From the NCBI GenBank assembly GCA_024704765.1, contig JAKMXF010000300.1:186001-250000 (forward strand): a stretch of 64,000 nt of DNA, given 5' to 3'. The translations under genes and the position numbers were made by a program. The notes beneath the pieces are model-generated. The model made no database searches, was not told where the DNA came from, and was given only the letters and a program-made list of their open reading frames with translations. Within the stretch, counting starts at the first letter, position 1; the number at the start of each line of letters is the position of its first letter. Source of the stretch: Oopsacas minuta (lineage: Eukaryota > Animalia > Porifera). Shown here piece by piece: positions 1-64,000 of the stretch.

Positions 1-2269
1 CAAAACAAATATACGAAATGTAATGTTGAAGGCTCAATCGTTAGATCGATTTTTAGGCAAAAAGTTTTCAACAGTAAAACGTTATTCAGGTGAAGGTGCC
101 GAGAGTATGCTCGTATTTATGAACCAACTAATATCTCTTTCAATCCGAGAGTCTAGCTCTCTAACGAATATTGTACTGGGCATGCCTCATCGAGGTAGAT
201 TGAACTTACAAACTGGTGTATTAGGTTATCCTTTACAAGCTTTGTTCCGTAAGCTTAGAGGTAACCCTGAGCTCATTGACAATTCTGGTACAGCTACTGG
301 CGATATTCTCTCTCATCTATTCCAGTCTATTGACCTTCCTATAGAAGGGGAAGGTAGAAAGATACATTTAAGTATGTTACCTAATCCTTCACATTTAGAA
401 GCAGTTAACCCAGTCGCTTTAGGAAAAACACGCGCAAAACAGCTGTTTTTAAAAGAAGCTCCCTATGACGTTACTGGAAATTGCGGATCACGATTAGGAG
501 ATAGTGTAATGTGTGTTTTAATACACGGTGATGCTAGTTTTGCTTCACAAGGAGTAGTAGCTGAGTGTCTAATGATGAGTTCATTACCCAATTTCTCTGT
601 AGGAGGAACTGTTCATGTTGTCGTCAATAATCAGTTGGGTTATACTACTAGTGCTGAATTTGGACGTTTCACTGATAAATGCACAAACTTTGGTAATCTA
701 GCTAATTGTCCGGTTATTCATGTGAATGGTAGTGATCCTGAATCAGTAGTGAAAGCTTGTGAATTGGCATTTCAGTATAGGATGGAGAAACGTCGTGACG
801 TCATAGTAGACATTTCCTGTTTCAGACGTTGGGGACATAATGAATTGGATGAACCAGCGTTTACTCAGCCTCAAATGTACCAATTTATCAACAATAGACA
901 AACTGTCCCTGATCAGTATAGCGAGAATCTGAATTTTAATTCCAATTCTGTTGGTAAAGATTATGAATCTCATCTTAACTCTTGTCTCGCGGAAAGTGAC
1001 GCTTATGATCCTCCACCATCTCAATTCCAAGCACAGTGGTCTGCTATTCAACCTGCGACTAATAACATTACACAATGGGATACAGGATTACCTACTGAAC
1101 TGTTAAGGAAAATAGGAATTCATTCGGTTAAATTGCCGAATACATTTACTGTACATCCTCGGTTAATGAAGTCTCATGTTCAATCTCGTTTGAAAGAAAT
1201 GGAAACTGGAGAGAAATTAAACTGGGCAACTGCAGAAGCTCTTGCTATTGGTAGTCTACTAGTGCAGAGACACACTGTGCGTTTATGTGGCCAAGACTCG
1301 GGCAGAGGTACTTTTTCGCAGAGACACGCACTATTAGTTGACACACAGTCAGAAGATGTACATATACCTTTGAATAATCTCAGTACTGAACAAGCATACT
1401 TTGAGATAGTCAATTCCCCGCTGATTGAGGAATCCGTACTAGGATTTGAGTACGGAATGAGTATTGATAATCCCACACTACTAGTTATATGGGAAGCTCA
1501 ATTCGGAGATTTCTTCAATTGTGCTCAGTTATTTATTGATACGTTTATTTCCTCGGGTGAAGCTAAATGGATGCTACAAAGCGGACTAGTATTGCTACTA
1601 CCACATGGATATGATGGAGATGGACCTGAACACTCATCATGTCGTATTGAGAGATTCTTACAGCTGTGTAACACATCTCCTAGCATTCGTGATTCCGATA
1701 ATGTTAATATGAATGTTGTATTTCCTACTACACCTGCTCAATACTATCATTTACTAAGACGGCAACAGGTCAGGAATTTCCGAAAACCTTTGATTATTGT
1801 AGGTCCTAAAGGATTGTTAAGATTACCAGAAGCTGTTTCTTCCTTGAATGAAATGTCATCTGGTACTCATTTTAAAACAGTTCTATCTGATTCTAATGCA
1901 GGCAGTGCTGTAGAAAATACGCAGGGAATTTTGTGTAGTGGAAAGCATTATTACGCATTAGATCAGTATAGAAGGGAAAATGGTATTAAGGATTGTGTTA
2001 TTATCAGGGTTGAGTCATTATGTCCGTTTCCAGCTGATAATATAATAAAGGAAGTAATGAAGTTCCCTTCTGTAAAGAGTTGGACATGGAGTCAAGAGGA
2101 ACCGGAGAATATGGGAGCCTGGTCGTACTTATCTCCTCGTTTCAAACAACAGGTTGGGATTACACCTCGTTACGCTGGGAGGCCACCTCTCTCTGCTCCA
2201 GCTGTTGGTGTCAAGAAATGGCACACTAAACAAGCAGCACAAATACTCACCGATACTTTCAAATTCTAA
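1..2269 (+). CDS. DHTKD1: 2-oxoadipate dehydrogenase E1 (DHTKD1), 5'-truncated by the window edge
   Basis: The frame is open from base 2 (KTNIRNV precedes the track's M at 23). Motifs KRYSGEGAES, GMPHRGRLN, TPP-binding GDASFASQG...NNQLG, WEAQFGDF and GPEHSSCRIERFLQ fit OGDH/DHTKD1 E1. No introns in the visible part. Confidence 0.93.
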   Translation, partial: KTNIRNVMLKAQSLDRFLGKKFSTVKRYSGEGAESMLVFMNQLISLSIRESSSLTNIVLGMPHRGRLNLQTGVLGYPLQALFRKLRGNPELIDNSGTATGDILSHLFQSIDLPIEGEGRKIHLSMLPNPSHLEAVNPVALGKTRAKQLFLKEAPYDVTGNCGSRLGDSVMCVLIHGDASFASQGVVAECLMMSSLPNFSVGGTVHVVVNNQLGYTTSAEFGRFTDKCTNFGNLANCPVIHVNGSDPESVVKACELAFQYRMEKRRDVIVDISCFRRWGHNELDEPAFTQPQMYQFINNRQTVPDQYSENLNFNSNSVGKDYESHLNSCLAESDAYDPPPSQFQAQWSAIQPATNNITQWDTGLPTELLRKIGIHSVKLPNTFTVHPRLMKSHVQSRLKEMETGEKLNWATAEALAIGSLLVQRHTVRLCGQDSGRGTFSQRHALLVDTQSEDVHIPLNNLSTEQAYFEIVNSPLIEESVLGFEYGMSIDNPTLLVIWEAQFGDFFNCAQLFIDTFISSGEAKWMLQSGLVLLLPHGYDGDGPEHSSCRIERFLQLCNTSPSIRDSDNVNMNVVFPTTPAQYYHLLRRQQVRNFRKPLIIVGPKGLLRLPEAVSSLNEMSSGTHFKTVLSDSNAGSAVENTQGILCSGKHYYALDQYRRENGIKDCVIIRVESLCPFPADNIIKEVMKFPSVKSWTWSQEEPENMGAWSYLSPRFKQQVGITPRYAGRPPLSAPAVGVKKWHTKQAAQILTDTFKF

Positions 2270-2406
2270 TTATTCTAATTACGTATATCACGATATAATT
2301 GTAGTTATATTTATCGATTTTTTTAATCATTAATATTTCTAACCAGATTAATTCATACTTTTGAATTGATGTCTTTTTTCGCATCAGCAAATTTTCATTT
2401 AGTTTA

Positions 2407-4286
2407 ATGGCTGAGAACAATTCTACGAATGCAAACAAGCCATCTGTTAATGAAGGTCCTCTTACTTTTGAGAGTTTCGTAGAGTCTCACAAACCACAAT
2501 TACTCTCTTTGGGGATTCCTAATCTTTACTGGAATTCTTTATTCGAAAAACTTAATGAAGAACGTTATGATGCAGGAAGTAATTTTGTAATGAATCAAGT
2601 AGAAGGTGAGTGGGAAGTTTTATCTATTAAAGACGTCAAAAAATCTAATCCCGATTGTATATTTCTAATTGATCATGCTTGGACTTTTGAGATTCCATTT
2701 GCTCGTATGCAGCTAATGCAACATAAAAACCTATTCCTTCGTATGTTAGACTTAATGGGAATTACATATGAAGAACAGGTCGAACCGAATACAATAATGG
2801 TTGATAAGATTCTAGAAGTGATGTGGCAATATAACCAAACTTACTCTTTCTCTCACGAGATTGAAGATGAACCATTTTGGTATATAATGGATGAATTTGG
2901 ATCTCGTATACAGCATAGTAGTGAGCCTAACGTTAACATAGATGTGTATAAGGGCCAATACATTTTGCTAAGAATAAGACTGTATATAGTGTGTTATGGC
3001 CGTTAACAGATATAGAAAATGGTGAAGAGATTTTGCGAGATTATGCCTACGGTGTAAAAGACAATATACTTAGACAAATAAAACTAATGCCGTGGTTTCA
3101 ACCTGATGAAACCAAACTTATGCAAAGCTTAGACGAATTTGCTTTTGAGTATAAAGAAGATATTCTTCTACGAATTGATACACCATTAAAATCACAACCT
3201 TTTGAAGACTTGAAAGCTATGTACAAAAGCAAATATACCGTGTATACAGATATTACTTTGATTACTGAAAATCTTAAGTTAGATAATTTCACTTTTGTGG
3301 ATGATAAGGAATCAGCTGATATTCTATGGGTGAGTGATCATTATAGAAAATTTGATGAACTTACTCCAGAATCTCACGTTTTGTTTATAAACCAATTTCC
3401 ATATGAGGATTTATACAATTGCAAACATTTCATGTCAACTTTGATAATAGCACACGGTGGATTTGATGTGAATAATATACATACCAGAGGGTATAGTTGG
3501 TTGCCAATGACATTTGAATTGAATTATGATTTGAAGCTATTCACTAGGTGTTTCTTAAAGAGACAGGAATTAGGTTTGAAGAATATTTGGATACTTAAAC
3601 CGGTGAATAAAGCCCGTGGGATTGATACTCATGTAACTGATGATCTTGATAAAATTATTAGACATACAGAATCTATTCCTAAGCTGGCATGTCTATACAT
3701 AACAGATCCAATGTTGTTTTACCGTCCTGGAATAGGGAATGTCAAAATTGATATTCGTTACGTTCTCTTGTTAGCTAATAGTGATCCATTGGAATTATAT
3801 ATTCATAACATGTTCTGGTTAAGATTCAGCAATAAACCATTTTCGTTGGACTCGTTTGATGACTATGAAAAACATTTCACTGTGATGAACTACAAACCTG
3901 AATCCAATCTCAAAACAATTCTAAGCCCGGAATTTATAAAACTTTTTGAAGAACAATATCCTCAGTTAAAATGGGCCCCAATCGAGGATGAAATTTGTGT
4001 AATGTTGAAAGAAGCTTTTACCATTTTCTTCTCTTCCCCTCCAATGAGTAAAGTTAAAAAATGTGAAAGATCCAAGGCTTGTTATGCAACAGATTTGATG
4101 TTAGAATGGTGTGATGAAACTGATGGGCGTGGAGAACCTATACGTGTACCTAGGCCAAGATTATTAGAAATAAATTTCTGTCCTGATACCGAGAGGGCCT
4201 GTGAATTTGATCCTCCTTTCTATAATGATATATTTTCTTTATTCTTCCTCCACAAAACAGAGGGATTGCCCTTCAGAAAGATTTGA
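2407..4286 (+). CDS. TTLL12: Tubulin-tyrosine ligase-like protein 12, split across two frames near 2920-2955
   Basis: ORF 2407-3006 carries IFLIDHAWT and WYIMDEFGSRIQH. Frame 3 from 2952 continues GPIHFAKNKTVYSVLWPL...RDYAYG, WILKPVNKARG, DIRYVLL, HFTVMNY and LLEINFCPD (TTL domain). The join needs either a 32-nt GTGAG..AG intron (2921-2952) or a 1-nt indel. Confidence 0.88.
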
Positions 4287-4567
4287 TATTATTTCATACT
4301 TTTTAGCAACTTTTATTAGATTATGTAATTCAGTATAAAAAGTTGCATGTTTTTGGGAGATTTTACGTTATCTGAGAGTAATATCACTATTAAAGATTCT
4401 CCTTAGGAATCATTGCATGTATATTATGTAATACGTTTTAATAGGAAATTTTAATTCTAATGACACAATGCTTGCTAAAATGAAAAAATTGTGTAATATA
4501 TAAGCCAGTTAGGTAAATTTAGTTGAATATATATTATACTGTTTTGATTTGTTATACTTAATTATTA

Positions 4568-5677
4568 ATGGATATCACACGTAACTATATTTTCAGACAA
4601 TTTTACAAAGTAGAATTGATATTCATATTTACTTACATTTTTGTATTATTCCTATGGCTAGTATATTTGACTAAACGGTTAATAGTTTCGAATAAACTGC
4701 TATCTGGAACGAAACGACATGAAAGTTCATCAGAAAGTCAATATTCAGTGTATAACGCGAGGACTCAAGTTATTAAGGGTAGATTCTTGATCGCATTAGT
4801 AGTAGTGGAATTTCTTTCTGCGATTCTTTTTTTGTTAGCTTGCGTGATATTCCTGAAAGACCAAATGTTGTGGAATGTTGGAGGACGATATGTTAACGAT
4901 TCACATCACAATACAAATTTGAGTAATACAAGCGTATCTTGTATGGTAGATTATCGCTTAATCGCGCTGTATAAATATCCACAATTTCTCTTGTTCCCAG
5001 CATTATCTGGCGTGTCTTTTCTACTTCTTATATCCTTGCTATCAATCCATACATATTTTCTAGAAATGCGTTATAAATTCTGTGATTACAAGCGAGGTAT
5101 AGTTAAGTTAGCGGGGATAGGTCTGGGGCAGTGTTGTGTCCTTGTAGTGACGTGCTATTCCCGTTATACTGTATTGTTCGAGCCGTTGATATTCGTGATA
5201 TTCTTAGTCTACGATTTGGTGATATACGTTAAACTTGTAAAACGTTTGAAATTGACACTGAAAGGCCGTCTGCTCGAATTATATACTTTCCACGATTGCG
5301 CATTACATTTCGATAGGGAACAACGTGAATTTCGAAAATACGTTATTTTTACTATTCTCTTCTGTTTCGCTCTGCTAATACCTTCTATACAACTCCGTGC
5401 TGACTTATGTTTCTCTTTATTTTCTTACACACCACACTGCATCATACAGATGTTCTTACTCAACAATCTTAATATACGTTTTGAAGAGTTTAATAAATAT
5501 TCTGATGAATTCGTTTATACACTTACGGACATCAACCCAATTATCTTAATTATTCCTGTCATCTGTATGCTGTTACCACATGTAGCTTATGTGGTATACT
5601 ATGTAGTGAATAAGGTGTCGAGGAGGAAGAGAATTATTAGAAATTACAATTCGAGGATTACAGAAAAACTTATTTGA
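4568..5677 (+). CDS. Orphan 7-transmembrane protein, family member 1
   Basis: 369-aa intronless ORF with about seven hydrophobic segments. It shares motifs with 20096-21286 and 22052-23149 (YNARTQVIK..L....EF; TYFLEMRY; LKGRLLELY). Confidence 0.75.
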   Translation: MDITRNYIFRQFYKVELIFIFTYIFVLFLWLVYLTKRLIVSNKLLSGTKRHESSSESQYSVYNARTQVIKGRFLIALVVVEFLSAILFLLACVIFLKDQMLWNVGGRYVNDSHHNTNLSNTSVSCMVDYRLIALYKYPQFLLFPALSGVSFLLLISLLSIHTYFLEMRYKFCDYKRGIVKLAGIGLGQCCVLVVTCYSRYTVLFEPLIFVIFLVYDLVIYVKLVKRLKLTLKGRLLELYTFHDCALHFDREQREFRKYVIFTILFCFALLIPSIQLRADLCFSLFSYTPHCIIQMFLLNNLNIRFEEFNKYSDEFVYTLTDINPIILIIPVICMLLPHVAYVVYYVVNKVSRRKRIIRNYNSRITEKLI

Positions 5678-5764
5678 TGCATGAATATTTTTTGTAAATT
5701 CAGTACTTTGTAGTTATACTTTGTTCAGACTAAATATTTATATTTTGTTCAGATTTATAAGTTG

Positions 5765-5919
5765 TAAAGCGTAACTTCCACAAACGGGGAACTTCTGGAA
5801 ACGAAGTGAATGAAATAGAGCGAATTCCTACTCCCATATAAATGAGCCTCCAGAAACAGGGAAACAGCAGGTAGCATTTTTCGGTGTCCTGACACACGGT
5901 TTGTAGAGGTTCCATTACA
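5765..5919. mobile_element. Pogo/Tigger-like MITE, family B, degenerate copy
   Basis: Left end TA-aagcgtaacttccacaaacgggg and right end ggtttgtagaggttccatt are imperfect inverted repeats. The core gagcgaattccta.tcccata.aaatga...ggtagcattttt.gg.gtcc recurs at 54880-54950 and, reversed, at 35540-35590. Confidence 0.65.
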
Positions 5920-6126
5920 TTGACTAATCTCAGAAGTTTCATATATTGTCCCATTGCAGCTAAGTAAATCAATTTTCCGTTTTTTAAATTTCATTGTTTT
6001 TATAGATTGAATATTTGGCAATGGACGAGGTATAGTGTTGAAAGTTAATATTCGAGCTAATTAATTATTGTTGTAAATATTTTATTGACACTATAACATA
6101 CATTCCTAGCTACCAAACAAATAACT

Positions 6127-9100
6127 ATGACTACACAGATTCACTCAAGCTCTTCTTTTGCAAGACTACATCTACTTCTGTCTGAATCTATTCCTGAACA
6201 GCTGTTAGCCAGTGAGCTATCTGGTTCTAATGCAATGCTTTGGAAAGATGATTTATATCCAGAACAGTTTAAGATCATGAAGAAACTATGGACTGATTTA
6301 AAACATAAATTTCCGTATCAAGATCTGGCTAACCAATTTGACATTGCAGATCATTTAGCTGTTTATATAATGCTGACAAATTACTTTGTTGATATGCGAA
6401 TTGGTGAAAACATCCCACAAATTACAGCGAATAAATTCCCTAACGAAATAGTCACAAGTTTCTTTACATACTATTTACACGAAAAATTATACAAAATTCG
6501 ATCATTAAAGAAAATATTGTATCTTGCTTTGGACAAAAAACACACGCTCAATCCGTTTATCCTCGTATATCTCAATGGAGAGAAAATCCCAGAAATATTA
6601 CCTTTCCTATGGAAGAAATACGTAAACTTTGATGTGCTTAAATACAAGCCGTATCTGTCTACGGAAGAAGAAGCAAATTGCATTACGATATATTTCAGAC
6701 AACATATTGAATTTTTAAACGTAATAATATTGTTTCTACATCGTTTTCCAGATAAAGCACAAATAGAAATTCTACATGATATAATAGCATTTCTGCTTAA
6801 AAATACCTTTCTCCATCCATCTTGTACTCAGCTACACAATTATCCTAATGCAGCATTCACGGTTAAAACTATTTTATATTTTTCAATTTTACTCGGCTTG
6901 AAGTCGACTTGTATTCTGGCTGATAAAGGTTCGATAAATGAGAAACTATGTAGAGATTTTCTAAAACTTATTCCGTCAAATGATGCGACCTATGCTCCGT
7001 TTGTGATTACCCTCACGATGTTACTTAAGGGTATACTAGTCATAGGAGAGAGAAATGTAAGGAATATTGGTGCTGAAGCTATCCTAAAGGGAGGTTTAGT
7101 CTCTCTTGAAGATTTGGTCAAATTTAGGCTATTTCAGAGGTGTGAATATCTGCGGAAAATTGTAACAACGATTATCTCGGATGTTTTGTTGAAATTGTTG
7201 GATAATTTTGAGATTGAACCTATAGGACAAACTAATACACTATTCAGCTTGGCTATGAACGGATTTTCTTCTTGTGATCCAGTTCTGATTACAAATAACA
7301 TGTCAATCATACAAAGCACTATTTTAGCTTTTGGTTTCGATTCTTTCCCTGTGATCTTCAAACCTATAATGGAGTTGTTATGTCAATTAGTTGCTGTATT
7401 ATCCGCTAGACAAATATACACAATGCTAGCTGGCTTAAAACACTTTAACACTCCTTTAGCTGGTGATATATCTAACTCAGAAGATAAAGATAGATATCTT
7501 ACTGATACAACTGAAATTATGAAAAGTCGTACTTGTACTCTTTGCATTCCAGGAGACACGTTTGGTCGCATAGTTGAGTGGGCGGGTGATACGTATATAA
7601 AGTGGGATTTTGTGTTCAGTGCTTGGATGTTATTTCTAGGCAGACTTGAGTTATTTGTTGATGAGTTTAGTGTTTCAAGCGAAGATGTAGAGAAAGTTGG
7701 AATGATCCTTAAATTGGTACACTGCATTTTGAAAGAAGATATAAATATGTTTAATGAGCTCGATAAGCTCTGTTCAATTTCACCAGCTGTCCTTGGACGT
7801 GCTATTAGTAGCGATATTGAAGAAAAATCAGATGTAATTGTCCATTCAATTGCACTATTAAATATTTTATCGCGAAAAGATCCTAATATTTACTCGCGAG
7901 AAATGACAGAAGCGAATGTACATCAACGTATTGAAGAATTATCCGTGTCAATAATAAATAATCCAAAATCTATTACATTAGAGAATGAAAAACTTTTCAA
8001 TACAATTTTAGCTGTATTGGAGTTATTCGTGAGCACGTTTACTAACCAGCCTAACTACGTTTCAGAGAGTTTCACTCTCGCTTCTATACATTTTATCCAA
8101 CATCTTCTCAGACAGAATTTCTCTGTCAGTGATAATGAGTTTTTATTAGAAATACACACACAAGTATTGCTGCTACTTACAGACATACACTCTCTATTGC
8201 CAGATTGGAAGAACAGTGAATATGAGAGTATTAACTTTATGGGGAAGATGTTCTCAAACTTTCTCTTGCAGGATAATTCTATTTTAGAACTTTTGTTTTT
8301 CGATTTCAACATTCTAAAAAGATTAATGGCATCTCAACAATCAGATTTTCTCCGTAATTCCTGCAGCTCGCTTATTGTACTGATTCTTACACTCTTGGAT
8401 AAATTACTTGTTAACTTCGATAAGCCGTATTTTAAGCTTATGGAGAGCTACATTATCCGACCTGTAGATAGCTTTATACATGTTCTAAGCCAAATAACTA
8501 TGTCACTTCATGAAAGTGAGTTAACGCTAGCTACTTTGAAATTTCTCAAAGAGCTCTGTAGACATTCAGAATTCTCCCTTATGGTATGTCTTGGTGCTAG
8601 TGCAAATGCATTGAGATCTAGTCTAACTACAAAACTGAGAAGCCCACCGGTAATTGTTAGTAACTTAGTTCGTGTTGAGATATTGCACTTCATAGAACAC
8701 GTATTAAAATACCAGCCATCTTTCGCGGAATATATCTTCAGTAAAGATGAACAGAGTATTGTCTCTATCGTGATTGAATTGCTAGACACGTATGGCAAGG
8801 ATAGAGCACATGCTAGCCTGCTAGCTGCTTGTATGGAATTAATTACAGTTGTGTGGGTGACACGTCGTGATTGTATCAGTACAGATTCCCTAACTAACCT
8901 ATGGAAATACGCTAAGTTAATAATGCCATTGTTTTACAGAAAAAATATGGAATACACTGTACCGATAATTGAACTGTCTCAAGGTATTGCTACTGTAATG
9001 ATGATAGAGTTTTATAACTCATTGTTCATTGAGAAAATTGATACAAATTTTAGAGAGTGTATTTTATGCTTTTTAAGCGAAGCATTTTTGGAGAATTATT

Positions 9101-10986
9101 TTAATCTCGCTTTCACGATGCAGCCAGGGCAATCTTTGCTTCATTCTCGTAAGCAAATACGTTACGCTTTATCTATTAGGCAATTTATAAGCATTTTAAC
9201 TGTAAAAGCGCATCGAATCGATTTTATTGATTCGCACCTCAACGAAAATAAAAGGAAGAAATTTATTATCGATATTAGTTTCGATCAGCTGGAATTTGTG
9301 GTGAAAAATCATCAAATACACGAGGTAGAGGAAATATTTAGTGAGTTGATGCTTGTATTGGTAAGTCTATTCAAAAACTGGCCGGAATCAATTGGGGATT
9401 TCAGTGATATTTACAATTCTTATGTCTTAGTGTCAACTTGGCTTGTTTCAGTTGGAAATATCAACTGTCTACCCTTCAAATACTATTTGACAGGATCATT
9501 ACTGTTGCTACAGTCCTCACACTTGAAACAAGCAAATTCAGGTAGGAAACCCAAGAATGAACTGTATTCTTTGATGACGTCACTATTCAATAATATTATA
9601 ATAATTTTTTCGGAAATGCTCCGTAATACTTCTAGTATTGATGACTCAATTCACGAGTTAGTTATACTAAATTTATCTGAGATTATGAATCAAGATTCTA
9701 ACTCAAATCTATTTGAAACAGTCGAAACAACTCCGTTGTATTTTCTAATTATTGAATGTTTGAAACGATCTTCTATTCAGAATAAATTGAATTTAATAAA
9801 TTCATATTTACTTCTTCTAACTTCTTTCTCAAAATTCGAAGTTTTCGCGAAATCTCAAGACCTATCACTCTATTTCCAAGTTGTATCAGATCTCCTTTAT
9901 TGCTGCTCTACAGAGGAAATGCGAGTAAAAGCAAATTACCATGATATATGGTGTAGTCTTCTCGATCTGTTATCGACCTGTCTTATTTCAGGGAAACATA
10001 ATTTCCTTGCTGAGGCGAAGAGCTATCTAGATGGCGTTAGATTTATTAACGAGATAAATACGAATATTACAAATTGCAATAATTTACTCATTTTGAAAGA
10101 AAACTACCATTTAACTATGTTATTGCTTCATCTTTCTAAAGTTCAAAATTATGAAATAAATGTCCCATTCGACCAGTTAACCTTTGCACTAATAAGAATC
10201 ATTGAAATTTGTATAGAATTACTATTACACCATGATAAACTAACACGAATGTGCATCAATACTGAAAACACACTACAAACCGAATCAAAAGCAAAATTAA
10301 TCAGTGAAGAAATTTCTGACGTTTTCTCAGATAGAAATGCATTAGAAGATAGAGCTAAACTCTGGCTTATAAAGACACTACGCGTAGCTCTGACGTCACT
10401 GCATATTTTAACTCCATCTGTAGAAGAAATACTAACTTACCCTACTTCAGATTATATGGTGTATTGTTTTATTTATAACTTCCAACAACCTCAACACGCG
10501 TATAACCGGTTAATACAGCCTGTTTCAGCCTTATGCTCGTGTCTAACTGTATCTTTAGATCTTATGAACAAAATCCCAGCCAAAAGTCCTAACCAAAATT
10601 CAATAAACGCGACTGAATTTGCAAAGAGAAAAAATCAAATTTCATCTTTTAGTTGGGTAAAGAATTTCATAGAAATAACCTTATCACTAATCCTATCACA
10701 ATCTTGTATGGTTATATTATCATCAATAACACCAGCAAATAAACAACTATTCAAAATACATGTAAGTGGAGAGATAGAGAATTTCCTGATGAGTTTACTG
10801 CGTATACTTAATCGGAAGAATATACAGACTACTCCGTGTAAACGGAGATCTAGGTTCACTTGTTCAATATCTTTTCAATCAACTGGTGATAGTATATCTG
10901 CGAAAAGTAGCAGTTTAGGGTTTGGAGATCATCCTGATCAAATATTCTTCATGACAGTTGACAATCTTCGTAAGCACATATTCTAA
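6127..10986 (+). CDS. NUP188: Nucleoporin NUP188
   Basis: 1619-aa intronless helical ORF. LCIPGDTFGRIVEWAGDTYIKWDFVFSAWMLFLGRLE corresponds to the NUP188 IP.GT.G...W....S.W..F segment, and LKYQPSFAE and YHDIWCSLL also fit. Confidence 0.8.
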   Translation: MTTQIHSSSSFARLHLLLSESIPEQLLASELSGSNAMLWKDDLYPEQFKIMKKLWTDLKHKFPYQDLANQFDIADHLAVYIMLTNYFVDMRIGENIPQITANKFPNEIVTSFFTYYLHEKLYKIRSLKKILYLALDKKHTLNPFILVYLNGEKIPEILPFLWKKYVNFDVLKYKPYLSTEEEANCITIYFRQHIEFLNVIILFLHRFPDKAQIEILHDIIAFLLKNTFLHPSCTQLHNYPNAAFTVKTILYFSILLGLKSTCILADKGSINEKLCRDFLKLIPSNDATYAPFVITLTMLLKGILVIGERNVRNIGAEAILKGGLVSLEDLVKFRLFQRCEYLRKIVTTIISDVLLKLLDNFEIEPIGQTNTLFSLAMNGFSSCDPVLITNNMSIIQSTILAFGFDSFPVIFKPIMELLCQLVAVLSARQIYTMLAGLKHFNTPLAGDISNSEDKDRYLTDTTEIMKSRTCTLCIPGDTFGRIVEWAGDTYIKWDFVFSAWMLFLGRLELFVDEFSVSSEDVEKVGMILKLVHCILKEDINMFNELDKLCSISPAVLGRAISSDIEEKSDVIVHSIALLNILSRKDPNIYSREMTEANVHQRIEELSVSIINNPKSITLENEKLFNTILAVLELFVSTFTNQPNYVSESFTLASIHFIQHLLRQNFSVSDNEFLLEIHTQVLLLLTDIHSLLPDWKNSEYESINFMGKMFSNFLLQDNSILELLFFDFNILKRLMASQQSDFLRNSCSSLIVLILTLLDKLLVNFDKPYFKLMESYIIRPVDSFIHVLSQITMSLHESELTLATLKFLKELCRHSEFSLMVCLGASANALRSSLTTKLRSPPVIVSNLVRVEILHFIEHVLKYQPSFAEYIFSKDEQSIVSIVIELLDTYGKDRAHASLLAACMELITVVWVTRRDCISTDSLTNLWKYAKLIMPLFYRKNMEYTVPIIELSQGIATVMMIEFYNSLFIEKIDTNFRECILCFLSEAFLENYFNLAFTMQPGQSLLHSRKQIRYALSIRQFISILTVKAHRIDFIDSHLNENKRKKFIIDISFDQLEFVVKNHQIHEVEEIFSELMLVLVSLFKNWPESIGDFSDIYNSYVLVSTWLVSVGNINCLPFKYYLTGSLLLLQSSHLKQANSGRKPKNELYSLMTSLFNNIIIIFSEMLRNTSSIDDSIHELVILNLSEIMNQDSNSNLFETVETTPLYFLIIECLKRSSIQNKLNLINSYLLLLTSFSKFEVFAKSQDLSLYFQVVSDLLYCCSTEEMRVKANYHDIWCSLLDLLSTCLISGKHNFLAEAKSYLDGVRFINEINTNITNCNNLLILKENYHLTMLLLHLSKVQNYEINVPFDQLTFALIRIIEICIELLLHHDKLTRMCINTENTLQTESKAKLISEEISDVFSDRNALEDRAKLWLIKTLRVALTSLHILTPSVEEILTYPTSDYMVYCFIYNFQQPQHAYNRLIQPVSALCSCLTVSLDLMNKIPAKSPNQNSINATEFAKRKNQISSFSWVKNFIEITLSLILSQSCMVILSSITPANKQLFKIHVSGEIENFLMSLLRILNRKNIQTTPCKRRSRFTCSISFQSTGDSISAKSSSLGFGDHPDQIFFMTVDNLRKHIF

Positions 10987-11326
10987 TTCGATTTTATTTA
11001 GCGTCACTTATCTGTAGAGATGAAGTGGGTAGCTTGAATAATGACGTCATAATTCATAGATTCTTTCACATTGCATTGATTTATAATTATAAAGTGGACT
11101 CTCGTTAACACGAAACACGGTTAGTTTGAAATTCTGGGTAATATTTATTGTATACAAATCTTCATTCCATTTACCGCTGTTATTAATCACTTTGTTACGT
11201 TGTTCGTATTAACAAGAGTCTACTATATTTCATTTTTAAATAATCCAAATGATCGTTGTATTAGTTCAGTGGTGTATCACATACTCTATTTAACTATGTT
11301 AATATAGATGCTACTAGTTACTCATA

Positions 11327-14300
11327 ATGGCTAATTATCCAGTTACATACACCGCACTCCCTCTCAATGACTTACCTGATCCTATATACAGACATATAGA
11401 GGTTGCATATCCAGAAGAACAACGACGAAAGACCCTACAACTACCATCATGTGCTGGAGGCTTTTCTTACACTGGAAGTGATAATTACCGCAATAAAACA
11501 GTCAGAAGTCGTTTTATAATTTGGCGTTATGATGAAAATCATTTGGAATTGATAGAATACTCAACTGATTATAACTTAGAAGGAAATGCACTCAAATTTG
11601 AATTTATCAACTGTGAACTAATAGGTCGTGTTTCTATATACGAATCTGAAGATTTGTCTTCGATACAAATAGCAATACCCACGTCTACTCGTATAATACG
11701 TATAGTATTACTACATCCACTTTCTTTACACGATATTCATAGTGATGTACATTCTTCTATTTTCTATAATGTTACGTCACATATTCTTGCAGATGTTTCT
11801 GCATCGTATCCACTCCCACAGGCATTCCTATCTCATACACTGGTTGCTATAGCAACCGGTCTTATTAATAACATACTTGTGTGTACAATGGGTAGTTCAG
11901 ATGGGAGCGTGTTTGGTGTAAGGTTTCCGGCGCATAGAGAACATATTTTCACACCTTTTGAGTTGAAACAGACAGGGATAATGTCCAGGATTATAAGCGG
12001 GTTTATCAGAAAGAGCGAAGCTACTTCTCAAGAAAATACACTCTCTTCTATGCGAATACTTAATTTCAATGGCAGAGCTTATATCTTACAAATATTTAGA
12101 GATTGTAAACTCAAATTGTTGCATTTGGATAGGAAAGAATGCATTTTGAATGAGGACTTATCAAATCATCTTAATAACTATGGATGTGTCAATCAAATTG
12201 AACCTATGATTGAATTGAGTCAGACAATTGATAGCGGTGTGCAGAAAATATGTATTCTTATTACCACCAACACACTCGCAATTTTTCTCACTTACGATTT
12301 GCATCTTGATTTGGCTGCTCCAGTTCTTCAACATCTCTCATCAAACTTCTCAACTCTACCAACTAACTCGAAACTTTTACAGTTTTCATTTTCAAATGAG
12401 AACTTGTACACACTATGGCTATCTCGTGACGATGAATCTACAATCGTGGAAACTTTAAATACAGGAGGAAAGAATCCACAGACAAATGGATGGCTCACTT
12501 TCAACGAAATTTCACAATTACCAAACGAATTAGAAATCCCAGATATAAAAGACATACAAGAAACGTATTTGAGTTATATTTGCAATACAAAGTATATGAG
12601 AGTACAATGTATACTAAATGCACTTACACTATTCGAGCATACACCACCACAGATTCTAACTCATGCCGCGTTAAAAACCGCGATAATCCAAGCAGTAGAG
12701 AAAGAAATTCACCATCTAGTTACTCTTCCTCAACTACAGAATCAATTACGTCGTGCTCTACAATTACAAGTTTGGTCAAAGTTCTATCAAGCTTGTTTAC
12801 AGTATCAAACTATATCATGCTATCCATTGGGATTAATCGCAAATAAAGGGATACAGTTTCTTATAGGGAAACGTTCTCTCATATTCTATGCACCAATTCA
12901 ACTACTTGAACAGATATACTTACAGCCTAAAGTTAAGCCTTGCTTACAAGCAATTAGAATATTATCAATTGAATTAATTGATAAAATTAAATATGTGTTA
13001 GGTATGGCAAGAAAAATATCAAACTGTTTCGTTGGATTAGAATTACATCTTAGAGACTTGTTGGATAATGATGCTGATATAGTAGGGTTTGTAGGGTATC
13101 TCCTTGATTGTATGTTGATAGCAGATAGAGAGGTTTGTCGCTCGGAGAGTCCTGTTAAGCACTCAGAGATTAGAGCTAGCATTGGTAAAATACAGCCATT
13201 GATACCAGCACTTCAAGCAATTTCCGATTTATTGAAGTTTCCATTATCAGAAGCATTCTATACTCATTGTAGCTTAGAAAATACTGAAAATATTGAATCG
13301 AACATTTCAAATATATCTACATTATATACTAGTGAATTGTCTATTTCTATATTAAATGCGAATTTTCGCGATTTAGTCGCGAGGAAGAAAGAAGTGTGTT
13401 GGAGCATTTTGTTGTTGTCATGTTTTGTTTTGCGGGAGAAAGCAACAAATGCTCAATCACAGGAAAATGAAGCTTTTACCACACTCAAATCATTCATTCT
13501 CCCAGAATTAATAACTTCACTTATTTCATTACATTTACTTCAAAACTTATCACAATTCAAGTCAAAAACTCACAACATTAACAGTACAATGTACAGCAGC
13601 GAATCACAGAATGTGTCTATTACACAGACTGTATACAGGATTTTACCATTACAATACGCTACAGATAAATGTCTACATGAAATACTATTAAAACTACACA
13701 CACGTAATGTATTACCATCAGAAGAGCTTATAGAGCCTGTATCAACTTTACAATACATTCTATGTGAGTACACCAATGCGATTTGTGAAAGTGTATCTCC
13801 GGGTTTATCTGCTATAAAGTTCCTTACATACATGTACGATAATCGCTACCTATCAGAATTACTCTACACACTACATGTACTAGAATCTCTATACAATCCT
13901 GTATTGGTGTATCCTATAAGACTCTACAGAGCTCAATACTATCTGAAGGTTGGTAAAGTTGGGAAATCAGTACAGATTTTCCTCTCTACTATATCAGGAA
14001 TGTTGTCTGTTGTCCCTGATCCATTCTTATACGATATTGTAGCGGATAAGGTTGAAGAGACAAAGTCAAATTGTACCGTATTGTATTTCCTATATCTAAT
14101 CGATTTATTCGAACAAGAACAAGCTCCTGATATGATTATACGGTTAGCTAAACACGCATTAGAAATAGCTCCAGCTGATGAGCAGCTGATGAGCAATCTA
14201 TGGTCTATACAGTTCAAACACTCGCTAGATCTCTGTCTATATGAAGAAGCGTATGTAGCAATGATAAGTAATCCTGAACAGCCAAGAAGAAAAGATTGTA

Positions 14301-15646
14301 TGAAAAGATTTGTTATTGAACTTTGTACTAAAAAGAAATACAAGTTACTCTGTGCATTTTCATATTCTGGTGTAGAAAAGGAGATTGAAGATGTACTGGA
14401 ATCTAGAGCTAGATCAGCTGATCCGATGACTGGCAATTATTACTCATTATTACACACATTCTATTCAAATCGTGGCAACTATAGGAGAGCAGCTGTTGCT
14501 ATGTACGAGTGTGTTATGCGATTGAATGGAGAAATGGCTACATTGCTTATAATACAGAAACAAGCTAAATGCTATCTCGCGGCTATTAACGCCCTTTATC
14601 TTGTAGACGATAAATCGGCTTTTGTACTGAAGCCTCGAGCTAAAGTACAAGCAAAAAAACCGCTAGACAATCCACCTGATTCGAAGAAAATGCGGGAAAA
14701 CGTGTCGTCACCAGTCGAGAACGAAATAGACGCTTCTCTCATTCCTCGTGTCGAAGTTGTATCTCTAGAAGATTTGGAGGATGAATATTTGTTAGTTTTA
14801 GCTCAATTAAAGTTAGCACAAGTCGAAGAGACAGCCACGCCCCTGACAACTTCAACATGTACGCGAGAAGAGATTGTGATACTACTTGTACATTATGGAC
14901 TATTCGATCTGGCTATGACAATATCTGACAGACTTAAACTATCCAAACAGCAAATATTTGAGATGTTAGCTACTCGCTGTGTTAAGATGGCTATACTAGG
15001 TGATGTAATACTGGAGGATACAGATGGATTAGCGCATATACAATGGCTAAGCTATAATGACACAGGGATAGAGTGTTGTATTGAAGGTTTATCTCATGAA
15101 GGCAAAGCATGGAACCTTCTTAAACGCTATTTAGAATCAATGATTGATTTTGAAAAGATTGAAGCGCATTTGTGGGTTGTAGGCATACTCCTATCCCTAA
15201 ATTACGCACTACCTCAATGGCTCAAAGACGACGTATCTCGTATCGCTCCCGAGAAGCTCTTAGCAATGTACCTTAAATATTCACAACTAGAAGATGCTGG
15301 ACAGTTTGCATTAGCGTACATTCGTGCTGTATTAGGCGATAGAAAGGAAAATGAACAGAGAGGAGCAGAGGAAAAATTCGGTCTCAAATACTCGTTAAAA
15401 TCAATAGATCCAGAAACAGGAACTTATAATACAGTTAAACTGCCATACACTTATATTGATATACTGCTAAGCGAGCTGAAGAAAAAACCTGAAGATTCAC
15501 ATTTACATGGATTATACGAAGCACTTGAAATGCAGCTACAAGATTATTTTACTGAGTTAGAACAAGCTAGCAAATATCTGATCTTATTAAAGAAGAAAAG
15601 TAGTAAGCAACATTTGCAAGAATCTCAGGAATTGAATTCAATTTGA
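11327..15646 (+). CDS. NUP160: Nucleoporin NUP160
   Basis: 1439-aa intronless ORF. N-terminal PSCAGGFSY...RSRFIIWR...LELIEYSTDYNLEGNALKFEF and C-terminal FKHSLDL..YEEAYVAMISNP...RRKDCMKRFVIELC and RGNYRRAAVAMYE are NUP160 signatures. Confidence 0.92.
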   Translation: MANYPVTYTALPLNDLPDPIYRHIEVAYPEEQRRKTLQLPSCAGGFSYTGSDNYRNKTVRSRFIIWRYDENHLELIEYSTDYNLEGNALKFEFINCELIGRVSIYESEDLSSIQIAIPTSTRIIRIVLLHPLSLHDIHSDVHSSIFYNVTSHILADVSASYPLPQAFLSHTLVAIATGLINNILVCTMGSSDGSVFGVRFPAHREHIFTPFELKQTGIMSRIISGFIRKSEATSQENTLSSMRILNFNGRAYILQIFRDCKLKLLHLDRKECILNEDLSNHLNNYGCVNQIEPMIELSQTIDSGVQKICILITTNTLAIFLTYDLHLDLAAPVLQHLSSNFSTLPTNSKLLQFSFSNENLYTLWLSRDDESTIVETLNTGGKNPQTNGWLTFNEISQLPNELEIPDIKDIQETYLSYICNTKYMRVQCILNALTLFEHTPPQILTHAALKTAIIQAVEKEIHHLVTLPQLQNQLRRALQLQVWSKFYQACLQYQTISCYPLGLIANKGIQFLIGKRSLIFYAPIQLLEQIYLQPKVKPCLQAIRILSIELIDKIKYVLGMARKISNCFVGLELHLRDLLDNDADIVGFVGYLLDCMLIADREVCRSESPVKHSEIRASIGKIQPLIPALQAISDLLKFPLSEAFYTHCSLENTENIESNISNISTLYTSELSISILNANFRDLVARKKEVCWSILLLSCFVLREKATNAQSQENEAFTTLKSFILPELITSLISLHLLQNLSQFKSKTHNINSTMYSSESQNVSITQTVYRILPLQYATDKCLHEILLKLHTRNVLPSEELIEPVSTLQYILCEYTNAICESVSPGLSAIKFLTYMYDNRYLSELLYTLHVLESLYNPVLVYPIRLYRAQYYLKVGKVGKSVQIFLSTISGMLSVVPDPFLYDIVADKVEETKSNCTVLYFLYLIDLFEQEQAPDMIIRLAKHALEIAPADEQLMSNLWSIQFKHSLDLCLYEEAYVAMISNPEQPRRKDCMKRFVIELCTKKKYKLLCAFSYSGVEKEIEDVLESRARSADPMTGNYYSLLHTFYSNRGNYRRAAVAMYECVMRLNGEMATLLIIQKQAKCYLAAINALYLVDDKSAFVLKPRAKVQAKKPLDNPPDSKKMRENVSSPVENEIDASLIPRVEVVSLEDLEDEYLLVLAQLKLAQVEETATPLTTSTCTREEIVILLVHYGLFDLAMTISDRLKLSKQQIFEMLATRCVKMAILGDVILEDTDGLAHIQWLSYNDTGIECCIEGLSHEGKAWNLLKRYLESMIDFEKIEAHLWVVGILLSLNYALPQWLKDDVSRIAPEKLLAMYLKYSQLEDAGQFALAYIRAVLGDRKENEQRGAEEKFGLKYSLKSIDPETGTYNTVKLPYTYIDILLSELKKKPEDSHLHGLYEALEMQLQDYFTELEQASKYLILLKKKSSKQHLQESQELNSI

Positions 15647-15871
15647 ATGCCTCCATCCTTCTAATTGGCATCTCTACATATATACTTCTCAATAATTTAT
15701 AATTAGTGTGTTTAGATTTAATCACTTTCTGATTACTACAGTAGCAACTTGTTGTTTTAGCGGATTTTGCATTACTTAACTATTAAATAAATTCGATTTT
15801 GCATTTTGTTCAACTATTTGTAGAATTCAGGAGGTTTTGTTTTGGCTAAAATCGTTCCACTAAATGCTTAT

Positions 15872-16003
15872 AAGATATTTAACCATGGATGATAGATTTG
15901 TTCAAGGTCGTTTTTTGAGCACTCCTCGCTTGATTGAACGCGGAGATTTCTACGTACTATATAACATAAATACACGAAACTACTATCCATGGTTAAATAT
16001 CTA
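15872..16003. mobile_element. Short TIR element (MITE), family E, copy 1
   Basis: Ends aagatatttaaccatggat (15872-15890) and atccatggttaaatatcta (15985-16003) are inverted repeats. The interior (gagcactcctcgcttg, gatttcta) matches 25784-25926 in reverse orientation. Confidence 0.75.
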
Positions 16004-16391
16004 ATATTTATATTGTGGACCATTTTCGTAAAAACTGTTTACACGTCCCTGGGCACGTTGTAAATCGAATATGTTTTAGCGACTTTACATTACTCATACC
16101 AATGCTATGATCATCATTAAAATTGATATTGTATAACTTTGAATGATTGCAATTGTCATTATTCAATACATTACGTGTTATGCAAATACATAGAAAAAGC
16201 TGTTCAAATTGACTAATTGTAATCAATCTTTTATCAGCTAGTTGATTATACACACCAACGTATTTCACGATCAGATGACAATAGTTAATTTCAACAATTG
16301 TAAGGCATCTGTGCTGATTTGACAGTGGTTGGAGAGGGTATAAATTCGAGAATGTAGGCTTCAAATGTTCAATATTTCACATTTCGACACT

Positions 16392-18928
16392 ATGATGTTA
16401 TCTAGATTAGGTTTTGTGGGTGGAGGAAAGATTACATCAGCTTTGGTTGCTGGATTAATTCGATCAGGTATTATGACGTCATATATATTATGCCACAGCT
16501 GTTTACCTAACTGACATTTTTTCATATGATTTTAGGTGATTTCAAACCTCAGAATATTTTGGTATCAGAGCCATGCCCAAAGGCGAGAGAACAATTGCAA
16601 GTACGTAAGCACAAAATACATAGTAAATTTAATAATTATTTTACATTTTGTGTTTTTTAGCAAAAATTGAATGTACAGACGTGTGCTGATAACAAACTCA
16701 TTCCTGCAAAATGTGACACTATCTTAATAGCCGTTAAGCCAGATATAGTACCTGGAGTATTAGATGAACTATCACCTAGTATATTGAAGCAGGAACATGT
16801 TGTTATATCAGTAGCAGCAGGTGTAAAAATATCCACAATTGAACAAGTGAGTTACGACGAACTTCATTGTATTTATAATGTCAGTTACATATGTATATTT
16901 ACTGTAATTCTGTCTAGCATCTCCCAGAGGAGACCTCAGTTGTACGTAGCATGCCTAACACCTCCTCACAGATAGGATCAGGTGCTACATTATTCGCTCC
17001 TGGCTTAGCTATATGTTCAGAACAGATTGAATATATTCATGAACTATTCTCTAGTGTGGGATATTGTCAGAAAGTTGATGAGAAATATTTAGATGTCATA
17101 ACTGGTCTAAGTGGATGTGGACCTTGCTATGTACGTTAATATTTACTGTGTACAATATTGCATATATATGATTTGATAATATATTTATAGATGTATATTG
17201 TATGCGAGGCTCTAGCTGATGGAGGAGTCAAGGCTGGATTACCTAAAGAACTAGCCGTAAAACTAGTTGCACAAACTATGCTTGTGAGTTATTTCATAAT
17301 ACAGCTATAACGACCAATTAAAATAACGGTCATATGTAAATAACTAATACTTTACAACACATCTCTTTGATGATGTGTTGTAAACAAGTTCATTGAAATA
17401 CGATTGCGCAAATATTCAATGGAAAAAATGTGAATGAAATGGTAGGACAGTCAACTCACGTATCGAAGCTCAAGGAACTGCAATAATTACTTTTGATATA
17501 AGCAGAGCTGAGTTCGATATTCCTTCCGTGTTCGATATAACAGGAGTTGACTGTAGTTACTCTTGTAGGGAGCTTCTAGAATGATGTTAACTTCAGACAA
17601 ACACATATCTCAGGTAATTTACTTACATTATAATAATTGATGTTAAGAGGATCTTATTTAATGTATGTAGACAAGTACATAGAAAGTTAGTCACACTATT
17701 TAAGTAAAATTATTTTACCGAAATAGCTTTCTGTTTCTTGGCTCTGTCTGCTTCTGAGAGTGAAAGAGCGATTGCGAAATCTATATCCTCTTGTTCCTTC
17801 CGTTCTTTCGCGGTTTTAGGCACTGAAGAACTGGAGGGTAAGGTAGGTTTGGGAGGGTTAGCACGAGCACCTTGTCTTTGTGACTCTTTCAGAGATGCAG
17901 CGATTGCTTCGGCTATTAATTTATCTTCTTCAGCTTTATTCTTTGGTTTCAGAGATGTGTTTTGAGTTGACAGAATTCTACAATTCGCATCTGTAGCAGG
18001 TCTCATAGGTTGTGGGGTAGGATCGTGGATAAACGGTGAATTGAATCGTCTTGTTTCTCTCGCTTTATTTTGCGGTTCTCGACAGTTATGTTGATCAGGA
18101 AATCTGTGATTAAGACAAAAGTGTAGCTGACAACCTTCACATATAACAGGCACTAGTTCCCTTACTTTACAAGTACTCACGTTACACAGAGCACTACTCT
18201 TAACTTTATATTTATTTTCACTTTTACATTCCATTTCAATGTGTTTGTTCACTCTCTGATTAACATCCATTCCCTTACTAACTGGTAGTGCATGTCCACA
18301 TAAAGGACAAGTTGGTACAATCTTATCCTTACGGTAGGCTTCTGTACATCGGTGTTCTTTATATGAACGATGTTCTTTGCAGAAGGTTTTCTGACAAAGA
18401 TCGCAATTGAAGGGTAAGAAATCTAGCTGGTAGCAGGTCTGTTCCGCACAATGTGTGCCCATATGAGGAAGCTCCATCGTAGTATTGTTTAATGGTAGAT
18501 TGCAGTTAGCTTGTTTTTATAGAATTTGAGAAAAATTAAAGAATATTCTAAAACTAAAATTAGCAATTTGGATACCATATCATGATCGTAATACTTTTAA
18601 TATCGAATTATATTATTATCGAAAGAACATTCTAGAATGCCTAATTATGGATGTAAAAGGGCATAGAATAGTGGCTTCACAGGTAGTTACATATACGCAT
18701 ATATCGAATCAATTCGAAAGATATCAAATTCTCTAATTCAGTGTTTTATTGTGTATTATTAATTTTATTTAGTTGAAAGATGATGTATGTTCTCCTGGAG
18801 GGATTAGTATAAATGCAGTGCATACTTTAGAGAAAGCTGGTTTTAGAGGTATATTGATGGAAGCAGTTGATGTATCAAGCAAGAAATCAGTTCAGCTAGC
18901 AAACATAGTCAATAACGTCAAGAATTAA
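16392..18928 (+). CDS. PYCR: Pyrroline-5-carboxylate reductase, 7 exons, 277 aa
   Basis: Exons 16392-16467, 16536-16600, 16661-16846, 16918-17130, 17191-17283, 17569-17613 and 18773-18928, all GT-AG with consistent phases. Motifs: LGFVGGGKI, IAVKP, ISVAAGVKI, RSMPNT, GLSGCGPCY, EALADGGVKAGLP and LKDDVCSPGG. Confidence 0.92.
17448..17555. mobile_element. Tc1/mariner (pogo-like) MITE, family A, in PYCR intron 5
   Basis: cagtcaactc...gagttgactg-TA termini; internal tatcgaagctcaagg shared with other family A copies. Confidence 0.75.
17710..18477 (-). CDS. ZFAND2: AN1-type zinc finger protein 2 (AIRAP/AIRAPL-like), nested antisense in PYCR intron 6
   Basis: MELPHMGTHC...CYQLDFLPFNCDLCQKTFCKEHRSY.EH.C, a C2HC finger (CPLC...H...C), a second AN1 finger (C..C..HFCLNHRFPDQHNC) and two UIM-like motifs (EEDKLIAEAIAASL, EQEDIDFAIALSLSE). 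Confidence 0.92.
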   Translation of the reverse strand: MELPHMGTHCAEQTCYQLDFLPFNCDLCQKTFCKEHRSYKEHRCTEAYRKDKIVPTCPLCGHALPVSKGMDVNQRVNKHIEMECKSENKYKVKSSALCNVSTCKVRELVPVICEGCQLHFCLNHRFPDQHNCREPQNKARETRRFNSPFIHDPTPQPMRPATDANCRILSTQNTSLKPKNKAEEDKLIAEAIAASLKESQRQGARANPPKPTLPSSSSVPKTAKERKEQEDIDFAIALSLSEADRAKKQKAISVK

Positions 18929-19222
18929 TTAAATCAACTACTTCTATTTTGTGTTTGACTGGGATTGTATTTTTTGAACTTTCAATTACACATCGTCTAG
19001 TCAATATGTTGCTTTTTTGATAATATTAAACCCTACTTTGTTGGATAATCATAAATAATTTTTTTAAAGTCATTTTTGTGACCTGGGTGACTATTGTAAA
19101 ATTCCTATTATGATGGAATAATTATTGTTCGCATATTCTCCTTGAATCATCAAATATTTTCGAGGTAAATCAAGGGAAAAATATCTTAAAGTCATATTAA
19201 TGTTAGAAAAATCCAGTTGTAA

Positions 19223-19846
19223 ATGTCTAAGTCATTATTCAAGAAAAAAAAGAAAGAAGATCTCTCTCCCGAGACAGCTCTAACAAAAATGAGAGAGACA
19301 CAATTAATGCTAGAGAAGAAAAGCGTATTCATTGAGTCACAAATAGAAAAACAAACACAAATAGCCAGGAAGAATGCTTCCACTAATAAAAAGGTTGCAA
19401 TCGAAGCGTTAAAACGCAAAAAGCGATTAGAAAAACAGCTACAACAAGTTGATGGGACTCTCTCCACTGTAGAATTTCAACGTGAAAATCTTGAGAATGT
19501 TTCAATCAATACGGAGGTACTTCAGAACATGAGCACTGCGGCTAAAACTCTGAAAGAAACACACAAAAAGTTAGATGTAGAAAATGTACAGGACTTAATA
19601 TGTGATATTGAAGAACAACAGCAAATAGCTTCTGAAATAAGTGAAACTTTAGCGACAGGATTTGGTGTGCAACAAGATGAGGATGATGACGATTTGTTGG
19701 CTGAGCTTGAAGAATTAACAAATGAGAAGTTAGGGATTGAAGATTTTCCAGCTGTACCAGATCAACCTCTTCCAATTGTGAAAGGAACCAAGGAGAAAAT
19801 CTCTAAAGATAAGGACCTTGCAAACTTAGAGGCTTGGGCTACTTGA
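19223..19846 (+). CDS. CHMP4: ESCRT-III subunit Snf7/CHMP4
   Basis: AIEALKRKKRLEKQLQQVDGTLSTVEFQRENLE; C-terminal ALIX-binding-type LANLEAW. Confidence 0.93.
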   Translation: MSKSLFKKKKKEDLSPETALTKMRETQLMLEKKSVFIESQIEKQTQIARKNASTNKKVAIEALKRKKRLEKQLQQVDGTLSTVEFQRENLENVSINTEVLQNMSTAAKTLKETHKKLDVENVQDLICDIEEQQQIASEISETLATGFGVQQDEDDDDLLAELEELTNEKLGIEDFPAVPDQPLPIVKGTKEKISKDKDLANLEAWAT

Positions 19847-20095
19847 TGACGTAACATCTTAGGATTAAATAATAATCACTTACAAGAATTATTACTACTT
19901 TCACGCGTATTTATTAGTTTTGTATCTTTGTCATAATTATCACTAATGAATCAACTTGGCTCTTATGAAATGCTCATTCGCATTATGTCATATAAATGAA
20001 TAATTGCTGCTAAATAATAAGCCCTATAATTCACCAATATCTGAGACCCTTTTGGTCAGCATCAATGAATAATTGACAATTAGAGACTAGATAAT

Positions 20096-21286
20096 ATGAT
20101 AAATGTAATAATATATCCCGAAATGGCGTATGCTTTCACCATGAAACCATTTGAGTATAAATGTAGTAAAATTTCTTGCTTAAATAAAATGAACCGTACA
20201 GAAGAGTACTTTAATTTATTTGAAGGAGTAACATGCATTATTCTAGTTTCGCTACATTTCCTTCTAACTTGTTTCTGGCTATTGTATATTATTAAGAATT
20301 TAAGGAAAACATTTCGAGAAAGAAAAATTTGCAAAAACTCCAAAATTGATCCTCAAGTAAAAAATAAAATTCTATTCAACTGTCGAACTATTGTCGTGAA
20401 GGATATTTTACTGTTCTGCATCGCTATTTTTGAGTTCATAATATCGTTGTATTTAGCAATTCCAGGATTAACTTATGATCAGTATAGGAAAAATCATGAA
20501 AATACATTCAAAGCTTTTGAAAGAAAAGAGTTATGCGAACCTACAGGATATTTCGGTCTACTTAGCATTCTCCCAGCTGCACAATTAGCTCCAATTAGTA
20601 TTGGAATCGTAGTCATATCATCAGTCTTGCTCTTAGTCACGCTAAGTACTTATTTATCCAGAAGATACTTTGGGTATGCCTTAGAAAAACGATATCTCTA
20701 TCAGATTATCCTTTGGTGGGTATCACAAGCAATATTCCTGCTCCTAACACTAATTCCTTACCTCCAAATTCTCCTTTGTATAATGCCAATATTTCTAACG
20801 ATAAATTGGATTACATTAATCAAATCGAGTAGGAGATTGTCTCGAACCATAAAGTCGAAGCTTCTAGAACTATACCGCTTTGGATATGACCCAATTCGTT
20901 ACAATATAAATTGGGTAAACTATAGAACTTACAACGTGTTCATTACAATTCATCTTATAACTATTCTATTGGTCGTCGTGATAATCTCCATTGAATTATT
21001 GGTAACGTTCATTAGATCAATTATATTAAGTGAATGCTACTTAAAGTATACGTATAATTTTGAGCTGAATATTAATTTGAACCAAGGATTGAAAGAAAGG
21101 CTGACACATATACTTTTAGCGATTAATAGCTATGGAATTTTCTCATTAGCTTTATTTTACGGATTGTTTGTGGTTACTCCATTAGTGCTCGTATCTCTTG
21201 CTTACCTATTTCATGTTTTATTTAAAGGATCAAGAAGCAGGATATATAGGATGAATTATACTTTAATGCAACCTCTTTTAACGTGA
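20096..21286 (+). CDS. Orphan 7-transmembrane protein, family member 2
   Basis: 396-aa intronless hydrophobic ORF with LFNCRTIVVKDILL....FEF, STYLSRRYFGY and TIKSKLLELY, shared with members 1 and 3. Exact start uncertain. Confidence 0.78.
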   Translation: MINVIIYPEMAYAFTMKPFEYKCSKISCLNKMNRTEEYFNLFEGVTCIILVSLHFLLTCFWLLYIIKNLRKTFRERKICKNSKIDPQVKNKILFNCRTIVVKDILLFCIAIFEFIISLYLAIPGLTYDQYRKNHENTFKAFERKELCEPTGYFGLLSILPAAQLAPISIGIVVISSVLLLVTLSTYLSRRYFGYALEKRYLYQIILWWVSQAIFLLLTLIPYLQILLCIMPIFLTINWITLIKSSRRLSRTIKSKLLELYRFGYDPIRYNINWVNYRTYNVFITIHLITILLVVVIISIELLVTFIRSIILSECYLKYTYNFELNINLNQGLKERLTHILLAINSYGIFSLALFYGLFVVTPLVLVSLAYLFHVLFKGSRSRIYRMNYTLMQPLLT

Positions 21287-21586
21287 TATTTCTGTAGAAT
21301 TTGTAATCATTTATTGATAAATCTATTGAAATGTATATTAATTATTACATGCTAACTATTTGTAAGTATTGCGTGTATGGATATGGCGTTTCTATTATTG
21401 TATTAAGGGAAATGTACATCCTGATATTTTGAATTTTGTAATATAGTCAATCAAAATTTCTTGTAAAACAACAAATAATTACCCCCAATATATTCAGAAT
21501 TGATTCGATTTTTCCAAGATAACTTATTGAATATCGGCTGTGTACTGTAATTTGCCTTTTATAATTAACAAGTATGTACTGGTGCC

Positions 21587-21962
21587 AGGTGACAGCGTTT
21601 GGAAGCGATGCTCATATCGCACCGCAGTGCTCCTTAAAATTGTTTAGGGTGTAACGCGACAGTATCTATAGTCCTAGAATGTTTTCGCACACTAAACTAT
21701 TGGTTGAAGGTCGGAGGAACTGATTATCTGTGGAAATTCAAATACTGGATGACCTCATTAATGAATAGCTTTAAATAATTAATTATTGCCTCAAATATTC
21801 ATCATATATAATTTATCAAAAATACATACATAAATAACTCTATAATCCGATCCAGCGTAGCGTAGCACAGCGCAGGTAGAGGTGGTGACAGCAAACCACC
21901 TCTGCAGCGCAGCGGAAGATTTAAATCTTCAAAATGTCCATCGCTTCCAAACACTGCCATCT
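21587..21962. mobile_element. 376-bp non-autonomous TIR element between convergent 7TM genes
   Basis: aggtgacagcgtttggaagcgatg (21587-21610) and catcgcttccaaacactgccatct (21939-21962) are 24-bp inverted repeats with 3 mismatches. No coding capacity and no clear TSD. Confidence 0.72.
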
Positions 21963-22051
21963 AAATACTATACTATTTTAACAAATCTACATATAATATA
22001 TTCCAAGTGGTAATTAAAGTATTTTAAATCTCAAATAAAAAGTATAGTTAC

Positions 22052-23149
22052 TTAAGATCTGGGAATAAATGGGCGAGATAATTGTCTGTCGTACTTGAGT
22101 AATTTTATCTGCTTGCTACAATATTTTGTGAGGTAATTAAAGCCGAAAACAACAATTGGGAACGTGGTCATGATTTCGTATATGAATGCAGTAACGTAGA
22201 GTATATAAGGTGAATAATCATGTGAATATGATGATAAGACTTCCAAAACTTCTCTTGGAATTTCAAAAAAATAATTAGAGAGTTCGAGACAGTTGAGTAG
22301 AATAAAATACTGCATTGTAAATTTGAAGCTAATAATTAAGATTAGGAAGATGAAACTAAATTGGCTAAGAAGCTGGAAAATAATGAATGCATTATAGTAT
22401 CTATAGCTAGCCTTCAATTCTCTATACGTGACGCCATCATATTCGAAATGCAGAATACCATCAACAGCAGACTTAAGGATTCTAGATAATTTTACACTCT
22501 TCAGGCAAAGTTTGAACCAGTTTATCAACAACAAAATCCAACTTATTGCAGCAAGACATATTTGTATGTAGGGTAAAGAGCATATCAACAGTATCACCAG
22601 CTGATAACACCACCATGCTATATATTTCCTTTTAGTTCCATTGTCTAGGGAATGTCCATAATAACGTCTACTCAGATAGGTGGTTAGGAAAGAGGAACAC
22701 ATAATACCAGTCAGAATAGTCAATACAGGAATGAGTGGAAGAATTATTAACCATGGACAGTTAATTATATGGAGAATTAGAAAATTTATCTTAAAATCCT
22801 CCAGTGTTCCATTGCATAGTATTTTCTTAGGCTCTGGATACCATTCGTCATAGCCGTGGGCAAGGTTATAAGAGATTAATTCGACTCCTGCAACTAAGAT
22901 TACGAAGAACTCTAAAAGAAGTATAACACCGAGTAATACATCTTTATACATCTTTGTTTCGCAGTTATAAAGTGTATTAAAACGCAGGGAATGATTAATT
23001 ACAACGTTACTTTTGTACAACTTTAGCTCTTTAAGGTTGCGACGATACGATCTGATAATATAGATGAGTGAGAAGAATATTATTATAAGATTGAAGATAG
23101 TAAAAAGGGAAAAAACAACATTGGAAGTTATATGAAAGCTGTGATGCAT
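22052..23149 (-). CDS. Orphan 7-transmembrane protein, family member 3
   Basis: Intronless. The track's start at 23251 is TTG; the first ATG is at 23149 (MHHSF). Carries LYNCETKMYKDVLL....LEF and TTYLSRRYYGH. Confidence 0.78.
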   Translation of the reverse strand: MHHSFHITSNVVFSLFTIFNLIIIFFSLIYIIRSYRRNLKELKLYKSNVVINHSLRFNTLYNCETKMYKDVLLGVILLLEFFVILVAGVELISYNLAHGYDEWYPEPKKILCNGTLEDFKINFLILHIINCPWLIILPLIPVLTILTGIMCSSFLTTYLSRRYYGHSLDNGTKRKYIAWWCYQLVILLICSLPYIQICLAAISWILLLINWFKLCLKSVKLSRILKSAVDGILHFEYDGVTYRELKASYRYYNAFIIFQLLSQFSFIFLILIISFKFTMQYFILLNCLELSNYFFEIPREVLEVLSSYSHDYSPYILYVTAFIYEIMTTFPIVVFGFNYLTKYCSKQIKLLKYDRQLSRPFIPRS

Positions 23150-23508
23150 TCTGGAGTGTGCAGTACAGTAGTTAATAATGAAAATTATAGTCAAATTTCT
23201 AAATTTATACTTAAGCAAATTCTGGTTAAATATCCTAAAGGATAATTTCAATATAATAGAAGTTTGGGGAAAAATACTAAGGGATATACCCTCATAGAAA
23301 TTTGAGAATGGTTACACTTTTTGCATCACAAAAACAGTAAAAAGATAGCTTAATAAACATTTCGTATTTCCTAAACGTATTGCTATGACTCCCCATCAAC
23401 TTAGCCATACACTCTGACTCCACTGATGTCAGTGATGTCCTGAGGCTGAGTTGTGTATATTCAGTTGTTATCTGGCCACTCAATCCGTATATGCAATTCT
23501 GGTATCCT

Positions 23509-23661
23509 TTAAGCTGGGCAAAACAGAATTTATGGGAATATTTAGGTGGATTTTCGCGCTATTAGAGATATTTCATGTGCCTCTAAACACACCGTACAAC
23601 CTGGATAAACCCCTGTGTAATGTTCGTTTAAAAATATTTCAGTTAGTTGTGCCCAGCTTAA
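23509..23661. mobile_element. MITE with TTAA-flanked TIRs
   Basis: TTAA-gctgggcaaaac ... gttgtgcccagc-TTAA; the 11-12-bp TIRs have 1 mismatch. Only one copy in the window. Confidence 0.55.
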
Positions 23662-23926
23662 CTGTCAATATTTCTGATTGTATGTCAAATCTGACTGACA
23701 GGATCCAACTAATATCTGATCCTTATTCTGAATGAATCAGTGTCCATTTGTCTTATCTCGTATGATATAGATTGATTGAATGAATGCATACAAAGCACCT
23801 AGATGAGAAATAGATAGTTAGTTGCTCAAGTTTTAAGTAATAACTAAAATGTTTGGGAGGTAAACTAACGATGTAATTATGTAAGAATTATGAGTTAAGG
23901 GGAGAGGGGAGCAAACTCTAAATCAT

Positions 23927-24703
23927 CTAAGAACTTTCTGGGGAAGATGAATGGTATCTAGAGCGTCGCGGGCTGCGGTCTCGGTCACGAGATCGAGATC
24001 GTGTCCAGCTCTTCGAACGGGATCTCCTGCTCTTCCTACTGTTACTACCTCCACCAGTTCCCCCACCTCCACTCTCAGAACGCACCCGGATGGTGGATGA
24101 TTCTCCCTCATGAGATCTGAATCTAGTATCGTTCAGTTCGTCTATAGCATAGTCCATTGCTCTGCGACTCGCGAATTCTAACACTCCCGTCCCGTCTCGG
24201 TATGCGTCCGCGAAACAAATCTCCCCAGCTGGTCTGAAATGATCCTTAAGGTCTTGCCAACTCCCACTCGGTGGCATTCCTGTGACAATAACTCTGTATT
24301 CGGTCCGTTTAGGAGGTCGCCCCCTAAACGAAGAACCTCCTCTGCTACTATACCCCCCATATCCCCCACCCCCTCCTCCACTTCCCCCTCCATAACCTCC
24401 ATACCCTCCTCCTCCTCCCCCTCCCCCTCCCCCCTCGGACCTCCCGTTCCCCTTAGGCACTTCGACCCTCAGTCGACACCCATCAAACTCGTACCCATCA
24501 CGACTCCGCACTGCGTCACGTGCATCCAGTTGATCATCAAACTCCAGGAACGCGAAAGCCGGCATTCTCCTCCCACGAATGTGCAGGTCTATATCACGTA
24601 TCTTCCCGAACTTATAGAATATATCTTCTATGTCTCTGTTCCTGACGTCATCAGGTAGATTGCCGACATAGACACGGCAATCATTGTTATTACCGGGGTG
24701 CAT
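23927..24703 (-). CDS. SRSF1: Serine/arginine-rich splicing factor, SRSF1/SRSF9 type
   Basis: RRM1 (VYVGNLP...FAFLEF), Gly/Tyr linker, pseudo-RRM [10 protein letters not shown] and a C-terminal RS tract; intronless. Confidence 0.9.
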
Positions 24704-24936
24704 AGACTTATACAGTTTTGAAGCTAATTAAATGTAAATTTTTAAACAAATAAAATATTCTATTCAGAAGTTATAAAGCTTTATAGTTGTGTTTCAATTT
24801 GCAAATGTGTATAAGACTATTATATAAATGGAAATATACTATGTAATACCAGTTAGATGAACTGTGGCTAAATATTCTTATAGTAAGGTTGCAGAATAAA
24901 GCCAGATTGGCTGAAAAAGCAAGACGAAAATATAAT

Positions 24937-25127
24937 TATAGTAAACTCCTGTTATATCGAAGCTCAAGGAGGGGCCGCGATAATTACATTGATATAAGCG
25001 GGAGTTCGATGTGGCCGATGAAATTATGTTACTTTGACAGTTTGGTACCATATTTGTACAATTTCAGACTTTGATGTAAGCGGGTATATCGATATAACAG
25101 TGTTCGATATTTCAGGAGTTGACTGTA
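24937..25127. mobile_element. Pogo-like MITE, family A, near full-length copy
   Basis: TA-tagtaaactcctgttatatcga ... caggagttgactg-TA; interior matches the 45013, 45196 and 57936 copies. Confidence 0.82.
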
Positions 25128-25191
25128 TGAAATTCAATCGGTAATTAACAAAATCAATACATTTAATACTGTAAATAATATAATTAATAAA

Positions 25192-25647
25192 TCATTTAGT
25201 TTTCTTATTCTTTTGTGACAATTCGAGCTTTTTGAGTTGAATAAGATCGTCTGTAGCATTGCATATAGCAAGGATAACAGTTACAAATATATTCACAAGT
25301 AATGGCATATTGAATATTAATGTTATGAATAAGCCAGCTGAATCGAAGTACGCATCATCAGCAAATCTTTCCCAATAAATACTAGCGTATTCGTTAAATA
25401 TTTCAGAAGAGAGTGCTAGTAATGTGAATACTATCAATGATATACATTGGTATAGGAGAGACTTACGTAGATAAATACTAAGGAATAAACTTAAGAAGTG
25501 GAATATAATGATACCGATTAGCCAGGGCTGAGTCCAATCAGTTCCTTTGAGTATTTCTAGCACTGCACTGGGATCATCTTCATCGAAGGATGATGGCTTA
25601 GGAAGCCAGGCCGAGAAATTCAATACATTCGTAAATATATCTTCCAT
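25192..25647 (-). CDS. TMEM18: Transmembrane protein 18
   Basis: DWTQPWLIGIIIFH, SEIFNEYA...W..F....YFDSAGLFI..IFNMPLLVN. First in-frame ATG at 25647; the track start at 25683 is GTG. Confidence 0.88.
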   Translation of the reverse strand: MEDIFTNVLNFSAWLPKPSSFDEDDPSAVLEILKGTDWTQPWLIGIIIFHFLSLFLSIYLRKSLLYQCISLIVFTLLALSSEIFNEYASIYWERFADDAYFDSAGLFITLIFNMPLLVNIFVTVILAICNATDDLIQLKKLELSQKNKKTK

Positions 25648-25783
25648 GTCAACAGATTTTAAAGAATTGCTAATAATTGTCACAGAACATTTTATGATGT
25701 CAAAACTAATACTCCCAGAATGTTGGAATCCATTTCATGGGGTATCAACCTGTTTTAACGAAAGCGGTCCACTATATGTTTAG

Positions 25784-25926
25784 TAGAACTTTAACCATGG
25801 ATGTTGGATTTCGGAACTTTAATGTTATATAGAAATCCCCTCCAAACAAGCGAGGAGTGCCTCAAAATTACGTAGAACAACATCTAAGCAGATAAACTCA
25901 ATCCGCCATCCATGGTTAAATATCTA
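25784..25926. mobile_element. Short TIR element (MITE), family E, copy 2 (reverse orientation)
   Basis: tagaactttaaccatggat ... atccatggttaaatatcta; the interior caagcgaggagtgcctcaaaa is the reverse complement of the copy 1 interior. Confidence 0.75.
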
Positions 25927-26098
25927 ATAAGGATAAAGGGGGCTAAAACCACCCTCTAAAATATTTTAATACAGTCCATGTAGTCAGAAAGACGACAGTC
26001 TGTGTTTCTAATAATAAATTGCACATAAGAATAACAATAAACTGCTCTAATAATAATAATAATACTAATAACATTTACACATAATTCTGACCTGAAGC

Positions 26099-27645
26099 TT
26101 ACTTAACTTTAACAATCTTAGCTTGTACTCCAGTTTTCTTCATTTGTTTTTTTCTATCTTTCTCTTCCATTTTCTTGGCTTTATTTGGATCAGTTTCTTG
26201 CATCAAAGCATCGTGAGCAGCTTTCGCCTTTTCCTCTTTCTTCTTTTGGGCCGCTTCCATTCGTTGAGTATTCTTTTTCTTGTCTTGTCCTTCCTGGAAC
26301 TTAGCGCGGTTTTTTTGTGTTTTCATGTGTGTTTCTTTGCTTAATTTCAATTTACGTACTCTGTCTATTAGCATTAGAGCTAAATGAGTCATTGGAAGCA
26401 TTTTAGCCATGTCAGCTGATCTAGAGCCTATTGATTTACGTTTAGCTGGTACATTTAGTTTGAGAATTATTCGGCAAGTTACGCTAGGTGTCTCTGTCAC
26501 AACCTCTGGGTCATTATCTGCTTTAGTACCAATGTATTGATCAGATATATGTAAGGACTCAAAACAGTCAAAATGTGTTTCTATTATTTTCGCGATTTGA
26601 GTTGAAATAATGCTTGAAATAGCTTCTTGAGACTCACAAGCACTGACCAATACTCCCTGCGAAAATCCGAATCTATCACACGGAACTTTAGTACTCGCGA
26701 AAAATATCAAATCTTCATACTCCTTCAACATCCTTGAGAGTTGTTTCTTTGTTGATAAAGCAAATACAATATGCTCTGTCTCTTCCTTAGGAAGCATTGC
26801 TGTAATTGTAATCTTATCTGGTACTGATTTTATTATAGCTACCATTCGTGAAATTAGATCATGTCTTTTGTCCAAATTTATTTCAAACATCATTCCATCA
26901 CAACCAACTCTCCCCGAACACCAGAGTCTATATATATCTTCTCTCTCTTTCAAGAATTTGTGTTCGTTATCTTTGACACCAACAAGTGAAAAGTTCTCAT
27001 AGAGAAGGTCAGAGTTCGCTTCAAACCACGCGGTTATCATGCGTTCACCACGAGCACGGCCGATTAGGAAACAAAGTAGATACACACAAATACCTACAGC
27101 CATCAACATTTCACCCAAATACGCGTCTAGCGTGCTTCTGACTGGTACTTTTGATTCTGTAATCGTCATCTGAGGGTCTGGAGAGAATTTACGATCTGAA
27201 CTACGATATTCTTCATTTTCTATGTCTACCTCATCAAAACTGGAATATTCAGGATTGTCGAAATCTAGATTTTGATAAATCATCAAAAGTATAATACAAA
27301 ATTTTATTGTTTACTCATAATATTTGTTTGTAAAAAGTCTATTTATATCTTACCTTCATCATCACTGTCTTCTCTATCCTCTCCATCTACATCATTCCAA
27401 GCTACCTCTGAGGTATCTATGTCTGCATCTATCTCATCTCCGTTATCAGTCACGTCACGAGGTAAATCAAACTCTCCATCTGAATAATATTGATCAAGAT
27501 CATCATCATCATCTTGATCAAAATTCTCTACTACTCTCCTCTGACCTCTTTTACCAGTATCTGAGCTGGTTAGCTGGAAAAATAGCACAAATATACAGAG
27601 ACAGAGTATCAACCAGTTAGAAGATAACGTGTGTGTAGGGTGCAT
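26099..27645 (-). CDS. CCDC47: PAT complex subunit CCDC47, 2 exons, 485 aa
   Basis: Exons 27645-27354 and 27264-26099 with an 89-nt GTAAG..CTAG intron in phase 1. Signal peptide, acidic lumenal region, TM (YLGEMLMAVGICVYLL), AWF..N..LL.ENFSLVG, LWCSGR.GC.GM and a Lys-rich coiled-coil tail. Confidence 0.9.
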
Positions 27646-28103
27646 GCTATCAATAATAGTTAGAGAAGTGATTATGAGTGCATTTGAAGAGGAGTGTTAC
27701 CATATAATTATTAAGTGAGGTTTGAGTACTGAGGTACGCGGCGATTTGGACACGAACCAGTTAAATAAACCAATAAATTAATGCAGCTCTTACAGCCTAT
27801 AGATCACAAATTCCTTCTCTATACTTCATGATGATGGACTAGTCGTCTAGGCATTACGAGGATAAAGCATGGCGCGTAGACCTAATTCATGCAATCTAAC
27901 AATAGTAACGGGATTAATTAGGGTACACCTAGGCCAGATTTAAATACATTATCTCATCCATATAATTATTATGTCAAATTCTTTTTGTTACAGATTGGTA
28001 GCTAATCAGCTGACAGTTTAGGCTTAGAATTAATATTCTGAATTGAAGAATTCCTGAAATTATAATCTACCTAATTCTATTGATTTGGGGGCGATTAAGC
28101 ACT

Positions 28104-28319
28104 TGAGGGCAGTTTTATTTGCATATTCACTGAAAACCAAGAATATCTCAGGTCAGGATTTCCACTTCTCAGCACACATGAGTATAATGTATTATATAAT
28201 TTACAAGTATGAGGGCAGTTTTATTTGCATATTCACTGAAAACCAAGAATATCTCAGGTCAGGATTTCCACTTCTCAGCACACATGAGTATAATGTATTA
28301 TATAATTTACAAGTATGAG
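28104..28319. repeat. Perfect 106-bp tandem duplication upstream of SNX27
   Basis: 28104-28209 is identical to 28210-28315, followed by a partial tgag. Confidence 0.95.
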
Positions 28320-28380
28320 CCAATTTTAAATCATTCCTTATAAATCAGTAAACTTTCCCTTAGTATAATACAATCTAGCT

Positions 28381-30141
28381 ATGGCTGATAAAGACAATAC
28401 TCCAGGAGGGAACCTGGAAAATTCTCTGGCGAGAGAAGGAGATGTAGAATCTCCAGAACCGAATAAGAATGGAAACAGCGAAACATTACAATCGATACGA
28501 AATGTTACTATAACCAAAACGTCAAGGGGGTTCGGTTTCAATCTCAGAGGTCAAGTAGCTGAGGGGGGTCAGCTCAGATCTATCGGAGGGGAGTTATACG
28601 GTCCCATGCAGCACATAAGCTATGTCCTTCAAGGAGGCCCTGCTGACCTAGCGGGTGTAAAAGAAGGGGATCGAATCCTTGAGGTGAATGGACAATCTGC
28701 TCAAGCAGTAACTCACGTAAAAGTTGTACAAATGATACAGAAAAATCCTGAACAAGTAAGTTTAGTTCTAATTTCAGTCAGTAAAGAAGAAGCGAATAAA
28801 CTAGATGCAGATTTTATTCATCCTCCCACTTCAATTGAGATTTCTGAACGAAAACACATAAATGTTAGTATCCCTGAATGGCGTAAGATCTTCTCTAATG
28901 GAGAGAGTTATATTGCTTATAATATATACATTTCTGGTATGTTTATCATATCAAGACGATTTAGTGAATTCTACACGCTTAATGCTTCGCTGAAGGCTTT
29001 TTTCAATAATTACAAATTCCCCAAACTTCCCAAAAAATGGCCAATACACCTAACGGATTCTCAGATAGAAGATAGGCGGTTTGGACTTGAGCATTATCTC
29101 TCAAATATCTGTTCATCAAATTCTGTATTCAGCTCTGACTTAGTTCAAAGTTTTTTAGGAATAGAGGGAGCATCTGAAAAAGATATTCTCTCGAAATCTC
29201 TACCTGCCAAGAGTGACGTTATCTTGAAAATTCTCCTTCCAGAAAAGCAATATATAAATATTACAATTCAAAGAGCATGGACAGCTACAAAAGTTCTATC
29301 AGCTGTTATGTCAAAACTGAACTTGTCATCATTAGCTGAGAGATATTTCGCGATATTTGAGATCATGGAACACGATTTTATGCGAAAACTCCACGAGACT
29401 GAATTCCCTCACCAAATATATATCCAGAACTATGATTCATTAGGTGAAACCTCAATTGCATTCCGCAAATGGATGTTCTCAGTCAGTCGCGAAATATTAT
29501 ACGATAATGATGAGAAAATATTCAATATAATATACTCACAAGCAAAAGAAGATGTTAATAAGGGTCGTATCAGACCAGATGCTGACATTAAAATGCTACA
29601 GGTATTACAACAAGGAGGAAAAAAGGCTGAATACCTGAGTATTGTACGTGCTGCTAAGGACTATGCTTATATATCATTTCCACCAGCTATTACAGAGGCT
29701 CGAAAAGATGGTCAGATGATTATTAACGTAGGATTTACGGGTGTGGAACTTATTGCTTGCGATGCTAATGGCGTTAAAGAGAAGGGAATGGATCTGATTA
29801 CCCTAGAATGGGATAAAATTGGAGAATATTACACTGATCCAGAAGATTGTAGTTTTCGTTTCCAAATTCTGAGGGAAGATAAAAGTCCAAAATGGGTTCA
29901 GATAAATTCCAAGTATTATATCTACATAGAAGAATGCTTGGCAAGAGCTAAAGAAGAATTTGAAAACAGTAAATTAGTTGATCACAATGTAAATAGTCAG
30001 GAGTTAATTCAAGAGAAGAAAATTACTACAGAAGCAAGTTTAAAATCCATCAAAACAGTTTCCAAACGTATCCCTAGTCCAACTGAGGTAAAAGAGGAAA
30101 TACAAGATGATAAACCAACAGCAGATGACGAAGGCTTATAA
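28381..30141 (+). CDS. SNX27: Sorting nexin 27 (PDZ-PX-FERM-like)
   Basis: GFGFNLRGQVAEGGQLRSIGGELYGPMQH PDZ, PX (RRFSEF..L....K..F....FPKLPKKW) and an RA/FERM region; intronless. Confidence 0.95.
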   Translation: MADKDNTPGGNLENSLAREGDVESPEPNKNGNSETLQSIRNVTITKTSRGFGFNLRGQVAEGGQLRSIGGELYGPMQHISYVLQGGPADLAGVKEGDRILEVNGQSAQAVTHVKVVQMIQKNPEQVSLVLISVSKEEANKLDADFIHPPTSIEISERKHINVSIPEWRKIFSNGESYIAYNIYISGMFIISRRFSEFYTLNASLKAFFNNYKFPKLPKKWPIHLTDSQIEDRRFGLEHYLSNICSSNSVFSSDLVQSFLGIEGASEKDILSKSLPAKSDVILKILLPEKQYINITIQRAWTATKVLSAVMSKLNLSSLAERYFAIFEIMEHDFMRKLHETEFPHQIYIQNYDSLGETSIAFRKWMFSVSREILYDNDEKIFNIIYSQAKEDVNKGRIRPDADIKMLQVLQQGGKKAEYLSIVRAAKDYAYISFPPAITEARKDGQMIINVGFTGVELIACDANGVKEKGMDLITLEWDKIGEYYTDPEDCSFRFQILREDKSPKWVQINSKYYIYIEECLARAKEEFENSKLVDHNVNSQELIQEKKITTEASLKSIKTVSKRIPSPTEVKEEIQDDKPTADDEGL

Positions 30142-30424
30142 GAATCTTAAAACTTATCCCTCTTTCTGTTAGAAATCAACTCGGATAAATTTTATATCCC
30201 ATCCACGAGAATCGAGTTGGTAATTGTTTAATTTGTTAAAACTCATTTTTCCATTTACTATTGTTGTAATAATATCAGTAATGTGAGGTTATAAGTGTAG
30301 ATTTAGCTATGGGACTTATTCAGCAATTGTAGCATAGATTTCAGCCTGTAATAGCAAAATTAATCATGGATATATTTTGAATGAGAAGTTTTCTTACTTG
30401 TCATAATCATCTTATTTAGCACTT

Positions 30425-31954
30425 ATGGAGGAGAAGGATTTGGCTCTAGCACGTAGACTTGTGGATGTGGATAAAAAAGCGCGCGGACGAGCGTTGAAAA
30501 AGTTTCGCCAATGGCTAAATGCCAAAGCATCATTGTCATTGCTACAATCAGCTGATGATTACGAGAGCACTAAAGGTGTATTTACAGAAATAGATATGTT
30601 GAAAATTATGCGAGCTATATACTTTTGTATGTGGCATGCAGATAAGCCTTTGATACAAGAAGAACTCGCGGCTAATCTCGCCTCTCTCATCCACATATTT
30701 AAACGAATAGAAGACACTATGTTATTTGTAACTGCATTTTTTGAAACGATACAACAACAATGGTCAAACATTGACAAACTTCGTCTCGATAAATTTTATC
30801 TTTTAATCCGCGAAATGCTTAAACAATGCTTTAAACACCTTTCAAACAATGGATGGAGTGATCGTGCTATTGACCTATTCGCTAATGCACTACAAACACA
30901 TCCTCTTGAGCTGATAACTGAATATATCTCTGATGGCGTTAAGCTGCATATTATTGATATTTATATTGATGAACTTTTCAAATCTTATCGTAATATTCCA
31001 ATGTTAATTGTTATCCGTCTCATCGATCCATTTAGACTCCTCGCGACTAAATGCCCGAATAAACTAATTCGACAGGTCACCATTTCGAACATTTTTGAAC
31101 GAATTTGTTCCATGATCGAGAAGGGCAAAGGTGATAATCTTTTCGCGAATAAATCTACATATGAAGATTACATATCAAAAATGGCTACAAACAAAGGTAC
31201 ATTAGAAAGTTGTAGAAATAAACTGTATGGGATTAAGCATAAACTTCTAATTATGCCAGAACCAGTGTTATCCACTGAAGACATGGAATTACCATCACCT
31301 GATCCTCCTGTACATAAACCAGCTGATGAGTCAGCTGATCAAGTTGAGGAGATTGAGAAATCTGACTTATCAGATGGTATAGTAGATAACACGAGTAGTA
31401 ATATTGAAGATATTGACTTGGATGGAGATGAAGCTACTCCAGAGGATGGAGATTTTGCGAATGAGCTCGATGCTCTTGTCGGGGAAACGGAAACTATTTC
31501 TGATCAAAGTTTAGAGTCTACTTCTGATTTGGAAAATGGAATAATGGAACCTGAAAATAATAATGAAAGTCCTCTTGCCAAAGATTTCATCACCAATGTT
31601 AAACCAAACAAAAAACGTAAACGCAGGACAAAAGCAAATAAGAAAAATAGTAAAGAACTTCACATTATTATACACCCACCCAGCAGCTTAGAATTCAAAC
31701 GATCTCGATCCTTAGAAGATGTAAATAGTGCGCTAGGTGCCTGGTACAATGAAGAAGAGTTTACCCCTTCTACTCCCTCCCCTTTACACGAATATACCCC
31801 CAGCAAAAAGAAGCGGGTAACATTCTCAGGTGAGCAACCGTACGTCCGAGAATTCAGAAAAGGATCATCTGCAATGCAATCCCCAGATATAATTGCATTC
31901 GAGAAGAATCTCACTCCAGTAAAGAGCATTTTAAAATCCTGTATGGAACCGTAA
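30425..31954 (+). CDS. RRP1: Ribosomal RNA processing protein 1 (RRP1/RRP1B, Nop52 family)
   Basis: Nop52 domain (R.RALKK, YFCMWHADKPLIQEELA, IDKLRLDKFYLLIR). The C-terminus has PP1-docking-type KRVTF and KSILK motifs. Confidence 0.9.
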   Translation: MEEKDLALARRLVDVDKKARGRALKKFRQWLNAKASLSLLQSADDYESTKGVFTEIDMLKIMRAIYFCMWHADKPLIQEELAANLASLIHIFKRIEDTMLFVTAFFETIQQQWSNIDKLRLDKFYLLIREMLKQCFKHLSNNGWSDRAIDLFANALQTHPLELITEYISDGVKLHIIDIYIDELFKSYRNIPMLIVIRLIDPFRLLATKCPNKLIRQVTISNIFERICSMIEKGKGDNLFANKSTYEDYISKMATNKGTLESCRNKLYGIKHKLLIMPEPVLSTEDMELPSPDPPVHKPADESADQVEEIEKSDLSDGIVDNTSSNIEDIDLDGDEATPEDGDFANELDALVGETETISDQSLESTSDLENGIMEPENNNESPLAKDFITNVKPNKKRKRRTKANKKNSKELHIIIHPPSSLEFKRSRSLEDVNSALGAWYNEEEFTPSTPSPLHEYTPSKKKRVTFSGEQPYVREFRKGSSAMQSPDIIAFEKNLTPVKSILKSCMEP

Positions 31955-32203
31955 TTTATTTTCCTAATATCACATGGATTATTCGCTAACTATAATTATG
32001 TCTTAAGTGTTTAAGTATTCTGAATTACTTCATTCTCCCAAATTTACATTACTGTAAGTTCATTCAAACATTTACTAACTTTCATTTATTATAACGTATT
32101 TTACTATTGTTTCTTGTTTGAGTCGTTTATTACTATGTTACAGTGGATTGTATTGCATTATTAAAACGTTTTGAAATTAAGTTTGTTTCCTTTAATGAGT
32201 TAT

Positions 32204-32364
32204 CAGTGGCCTATTCCAAAAATGTATATTCATATATTGTAAAATTAGACCACATCTGTCTAGGACAGTTCCTTTACTAAGAGGCAGTGTCAGGATCTGC
32301 CTTACCCTAGGATTTTCAAACTCGGGGCACCCACCGTTTGCCCTCACTCCTAGAACCGCCACTG
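32204..32364. mobile_element. Possible MITE remnant with CAGTGGC...GCCACTG ends
   Basis: 7-bp perfect terminal inverted repeat and a GC-rich interior in an AT-rich spacer; no TSD and no second copy. Confidence 0.35.
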
Positions 32365-32493
32365 AGTGACCGATGGATTTGAATCCGTGTAAAATCGCCA
32401 ATTATTATAAATTCAAATTTCGCCAATTACTAAGCTAATATCAATAATATTTTACTAAAACAAGCTTGTCATGAACTAAGTGATATTCGGCAT

Positions 32494-32907
32494 ATGATAA
32501 TGTCTACAATAATAGAAGATAATCCTCTAATAAAAGAAGCTATCCGGTATCTAACAGACTTAGAATTACTAGGAGAAGAAGTATTGTCTGACAAACACCA
32601 GCTTGTTGAGTTAGATAGGAAGAGGAACGCCAATAGAGAAGCTTTGCGGAAACTCAAACAAAAACCTGAAAACGAAAAACAGAAAGAATGGGTTTGTTTT
32701 GGAAATATGTTCATACAAATGCCGACTAAATCAGTGAGTAAAAAACTTACAGAAGATCAGATAGAGATTGAGAAAGAGATCAGGACTATTCAGGATAATT
32801 TAAAACCTAAAGTAGCCCGTCTACATAAACTGGAGGGGGAGGAGGATATCTCGGGGTTCTTCTTGAAAGGTTTTACACCCGCGGACTTGAAAAATATGAC
32901 GTCATGA
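32494..32907 (+). CDS. PDRG1: p53 and DNA damage-regulated protein 1 (prefoldin-like)
   Basis: IRYLTDLELLGEEVLSDKHQLVELDRKRNANREALR and WVCFGNMFIQMP. Confidence 0.9.
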   Translation: MIMSTIIEDNPLIKEAIRYLTDLELLGEEVLSDKHQLVELDRKRNANREALRKLKQKPENEKQKEWVCFGNMFIQMPTKSVSKKLTEDQIEIEKEIRTIQDNLKPKVARLHKLEGEEDISGFFLKGFTPADLKNMTS

Positions 32908-32995
32908 TTATATTTTTCCATTCTCTATATTATTATAATTCTAAAATATTTTTGCCTATAGATAATCCAATGATGAATGTCTAAGCTAATTTCTA

Positions 32996-34507
32996 TCAGA
33001 AATCTAATCTGCAAATTGGGTTATTATAAATCATTTCCATGTCTTGCTTATGACCTACCAGTTTCCTAATATTATCGAATCCGTATTTGATCATGATAGG
33101 TCGCTCCAGAGAAAGTCCCCATGCTAGAACCACCACATCTTTAGGCAGGCCCATTGGCAATAGCATTTCAGGTCGGAATACACCAGAATTGCCAACTTCT
33201 ATCCAAGTTTTGTTCCCTTCATGATAACCGAATATCTCTAAGCTAGGCTCTGTGTATGGGTTATATGCTGGCTTGAAACGGAGCTTTTCAATACCGAGTT
33301 TTTTGAAGAATTCCGCGAAAATCCCGATTAGATGCCCTAATGTGAGATTGTAATCAGCTACTACTCCTTCTACCTGATGGAACTCTACGAGATGTGTAGA
33401 ATCCATGGTCTCATTTCTGAATACTCTATCAATAGAAAAGTACTTAGCTGGCTTAAATCCATCCTGAGCAAGCTTATACAACATCCTAGCACTTACAGCT
33501 GTTGTGTGAGTACGTAGAATATTTTTCTGAGCCTCTCCTATCTTCCAATCATATTTATACCCGGTAGATCCATAACCTCCTGATTCGTGTACTCGCTTGA
33601 CTCTCTCCACGTACTCTTGGGGCAGATCTGTCGTCAATGGGGGGTCTGAGATGAAGAACGTATCGTGGGCGTCTCTAGCTGGATGTTGTTGAGGTTGGAA
33701 AAGAGCATCGAAATTCCAGAATGAACACTCAACGAAGTTGTTTGTTGGCATTTCACTGAATCCCATTTCTATGAATATTTGCCGCATCTGTGCTCTCCCC
33801 TTAAGCAGTGGATGTAGGTGACCACCTTGTGGGAGATTACCTTTAGCTCTTAAATTGAGAGGCTTAAATTCCATTTGTTTCCAAGCGTTGCTAGCCAGCA
33901 TCGCAGCTGTTATTTCAGCAGGCAATCTCAATGGTGAAATATCTAACATAAATTCATCTCCTTTGCTTATAAAATAACTTTTTATTAAAGACTCAACGAT
34001 TAATTTACGTCCTTTCAAGTTTTTTAACATATCCCCTCCAACACTAGCTATGTTGCCTGTTGATATCATCTGTAAAACTTGTTGAACATTGTCTGTTACT
34101 GTATCAACATTCCTGAATACAGTTGCTATTCCTGCAACCTTTTCAATACGAATCCAACCTAATGACATTGCTTTATTGAATCCTACCTTTGCATTGGGAA
34201 TAGATTTCATTAGCTCTTGCTGTGGCGTGCCCTGATCTGGGTTGATAAAGTTGTATGCCATAAATTCATGACTGCCTCTTTCTAGTACTCCATTTCCTTC
34301 TTGAGTTAAGGTCCACATGTTCTCTTCCATCTGCTCAGTTCGTATGACATCACCTAGTGATTGTATGCTCTTTATAATTCCTATAACATCTTGATGGTCT
34401 ATATCGAGTTGTGTAGCTAACAGTAAAGATGTTATGTTCTTCTCATTGACAAGAGCTAGGAAGTTTCCCTCTTGTAATGTCATCTTTGGCTTGCTCTTAA
34501 CAGCCAT
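32996..34507 (-). CDS. FARSA: Phenylalanine-tRNA ligase alpha subunit
   Basis: [66 protein letters not shown] and WGLSLERP. Confidence 0.97.
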
Positions 34508-34586
34508 TTGCTAGTTTAAGTATATTATAATGACTTTCTCTTCAGAGAGAAATGAAATATATTATTAGATATTTCTAAGAAAATGA

Positions 34587-34689
34587 ACTCAACTCCAGTT
34601 AAATCGAACACGGGCTTGTCAAAATACCAGCTTATATCGAAGAAATTCTCACGATCCCTTGAACTTAGATATAACCGGAGTTGACGGTA
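34587..34689. mobile_element. Pogo-like MITE, family A, short internally deleted copy
   Basis: tcaactccagttaaatcga ... cccttgaacttagatataaccggagttgacgg-TA. Confidence 0.7.
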
Positions 34690-34771
34690 GTAATTTTCAC
34701 TCTAATTAACAACATGTATAATTTGCAAGTTTGTAACAAATATATTTGAATGCCTAACATCAAAATTCACA

Positions 34772-35443
34772 CTAATCTTGTTTCTCTCTAACCGCCACTC
34801 CTATATCTGTAGAAATATCATCATGATCATCATTTAACTCGGCAATTTCCTCTTCAACACCATGTGTAAAATAATAATACGAACCAAGGATATAACAAAA
34901 GTCTATTAACATCAAAGGTAGACGCGGTAATAACGTGAAGAAGAACTTTTTCCATCCTTTCAAATGTAGGCCAACTAAACAGCCAATTAAATGACCTCTT
35001 AAATGAGAAGTGCCTAGAATAGCTTGTAAGAAATACTGTCCTTTACCGCGATTTCTTATCTTCTTAATTAGCAAAATTAATAACGGTAGATGTACATAAA
35101 CGCATAGAATGATGTCATAATATAACTGTTTATGTAGGAGTATATAGTCGTAACCAGTCCATCCCATAGCTATCCATAGATTCTGTACTAACCAACCTCC
35201 TCTAGCTAGCGAATACATTTCGTAATAATACAGAAACGGGATGTATGCGAATAGATAGAATGTGAATTGGAGAATAGAACAAATGATTAGAAATGAATTG
35301 TAAATAGTAACTTGTGTGTTGAATACAAGTGAGCTGCCTGTGATAAATGCTATGAGACATGCAATGAATAAGAAAGAACAGTATACTAATATGTATAGTT
35401 CTCCTTGTACTTCCCAGATAACGTGTTCTCCTGCTGCTCCCAT
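34772..35443 (-). CDS. Orphan multi-pass membrane protein, 223 aa
   Basis: ATG-initiated ORF with about 5-6 hydrophobic segments and an acidic tail, not overlapping other genes; no family recognised. Confidence 0.62.
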   Translation of the reverse strand: MGAAGEHVIWEVQGELYILVYCSFLFIACLIAFITGSSLVFNTQVTIYNSFLIICSILQFTFYLFAYIPFLYYYEMYSLARGGWLVQNLWIAMGWTGYDYILLHKQLYYDIILCVYVHLPLLILLIKKIRNRGKGQYFLQAILGTSHLRGHLIGCLVGLHLKGWKKFFFTLLPRLPLMLIDFCYILGSYYYFTHGVEEEIAELNDDHDDISTDIGVAVREKQD

Positions 35444-35518
35444 TCTAAATCATATACAAAGCTAGTCATTTAAATATACATATAGTCAATACAATTATTC
35501 AGTTATCATTAAATATAT

Positions 35519-35593
35519 TACAGTAGTGTAACCGCCACAAACTGAGTGCCAGAAAATGCTACCGCGTTTCCCATTTGTGGAGGACTCACTGTA
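35519..35593. mobile_element. Pogo-like MITE, family B, 75-bp mini copy
   Basis: TA-cagtagtgtaaccgccacaaa ... tttgtggaggactcactg-TA; interior aaaatgctacc is the reverse complement of the family B ggtagcatttt. Confidence 0.65.
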
Positions 35594-35685
35594 GAAGGCA
35601 TTCCCACACCCCCGGTCCCCTTAAGTAATCAATACAGATGCTTTGGGAATTATTGTATTTTACCTCCTTAAAATGCTAGCATAAG

Positions 35686-36816
35686 ATGCAAGCTATTTTA
35701 GCCTGGGGTAGTAACAATCACTATCAACTAGCTATTTGCAATCAAGATGATCAGTCTATTCCTCATATAACAGCTCCATTTGACAGAACACATGTTTGTA
35801 ATATAGCTAGCATAGGTGGTGGAGGAGCTCACACGTTTATTCAATTCGTTGATGGATCTGTGTATCTTTGTGGTTGGAATAAAGATGGACAAACAGCTGG
35901 TAGTACAATATTTAATGACGTCATTGTACCTACTCCCGTGTTAGGTATCTCCCAGGTGAAGAGGATAGCTTGTGGTTGGACACACACCCTCGTTTGTACG
36001 ATAGAAGGAGTAGTGTTTACCTGGGGCTCTAATACATTCGGGCAATTGGGAACAGATAAAATTGTGGCATACACGAATAAACCTATATTATTAGATCCTA
36101 GTGCGTTTAATGAGGAAGCTATTTCTAGTATAGCTTGTGGTATGAGGCATTCTGGATGTGTTAGTATAACAGGAAGGGTTTATTCATGGGGAAGTGGAAA
36201 TAAAGGACAATTAGGTAGAGAGGGAAACCATGCGATACCTGGAGTATTAGGAGTTGAAATACTGAAGGATACTCATATCATAGATTTATACATGGGGAAT
36301 GGACATAGTTTATTACTGAGTGAAAATAGAAAAATATTTGTGTGTGGTGACAATAGTTACGGACAGTGCGGATTGGAATGTGCATTAGATAAACCGTATA
36401 TTTTAAAGCCAGTTAAATTGGAAAATGTTGATGCAGTTGTTAAGATAGATTGTGGTTGGCAACACAGTTTGTTATTGACAGAGAAAGGAGAAGTATACAG
36501 CTGGGGAAGGTGTGACTATGGACAGCTGGGGAGGGAAGTCATATCTGGAAAGATCAAGGAAGGCAAAGGAACAACTGATATAAAAAGAGTTGGATTGAGT
36601 TGTAAAATTGTAGATATTAAGTGTGGTGCACAACATAGCATTGTATTAAGTGAAAACAGTCAAGTTTATGTCTGGGGATGGAATGAACACGGTATGTGTG
36701 GAAATGGAAAAGAAGAAAACGTCCACAGACCAGTCTTAGTCAATATTAAAGATAAAGTGGTAAGAATTGGATGTGGAAATGGTACAAGTTTTGCAGTAAT
36801 AGAATGTGTTTTGTAA
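35686..36816 (+). CDS. SERGEF: RCC1-repeat protein, SERGEF (DelGEF)-like
   Basis: AWGSN...QL, GGGGAHT, CGWNKDGQ, and repeated CG..H, WG....GQLG blades. Confidence 0.82.
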   Translation: MQAILAWGSNNHYQLAICNQDDQSIPHITAPFDRTHVCNIASIGGGGAHTFIQFVDGSVYLCGWNKDGQTAGSTIFNDVIVPTPVLGISQVKRIACGWTHTLVCTIEGVVFTWGSNTFGQLGTDKIVAYTNKPILLDPSAFNEEAISSIACGMRHSGCVSITGRVYSWGSGNKGQLGREGNHAIPGVLGVEILKDTHIIDLYMGNGHSLLLSENRKIFVCGDNSYGQCGLECALDKPYILKPVKLENVDAVVKIDCGWQHSLLLTEKGEVYSWGRCDYGQLGREVISGKIKEGKGTTDIKRVGLSCKIVDIKCGAQHSIVLSENSQVYVWGWNEHGMCGNGKEENVHRPVLVNIKDKVVRIGCGNGTSFAVIECVL

Positions 36817-37024
36817 TTTGATGAATTGTATAAATCGTTTCTACGTATTTCTGTATTTAAATAATATTAAAGGATAATTTCATATATTTTATCCAATAGC
36901 AATAAACATAGCACAGATACTTACATTTGTATTATCGTCCTATAGATTGGTTCAGTAGTGTAAAAAAAACTAGAATTCTCATACATCACATTATTACATA
37001 GATATCTTGTATAAAAGCATGTAT

Positions 37025-37564
37025 TCAACTTCTCTCACCGTCATCTAGATTGGAGTACGGGTTTTCTCCCTCGGGATTCATTTTGAGTATTGCCAACACT
37101 TTTCCGAATCCATTTCGAAACCAGAATAGAAATACAAGCACAAATACTGTTAATGGTTTGAAGAGGAGATTCAATATCATCATAGCAGCTGAAAATTGAA
37201 ATAATCTAGCTGCTTGTGTTGCACCATTTCCGTATGCAGCTTGTAATTCCCCGAAATACAACCCTAACACTATAATATCTATCAAAATACCTGACACGTG
37301 AATGCAGAACATCCAGAAAACTGCTTGTGCACTGTTTTGATCGTGAGTAGCCCATAAGCCGAGTACAAAGAAAAATACGTTTATAAATATTACAGCAGAT
37401 GTCCAAGGATAGCCGTTGGGTATCAGACTTAGAATGAAAAAGAACATATGGAACATGACCACTATCATGGGCAATGCTGGTATGTTGGGAATGCTCTGTG
37501 CACCAATTGATTTCATGTCGTGTGTGTATGTTGTATTGTTGCTAGTATTACCTTGAATGCTCAT
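37025..37564 (-). CDS. AGTRAP: AT1 receptor-associated protein-like
   Basis: GLWATHDQNSAQAV..F......ILIDII..GLYF and FSAAMMILNLLFKP match the AGTRAP family. Confidence 0.8.
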   Translation of the reverse strand: MSIQGNTSNNTTYTHDMKSIGAQSIPNIPALPMIVVMFHMFFFILSLIPNGYPWTSAVIFINVFFFVLGLWATHDQNSAQAVFWMFCIHVSGILIDIIVLGLYFGELQAAYGNGATQAARLFQFSAAMMILNLLFKPLTVFVLVFLFWFRNGFGKVLAILKMNPEGENPYSNLDDGERS

Positions 37565-37900
37565 TCAATAATGAGAGAAAATGTCTTTTTAAGACAACTA
37601 CTTTTGCTTGAGTTTTATAAGGTTAATGTGCTAATTGGAAACCTATTAATTATATACAAGAAATCTCAATGAGAGAATGCCTACATAATTATATAATTAG
37701 AAACCAACTATGAACTATTCATGCATTAATTACAAGTAATTTGATACATTGGAAACAATATATTTATGGGAGATATTATTTACACTTATGTATATATGTG
37801 GCAGAGAGTATGTAACAGTGTGTGTAGGAAAACAACAACAAGTTCTGAGCATAATTAAGCATCAAAATTTGCTACAAAACTAGTTAAATATGTTAATAAC

Positions 37901-39079
37901 TCACAAGTATGTGAGACGGCCTTTTGTATAGCTTGTTTTTGCTGTCTTAACCGGTTCGGCAGGGATAGAGATTTGATTCAAACTCTCTGATAGATCATCT
38001 AAATCATTCACTGATTGTACAGAGCCTGTAGTTATAGAGTTCTGATTAGCAATGCTAGGATCTATCTCAGATATTCCTAAGCTCGATCCATCTAGACTGC
38101 CTTCTCCGTCTAGTAGCAGAGGATTGTTCAGGAATTTCTCCACACTTTCATTCACATCACCACGCATGTTGTGAATTTGAAGGCTTATCGTTTCCAGATT
38201 ATGCATTGCTACATTGTAACGGACTTTAGCGTGTTTAAGCTGATCGAATATATACCTTCTAGTAGCCATTAAGTCCATCAAACGATGTTCATAGTGATAT
38301 TTTGTTTCAAAGTAAGATTTGGCTTTTAAAATATTCCGTCTGTGCTTCTTCTTACACTCTTGTAGAGTTGCTACTAATCGCGTGAATTCTAATGATTTTT
38401 GTTGATGCATATTTTCCCGTTTCAATACAACTTCATCTAATTCGTTAACTCTTGTGATAGCTACATTCAAGCCTTCTAAAGCGGATGATTGCTGCTTTGT
38501 TATTGAGTTGTTCTCTCTTGAAGCTTCTTCTCTAGTTTTATCACTTTTCGATACTAGAAAATCTTCCTCTACTTTTCTCAATTCATCTTTCGCAGTTTGT
38601 CTATCTTTGTTAGCTAAATCAAAATCTCGTGTGGCTTTTAACAAGGAACGGTGTACACGTTTAGCCTTAATGAGCGTAGTGTAGTATATCTTTGCATTCT
38701 CAATTGTCTTATCACCGATTTTGAGTTTCATTTCATCAAGTTTGAAATTACCCTCGTTCATGATTTTACTGAGATCTGTCTTTATTCTAAGTACTTGTGC
38801 TTCTAGATTATTGATGTCATCACCTGAAGCGTTCATCGTGTCTAACTCGTCTTTAATTCTAGGATCAAGCGGTTCTTCACAAGCCTCATCGAGTGGTAGA
38901 GAGCATTCTACTAGTTCTTCTGTTGCGAGTTTGTTCTCCACATGTACAGGGGTATTTAGGTTTGATTCTGGGCTGGTTAATGATTCCATCTCTCCAAGAA
39001 GATCTTGAGAAGAGACGACCTCTTGTAAGGGGGGAGCATCGTTTGATATGTCTGAGAGAAGTGGAGCTGATTCTGCCAT
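37901..39079 (-). CDS. SH3BP5: SH3 domain-binding protein 5-like (Rab11 GEF family)
   Basis: LDPRIKDELD.MN...DDINNLE, I..AK.YY, K.YFE.K and Y..AM.NLETIS.QIH..R; could be SH3BP5 or SH3BP5L. Confidence 0.85.
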   Translation of the reverse strand: MAESAPLLSDISNDAPPLQEVVSSQDLLGEMESLTSPESNLNTPVHVENKLATEELVECSLPLDEACEEPLDPRIKDELDTMNASGDDINNLEAQVLRIKTDLSKIMNEGNFKLDEMKLKIGDKTIENAKIYYTTLIKAKRVHRSLLKATRDFDLANKDRQTAKDELRKVEEDFLVSKSDKTREEASRENNSITKQQSSALEGLNVAITRVNELDEVVLKRENMHQQKSLEFTRLVATLQECKKKHRRNILKAKSYFETKYHYEHRLMDLMATRRYIFDQLKHAKVRYNVAMHNLETISLQIHNMRGDVNESVEKFLNNPLLLDGEGSLDGSSLGISEIDPSIANQNSITTGSVQSVNDLDDLSESLNQISIPAEPVKTAKTSYTKGRLTYL

Positions 39080-39238
39080 TTTAACTAAATATTCCTAATT
39101 AGGTGAATTTTACTGAAGTTAATTATTCAAAAAAGTTATGCAAATATATTTGCTTGTAACTCAATGCAATATTAATCAATATTTTCTCTATTTTTCGGGG
39201 AAAATGAAAATAATTTTCTATTTAAAATATGATAAATA

Positions 39239-42148
39239 TTAATTATTCTTAAATCTTTTCGGCAATGGCTTGCTTTCTGTATCATTATTGTTGTTGTTAT
39301 TATTGCTGTCCATTGATGTATCCATAGGTATGCAGTCTGTAGGAGATACACTAATATCCTTTATAAACGGTTCTACAAGCTTCAATTGAATACGTTGATG
39401 CTGAACATCAGGCTCTACAACTTTAATCTCAACCACTAGCCTGTCAAAAACCGAGATTGTAACTGTCTCGTTTATCGTTAACTTCAACAAATCGTCATTA
39501 TACTCAAGTGAAACTCCTGTATCTTTAATCTCAAAAAACACAAACCCTTCATATCCATATTTCGGTACTAGCACACGAATAGCATTCTTTTTAACCTGTG
39601 TTACATAAGCTTCTTCTCGATATGTCTTTCCTTTGAGAAGAAGTACAGTGGTCAGCTCTACGCTAGCTCTACCTACTCTCTGTGCATTTGTGTGTCTAAA
39701 ATTACAATTATCACATCGCTCTTTTGTAATTTTTTCATCAGTCAAACTGCTATCTGGTGGATCCACACCAATAGCAGAGGCTAATAGTCTATGAACTAGA
39801 ATATCAGGATATCTCCTTATTGGAGAAGTAAAATGTGTGTAGATTTCATTAGCTAATCCGAAATGGTAGAATTCTTCTTTCTTAAGTGTCCCTGAACAAA
39901 AGTATTTCGCCTGCTGCATGCATCTTGTGGTTAGGATTTTTAATAGTGTGTTAGAAAATGGGTTATTCGGAATTGTGCAAGATTGTAGAGACTCACTCAA
40001 TGCTTTAGCTGAGCTAGTATCTATTGTCAGGCCACGGCTCTCTGTAGCTCTTAATAACGGTTTATAATTGTGATCGGGAGGTTCTGGGTGACGTCGTAAA
40101 ATCGCACAATTCGGGGAAAATTCGTATGTCTTCTTTGCAGTGGAAACGTTTGCTAGTAACATGAATTCTTCGACCATCGAGTTGGTATCTAGTTCTTTCT
40201 TATTTTCCAAATTAATCGGTTCGTGAGTTTCTGTGTCCACCTGGAATCTTACTTCCGGTGAAGCAAGGATAAGCGCGCCATTATCAATTCTCTTCTGTTT
40301 CAACTTTTTCGAAATCGCATTAAGTTGTCGTAGTCCTTGAGTAATGACGTCATTTTGGTTTACGTCATCAATTCTTTCTTGTGCTGCTTCATAGCTGAGA
40401 GCAGCTTTAGACTGAATTACAGATTTCGTGAATATTGTGTCGATTATCCCAGCTGTTTCGGGATCAATTTTCCAGATAACAGAGAATGCTAGTCTCTCTT
40501 CTCCCTCTCGTAGAGAACACAAGTTAGTAGATAATAATCCTGGTACCATGTCGATACGTTTATCCGCTAGATATACAGTAGTACCTCTCCTCGCTGCTTC
40601 TGTATCTAACACTGAATTAGGACGAATGAAATGTGAAACATCTGCTATATGAACTCCAATTTCTACCAAGTTTGTTTCTGGTATTTGTATGCAATGTAAG
40701 GCATCGTCAATGTCAGTACAACTTGGTGGATCAACACTACACACAGGGATATGTCTCAGATCTCTCCTACGTGCGTATTCTGCTTCCGAGATAGTCCAAG
40801 GCACAGCGGGTAGCTCTTTGATAGCACTATTAGGAAATGGATCGAATATGATGTCATGCTCCAACATGATTACCTCATTTTCAACATCCTTATCACCAAC
40901 AGTACCAATCATACGTACTAAGTGTCCCTCTGGGTATCTAGACGTACGTGGCCATGTATCAATTTTCACAACTATTCTTTGTCCCTTCAGTGTGTCGATT
41001 TGCCGTGTTTCAATACATACCTTTTGTATAGCTTTGTTGTCAGGGATAAACATATGATGCCTGCCATGTGCGAAATATTCAGAGTATTGTATAACGCCGC
41101 AGAATTGTCTACGTTTCTGTTCCAATATTCCTACGATCTTACCAGTCATCGTTTTCTTAATATTTGACATCACATCCTTTAAATCCTCGTCGATCTCTTC
41201 ACCATCCCCTATAGTATTATCTTCCTTTATAATCCCAGACGGAGCTCTCCATTCCTCCTCAGGGAATGTTTCTACTACAACTACATCACCATGTATAGCT
41301 CGGTTAATATTGACAACACCACTAATCAGCATTTCCTTATAATCTTCATTTATTTTACAGCTAACATAGCCTTCTTGATAGTTGTTACGGTTAGCTTCGT
41401 ATACCCCTTGTAGCAAGTTACCATCTCTGATACCAGCTTTTAACAGAGATAGTTTTAAATATTCTGGATAGATAATTTTAGTTTTGGGAGCGATATCTAA
41501 ATCCTTACCCTCGACTGTAGACAAATAGTCTAGCAAAGTGTGATGTTTCTCTCCCAAACCGTGTATATATTCGCGAGTGCTAAGTGCTTGTATGCTGTGT
41601 TCTGCGACTGCTTTATCGCGGTTTTCTTTATCATCTGACAGTAATATAATATTACAAGGCGTAGCATGTTCATTCACATGTTGCTGATAAAAAGCGCAGA
41701 CAAGTCTAATTAATCTATCATTGTAATCGTTAGCAGATTCACTGACTTGTTCAGAAAATGTACTTGAATGGTGTTTATTAAGAAATACATGAAATCTCTT
41801 CTTCCCATCTTTCTGGTCAATTATTTGTCTGAGTCGTTTATAAGACATTTGGTTTCTGTGTTTTACTTCTTCTTGAACGCTTTGTGGCACAATGACGTCA
41901 TGTATCGCATTATTCTCTAGGAAATCTGGGTGATGCAGGACTACATTGGTATCAACTACTATCAGATAAGGGGAGGGAATAGAAGTGTTAAATTCCGCAG
42001 AATGAGGGTCTAAGACAGGCTCTCCTTTGCATTCTCTACAGCCTATGACTCCACACCATATATCACCTCGTATATAATGCTCCTTGACTATTTTAAGGAT
42101 TCCCCCTGATCGAGTTTTCTTTACATACGTGTTTTGCTTGCGGAACAT
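39239..42148 (-). CDS. DIS3: Exosome catalytic subunit RRP44/DIS3
   Basis: KEHYIRGDIWCG (CR3), PIN domain VDTNVVLH...NDYNDRLIR, RNB domain VDPPSCTDIDDALH and YTHFTSPIRRYPD; intronless. Confidence 0.97.
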   Translation of the reverse strand: MFRKQNTYVKKTRSGGILKIVKEHYIRGDIWCGVIGCRECKGEPVLDPHSAEFNTSIPSPYLIVVDTNVVLHHPDFLENNAIHDVIVPQSVQEEVKHRNQMSYKRLRQIIDQKDGKKRFHVFLNKHHSSTFSEQVSESANDYNDRLIRLVCAFYQQHVNEHATPCNIILLSDDKENRDKAVAEHSIQALSTREYIHGLGEKHHTLLDYLSTVEGKDLDIAPKTKIIYPEYLKLSLLKAGIRDGNLLQGVYEANRNNYQEGYVSCKINEDYKEMLISGVVNINRAIHGDVVVVETFPEEEWRAPSGIIKEDNTIGDGEEIDEDLKDVMSNIKKTMTGKIVGILEQKRRQFCGVIQYSEYFAHGRHHMFIPDNKAIQKVCIETRQIDTLKGQRIVVKIDTWPRTSRYPEGHLVRMIGTVGDKDVENEVIMLEHDIIFDPFPNSAIKELPAVPWTISEAEYARRRDLRHIPVCSVDPPSCTDIDDALHCIQIPETNLVEIGVHIADVSHFIRPNSVLDTEAARRGTTVYLADKRIDMVPGLLSTNLCSLREGEERLAFSVIWKIDPETAGIIDTIFTKSVIQSKAALSYEAAQERIDDVNQNDVITQGLRQLNAISKKLKQKRIDNGALILASPEVRFQVDTETHEPINLENKKELDTNSMVEEFMLLANVSTAKKTYEFSPNCAILRRHPEPPDHNYKPLLRATESRGLTIDTSSAKALSESLQSCTIPNNPFSNTLLKILTTRCMQQAKYFCSGTLKKEEFYHFGLANEIYTHFTSPIRRYPDILVHRLLASAIGVDPPDSSLTDEKITKERCDNCNFRHTNAQRVGRASVELTTVLLLKGKTYREEAYVTQVKKNAIRVLVPKYGYEGFVFFEIKDTGVSLEYNDDLLKLTINETVTISVFDRLVVEIKVVEPDVQHQRIQLKLVEPFIKDISVSPTDCIPMDTSMDSNNNNNNNDTESKPLPKRFKNN

Positions 42149-42243
42149 TTAACAAATTTACCTTAAACTAATTCTGTATATAAGAATTACATAAAGTTAT
42201 AAAAAGAAATATTAAGAAGTGTGTTGTACGTTACAATTATGTA

Positions 42244-42389
42244 TATAGTAGACGCAGGTTATAAGAACATACCGGATTTAATTACCATATTCTGGAAAAC
42301 GGTTCTCATAGATTCCTGTATATATTTTCCCAGTTATAAGAATAGGTTTGCTACTCCTAAGTGAGTTCTTATAACCGGCATCCACTGTA
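42244..42389. mobile_element. Pogo/Tigger-like MITE, family C
   Basis: TA-tagtagacgcaggttataagaac ... gttcttataaccggcatccactg-TA: about 23-bp imperfect TIRs with a TA duplication. Confidence 0.75.
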
Positions 42390-42655
42390 TTATGCATTTT
42401 GTTGGCCGATTTTCAAGTCCTATTTCTGCAATGTCGCGAAATGGCGAAATTATAATTTTTCATACCAGATGTATAGGAACCATTCAAAAGTTACGAGAGC
42501 AAAATTCCTGAAATTCACACTATTTGTAGAAGCGTGACGTAACGTTATACGGTCCTTATTTTACGAGTATAGTATTTATAATAAATTCTTCATAAGATAT
42601 GTATATTTCAAATTAACTGTAAACTATAGTAACAAATAATATTCGTGACAAACAA

Positions 42656-45177
<2,522 letters not shown>

Positions 45178-45195
45178 AGATTAATCGTAGCTATA

Positions 45196-45352
45196 TACAG
45201 TAAACTCCAGTTATATCGATATACCCGCTTAGATCAAAGTCTGAAATTGTACAGATATGGTCACAAACTGTCAAAGTAACATAAATGCCATCGGTTATAT
45301 CGAAGTATTTATCTTGGTCCCTTGAGCTTCGATATAACGAGAGTTGACTATA
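45196..45352. mobile_element. Pogo-like MITE, family A, inverted relative to the adjacent copy
   Basis: TA-cagtaaactccagttatatcga ... tcgatataacgagagttgacta-TA. Confidence 0.82.
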
Positions 45353-45535
45353 TTTGAATGATTCTGTTTTTGGCCAAGTCCATTGAAGAAATCAATTGTA
45401 GAAATATTCAGATCAGTTGAACTTTATTTTTTATTTGTATATTTTTCAATCCCATTTTGTAGAATGTATAGATACAACAATAGCAATATAATCTTTATAT
45501 GAAACTGTTAGAATAATATCATGTGCATCTAGCAA

Positions 45536-46198
45536 TTACTTATTACTCTGATCCACCCTACTTTTAATTATGATAAATAGAATGAGAACTAACAAACAAG
45601 CTAATACAATCACTCCGATAATAAGGATAAATCTGTTCTGATAAATACGTAGCTTCATTCGTGATAGAATTCGCGAGCTGGAAGATAAATCAGTACTGAC
45701 TCCCTTCATTCTGTCTAAGGAATGTTCAATTGTATCTCGTTGATCTCTGAGATCACTCATCACTTCCAAACCTATTTCTTCTGTCTGTACAACTATTCTC
45801 TGTCCACGTTCCAGATGTTTGGATGATTTGTCTAATATATCTTCGTTACCAAGAACAAGCCTCTTATGATCATCTGAAGTTGTAGAAATACCTGTACGCT
45901 GAAAACGAACTTCCCTTTCGTCTTTCTGCGCTTTTTCGAGCTCTTTTCGTAGCCTCGTTAATTCTACTTTGTATGTAGATATTCTCTTCTGTAGATCAGG
46001 TCTGAGTTCAGGCGAACATTCAAGCATTGTTATCTCCATTTGATCCACTAAATCTTTAGCATCTCCTAGACAACTCTCAACTTGTGCTACTACACTAGCT
46101 TTATCACTACCAGATAAGTCTTGTATACGGTTTATACGGATTGTAGCATCTGTTGTGGTAGTAGCGAATTGTTGCTCGTAGTTATCAAACAGTGACAT
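45536..46198 (-). CDS. VTI1A: Qb-SNARE VTI1
   Basis: F..YEQQF, L..A..LVDQME, SNARE motif (ETEEIG-like QTEEIGLEVMSDLRDQRDTI) and a C-terminal TM. Confidence 0.88.
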   Translation of the reverse strand: MSLFDNYEQQFATTTTDATIRINRIQDLSGSDKASVVAQVESCLGDAKDLVDQMEITMLECSPELRPDLQKRISTYKVELTRLRKELEKAQKDEREVRFQRTGISTTSDDHKRLVLGNEDILDKSSKHLERGQRIVVQTEEIGLEVMSDLRDQRDTIEHSLDRMKGVSTDLSSSSRILSRMKLRIYQNRFILIIGVIVLACLLVLILFIIIKSRVDQSNK

Positions 46199-46256
46199 TT
46201 ACTACTAAGATGGAATACATTGTTAATTCAATTAAATCATAATTCCATAAATAATG

Positions 46257-46378
46257 TACAGTCAACTCCAGTTATAACGGAATGCCCGCTTATATTAGAA
46301 GTCTTAAACTATCAAACACCTTAAAATCGCAATTATCGCGGTACCTTGAGCTTCGATTATAAACGTGAGTTGACTGTA
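46257..46378. mobile_element. Pogo-like MITE, family A
   Basis: TA-cagtcaactccagttata ... ccttgagcttcga...gagttgactg-TA. Confidence 0.8.
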
Positions 46379-46441
46379 TTTATAATAATATTTAAATTAT
46401 GAAGTATTATACAACTTCTATGTGATTATATTCAAGTGATG

Positions 46442-46696
46442 TTAGAAAGTAACATTTTGCCTTTTTCTTCTCGATAAACTTGTAAATTCAATCGGCTTAT
46501 CATTCCTCTCACGAACTTTAACTGGCGTTTCTCTGGACTGTGAATCAGCCTCTTGGCCTAATATTAATTCTCTGAGGAACGAGTATCGTGAAAAAAACAT
46601 CCTCCATAGAATATACCATCCCAAAACAAGGAATATCAAAGTAAACAGTAATCCAGTAATGATAATGAAAACTGTCTTGAAAATGTCAGCAAGCAT
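46442..46696 (-). CDS. SMIM13: Small integral membrane protein 13
   Basis: Single TM followed by GWYILWRMFFSRYSFLREL, matching the SMIM13 GWY..W..FL.KF.FLREL motif. Confidence 0.82.
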   Translation of the reverse strand: MLADIFKTVFIIITGLLFTLIFLVLGWYILWRMFFSRYSFLRELILGQEADSQSRETPVKVRERNDKPIEFTSLSRRKRQNVTF

Positions 46697-46828
46697 TCTA
46701 TTGACAATCCTAATAAATAAATAATAATTAGCAGATATATTTTAAAATGTACCTTTATGAAAATTGGGTAAAATCATGCAATTTTATACAAAAATGAGGC
46801 AAAACACGAAAAATGTAAAATAGTAAAA

Positions 46829-47671
46829 TTACAGTATTATCAACATATTGATCTTTGATTGTTGTGTTGATATTATCCTGTTTGTTTTATCAATTGCAAT
46901 TCCAACAACTCGCTCTTGAAACCCATATTTAGAACCAAATGTCTTTATAATTTCTCCATTCCGGCCAAATACCCTCACAAAACGATTCTCAACATCTGTA
47001 ATTAGCATGTTATCCCTCTGGTCGATATCAAAACTAAATGGTCTCCATATTTGACCATTCCTCCCTCTTGTAACAATTCTACTAATGAACTCTCCGTCTT
47101 TGCTAAAAAATCCTACACAAGGACTGAGATTATCCAGTACGATAATCATTTCTTTGTGTATTTTAATCGCGTGTGGCCAGTGTGTCTGTATCCGGCCTAA
47201 AACTACTGAAAAGAACGGTCGCTCTTGTGTTGTAACTAAAACTTGATTGCCAATACAATTAGCCACGTATATACTATCATCTTCGTCTACTGCTATACCC
47301 GTAGGGCCGTTCAGATAAATGTTACTACCTTCATAATATCGGTTTTTTATTTGTGTGATGTAATAACCCTCGATTGTAAATAGAATAATCGCGTTTGCAA
47401 ACGGATCAGTTATGAGAACGAACTGGTGATGAACGAAAATACATTTTGGTCCAATAAGCAAATAATTTATAATTTTAGTGAATTCAAACAAATATTCGCC
47501 TGTTTGTGTGAATACGTTCACGTTTTTCTTCTCTTTATCTACTATGTATATGTTTTGACTCTCAGGATCTGATGCTAAACATTGGGGTGTGAACAACTCC
47601 CCTTGGTCTCTTCCCTTTGAGATACATTTTATTTTGGGACGAGATATGGATTTGTATTCTCTTATAGACAT
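46829..47671 (-). CDS. Stand-alone NHL-repeat beta-propeller protein
   Basis: Repeated P.GIA.D, IYIVD, LITD....V.VF blades. First ATG at 47671; the track start at 47704 is TTG. No RING or B-box. Confidence 0.8.
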   Translation of the reverse strand: MSIREYKSISRPKIKCISKGRDQGELFTPQCLASDPESQNIYIVDKEKKNVNVFTQTGEYLFEFTKIINYLLIGPKCIFVHHQFVLITDPFANAIILFTIEGYYITQIKNRYYEGSNIYLNGPTGIAVDEDDSIYVANCIGNQVLVTTQERPFFSVVLGRIQTHWPHAIKIHKEMIIVLDNLSPCVGFFSKDGEFISRIVTRGRNGQIWRPFSFDIDQRDNMLITDVENRFVRVFGRNGEIIKTFGSKYGFQERVVGIAIDKTNRIISTQQSKINMLIIL

Positions 47672-47921
47672 TTCATTTGGTAGAGTGCTGCTACACGAGT
47701 TCAACTTACAAAGGTAGGCCTCTGGAAGAATTACAAGCTAATAGATTATTAATGTATTTATACGTACACGAAAATTTACTACAAACTTTTGTGGGAGAAG
47801 TAGACTAATTATTTATTCGTATTATGTTACAACTTACAGAGATGAATTTATAATTTTATTCACCGCTAAAATTATTTTCAAATTAGTATTCAATTGTTTC
47901 TATTACCACACATTACTAGCT

Positions 47922-48569
47922 ATGGCTAGTTCAGATAATTTGACAGTTTCCGATCAACTCGAGATGATAACCTCGAAATACAAATCTATGAAATCACTAA
48001 ATTGTGAATGGAAGTTCGTTGGAGATTGGTTGAAATTTGGTATTCAACACTACTCAGATATCACAGGTACAGAGAGGACGTATGAATTAGTTCAAAGGAC
48101 AACTAGAACACATAGTAAAGGTGTTGATGGAGTTGATACGATTGCAATTAGAACCAATCCAGATGGACAAAAGACAATAATATTAGTTGCAGTGTATCGT
48201 GCTCCTGTGGGAAAATTGGTTCTTGAGTTTCCAGCTGGATTAGTTGATAAAGGAGAGGAGTTAGAACAATCTGCTCATAGAGAACTCAAAGAAGAAACAG
48301 GAGAGAGTGGTAAAATAATCGCAAAATCAAAACCAACATTTGCTGATCCTTGGAAAAGCGATGAAACTTCAGTAGCTTTCACCATGGAATTGAATGATAG
48401 CAAAAAAGGTACTAGCACGAAGTTAGATGAAGACGAATTTCTCTCAAAATTAGAAGTTCCATTTGATAATCTACTTGCTACGTTAGAAATGGCACAAGAT
48501 AAATTTGATCTTGGTGTTGAATCTAAACTCTATACATTTGCATTAGGATTACAACTAGCTAAATCATAA
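47922..48569 (+). CDS. NUDT5: Nudix hydrolase, ADP-sugar pyrophosphatase-like
   Basis: Nudix box EFPAGLVDKGEELEQSAHRELKEETG; W......Y.D..G..RTYE.V.RT and LYTFALGL. Confidence 0.85.
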   Translation: MASSDNLTVSDQLEMITSKYKSMKSLNCEWKFVGDWLKFGIQHYSDITGTERTYELVQRTTRTHSKGVDGVDTIAIRTNPDGQKTIILVAVYRAPVGKLVLEFPAGLVDKGEELEQSAHRELKEETGESGKIIAKSKPTFADPWKSDETSVAFTMELNDSKKGTSTKLDEDEFLSKLEVPFDNLLATLEMAQDKFDLGVESKLYTFALGLQLAKS

Positions 48570-48746
48570 TATTAGCTGGTAGATATTTTCTTTGACTTCG
48601 TTATAATTAAGTGATTAGGACTCGTGTTTCATTTCATTGTAAGCGGCGTAAGGCCAATTACTTTCAAGCTACACAGGGAGTCAAGAATCACTTGTTATAA
48701 CGGGAATTTACTGCATATATTTGTCATCAATTAGATTATTATTTGC

Positions 48747-50291
48747 ATGTCACTTTTCACCAATATCAAACAAAGTAGGTTTGGTATTCCTCACACTTCT
48801 ATAGAGAATAGTAACGGTCTGATAGAGAAGCTAAACTCAAATATATCCCAAACTCATTCACTCACTAATGATGAAACAGGTCTCCCAACTTCACCAAATG
48901 CGGTTTGCTACTCGTATGATGATACAGGGTATATCTCAATTGGTAGTGAAGATGGAGAAGTAAACATTTACGATACACTTCATAATAAACCACTAATCGC
49001 ATGGTCTCCACACAAAAATGCCATACTAGATTTATTATGGGTTCCTTATGTGCCTAAGATAATCACTTGCTCAGTTGATAGAACTGTAATAGTATCAGAT
49101 GCGTGGAGAGGAAAATCTGAAGTATCGTTTGTAGGACATACGAATAGTGTACGGTGTGTAGATCTGAGTAGAGATAATCCTACTGCATTTGCTACAGGAG
49201 GGAGAGATGGCCAAGTAATGCTATGGGATATACGGTATGCAAGGAGAGAGTGTTGTGCTTTCCATCCAATTAATGTAATAGATTCGTTTAAGAAGGAAAC
49301 TACTGAGACTAAACATCATGTTAAAGTAACTTCAGTCAAGTTTATTGGAGATAGAAAGCTAGCTACATGTGCGGATGCTTCTGACGTCATAAAAGTATGG
49401 GACACACGACGTACGTATACGAACTACAAACGTGATCCGTTACCATGGCGCACTCTCCACCCAGCATTCAATCATGCTATAAATAGGGGTTACACATGTT
49501 TGTGTGCAGATGAAGGTTGTACTAGTCTGTATGCTAGTGAGATTAATGGAGTTATTAGAAGGTTTAGTTTGGATTTTAGCTCTAGCTGTGAACAAGGGAA
49601 TTATTATGGACATGAAGGGGGAAGTTTTTATATTCGAAGTTGTTTGAGTCCGGATGGGAAATGGTTGTTGTCTGGTTCTTTAGATGGTAAAGCGCATTTG
49701 TGGGATGTTACCAAGCCTGGTGATCATTTGTACACTTTGGAATGTGGAAGTTCTAGTGAGATTCTCTCAGTAGCATGGTCTCCTTTTAGTATTGACAACT
49801 TGGTGACGTGTTCTGATGGGGATATCACTTTTTGGAATATGAAAATTGTTCCAAAATCAGAGAAAGATAAATCATATAAAATCAAGAAGAATGAAGGAAA
49901 AGTAAAAAGAACGAGAATTCAAAGAAATGTTTATGATATGAACAAATTGAAATCCACTACTCTTGATAATTTCTTTACCAAACGCGAACGACAACCTGAT
50001 TCATTTGATTTATCATCTTCTCATATAATTGAAACACAAATAGATCAACTCAATGAAGCTGGAACACTATCTAGCTCTATGATAGAGGGGATGCAACATT
50101 TAACTGTAGAGAAACCACCAAATTCTGATACTATCAACACACTATCAGAACCTATAATTACCCAACAATCACTCACTAAACCGAAAGGAGAGAAAAGATA
50201 TTTACTGACAAATTATTTTCAACTGACTGGCAAGGGAATGAAGAGGAAACATTCAGAAGATAGCACAGATTTAGTATTGTTTGATACTTAG
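48747..50291 (+). CDS. DTL: Denticleless/CDT2 WD40 substrate receptor of CRL4
   Basis: PHKNAILDLLW, GHTNSVR, FATGGRDGQVMLWDIR, IKVWDTRR and SFYIRSCLSPDG.WLLSGS; C-terminal PIP-like motifs (TLDNFF, LLTNYF). Confidence 0.88.
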   Translation: MSLFTNIKQSRFGIPHTSIENSNGLIEKLNSNISQTHSLTNDETGLPTSPNAVCYSYDDTGYISIGSEDGEVNIYDTLHNKPLIAWSPHKNAILDLLWVPYVPKIITCSVDRTVIVSDAWRGKSEVSFVGHTNSVRCVDLSRDNPTAFATGGRDGQVMLWDIRYARRECCAFHPINVIDSFKKETTETKHHVKVTSVKFIGDRKLATCADASDVIKVWDTRRTYTNYKRDPLPWRTLHPAFNHAINRGYTCLCADEGCTSLYASEINGVIRRFSLDFSSSCEQGNYYGHEGGSFYIRSCLSPDGKWLLSGSLDGKAHLWDVTKPGDHLYTLECGSSSEILSVAWSPFSIDNLVTCSDGDITFWNMKIVPKSEKDKSYKIKKNEGKVKRTRIQRNVYDMNKLKSTTLDNFFTKRERQPDSFDLSSSHIIETQIDQLNEAGTLSSSMIEGMQHLTVEKPPNSDTINTLSEPIITQQSLTKPKGEKRYLLTNYFQLTGKGMKRKHSEDSTDLVLFDT

Positions 50292-50386
50292 AATGTTAGC
50301 CAAAATATCACTCAATTATTTATTTTCCAAGAATATATTTCAAAGTTATAGAAATAAGAGTTTATCATACAAATCTGTAAAATACA

Positions 50387-51427
50387 TTAAAATCCATGGA
50401 ATGAGACAGCACTATCATCTTCAGTAATATTCTATAAAAATATAAAATATAGTTTAATTGTGTACAATCGAGTCAAAATGGTCAGGTTTACCTTCCCAAG
50501 CCCACATTCCATGATTAGGATGAGAAATGTTCATTCTTAGATACCAACTATCATTGTAAGGCCATTCTTTCTTTGTATTACAGTCTAGCATTAACATAAT
50601 GCAGTTACAGATGTAGACTATTGTCATTTCTGGACGATAACCTTCATACAGTATTTCAAGACACATGTGACCGTTGCTGTATATGTGAGGATGCATTGGT
50701 ACATGGCCTGGAATAAATGTAATCTAATGGGAGGTAATTGTAATACATTTATCAGCAAACTTGTTGATACTTATACTATCAACTCCTGTTATATCGCAAG
50801 GATCCCTATGATTGGGTATATCAACGTATCCGCTTCGATATAACGAGAATTGACTATACTTAAACTCACTGTAGGTGCTTTAGAGGGATAATTTTCATTG
50901 AAAATAATTTTTAGTTTGAACTTTTCGCCATTATAGATGGTTTCTAAATAAATATACTAATAATAATATTGATACGACGTAAATCATTTAAGATTATTAT
51001 TTCTAACTACTTACCAACTGCTCCATCCATATCCACAATCCATCTACAGAGACGATATGAATAAACTTTTTTCTGAAACACACATATTTACTTACTCTTT
51101 GAGGTTAGATCCATCGAATGAAGGGTCCATTCTCATGTTACTAGGTGCGTCCTCGGTTAAATGCTTCAATTCTCTAATTATTCGTTGTTTACCCTGTAGT
51201 TTACTAATATCCGTTACTTCTTTTGTACGTGCACTACTGGTCTGTTTATCTACGATAATCTGAAAAACAAATACGTAATTACATACACATCTATATTATC
51301 TATGTATTTTACTCATCAGAATTTTGCTTACCTCGATTGGAGTAGTTTCTTTTACGCTATCCCTGTTGTAGCATTTTGGCAGAGATTTAGACTTAGATTT
51401 TGTAGTTTTGGACTCTACACAACCCAT
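50387..51427 (-). CDS. UBE2W-like ubiquitin-conjugating enzyme, paralog A, with N-terminal MGC extension, 6 exons, about 208 aa
   Basis: Exons 51427-51332, 51259-51096, 51043-51015, 50943-50870, 50723-50492 and 50418-50387 (last exon least certain), GT-AG with consistent phases. WIVDMDGA, YNGEKFKL.I.F..NYP, HPHIYSNGHMCLEIL (catalytic Cys). Confidence 0.8.
50774..50858. mobile_element. Pogo-like MITE, family A-related mini copy in intron 4 of UBE2W-like A
   Basis: TA-ctatcaactcctgttatatcg ... tcgatataacgagaattgacta-TA. Confidence 0.72.
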
Positions 51428-51864
51428 CAGGAGTATAAATTAAAATTTAAGGCTAGATAATAATAACGAATAGCTATAAATTAAAGCTCGATACATTACG
51501 AGTATTGTATATGCCACGAACAACTGTAATCTACAGTTTTTCAATCGGAGTATAAATTATCCTCTCTGTGCTAATGCTGGAAAGAATTCAGGCCTAATAA
51601 CTGCAGTCGGTAAGTACCGTTATTATTCAGATATATATAATCTAGATTATGTATAATAGCATTACGTTAGTATATATTTTGGGGTAAATACTTATCTTAC
51701 TACTGGAAATGTTCTAATTATAAAACTATCATATTGATGCTAATTAAAAAGGTTTATTCATTCCCTGATACACTAATTTTTAACATGCATATGAAACATA
51801 TGAAAAGATAATGAGATTGAACAACAGTAGAATCTTTTCCTTGATGGAGTTTGAAGGGAAACTA

Positions 51865-52665
51865 TTAGTATTCATCTAAATGAGAAGAATTTGATCATAT
51901 AAACAGGAATTACAAAAAAATTTAAATGAATGTACTCACCTTCATATATCCACGAAGTGTTTTTCGGATTTCTGTCTACCCTTCTTAAGCTGTAATATGA
52001 ATCTCCTCGTGGCACAACCTTATTTTTATTCTTATTTAGCATCTGTGTAACACAGAGACAAATGTATACAATTGTCATTTCCGGTCGATACCCTGCATAT
52101 AATATTTCTAAGCAGATATGTCCATTACTGTATATGTGTGGATGTACAGGAACATGACCTGATACGAACTTGACCTATAAAGCAGGAATTACGTTTATAT
52201 GATATTTTGTGAGTATTTACTTAAGGCTTACAATAGGGGAAACTTGAGGATAATTATCTGTGAATTCAAATTGAAGTTTGAACTTTTCACCTTCATACAT
52301 TGTACCTTGTATACCATTCATGTTCACTGTCCACCTACAAAAAGTAATTTGTTATACGATCGATTTCTCCTAAATAGCTACAGTGGAACCTCGTTAATAC
52401 GAACTCCAACGGATGATCAATATGTGTTCGCTTCACGAGTAATAACAACTCATTGAAGGGACCTGATTTTGTGTAAATATTGGTTCGTCTTATCTGGAAA
52501 TTCTTATTAACGAAGTTCCACTGTAATTTCTTACTTGAAAATATTGGAGTCATCCAAGTTCTCTAAGTTTATATGAGCAGGAGCAGAATTGATGAAATAT
52601 TTGAGTTCGTGATTTATCCTAGACGCTCCTGACAAACCACTTGCTGGGAAATCTATTTGTGCCAT
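51865..52665 (-). CDS. UBE2W-like ubiquitin-conjugating enzyme, paralog B, 4 exons, about 159 aa
   Basis: Exons 52665-52535, 52334-52232, 52174-51940 and 51875-51865. RINHELK, WTVNMNGIQGTMYEGEKFKLQFEF..NYP..SP, HPHIYSNGHICLEIL, NPKNTSWIYEDEY. Confidence 0.85.
52379..52525. mobile_element. Tigger-like MITE, family D, in intron 1 of UBE2W-like B
   Basis: TA-cagtggaacctcgttaata ... tattaacgaagttccactg-TA: 19-bp TIRs with 1 mismatch. Confidence 0.85.
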
Positions 52666-52777
52666 ATTATTCTCACAATTAAATTCTACTATTAGGGTTT
52701 ATATATCATTTCTGTGTGTTGTATAGAGATGATATGAATATTACGCAATTCAGTGTTAATATTAGTCACGTATTTTA

Positions 52778-52850
52778 TGCTAACTTATTTATACTCATTC
52801 AATCTTTTTTGCTAACTTATTTATATTCATTCAACTTTTTTTGCTAATTT
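52778..52850. repeat. 32-bp tandem repeat, about 2.3 copies
   Basis: Unit tgctaacttatttata(c/t)tcattcaa... starts at 52778, 52810 and 52842. Confidence 0.85.
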
Positions 52851-53424
52851 GTAATGCTCTAGTTTCACTACGTTATGTCGTTCAAACTGCCCTTTTGTCC
52901 TGTAGCAAACTGTCCGTGAGGCAGTGTAATAGTAGCGAAGCGTCCATATCAATACAATCTTCATAAGTATAGTAGAACCTCTACAAGTGGGAGGTTGGAC
53001 GACGAATCTCCTGATAACCCCCCCCACCATTCCCCATTTATACTTTCAGTACAAATGGCCTTTAAACAGAGATTTTTGGGTCAAAACTCCATATATTCTA
53101 TATAATTTCATATACAGGGTTGAATCATTATTGTGAGGAGTGAGGACACATATTGTATTCAGCTATTACAAGTCCATTGTGTTCTATTTCCATATTTTTT
53201 ACTGTGTAATCACAATTATTCAGCTTAGAGTAGGCACAGTATACTGATATCCTGTTTCTAAAAGATTGTTGATCAGGGTATATAGATAATGTTTGCATTT
53301 CAACTTGTCGAAACCTTTGTAGTATATGTACCTATTCACACTCAATAATGCATATTATCTGTAAACAGTTGAAATTGCAATCAACACTCAATTAATTTCC
53401 CAGAATTGGTCTTATGGTATATTC

Positions 53425-54612
53425 ATGATCGGAAAAAGTGGAAGATTATTTTCCTTTCGGAAGTTATATTGCTGTATATTTGCCATTTTTTTAATTTTAA
53501 GTGTCTTGTTGGTCATTTTACATATTCAATTCAGTCCATACAATTATAATTTGGCTACGATTCAGAAACATTATGAGGAAGAAACAGTTCAAAACGTGGC
53601 ATTAATCAAAGTTCATAAAGCAGCAAGTTCTACACTAGCTAATATCCTATTTCGCTATGGATTAGCAAATAATCTCACGTTTCTTTTACCTAAGAATGAA
53701 GAGCTTGCACAATTTTGGCCATACCCTATTACGTCATCAAACGTCATTCAAAACTGTCAGGATAAATTCAATATACTAAATGTTCATACTATATTCTCGG
53801 GACGAAGTAATATTAATTTATTCATGCTTTCTACTACCAAAATAATTGCCATTCTAAGACATCCAGCTACACAATTGAAATCTGGATTCAAATATTATGG
53901 AGTTTCGAGTATATACCCAGACGGAGCATTATCTTTCAATGAGTTTATTGATGATCCAGTTAGCCATCTTAAAAAGATGTATGAACTTAAAAATTTGTTA
54001 TGGAATGGTATGTCAGTTGACCTTGGATTAATGAACAATAAAAATATTCCATGGCTCATAACGAAGAGTGATATTATTTCTAATCACGTCCTGAGAACGT
54101 ATGTTTATGACTTTTTGACGTCGATAGAAGAATCAATTGATTTGATGCTTATATCAGAATATTTTGAGGAATCTCTAGTTCTTTTGAAGAGATTATTAAA
54201 TTGGAATTTGGAAGATATGGCATTTTTCTCGCTAAATAAAGCGGTGGAATCTGTCACGATTGACCAGTTTACAGATGCTGAGATGGACAAGATTATTGAA
54301 TGGAATTTTATCGATTATTTGCTGTACACACGAATGCTAAACAAACTTTTTCAACAAATATATTATTCTGATGTTGACATAAACAAAGATGTTATAGAGT
54401 TAAAATCAATAAATTCTTACTTCAAAGAATATTGTCTAGCGGAAGTTAAGATGGATCCAAGGTTATACGGAGCTGTCCCGATTCTAGGTTACAAATTGAA
54501 TAGAGAAGGGGAAATGGTTGAGAAATGCAAACTGATGACTACTACTGAACTGAAGAATATACGTGAAGCAAGGGCACATATGAAAGAGTTATGTAAATCT
54601 GGAACAGAATAA
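53425..54612 (+). CDS. GAL3ST: Galactose-3-O-sulfotransferase family, type II Golgi protein
   Basis: N-terminal TM, 5'-PSB motif LIKVHKAASSTLANILFRYG, ILRHP..QLKSGF.YY, DLMLISEYFEESLVLLKRLLNW and WN.ID..LY. Confidence 0.9.
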   Translation: MIGKSGRLFSFRKLYCCIFAIFLILSVLLVILHIQFSPYNYNLATIQKHYEEETVQNVALIKVHKAASSTLANILFRYGLANNLTFLLPKNEELAQFWPYPITSSNVIQNCQDKFNILNVHTIFSGRSNINLFMLSTTKIIAILRHPATQLKSGFKYYGVSSIYPDGALSFNEFIDDPVSHLKKMYELKNLLWNGMSVDLGLMNNKNIPWLITKSDIISNHVLRTYVYDFLTSIEESIDLMLISEYFEESLVLLKRLLNWNLEDMAFFSLNKAVESVTIDQFTDAEMDKIIEWNFIDYLLYTRMLNKLFQQIYYSDVDINKDVIELKSINSYFKEYCLAEVKMDPRLYGAVPILGYKLNREGEMVEKCKLMTTTELKNIREARAHMKELCKSGTE

Positions 54613-54721
54613 TATAATATTAGTCGTGTTGAGTCCAGATATATTATTGTAAACAACATTTCATAAATACTTCACTTTGGGGGACATAAAGTAAGCAGAT
54701 TTAAAGATTATGAGTTTATGT

Positions 54722-54796
54722 ACTCGAGGCCGTAGGCCCGAGTGTGGACACAAAGTGTTCGCAACCGCGTAACGCGAGCAAGCGAAGCGCGCTTGT
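54722..54796. other. GC-rich cluster of four consecutive mini-hairpins
   Basis: actcg(a)ggcc-GTA-ggcccgagt, gacac-AAA-gtgtt, cgcg-TAA-cgcg and caagcg...cgcttg containing GCGAAGC. Confidence 0.7.
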
Positions 54797-54825
54797 TAAT
54801 TAAAATATTTGAAAGTCAAACCTGT

Positions 54826-54981
54826 CAATAGCTGTCACTCATAAACGGGGCACTCCTAAAAACTGAGTGAAAAATAAATAGAGCGAATTCCTAGTCCCAT
54901 ACAAATGAACCTTCGCAAACGAGGAAACTGGGTAGCATTTTTTGGCGTCCCTAGCACCCTGTTACTGGAGGTTATACTGTA
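54826..54981. mobile_element. Pogo-like MITE, family B
   Basis: Aligns with 5765-5919 (aaacgggg...agagcgaattccta.tcccata.aaatga...ggtagcattttt); right end ggaggttatactg-TA; left end eroded. Confidence 0.68.
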
Positions 54982-55125
54982 TTAGTAGCCGTACTACAGT
55001 TTACTGTAGTGCCACTGAATGTTTCCCCCAATTTCTTATTAATTGTAACACAACCTCAATAATAGTATACGTACTAAATAAGAATTTTAATTTCACTGTC
55101 TGTACGCATAATAGCACATAATTCG

Positions 55126-56352
55126 ATGGCTTTTATCTCAGCAAACAAGAAGTTGTTAGCAGCCGCAGCTGCAACAGGTACCTTAGTGGCTGGCTATGTC
55201 CTCACCAGAGACGGGAAGACTCCCATTGTAGCAGGGGTCACTGCGTATTCTCGCTTCCCTCCATCAGCTGATTTTCCTGATCTGACTAAGCATAACAACC
55301 ACATGTCTAAGGTCCTGACCCCTAAGATTTACGCTAAGCTACGGGATAAACGTACACCCAGTGGCTTTACACTTGATGCTGTGATTCAAACAGGTATTGA
55401 CAACCCAGGACATCCTTTCATTATGACTGTAGGCTGTGTAGCTGGTGATGAAGAGAGCTATGAAACTTTCAAAGATCTGCTTGATCCGGTTATATCAGAT
55501 AGACATGGTGGGTATGCTCCTAATGCTAAACATCCAACTGATCTAGACAGCAGCAAGATACGAGGTGGTAATTTTGATGAAAAGTATGTACTAAGTTCTC
55601 GTGTACGTACTGGTAGGAGTATCCGTGGTTTTGGGCTACCGCCGCATTGCACACGCGCGGAACGTCGTGAGGTAGAGAAGATCGTGTCTGGTGCTGTGGA
55701 TAAGTTGGAAGGAGATCTGAAAGGTGTTTACTATCCTCTAAACAAGATGAGCGATGCTGATCAGGATAAACTCATCAATGACCATTTCCTATTCGATAAA
55801 CCGGTTTCTCCTCTTCTGCTCGCTTCCGGCATGGCTAGGGATTGGCCTGACGGACGCGGAATTTGGCACAACAAAGAGAAGAACTTTCTCGTTTGGGTTA
55901 ACGAGGAAGATCACACACGAGTCATCTCCATGCAGCAAGGAGGAAACATCAAACAAGTGTTTGATAGATTCTGTAGCGGTTTGAAACAGATAGAAGATAT
56001 TATGAAGAAGGATGGTAATGAATACATGTGGAATGAACACTTAGGGTATATCCTAACTTGTCCTTCTAATCTTGGGACAGGGCTAAGAGCAGGTGTACAC
56101 ATCAAAATTCCCAAGTTTAGCAAACATCCTAAGTTTGAAGAGGCACTGAAGAAGATGCGTCTACAGAAGAGAGGGACAGGGGGTGTTGACACAGCAGCTG
56201 TAGGAGGGACGTTTGATATCAGTAATTCTGATAGGTTAGGGAAATCTGAAGTTGAATTGGTGCAGACACTGATTGATGGTATTGATCGTATTGTGGAGAT
56301 GGAGAAAGCTCTCGAGAAAGGACAGAGTATTGACGATATGCTGCCCAAGTAG
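55126..56352 (+). CDS. CKMT: Creatine kinase, mitochondrial type
   Basis: N-terminal basic/hydrophobic leader, [23 protein letters not shown] and GGVDTAA (creatine-specificity loops), NEEDH, and [16 protein letters not shown]; intronless. Confidence 0.9.
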
Positions 56353-56520
56353 ATTCATAGTTCCCTTATTACTTTATAATATTGTTAGGCTATTTATAAG
56401 ACTTATTTGATACGAAATTTTTCGAATTATAATCACTTTCTAGTTTGCATAACTACAAAATTTATGTAATTCATTTCATTCACTGTCTATTTTGTAAACT
56501 CAGCTGTTCAGTTCAGTACT

Positions 56521-56567
56521 TATTGTATCGCTCGTATTGTATCGCTTGTATTGTATCGCTTATATTG
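56521..56567. repeat. 14-bp tandem repeat, about 3.4 copies, upstream of THOC1
   Basis: tattgtatcgctcg / tattgtatcgcttg / tattgtatcgctta / tattg. Confidence 0.9.
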
Positions 56568-56601
56568 ATCTTCTACTATGCTAGGTATCTTGTAAATTGA
56601 A

Positions 56602-58508
56602 ATGCAAAGAATCAAAGCAATAAAAGCCAATTTCAGATCTGTCCTGAAAGATCTAGAAGCTCCTTCTGCAAGTTCTGCAGATGTTATAACAAACCTAAAA
56701 GCTGTCTACGATGAAGTGAAAGCAAGCGATTCCGAACGAAAGCAAATACTTGAACAAACATTTCGTGACATAATTCGCGATGAAGTTGTAAGTTCTAAAG
56801 GTAAACTTGAAGACACGGATATAGATCTTCTTCTCTACCTGATAGACATTAGCATTGAAGCACTACGTGTCAATATAACGCCTAATTCAACTCCATTTAC
56901 TCTAATATCCGATCTGTTTGATTGTCTTACTATAGACAAATGTGAGCATATATTCACGTACATAGAGTATAATACTGAAGTTTGGATGGAAGCACATATG
57001 TACAATTTAGCTAAGATTTACCTACTTCGAATCTGCAATGAATTTCTACGGAGATTGTCTCGATCTCAAAACACTATTCTGTGTGGACGGATTCAGCTGT
57101 TTCTAGCTAGGCTATTCCCTATGTCAGAAAAAAGTGCACTCAATCTGAATAACCAATTCAATCTCGCGAATATTACCACGTTTGGGTTAGAAGATTCCGA
57201 GACTGATTTTTCGAAGGAAATCGCGGAATCTGACTCTTCTCAGGCAAATAAAGTTGATGTCAAGCTATACGAAAACTTGTGGAGTATGCAGAATTATTTT
57301 CGCGATCCTAACCAATGCTACGATACCGAAAAATGGCGTCAAATGTTATCACATAGTGACATAGTATTGAATGCTTTTAAAACGATCAGACTTGATGATG
57401 AAATAGCCAGGGGATATCGTGGGACAAATTACGTCGATGAAAATGATATGGAAACTAGTTCATCTGAGGAGAATGAGGCGAAATATTTTACAAAATTTCT
57501 GACTAATCCAAAGCTGTTGGAACTACAGTTAAGAGATAGTTTATTCCGCAGGCATATTCTCCTGCAATATTTGATACTATTTCAATACTTAGAGTGTTCA
57601 ACAAAATCTAAGCCTACTCAGCATGTTATGAAGAAAGATCAGACTGCATGGGTGAAGGACACTAAGTCAAAAGTATATTCACTTCTCTGTGAGACTCCAC
57701 CTAATGGAGACCAGTTCAGTGATTATTGTAGTAAGCTTCTTAAGAGGGAGGAATTGTGGATAGATTGGAAGAACGAGGGATGTCCCCCAATACCCAACGG
57801 AGGAGAGAAAGGTGAGGGGGAAAAGGAATCTATCCCTGTTAGGAAGGAGTTGAAGAGGAAGAGGAAACTTGGAGATGTTTATAGACACTCTAAAGAAAAG
57901 AGGATTGAAATTGGTATGTGTAATCAATACATGACTACCGTCAACTCCTGTTATATCGAATACGGATATATCAAAATGCCTGCATATATCTGAGTCTGAA
58001 ATTGTACGAATATGGTCCCAAACCTTCAAAGTAACATATATTCCATAGGTTACATCAAAGTAATTATCGCGGTCCCTTGAGCTTTGATATAACGGGAGCT
58101 GATTGTATTTTATATAATTATAATTCTGTAGGTAGTGAAGAGTTATCACGTTTATGGAATCTAAACTCTGATAACATGAAGGCTTGTCAAGGAGAAGACA
58201 GAAAGTTCATACCAGAATTACAGGAGTATTTCTCTGAGGCTATAGAACAGCTGGATCCCGAGAACATGATTGAATCTGAATACAAACTTATAAATAGCAG
58301 CAATTGGTCATGGAGAGCATTGAGACTTCTTTCTCGTAAATGCCCGTACTTTTTCCAAGGCACTAATGCGCTTACAAAACCTATAGGAGAGTACTTAGAG
58401 GGAATTATCAGACAATTATCAAGAGATATTGATGACGTAGATTCTGTTGGAATAAAAGCTCATTCTCCTACCATACCCGAAATGGATATCAAAACGTATG
58501 ACAAATAA
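56602..58508 (+). CDS. THOC1: THO complex subunit 1, 2 exons, 562 aa
   Basis: Exons 56602-57913 and 58132-58508 with a phase-1 GTATGT..GTAG intron. LLRICNEFLRRLSRSQNTILCGRIQLFLARLFP.SEKSALN, KFLTNPKL..LQL.D..FRR, WIDWKNEGCP, G.EELSRLW and WRALRLL. Confidence 0.93.
57936..58107. mobile_element. Pogo-like MITE, family A, in the THOC1 intron
   Basis: TA-ccgtcaactcctgttatatcga ... tttgatataacgggagctgattg-TA. Confidence 0.8.
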
Positions 58509-58603
58509 GCTAAGCAACATTATTTCTTTTCATACATTTTTCTTAATACAATAAAATGTCAATTAACAACGTAGTTATTATAAAAACACATAATTAATTA
58601 TTC

Positions 58604-61600
58604 TCATTTCTTACTGATGATAAGCGCAGAAATTATTAGGAATGCTATTACCACGATCAGCCAGTAAGATACGACAAGGATGACTTTGATCCCTTCCCAG
58701 ATGATATTCTTTGGTTTGTATCTAAGCTTATAAAAGAGATTTTCTTTTCTAATCCTCTCTCCCTCCTCCTTCACTTCATCCCACATATTTGGACTTATCA
58801 AATTCGTTTCTAGGTTATCTTCTAACTCAGCTACTATCGACGACTCTTTTTTGTTGTTATTTCCAGATTTAGTTAGTACTTTAATCACGTACACTATTTG
58901 CATTATAACCCAGAGAGGTAAGGCAATGGCAAGATACACGCTTAATCCATAGTGTGAAGCGTTATTCAGATAGTATACTGATAATCCTAACGCTATGTTA
59001 ATAACAGCAAATGTTTCTATGCATAATCCTATCCCTGTATGAATCAGTTTAAATACGCTTTTATTTGTGATATCTTCTTTACATAGGAATAATGCTATGA
59101 CAGGGTTTATTAGTATTCCGAGCGTTATTAGGACTCCAAATAGTTGATGGAATATCAAGTTGGTTGCCCCGGGAAATATGTACCAACCTTTGCCTCCTAT
59201 AATCGCGAAAATGACACCCAAGCACACGAGGATACACCCGAATATATTGATACCACCATGTAGCTTCATCCACAACTTTCCTGCGAAATATCCGCGACAG
59301 AACCTCGCGATGTAAATACCAGCTGCGTATACGATTAACCATGCAAATAACATGGTAATAGCATGTACTATAACGAAACCAACTATTGTATCCGGTTCAT
59401 ATGGTCCAACATGGTTCTCAGGATCTAGTTTGATCTCTGATTTAGTAACACATTTATATGTGTGTATAGGAAGGCCAGTAGGATTATCTTCATTAGCTAG
59501 GCCCCTACCTACTGCACTGGATAGATGGTACGCTCTAGCTAGTAGGTTAAATCCATGTGTGTTGTAAGGTGGTATTGTACTTCTTGTCATGACACATGTC
59601 AATATGTTGTTAGCATAGTAGCCGGATATAAGTTTGATCCCGTTTTGATTTTTATCCAGCTGATTAAGGGTGTTACTATCTGAGATCCATAAATCTTTAG
59701 CTACGAATCCACCATGTATGGTTAATTGACACCCTATGATGTCATCTTGGCCGATTAGTGTGTCATTTGAGAATCCGATAGTAGCCCAACTCATCCCTGT
59801 CAAATTCAAACGTAGATAGAATGTGACTTGTTCTTTGTCTTCTGGAAAACTCCAAGCTATTACGAATTGACACGTGTCATTCTTGACACATTTCATATCC
59901 TGTTGACATGTTGTTATGTCCTTATACGCTAAACATTGGTTATTCGTACAGTAATCTTTGTAGTTAATATTCTGCTGTACATTAGTTGATTTCAAGAAGA
60001 AATGATCAGCTGTTTTGCAATGCTCGTTATTTGTTTGTTTAATGTTTTGGGAATTAGTTTGAAATGACAAATAGTATGGATCAGTCAGAATGTTAAAAGT
60101 ATCGTTTTTAGCATCCGCTGCTCTCTCGAATTTGCAATACAAACTCTGATCATTGATTCTACTCGATATTAGTTGTACTCTATCTTGTAGAGAGATATTT
60201 TGAGCTTGTGACGGATCGTCTGGGATATATACTCCATGTATTGTTACTCCATCAATGCTATCTACCTTACACGTGTATACTTCACTACCATTAACAATTT
60301 CTCCATTAGAAATTCCTATTGACAATGATTCAATATTAGAACGTTGTATTTCCATTTCAAATATGATACTGTTCGTAGGGGCATGGTACTGCCATGCAGC
60401 GATTAGCTCACAATTCTCGTATAAGCAGGGATCACAGGTGTTATTAACCGCACCTACGAATAAGCATTGTTTTGTTACACGACATCCAGCTGTAATTTCT
60501 ACTGGTTTGGAGAACTCTGTGTTGAGATTAAATTTGCTAAAAGTCCCGCATTTCTCTGTATGGTAGCCTACACCCTTCTTAAATCCATCATTTTTACCTT
60601 TTCCAACTGCGAAAATGAAGTTAAAATCCTCCCCGAAAAGATAGAATCCATTTTCTCCGCTCTTTCTCACATTTCTACTGAACTTACAGTATAGTACACC
60701 ATTAGAGAAACTACTATCAATCATCTCTATTCCTTTTTGAGTGCTGGCTAGTACATTCTGTGACGATATACCTACTGTATTAAAAGTATCTTTTATAACT
60801 ATTCCTCCATTGAGGCTCAGCTGACACGCAAATACATCAGAATCTCCCATCAATTGATTCTGAGACAATCCAATAGCTGCATAATCTAATTCAGCATATT
60901 TAGACTCTATTTCGAATATAACTTTGCTACCAGTTGCATCCTTGGCCCAAGTAATAGCAAACTTGCACTCAGTCCCACTACAACTTTCGCAACTATTCAC
61001 ATCCTTAAGAATAAGGCATTCTTTAGTTCTCCCGCACCCACTTGTTATTTCATGAGCTATACTGTATACTGATGGTGTGTAACATTTCTTTTTATGGTAT
61101 CCTACCCCTTGGCCTATGTCCAACTCCTTACCCATCCCTACAGCTGTTAATATATGGAATTGTTCTTGGAATAGATTTAAATCTGTGTATCCTCTTCCAA
61201 CCGAGTCACGACTGAATTTACAATATAGCCCACCATCTCTATAACTCCAATCAATCATCTCTATTCCTTCTTGTGTCGGGTCTAGCAAATTAACAGAGTT
61301 CTCACCCACTGTATTCCAGGTATCTTTTACAACTACATTTCCAGTAGTATCTAATTGACAAGCAAACACATCAGAACTTCCCATAACCTCGCTTGTTGAA
61401 ACTCCCAATGCTACGAAATCCATGTTAGCGACCGCAGTGTATAGCTCGAAATATGCTAGACCTTTAATAACATCTGACCGCCATGTTGCTAGAACATCAC
61501 ACTGGCTCGTGGATATGTTGCAAGTGGTACATCTGCTCTCATTCAGGGAAAGAGAAATACATTTCTTCTCGTAACCACAACCCACGATGAAGTTGTCGAT

Positions 61601-61690
61601 TGGACTTGTTGAATTTTGAGTTGTGCTTTGAAGATTGCTTGCAATTATTTGGAGAAATATCCAAATTATTAGATAGATAAGATTGTTCAT
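58604..61690 (-). CDS. Ferric-chelate reductase 1-like protein with four DOMON domains and a cytochrome b561 domain
   Basis: Signal peptide, four repeats (GC...K.C...; ..G.S....MG.SDV.AC; ...LYCKF.R; ..H..KC), then b561 with four His (VHAITM, LHGGI, FHQLFG, IHTGIG); intronless. Confidence 0.85.
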   Translation of the reverse strand: MNNLIYLIIWIFLQIIASNLQSTTQNSTSPIDNFIVGCGYEKKCISLSLNESRCTTCNISTSQCDVLATWRSDVIKGLAYFELYTAVANMDFVALGVSTSEVMGSSDVFACQLDTTGNVVVKDTWNTVGENSVNLLDPTQEGIEMIDWSYRDGGLYCKFSRDSVGRGYTDLNLFQEQFHILTAVGMGKELDIGQGVGYHKKKCYTPSVYSIAHEITSGCGRTKECLILKDVNSCESCSGTECKFAITWAKDATGSKVIFEIESKYAELDYAAIGLSQNQLMGDSDVFACQLSLNGGIVIKDTFNTVGISSQNVLASTQKGIEMIDSSFSNGVLYCKFSRNVRKSGENGFYLFGEDFNFIFAVGKGKNDGFKKGVGYHTEKCGTFSKFNLNTEFSKPVEITAGCRVTKQCLFVGAVNNTCDPCLYENCELIAAWQYHAPTNSIIFEMEIQRSNIESLSIGISNGEIVNGSEVYTCKVDSIDGVTIHGVYIPDDPSQAQNISLQDRVQLISSRINDQSLYCKFERAADAKNDTFNILTDPYYLSFQTNSQNIKQTNNEHCKTADHFFLKSTNVQQNINYKDYCTNNQCLAYKDITTCQQDMKCVKNDTCQFVIAWSFPEDKEQVTFYLRLNLTGMSWATIGFSNDTLIGQDDIIGCQLTIHGGFVAKDLWISDSNTLNQLDKNQNGIKLISGYYANNILTCVMTRSTIPPYNTHGFNLLARAYHLSSAVGRGLANEDNPTGLPIHTYKCVTKSEIKLDPENHVGPYEPDTIVGFVIVHAITMLFAWLIVYAAGIYIARFCRGYFAGKLWMKLHGGINIFGCILVCLGVIFAIIGGKGWYIFPGATNLIFHQLFGVLITLGILINPVIALFLCKEDITNKSVFKLIHTGIGLCIETFAVINIALGLSVYYLNNASHYGLSVYLAIALPLWVIMQIVYVIKVLTKSGNNNKKESSIVAELEDNLETNLISPNMWDEVKEEGERIRKENLFYKLRYKPKNIIWEGIKVILVVSYWLIVVIAFLIISALIISKK

Positions 61691-61926
61691 TTTATTGGAA
61701 GAAGATAATTAGATTTTGTTAATTAAACTGATGTAGCTATTGTATCAAATTTTATAGGTACAATTCAAGAATCGAATTTCATTTCCCTAAATCATTACGG
61801 GTATGTATTCAATATCTGTATTATGTCATATTATGTATATTGAGTGCGAGGGACTGTCTATGTTGTAAGTTTGTAAACAGGAATTGTGTAATATCTTGTA
61901 AGAATTTTTATTATGATTAGGATATT

Positions 61927-64000
61927 ATGTCAGAAATTCCACTTGCTTCAAACATAGAAATTCTCTATGAGAGAAGATTATCTACTACTATTTCATTAAT
62001 TTGCTGGTCACCTAATATCAATGTTTTTGCATTTGCATCAGAAGCTGGGGACCTGTATCTTTTCAGGTATATCCCATGGCAGAAAGTATGGGAAATTCCT
62101 CCAAGAGAAGATCATACAAAATTCACTGTATTAGAATGGTCGCGTGATGAATTGATGCTAGCTGGGGGGAAAGACAATGGAAATGTAGAAATCTATCATA
62201 TAGAAAAAGGTACTCTTCTCTTTCAATTCTCAATTTCGGCTGAAGTTACATGTTTGAGTTGGTCTATTCATGAAGTGGACGCCCAGAGCGATTTGTTAAC
62301 TTCACTTAAAAAGTGCAATGATGATTTTCACGCCTTTTTTGGGCCTCTACCCAAACTGGAAAGTGTTGATGAATTGTGTAGGGTACAAGAAACATTATTT
62401 GAACCTAATTTGCTGAAGAAATTCGCCAAACAGAATACATTAAGTATATTGTTAATTGGAAGCAAAATTGGAGAAGTTTGGTTGAATATTGATGGGTTAT
62501 TTTGTCCAAGTTTTTTCAAACTCCATTCAGAACCCACGAAAATAACTGCACTGAAAATATCTAATAATTTGAATGATATTTTCATCACTCATAGTGACGA
62601 ACAGGAAAACATATCTGTTTGTCTTGCGAAAACTTGTTTTTTTAAGCAATATAACCACGAAATTCGAGTATTTTCTCAACAATTCAAAATAATATCCTTC
62701 CTTCTTCAATACATGAGTACAGTTATTAACGTAATGTCAGAAAGCTACGAAGCAGTACTAACGAAATTAGACGAAAAACTAGCGAAATTTGTCGAGTTGT
62801 TACCAGATGATGTTTTAGTGGTGGATGAGTTCTTAAAACTTCTAAGCATGGGGAATAACAGACCTGAGATTCTCCCGTTTATAAGTAGAGATCTTTCGTT
62901 TTCTAACCCTAGAAATAAGAAGCTCCCCAATGACATTGAAACTTCACACCAAAATTTAACATCAGTCATCAAAAATCATCTTTTGCTCAGCTCTGAGATG
63001 CTCTACTATAAATTAATACAAGTGCAGAAAGTATGTAAAATACGTGCATTCGATAAGTTAGGGTATAAATCAGATGCGTTTGAGAGTTGTTCTATGTTAA
63101 CTGGTACGTTTATGTTGAAAACTTTTGAACTTCTTCATGTCACGCAAAGCAGTAAGGAAAGTTTTCAAGTGTTCTTTGAATGGATAAATATTGTCGGAGA
63201 TAGGATACAGGGAATTGACCAGAATAGCAATAAAACATTGACAATGAAGCAGTACGAGATTTTGATTGAATTCTTAATGAGTCAATTGAAACAATCTGGA
63301 ACACCTCCGTACGTGAAATTTAATGTAGAATTAGTTGAACAGTATTTCATGCCGAAAGATCTGTCTTGTCAACAAAGAAACAACTCACCTTGGCTGAAAA
63401 TGGCCGAGGAAATTCTTCCACAAGATTTCCCATTAATACGTCCTGATCCTAGCTCATCTTTACTACAAATAATGCAATCTTTGCTGACACGAGTTAAAGA
63501 TAGTTTTCTAATCGCTTCGGGGAATATCTCACAGGAAATTTTCAAGAATTTAACACACAATAAGATTAAGACTGTCTCAGCATCTACTAAACCTATTTTC
63601 GTGGAACATAAAAATGCCATGCTTGTGATTATAACTCTAACTGCCCCGTTAGAAAAGTACATACTTATTCTACGGTATGCTTTTGGAGAATTTTATTACA
63701 CATTTATATCATTAACTGGGTTAGAAGGATCTTTGAGTATAGATTCTATTTGTGAATATAATGATCTGTGTTTTGCTGTAATGGTGAATTATTTGGATGA
63801 ACGAAAGGATAGTTATTCTATGTTTATCATATCGTTTGATGTGCTGTTGGATGCGAAATATTTTTCATTTTCGTATGATTTCCCTGAAGATATTGATGAA
63901 ATAGCTTTACAAGTTTCAGCTTCAAGTTGTGTGTGTTTGACTCTTGATCGTTTCAAGGTTAGCACATGGACTGTGTCCTCGAGTCGTAAACTAGCAGGAT
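61927..64000 (+). CDS. ANAPC4: Anaphase-promoting complex subunit 4, 3'-truncated by the window edge; absent from the ORF track
   Basis: Manual translation from ATG 61927 is stop-free to base 64000. ICWSPNINVFAFASEAGDLYLFR..WQKVWEIPP and LEWSRD.LMLA match the APC4 N-terminal WD40; later FQVFFEW and FNVELVEQYF. Confidence 0.87.
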   Translation, partial: MSEIPLASNIEILYERRLSTTISLICWSPNINVFAFASEAGDLYLFRYIPWQKVWEIPPREDHTKFTVLEWSRDELMLAGGKDNGNVEIYHIEKGTLLFQFSISAEVTCLSWSIHEVDAQSDLLTSLKKCNDDFHAFFGPLPKLESVDELCRVQETLFEPNLLKKFAKQNTLSILLIGSKIGEVWLNIDGLFCPSFFKLHSEPTKITALKISNNLNDIFITHSDEQENISVCLAKTCFFKQYNHEIRVFSQQFKIISFLLQYMSTVINVMSESYEAVLTKLDEKLAKFVELLPDDVLVVDEFLKLLSMGNNRPEILPFISRDLSFSNPRNKKLPNDIETSHQNLTSVIKNHLLLSSEMLYYKLIQVQKVCKIRAFDKLGYKSDAFESCSMLTGTFMLKTFELLHVTQSSKESFQVFFEWINIVGDRIQGIDQNSNKTLTMKQYEILIEFLMSQLKQSGTPPYVKFNVELVEQYFMPKDLSCQQRNNSPWLKMAEEILPQDFPLIRPDPSSSLLQIMQSLLTRVKDSFLIASGNISQEIFKNLTHNKIKTVSASTKPIFVEHKNAMLVIITLTAPLEKYILILRYAFGEFYYTFISLTGLEGSLSIDSICEYNDLCFAVMVNYLDERKDSYSMFIISFDVLLDAKYFSFSYDFPEDIDEIALQVSASSCVCLTLDRFKVSTWTVSSSRKLAG

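Follow-up and report, generated by a model that had tools for sequence, protein, structure and literature searches.

A UBE2W-family ubiquitin-conjugating enzyme with a putative N-terminal acylation signal, encoded in a tandem gene pair of Oopsacas minuta

Introduction

Ubiquitin-conjugating enzymes (E2s) are usually soluble, and their recruitment to membranes relies on transmembrane tails, receptors or lipidated partners. The membrane-bound members include the tail-anchored Ubc6, UBE2J1 and UBE2J2, together with Ubc7, which is held by Cue1, and Pex4, which is held by Pex22. Lipids also serve ubiquitination by way of other components. In plants, group VI E2s are brought to the plasma membrane by the MUB proteins, which are prenylated adaptors with a ubiquitin fold, and the RING E3 ligases ZNRF1/2, RNF11 and MGRN1 are N-myristoylated. 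The signals of the SH4 type, found in Lck, Fyn, Lyn and Yes and in G-alpha-i/o, combine Met-Gly-Cys with Ser or Cys at position 6, Lys or Arg at position 7 and nearby basic residues; Cys3 is the residue that is palmitoylated in Src-family kinases and G-alpha-i/o.

UBE2W is an E2 that has been reported to ubiquitinate its own N-terminus. It has a distinctive active site and acts on the alpha-amino groups of disordered N-termini, in the recognition of which its C-terminal tail assists (PMC4692089). Here we describe two tandem E2 genes, A and B, in a 64,000-nucleotide stretch of the Oopsacas minuta contig JAKMXF010000300.1 (the window, to which all coordinates refer unless stated otherwise). Judging from the gene models, the conservation of the locus and the fit to known acylation rules, we estimate a probability of roughly 0.66 that the product of gene A is a 201-residue UBE2W-family E2 tethered by its own N-terminus to the cytosolic face of a membrane.

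Results

Structure and splicing of the tandem E2 genes

The window, with a GC content of 35% and very short introns, was read on its minus strand over 49800-54200. Genes A and B both lie on this strand, and they are flanked by a WD40-repeat gene and a galactose-3-O-sulfotransferase-like gene. Assembled contigs from four public runs of a single study (X1-X4; the library type of X4 is unrecorded) were compared with the window over 50000-53000. Runs X1-X3 include the introns at a contiguous and even depth of ~100x, as expected for genomic DNA, while X4 is of very uneven depth and is the only run with GT..AG skips on the minus strand, which fall at the introns of A and B. On these grounds we take X4 to be RNA-derived. 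Gene A was resolved into six coding exons with GT..AG borders throughout and 603 coding nucleotides (201 codons). The features of both genes are as follows.

51442-51440, minus strand: in-frame TAA, five codons 5' of the gene A ATG
51427-51332, minus strand: gene A exon 1, coding part; 96 nt, 32 codons, MGCVESKTTKSKSKSLPKCYNRDSVKETTPIE; putative acylation signal and first part of the tether; read directly
51331-51260, minus strand: gene A intron 1; 72 nt, GT..AG, phase 0; skipped in X4 contigs
51259-51096, minus strand: gene A exon 2; remainder of the tether, IIVDKQTSSARTKEVTD, then E2 helix 1, ISKLQGKQRIIRELKHL...; the 51096/51043 joint is seen in X4
51043-51015, minus strand: gene A exon 3; 29 nt, (E)WIVDMDGAV; both borders backed by an X4 joint and a loose contig end
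50943-50870, minus strand: gene A exon 4; ETIYNGEKFKLKIIFNENYPSKAPT; X4 loose ends at 50944 and 50723
50723-50492, minus strand: gene A exon 5; catalytic part with HPH-x7-Cys and UBE2W-type C-terminal region
50431-50421, minus strand: gene A exon 6, coding part; ends the protein with (E)YY and contains the TGA stop (50423-50421); consistent with the 50492/50431 joint, X4 has a loose end at 50433
52665-51865, minus strand: paralog B; 159 codons in exons 52665-52535, 52334-52232, 52174-51940 and 51875-51865; all three joints in X4

The separate 96-nt first exon with Gly2, Cys3, Ser6 and Lys7 that had been described from the letters of the window is present on the minus strand at 51427-51332. Its product starts MGCVESKTTKSKSKSLPK..., which is Met-Gly-Cys-x-x-Ser-Lys (MGCVESK), and the exon ends on the donor GTAAGC; exon 2 begins at 51259 after TTTTTCAG, in phase 0. 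Since the in-frame TAA lies just upstream and no other ATG occurs between it and 51427, the ATG at 51427 is the first usable start. As exon 2 contains no in-frame ATG ahead of helix 1, the gene must have a coding exon further upstream; a start inside exon 2 was rejected on this ground and because a stop within intron 1 shuts the reading frame.

The X4 contigs show skips in gene A at 51332/51259 (three contigs), at 51096/51043 (two contigs) and, as a minor form, at 51015/50956, and loose contig ends fit the joints 51015/50943, 50870/50723 and 50492/50431. All three introns of paralog B are skipped as well. The exon 1-2 junction, which the preliminary description had singled out for confirmation in RNA, was thereby seen, in frame, in three assembled contigs of one run. 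The stated depth of the contigs with the exon 1-2 joint is low, 53 versus 2458 for the exon 2-3 joint, and gene A may have another, commoner 5' end. Transcript ends and isoform ratios are unreadable from the X4 contigs.

At the 3' end, exon 5 closes on a phase-1 donor (50492|GT), which joins the acceptor at 50431 to give the C-terminus ...WAWE-EYY-stop. Gene A of a related taxon (L001, below) has the same EYY-stop ending. The 3' UTR extends to an AATAAA at 50324-50319. The gene had earlier been drawn to end at 50387, which is incorrect: the stop codon is the TGA at 50423-50421, and 50387 falls in the 3' UTR. A C-terminus compatible with an end at 50387 would need a non-GT donor or an unsupported acceptor, and it was rejected in favour of EYY-stop, which both the RNA contigs and L001 favour.

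Several further observations concern the transcripts of this region. Gene A and the convergent plus-strand WD40 gene end ~130 nt apart (WD40 stop at 50291, A stop at 50421), and with the A polyadenylation signal at 50324-50319 their 3' UTRs lie almost end to end or overlap. A single X4 contig covers 50000-50407 across the two convergent ends. A second acceptor lies 13 nt 5' of the exon 4 acceptor (50944-50956, minus strand) and is used at the 51015/50956 joint in one X4 contig of depth 16. This joint shifts the frame and meets a stop after eight codons, and the resulting transcript is probably a minor, unproductive form. Upstream of the start codon, a low-depth X4 contig (150) covers 51426-51791 and ends ~31 letters (one assembly word) short of 51455; exon 1 is much deeper. 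A pyrimidine-rich tract ends in AG at 51454-51453 on the minus strand. This AG could serve as an acceptor for cis- or trans-splicing in the 5' UTR, or the contig end could be an allelic branch. The start codon would be unaffected by any acceptor at 51454-51453, since the in-frame TAA lies downstream of that point. A spliced leader has been reported for the glass sponge Aphrocallistes vastus (PMC10282587).

The tandem pair is kept in three further taxa

An exhaustive HMMER search, from which the UBE2W family members discussed below were also taken, returned short ORF fragments, two of which (P0001 and P0006) are 83-94% identical to exon 5 and one of which (P0002) is B-like. The contigs that carry such fragments belong to metagenome or run assemblies and fall into three taxa besides the window: L001-L005 (98-100% alike, polymorphic for N4/K4), L006 and L007. 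Synteny between these contigs and the window extends beyond 10 kb, with a common order of phosphagen kinase, sulfotransferase, B, A, WD40, NUDIX, NHL-like, V-SNARE and Ras-like genes, and the B-then-A tandem is kept in all three taxa. The neighbouring WD40 gene is only 60-64% identical between taxa and dS of the E2 exons is saturated (0.7 to >2), which together place the taxa far apart. A search for orthologs in other glass sponges had been proposed as a check; gene A with a Met-Gly-Cys start was found at the syntenic locus of each of the three further taxa.

Introns vary among these loci. L001 (5896-6204) has no intron between its exon 4 and 5 equivalents, where the window (50724-50869), L006 and L007 have one, and a gene A intron that splits WIVDMDGAV|ETIYNGEKF (50944-51014 in the window) is absent from B. 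Within intron 1 of B, a short stretch ...GTTCGTATTAACGAGGTTCCACTGTAG... (52379-52413) has ~10x the flanking depth in the DNA runs and many loose ends, and a near-identical stretch occurs in a gene A intron of L006 (5720-5770); it probably belongs to a small interspersed repeat family common to these taxa.

The E2 core is most closely related to UBE2W

In exon-by-exon searches, exon 5 (ITFIPGHVPMHPHIYSNGHMCLEIL...) exceeds the gathering score of Pfam UQ_con (PF00179) with an E value of 4e-8, and the same family is matched by exon 2 of paralog B at 5.8e-7. Compared with all solved structures, exon 5 matches UBE2W best (2mt6, 2.3e-13; 8a58, 1.1e-11); two further top chains are generically named, and chains named for UBE2D, RAD6 and UBC9 follow at 7e-4 or worse. 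The alignment with residues 75-139 of 2mt6 is gap-free and runs through the UBE2W-specific C-terminal region. UBE2W family members from the HMMER search align exon by exon to A and B (tblastn) and nowhere else in the window. A profile built from these members retrieves 3011 proteins, and the informative names among the matches listed are UBE2W or 'N-terminal E2 ubiquitin-conjugating enzyme'. The HPH-x7-C of exon 5 reads HPHIYSNGHMC and does not vary in either gene of the four taxa or in the family alignment. The earlier assignment of a UBE2W-like core with HPH-x7-C is thus upheld by the domain match, the best structural matches and the family profile.

Identity of the gene A catalytic exon to human UBE2W is only ~40-45%, and the C-terminal region has diverged. 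Canonical UBE2W carries the pattern P-x-D/N-x-S-F/W-Y...NP-K...W-x-[FWY]-H-D-D, and near the C-terminus it reads ...NPKKTKWWYHDDTC; B retains NPKNTSWIYEDEY and A has ...HPNHGMWAWEEYY. The C-terminal region of A appears to be related to that of UBE2W in an altered form.

The history of the pair was followed in the catalytic exon. Across taxa this exon is 91-94% identical in A versus 70-86% in B, and pairwise dN is 0.03-0.055 for A versus 0.08-0.24 for B. In a tree of the four A sequences, the four B sequences and the family, which has 77 usable columns and is to be read with caution, A and B form one clade (SH-aLRT 95) and A forms a clade of its own (97). The A stem measures 0.89 and the A tips <0.04, B tips measure 0.02-0.19, and the A+B clade lies 0.83 away from other UBE2W proteins in the same 77-column tree. 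The single A+B clade argues for a duplication specific to this lineage, and the duplication is older than the split of the four taxa. By the same comparisons, A then changed fast and has since been under tighter constraint than B.

Paralog B, the upstream tandem copy, starts MAQIDFPASGLSGASRINHELKYF (MAQIDFP) directly at the E2 core, and no upstream coding or acylation exon of B was found. Its orthologs in L001, L006 and L007 likewise start MA(Q/N)(I/F)DFP or similar at the core, with no MG start. The preliminary description was therefore right that B lacks the exon, and this holds in the three other taxa. With the exon absent from B and from all sampled outgroup UBE2W proteins, it was most parsimoniously gained in A once the genes had duplicated, as had been suggested, with the qualification that both events are old and precede the four-taxon split. 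Exon 2 of A extends 10-24 codons further 5' than the start codon of B, which suggests that formerly untranslated sequence was taken into the A reading frame.

This divergence bears on what gene A does at a membrane. The protein might be lipid-anchored and have a diverged core that lacks the alpha-amine specificity of UBE2W, so that it modifies lysines or other nucleophiles near the membrane or acts mainly as a non-catalytic partner. The long A stem, the distance of the A+B clade from other UBE2W proteins and the low identity to the human enzyme speak in favour of such a loss, as does the alteration of the very tail that in UBE2W aids recognition of N-termini (PMC4692089). However, A retains HPH and the catalytic Cys and aligns without gaps along the UBE2W-specific C-terminal region, its very low dN is that of a constrained enzyme, and UBE2W is clearly its best match among all solved E2s. 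We consider the loss of UBE2W chemistry unlikely as an account of the whole gene. The long branch and the C-terminal differences nonetheless suggest that the substrate chemistry of A may have shifted, and we would give even odds that alpha-amine specificity is retained.

A putative acylation signal is conserved at the start of gene A

In L001, L006 and L007, gene A starts with a separate exon that ends on a phase-0 donor, and intron 1 is at the same place as in the window. The N-termini are as follows.

Window: MGCVESK
L001: MGCNDSK (allele MGCKDSK)
L006: MGCKESR
L007: MGCKGSK

Gene A therefore starts MGC-x-x-S-[KR] in all four taxa. The synonymous codons differ (GGT, GGG or GGC for Gly2, TGT or TGC for Cys3, and TCC, TCA or TCT for Ser6), indicating that the signal is conserved at the level of the protein. 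Cys3 is invariant in 5/5 sequences, with both of its codons in use, and positions 4-5 vary freely, even within one taxon (N4/K4). The invariant columns of the aligned exon 1 are M1, G2, C3, S6, S13 and K14, at an overall identity of ~35%, and beyond the heptad the exon is barely alignable. Taken together, the MGCxxS[KR] heptad is under purifying selection across four deeply diverged taxa.

What follows the heptad is less uniform. A second small conserved motif, [SP][KT]SK, occupies residues 11-14 of exon 1. The net charge of residues 2-20 is +4, +1, +3 and +4 in the four taxa, with L001 weak at +1; the Lys/Ser-rich stretch previously noted behind the signal is thus there in part, its Lys-rich portion being only partly conserved. 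Between the signal and helix 1, each of the four taxa has 46-54 residues (in L006, if the second of two in-frame donors is used), of which 72-78% are polar or disorder-type. No sequence is conserved along this stretch, which behaves as a flexible tether would.

At the pattern level, the start of gene A fits the N-myristoyltransferase consensus (PROSITE PS00008 form) through G2, C3, S6 and K7, as do L001, L006 (with R7) and L007. This form of the pattern has Gly2, a residue 3 that is not charged, aromatic or Pro, one of Ser, Thr, Ala, Gly, Cys or Asn at position 6 and no Pro at position 7, where Lys or Arg is favourable. Gly2 stands at the translational start, given the TAA five codons upstream and the joining of exon 1 to exon 2 in the RNA contigs. 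By chance, 7 of the 681 ATG-initiated ORFs of at least 25 codons in the window (~1%) fit the loose PROSITE myristoylation pattern, so a single match is weak evidence and the conservation across species carries the case. The positions kept are those read by N-myristoyltransferase (Gly2, an uncharged residue 3, Ser6 and a basic residue 7) together with Cys3. The proposed consensus therefore stands as a pattern, with its key positions kept in four taxa. On this basis the gene A product is very probably myristoylated, and additional palmitoylation is probable, if less so. Elsewhere in the window, an ORF start at 36292 on the plus strand, MGNGHSLLLSENRKIFVCGDNSYGQCG..., also fits the myristoylation pattern; by eye, it looks like an RCC1-type repeat. 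Unusual domains with N-terminal acylation signals may be more widespread in this genome.

The extension could also be functional and provide no stable lipid anchor, serving as a glycine N-degron, as a myristoyl switch that can be reversed, or, on a disordered regulatory arm, as a motif for docking or phosphorylation. Its lipidation is backed by a pattern match that ~1% of ORF starts fit by chance, the tether is disordered, and the conserved [SP][KT]SK hints at other interactions. Yet the residues kept are exactly those that the acylation enzymes need, Gly2, Cys3, Ser6 and Lys/Arg7, and positions 4-5 are free, as would be expected of a dual acylation signal like those of Src kinases and G-alpha proteins; this makes an extension without a stable anchor distinctly unlikely. 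That exon 1 is non-coding, its motif a chance ORF in the 5' UTR or the product of a mis-joined model, is hardly credible: the junction contigs are of low depth and the contig break near 51426-51455 suggests another event at the 5' end, but the phase-0 joint was observed, exon 2 lacks an ATG ahead of helix 1, the start codon closely follows an in-frame stop, and the exon, its phase and the Met-Gly-Cys start are kept in four taxa at saturated dS.

Acylated starts among UBE2W-family proteins and in the literature

The N-termini of 258 UBE2W-family proteins were surveyed, a sample made up of the best 150 representatives for exon 5 and 108 of the 3011 proteins retrieved in the profile search. None of the 258 has a Met-Gly-Cys start. 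An MG start occurs in nine, of which only one agrees with the loose myristoylation pattern; this protein is a 91-residue fragment that looks like intron read-through and was set aside, leaving no credible acylated start. Likewise, neither a lipidated UBE2W nor an acylated E2 of any other kind was found described in the full-text literature searched, where subscription papers are under-covered. The earlier remark that no lipid-anchored UBE2W is known agrees with both surveys. Gene A would combine a known enzyme subfamily with a known targeting signal in a way that is undescribed in the literature searched.

Discussion

The data best fit a gene A product that is a UBE2W-family E2 held at the membrane by its own N-terminus. 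The acylation steps proposed here follow the established rules for Src-family kinases and G-alpha-i/o. By analogy with these proteins, methionine aminopeptidase would remove the initiator Met and expose Gly2, which N-myristoyltransferase would acylate during translation; a DHHC enzyme would then palmitoylate Cys3 at the membrane, with nearby Lys residues aiding binding. The flexible tether of ~50 residues would keep the active site within ~5-15 nm of the bilayer. There, the E1-charged enzyme may work with RING or U-box ligases to prime proteins close to the membrane, attaching the first ubiquitin to the free alpha-amino group of a disordered N-terminus. With Gly2 acylated, its own alpha-amine would be blocked and self-ubiquitination at the N-terminus would be impossible.

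If this is true, gene A represents a new way of confining ubiquitin priming to a membrane surface: an E2 with its own putative myristoyl/palmitoyl signal, from the one subfamily that targets protein N-termini. Two N-terminal modification systems would meet in one protein, the acylated Gly2 shielding the enzyme from N-terminal ubiquitination. The pair would also offer a clean natural example of neofunctionalisation by an added targeting signal, in which duplication, exon gain and a burst of change were followed by tighter constraint than on the parent-like copy. The design is simple, MGCxxSK and a linker on UBE2W, and is testable in any cell system. The reach of the finding is limited in that it is confined so far to one poorly tractable animal lineage. 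A bolder version, to which we assign only a slender chance, holds that the main constrained UBE2W of glass sponges is A rather than B, and that A is the first known E2 to be lipidated directly, with a bilayer-close active site that would modify targets beyond those of canonical UBE2W: the N-termini of membrane-embedded or membrane-bound proteins in syncytial tissue, or amine lipid head groups such as phosphatidylethanolamine.

The closest relative by sequence is human UBE2W (UBC16; 2MT6, 8A58), with which A shares the UBC fold, HPH in place of HPN and the catalytic Cys after a further seven residues; the non-canonical C-terminal region is colinear in the two enzymes and altered in A. Unlike the human enzyme, which starts at the core, A has ~50 extra N-terminal residues that begin with MGCxxSK, and a tail that reads WAWEEYY. 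In its N-terminal layout, A is like the SH4-type proteins, where a disordered 'unique' segment separates the Met-Gly-Cys signal from the folded domain. In contrast to the SH4 kinases and G proteins, the signal of A sits on an E2; sequence kinship is limited to the motif, and the signal is accordingly a convergent use of the SH4 type.

In its proposed placement, A resembles Ubc6, UBE2J1 and UBE2J2, Ubc7 with Cue1, and Pex4 with Pex22, all of which have an E2 active site confined to one membrane surface. Those enzymes belong to other subfamilies and depend on a C-terminal transmembrane helix or a separate receptor, whereas A would depend on putative N-terminal fatty acylation of the E2 itself. 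The MUB proteins and the myristoylated E3s likewise use a lipid to bring the ubiquitination machinery to membranes, as is proposed for A; their lipid is on the adaptor or the E3, and in gene A it is predicted to be on the E2.
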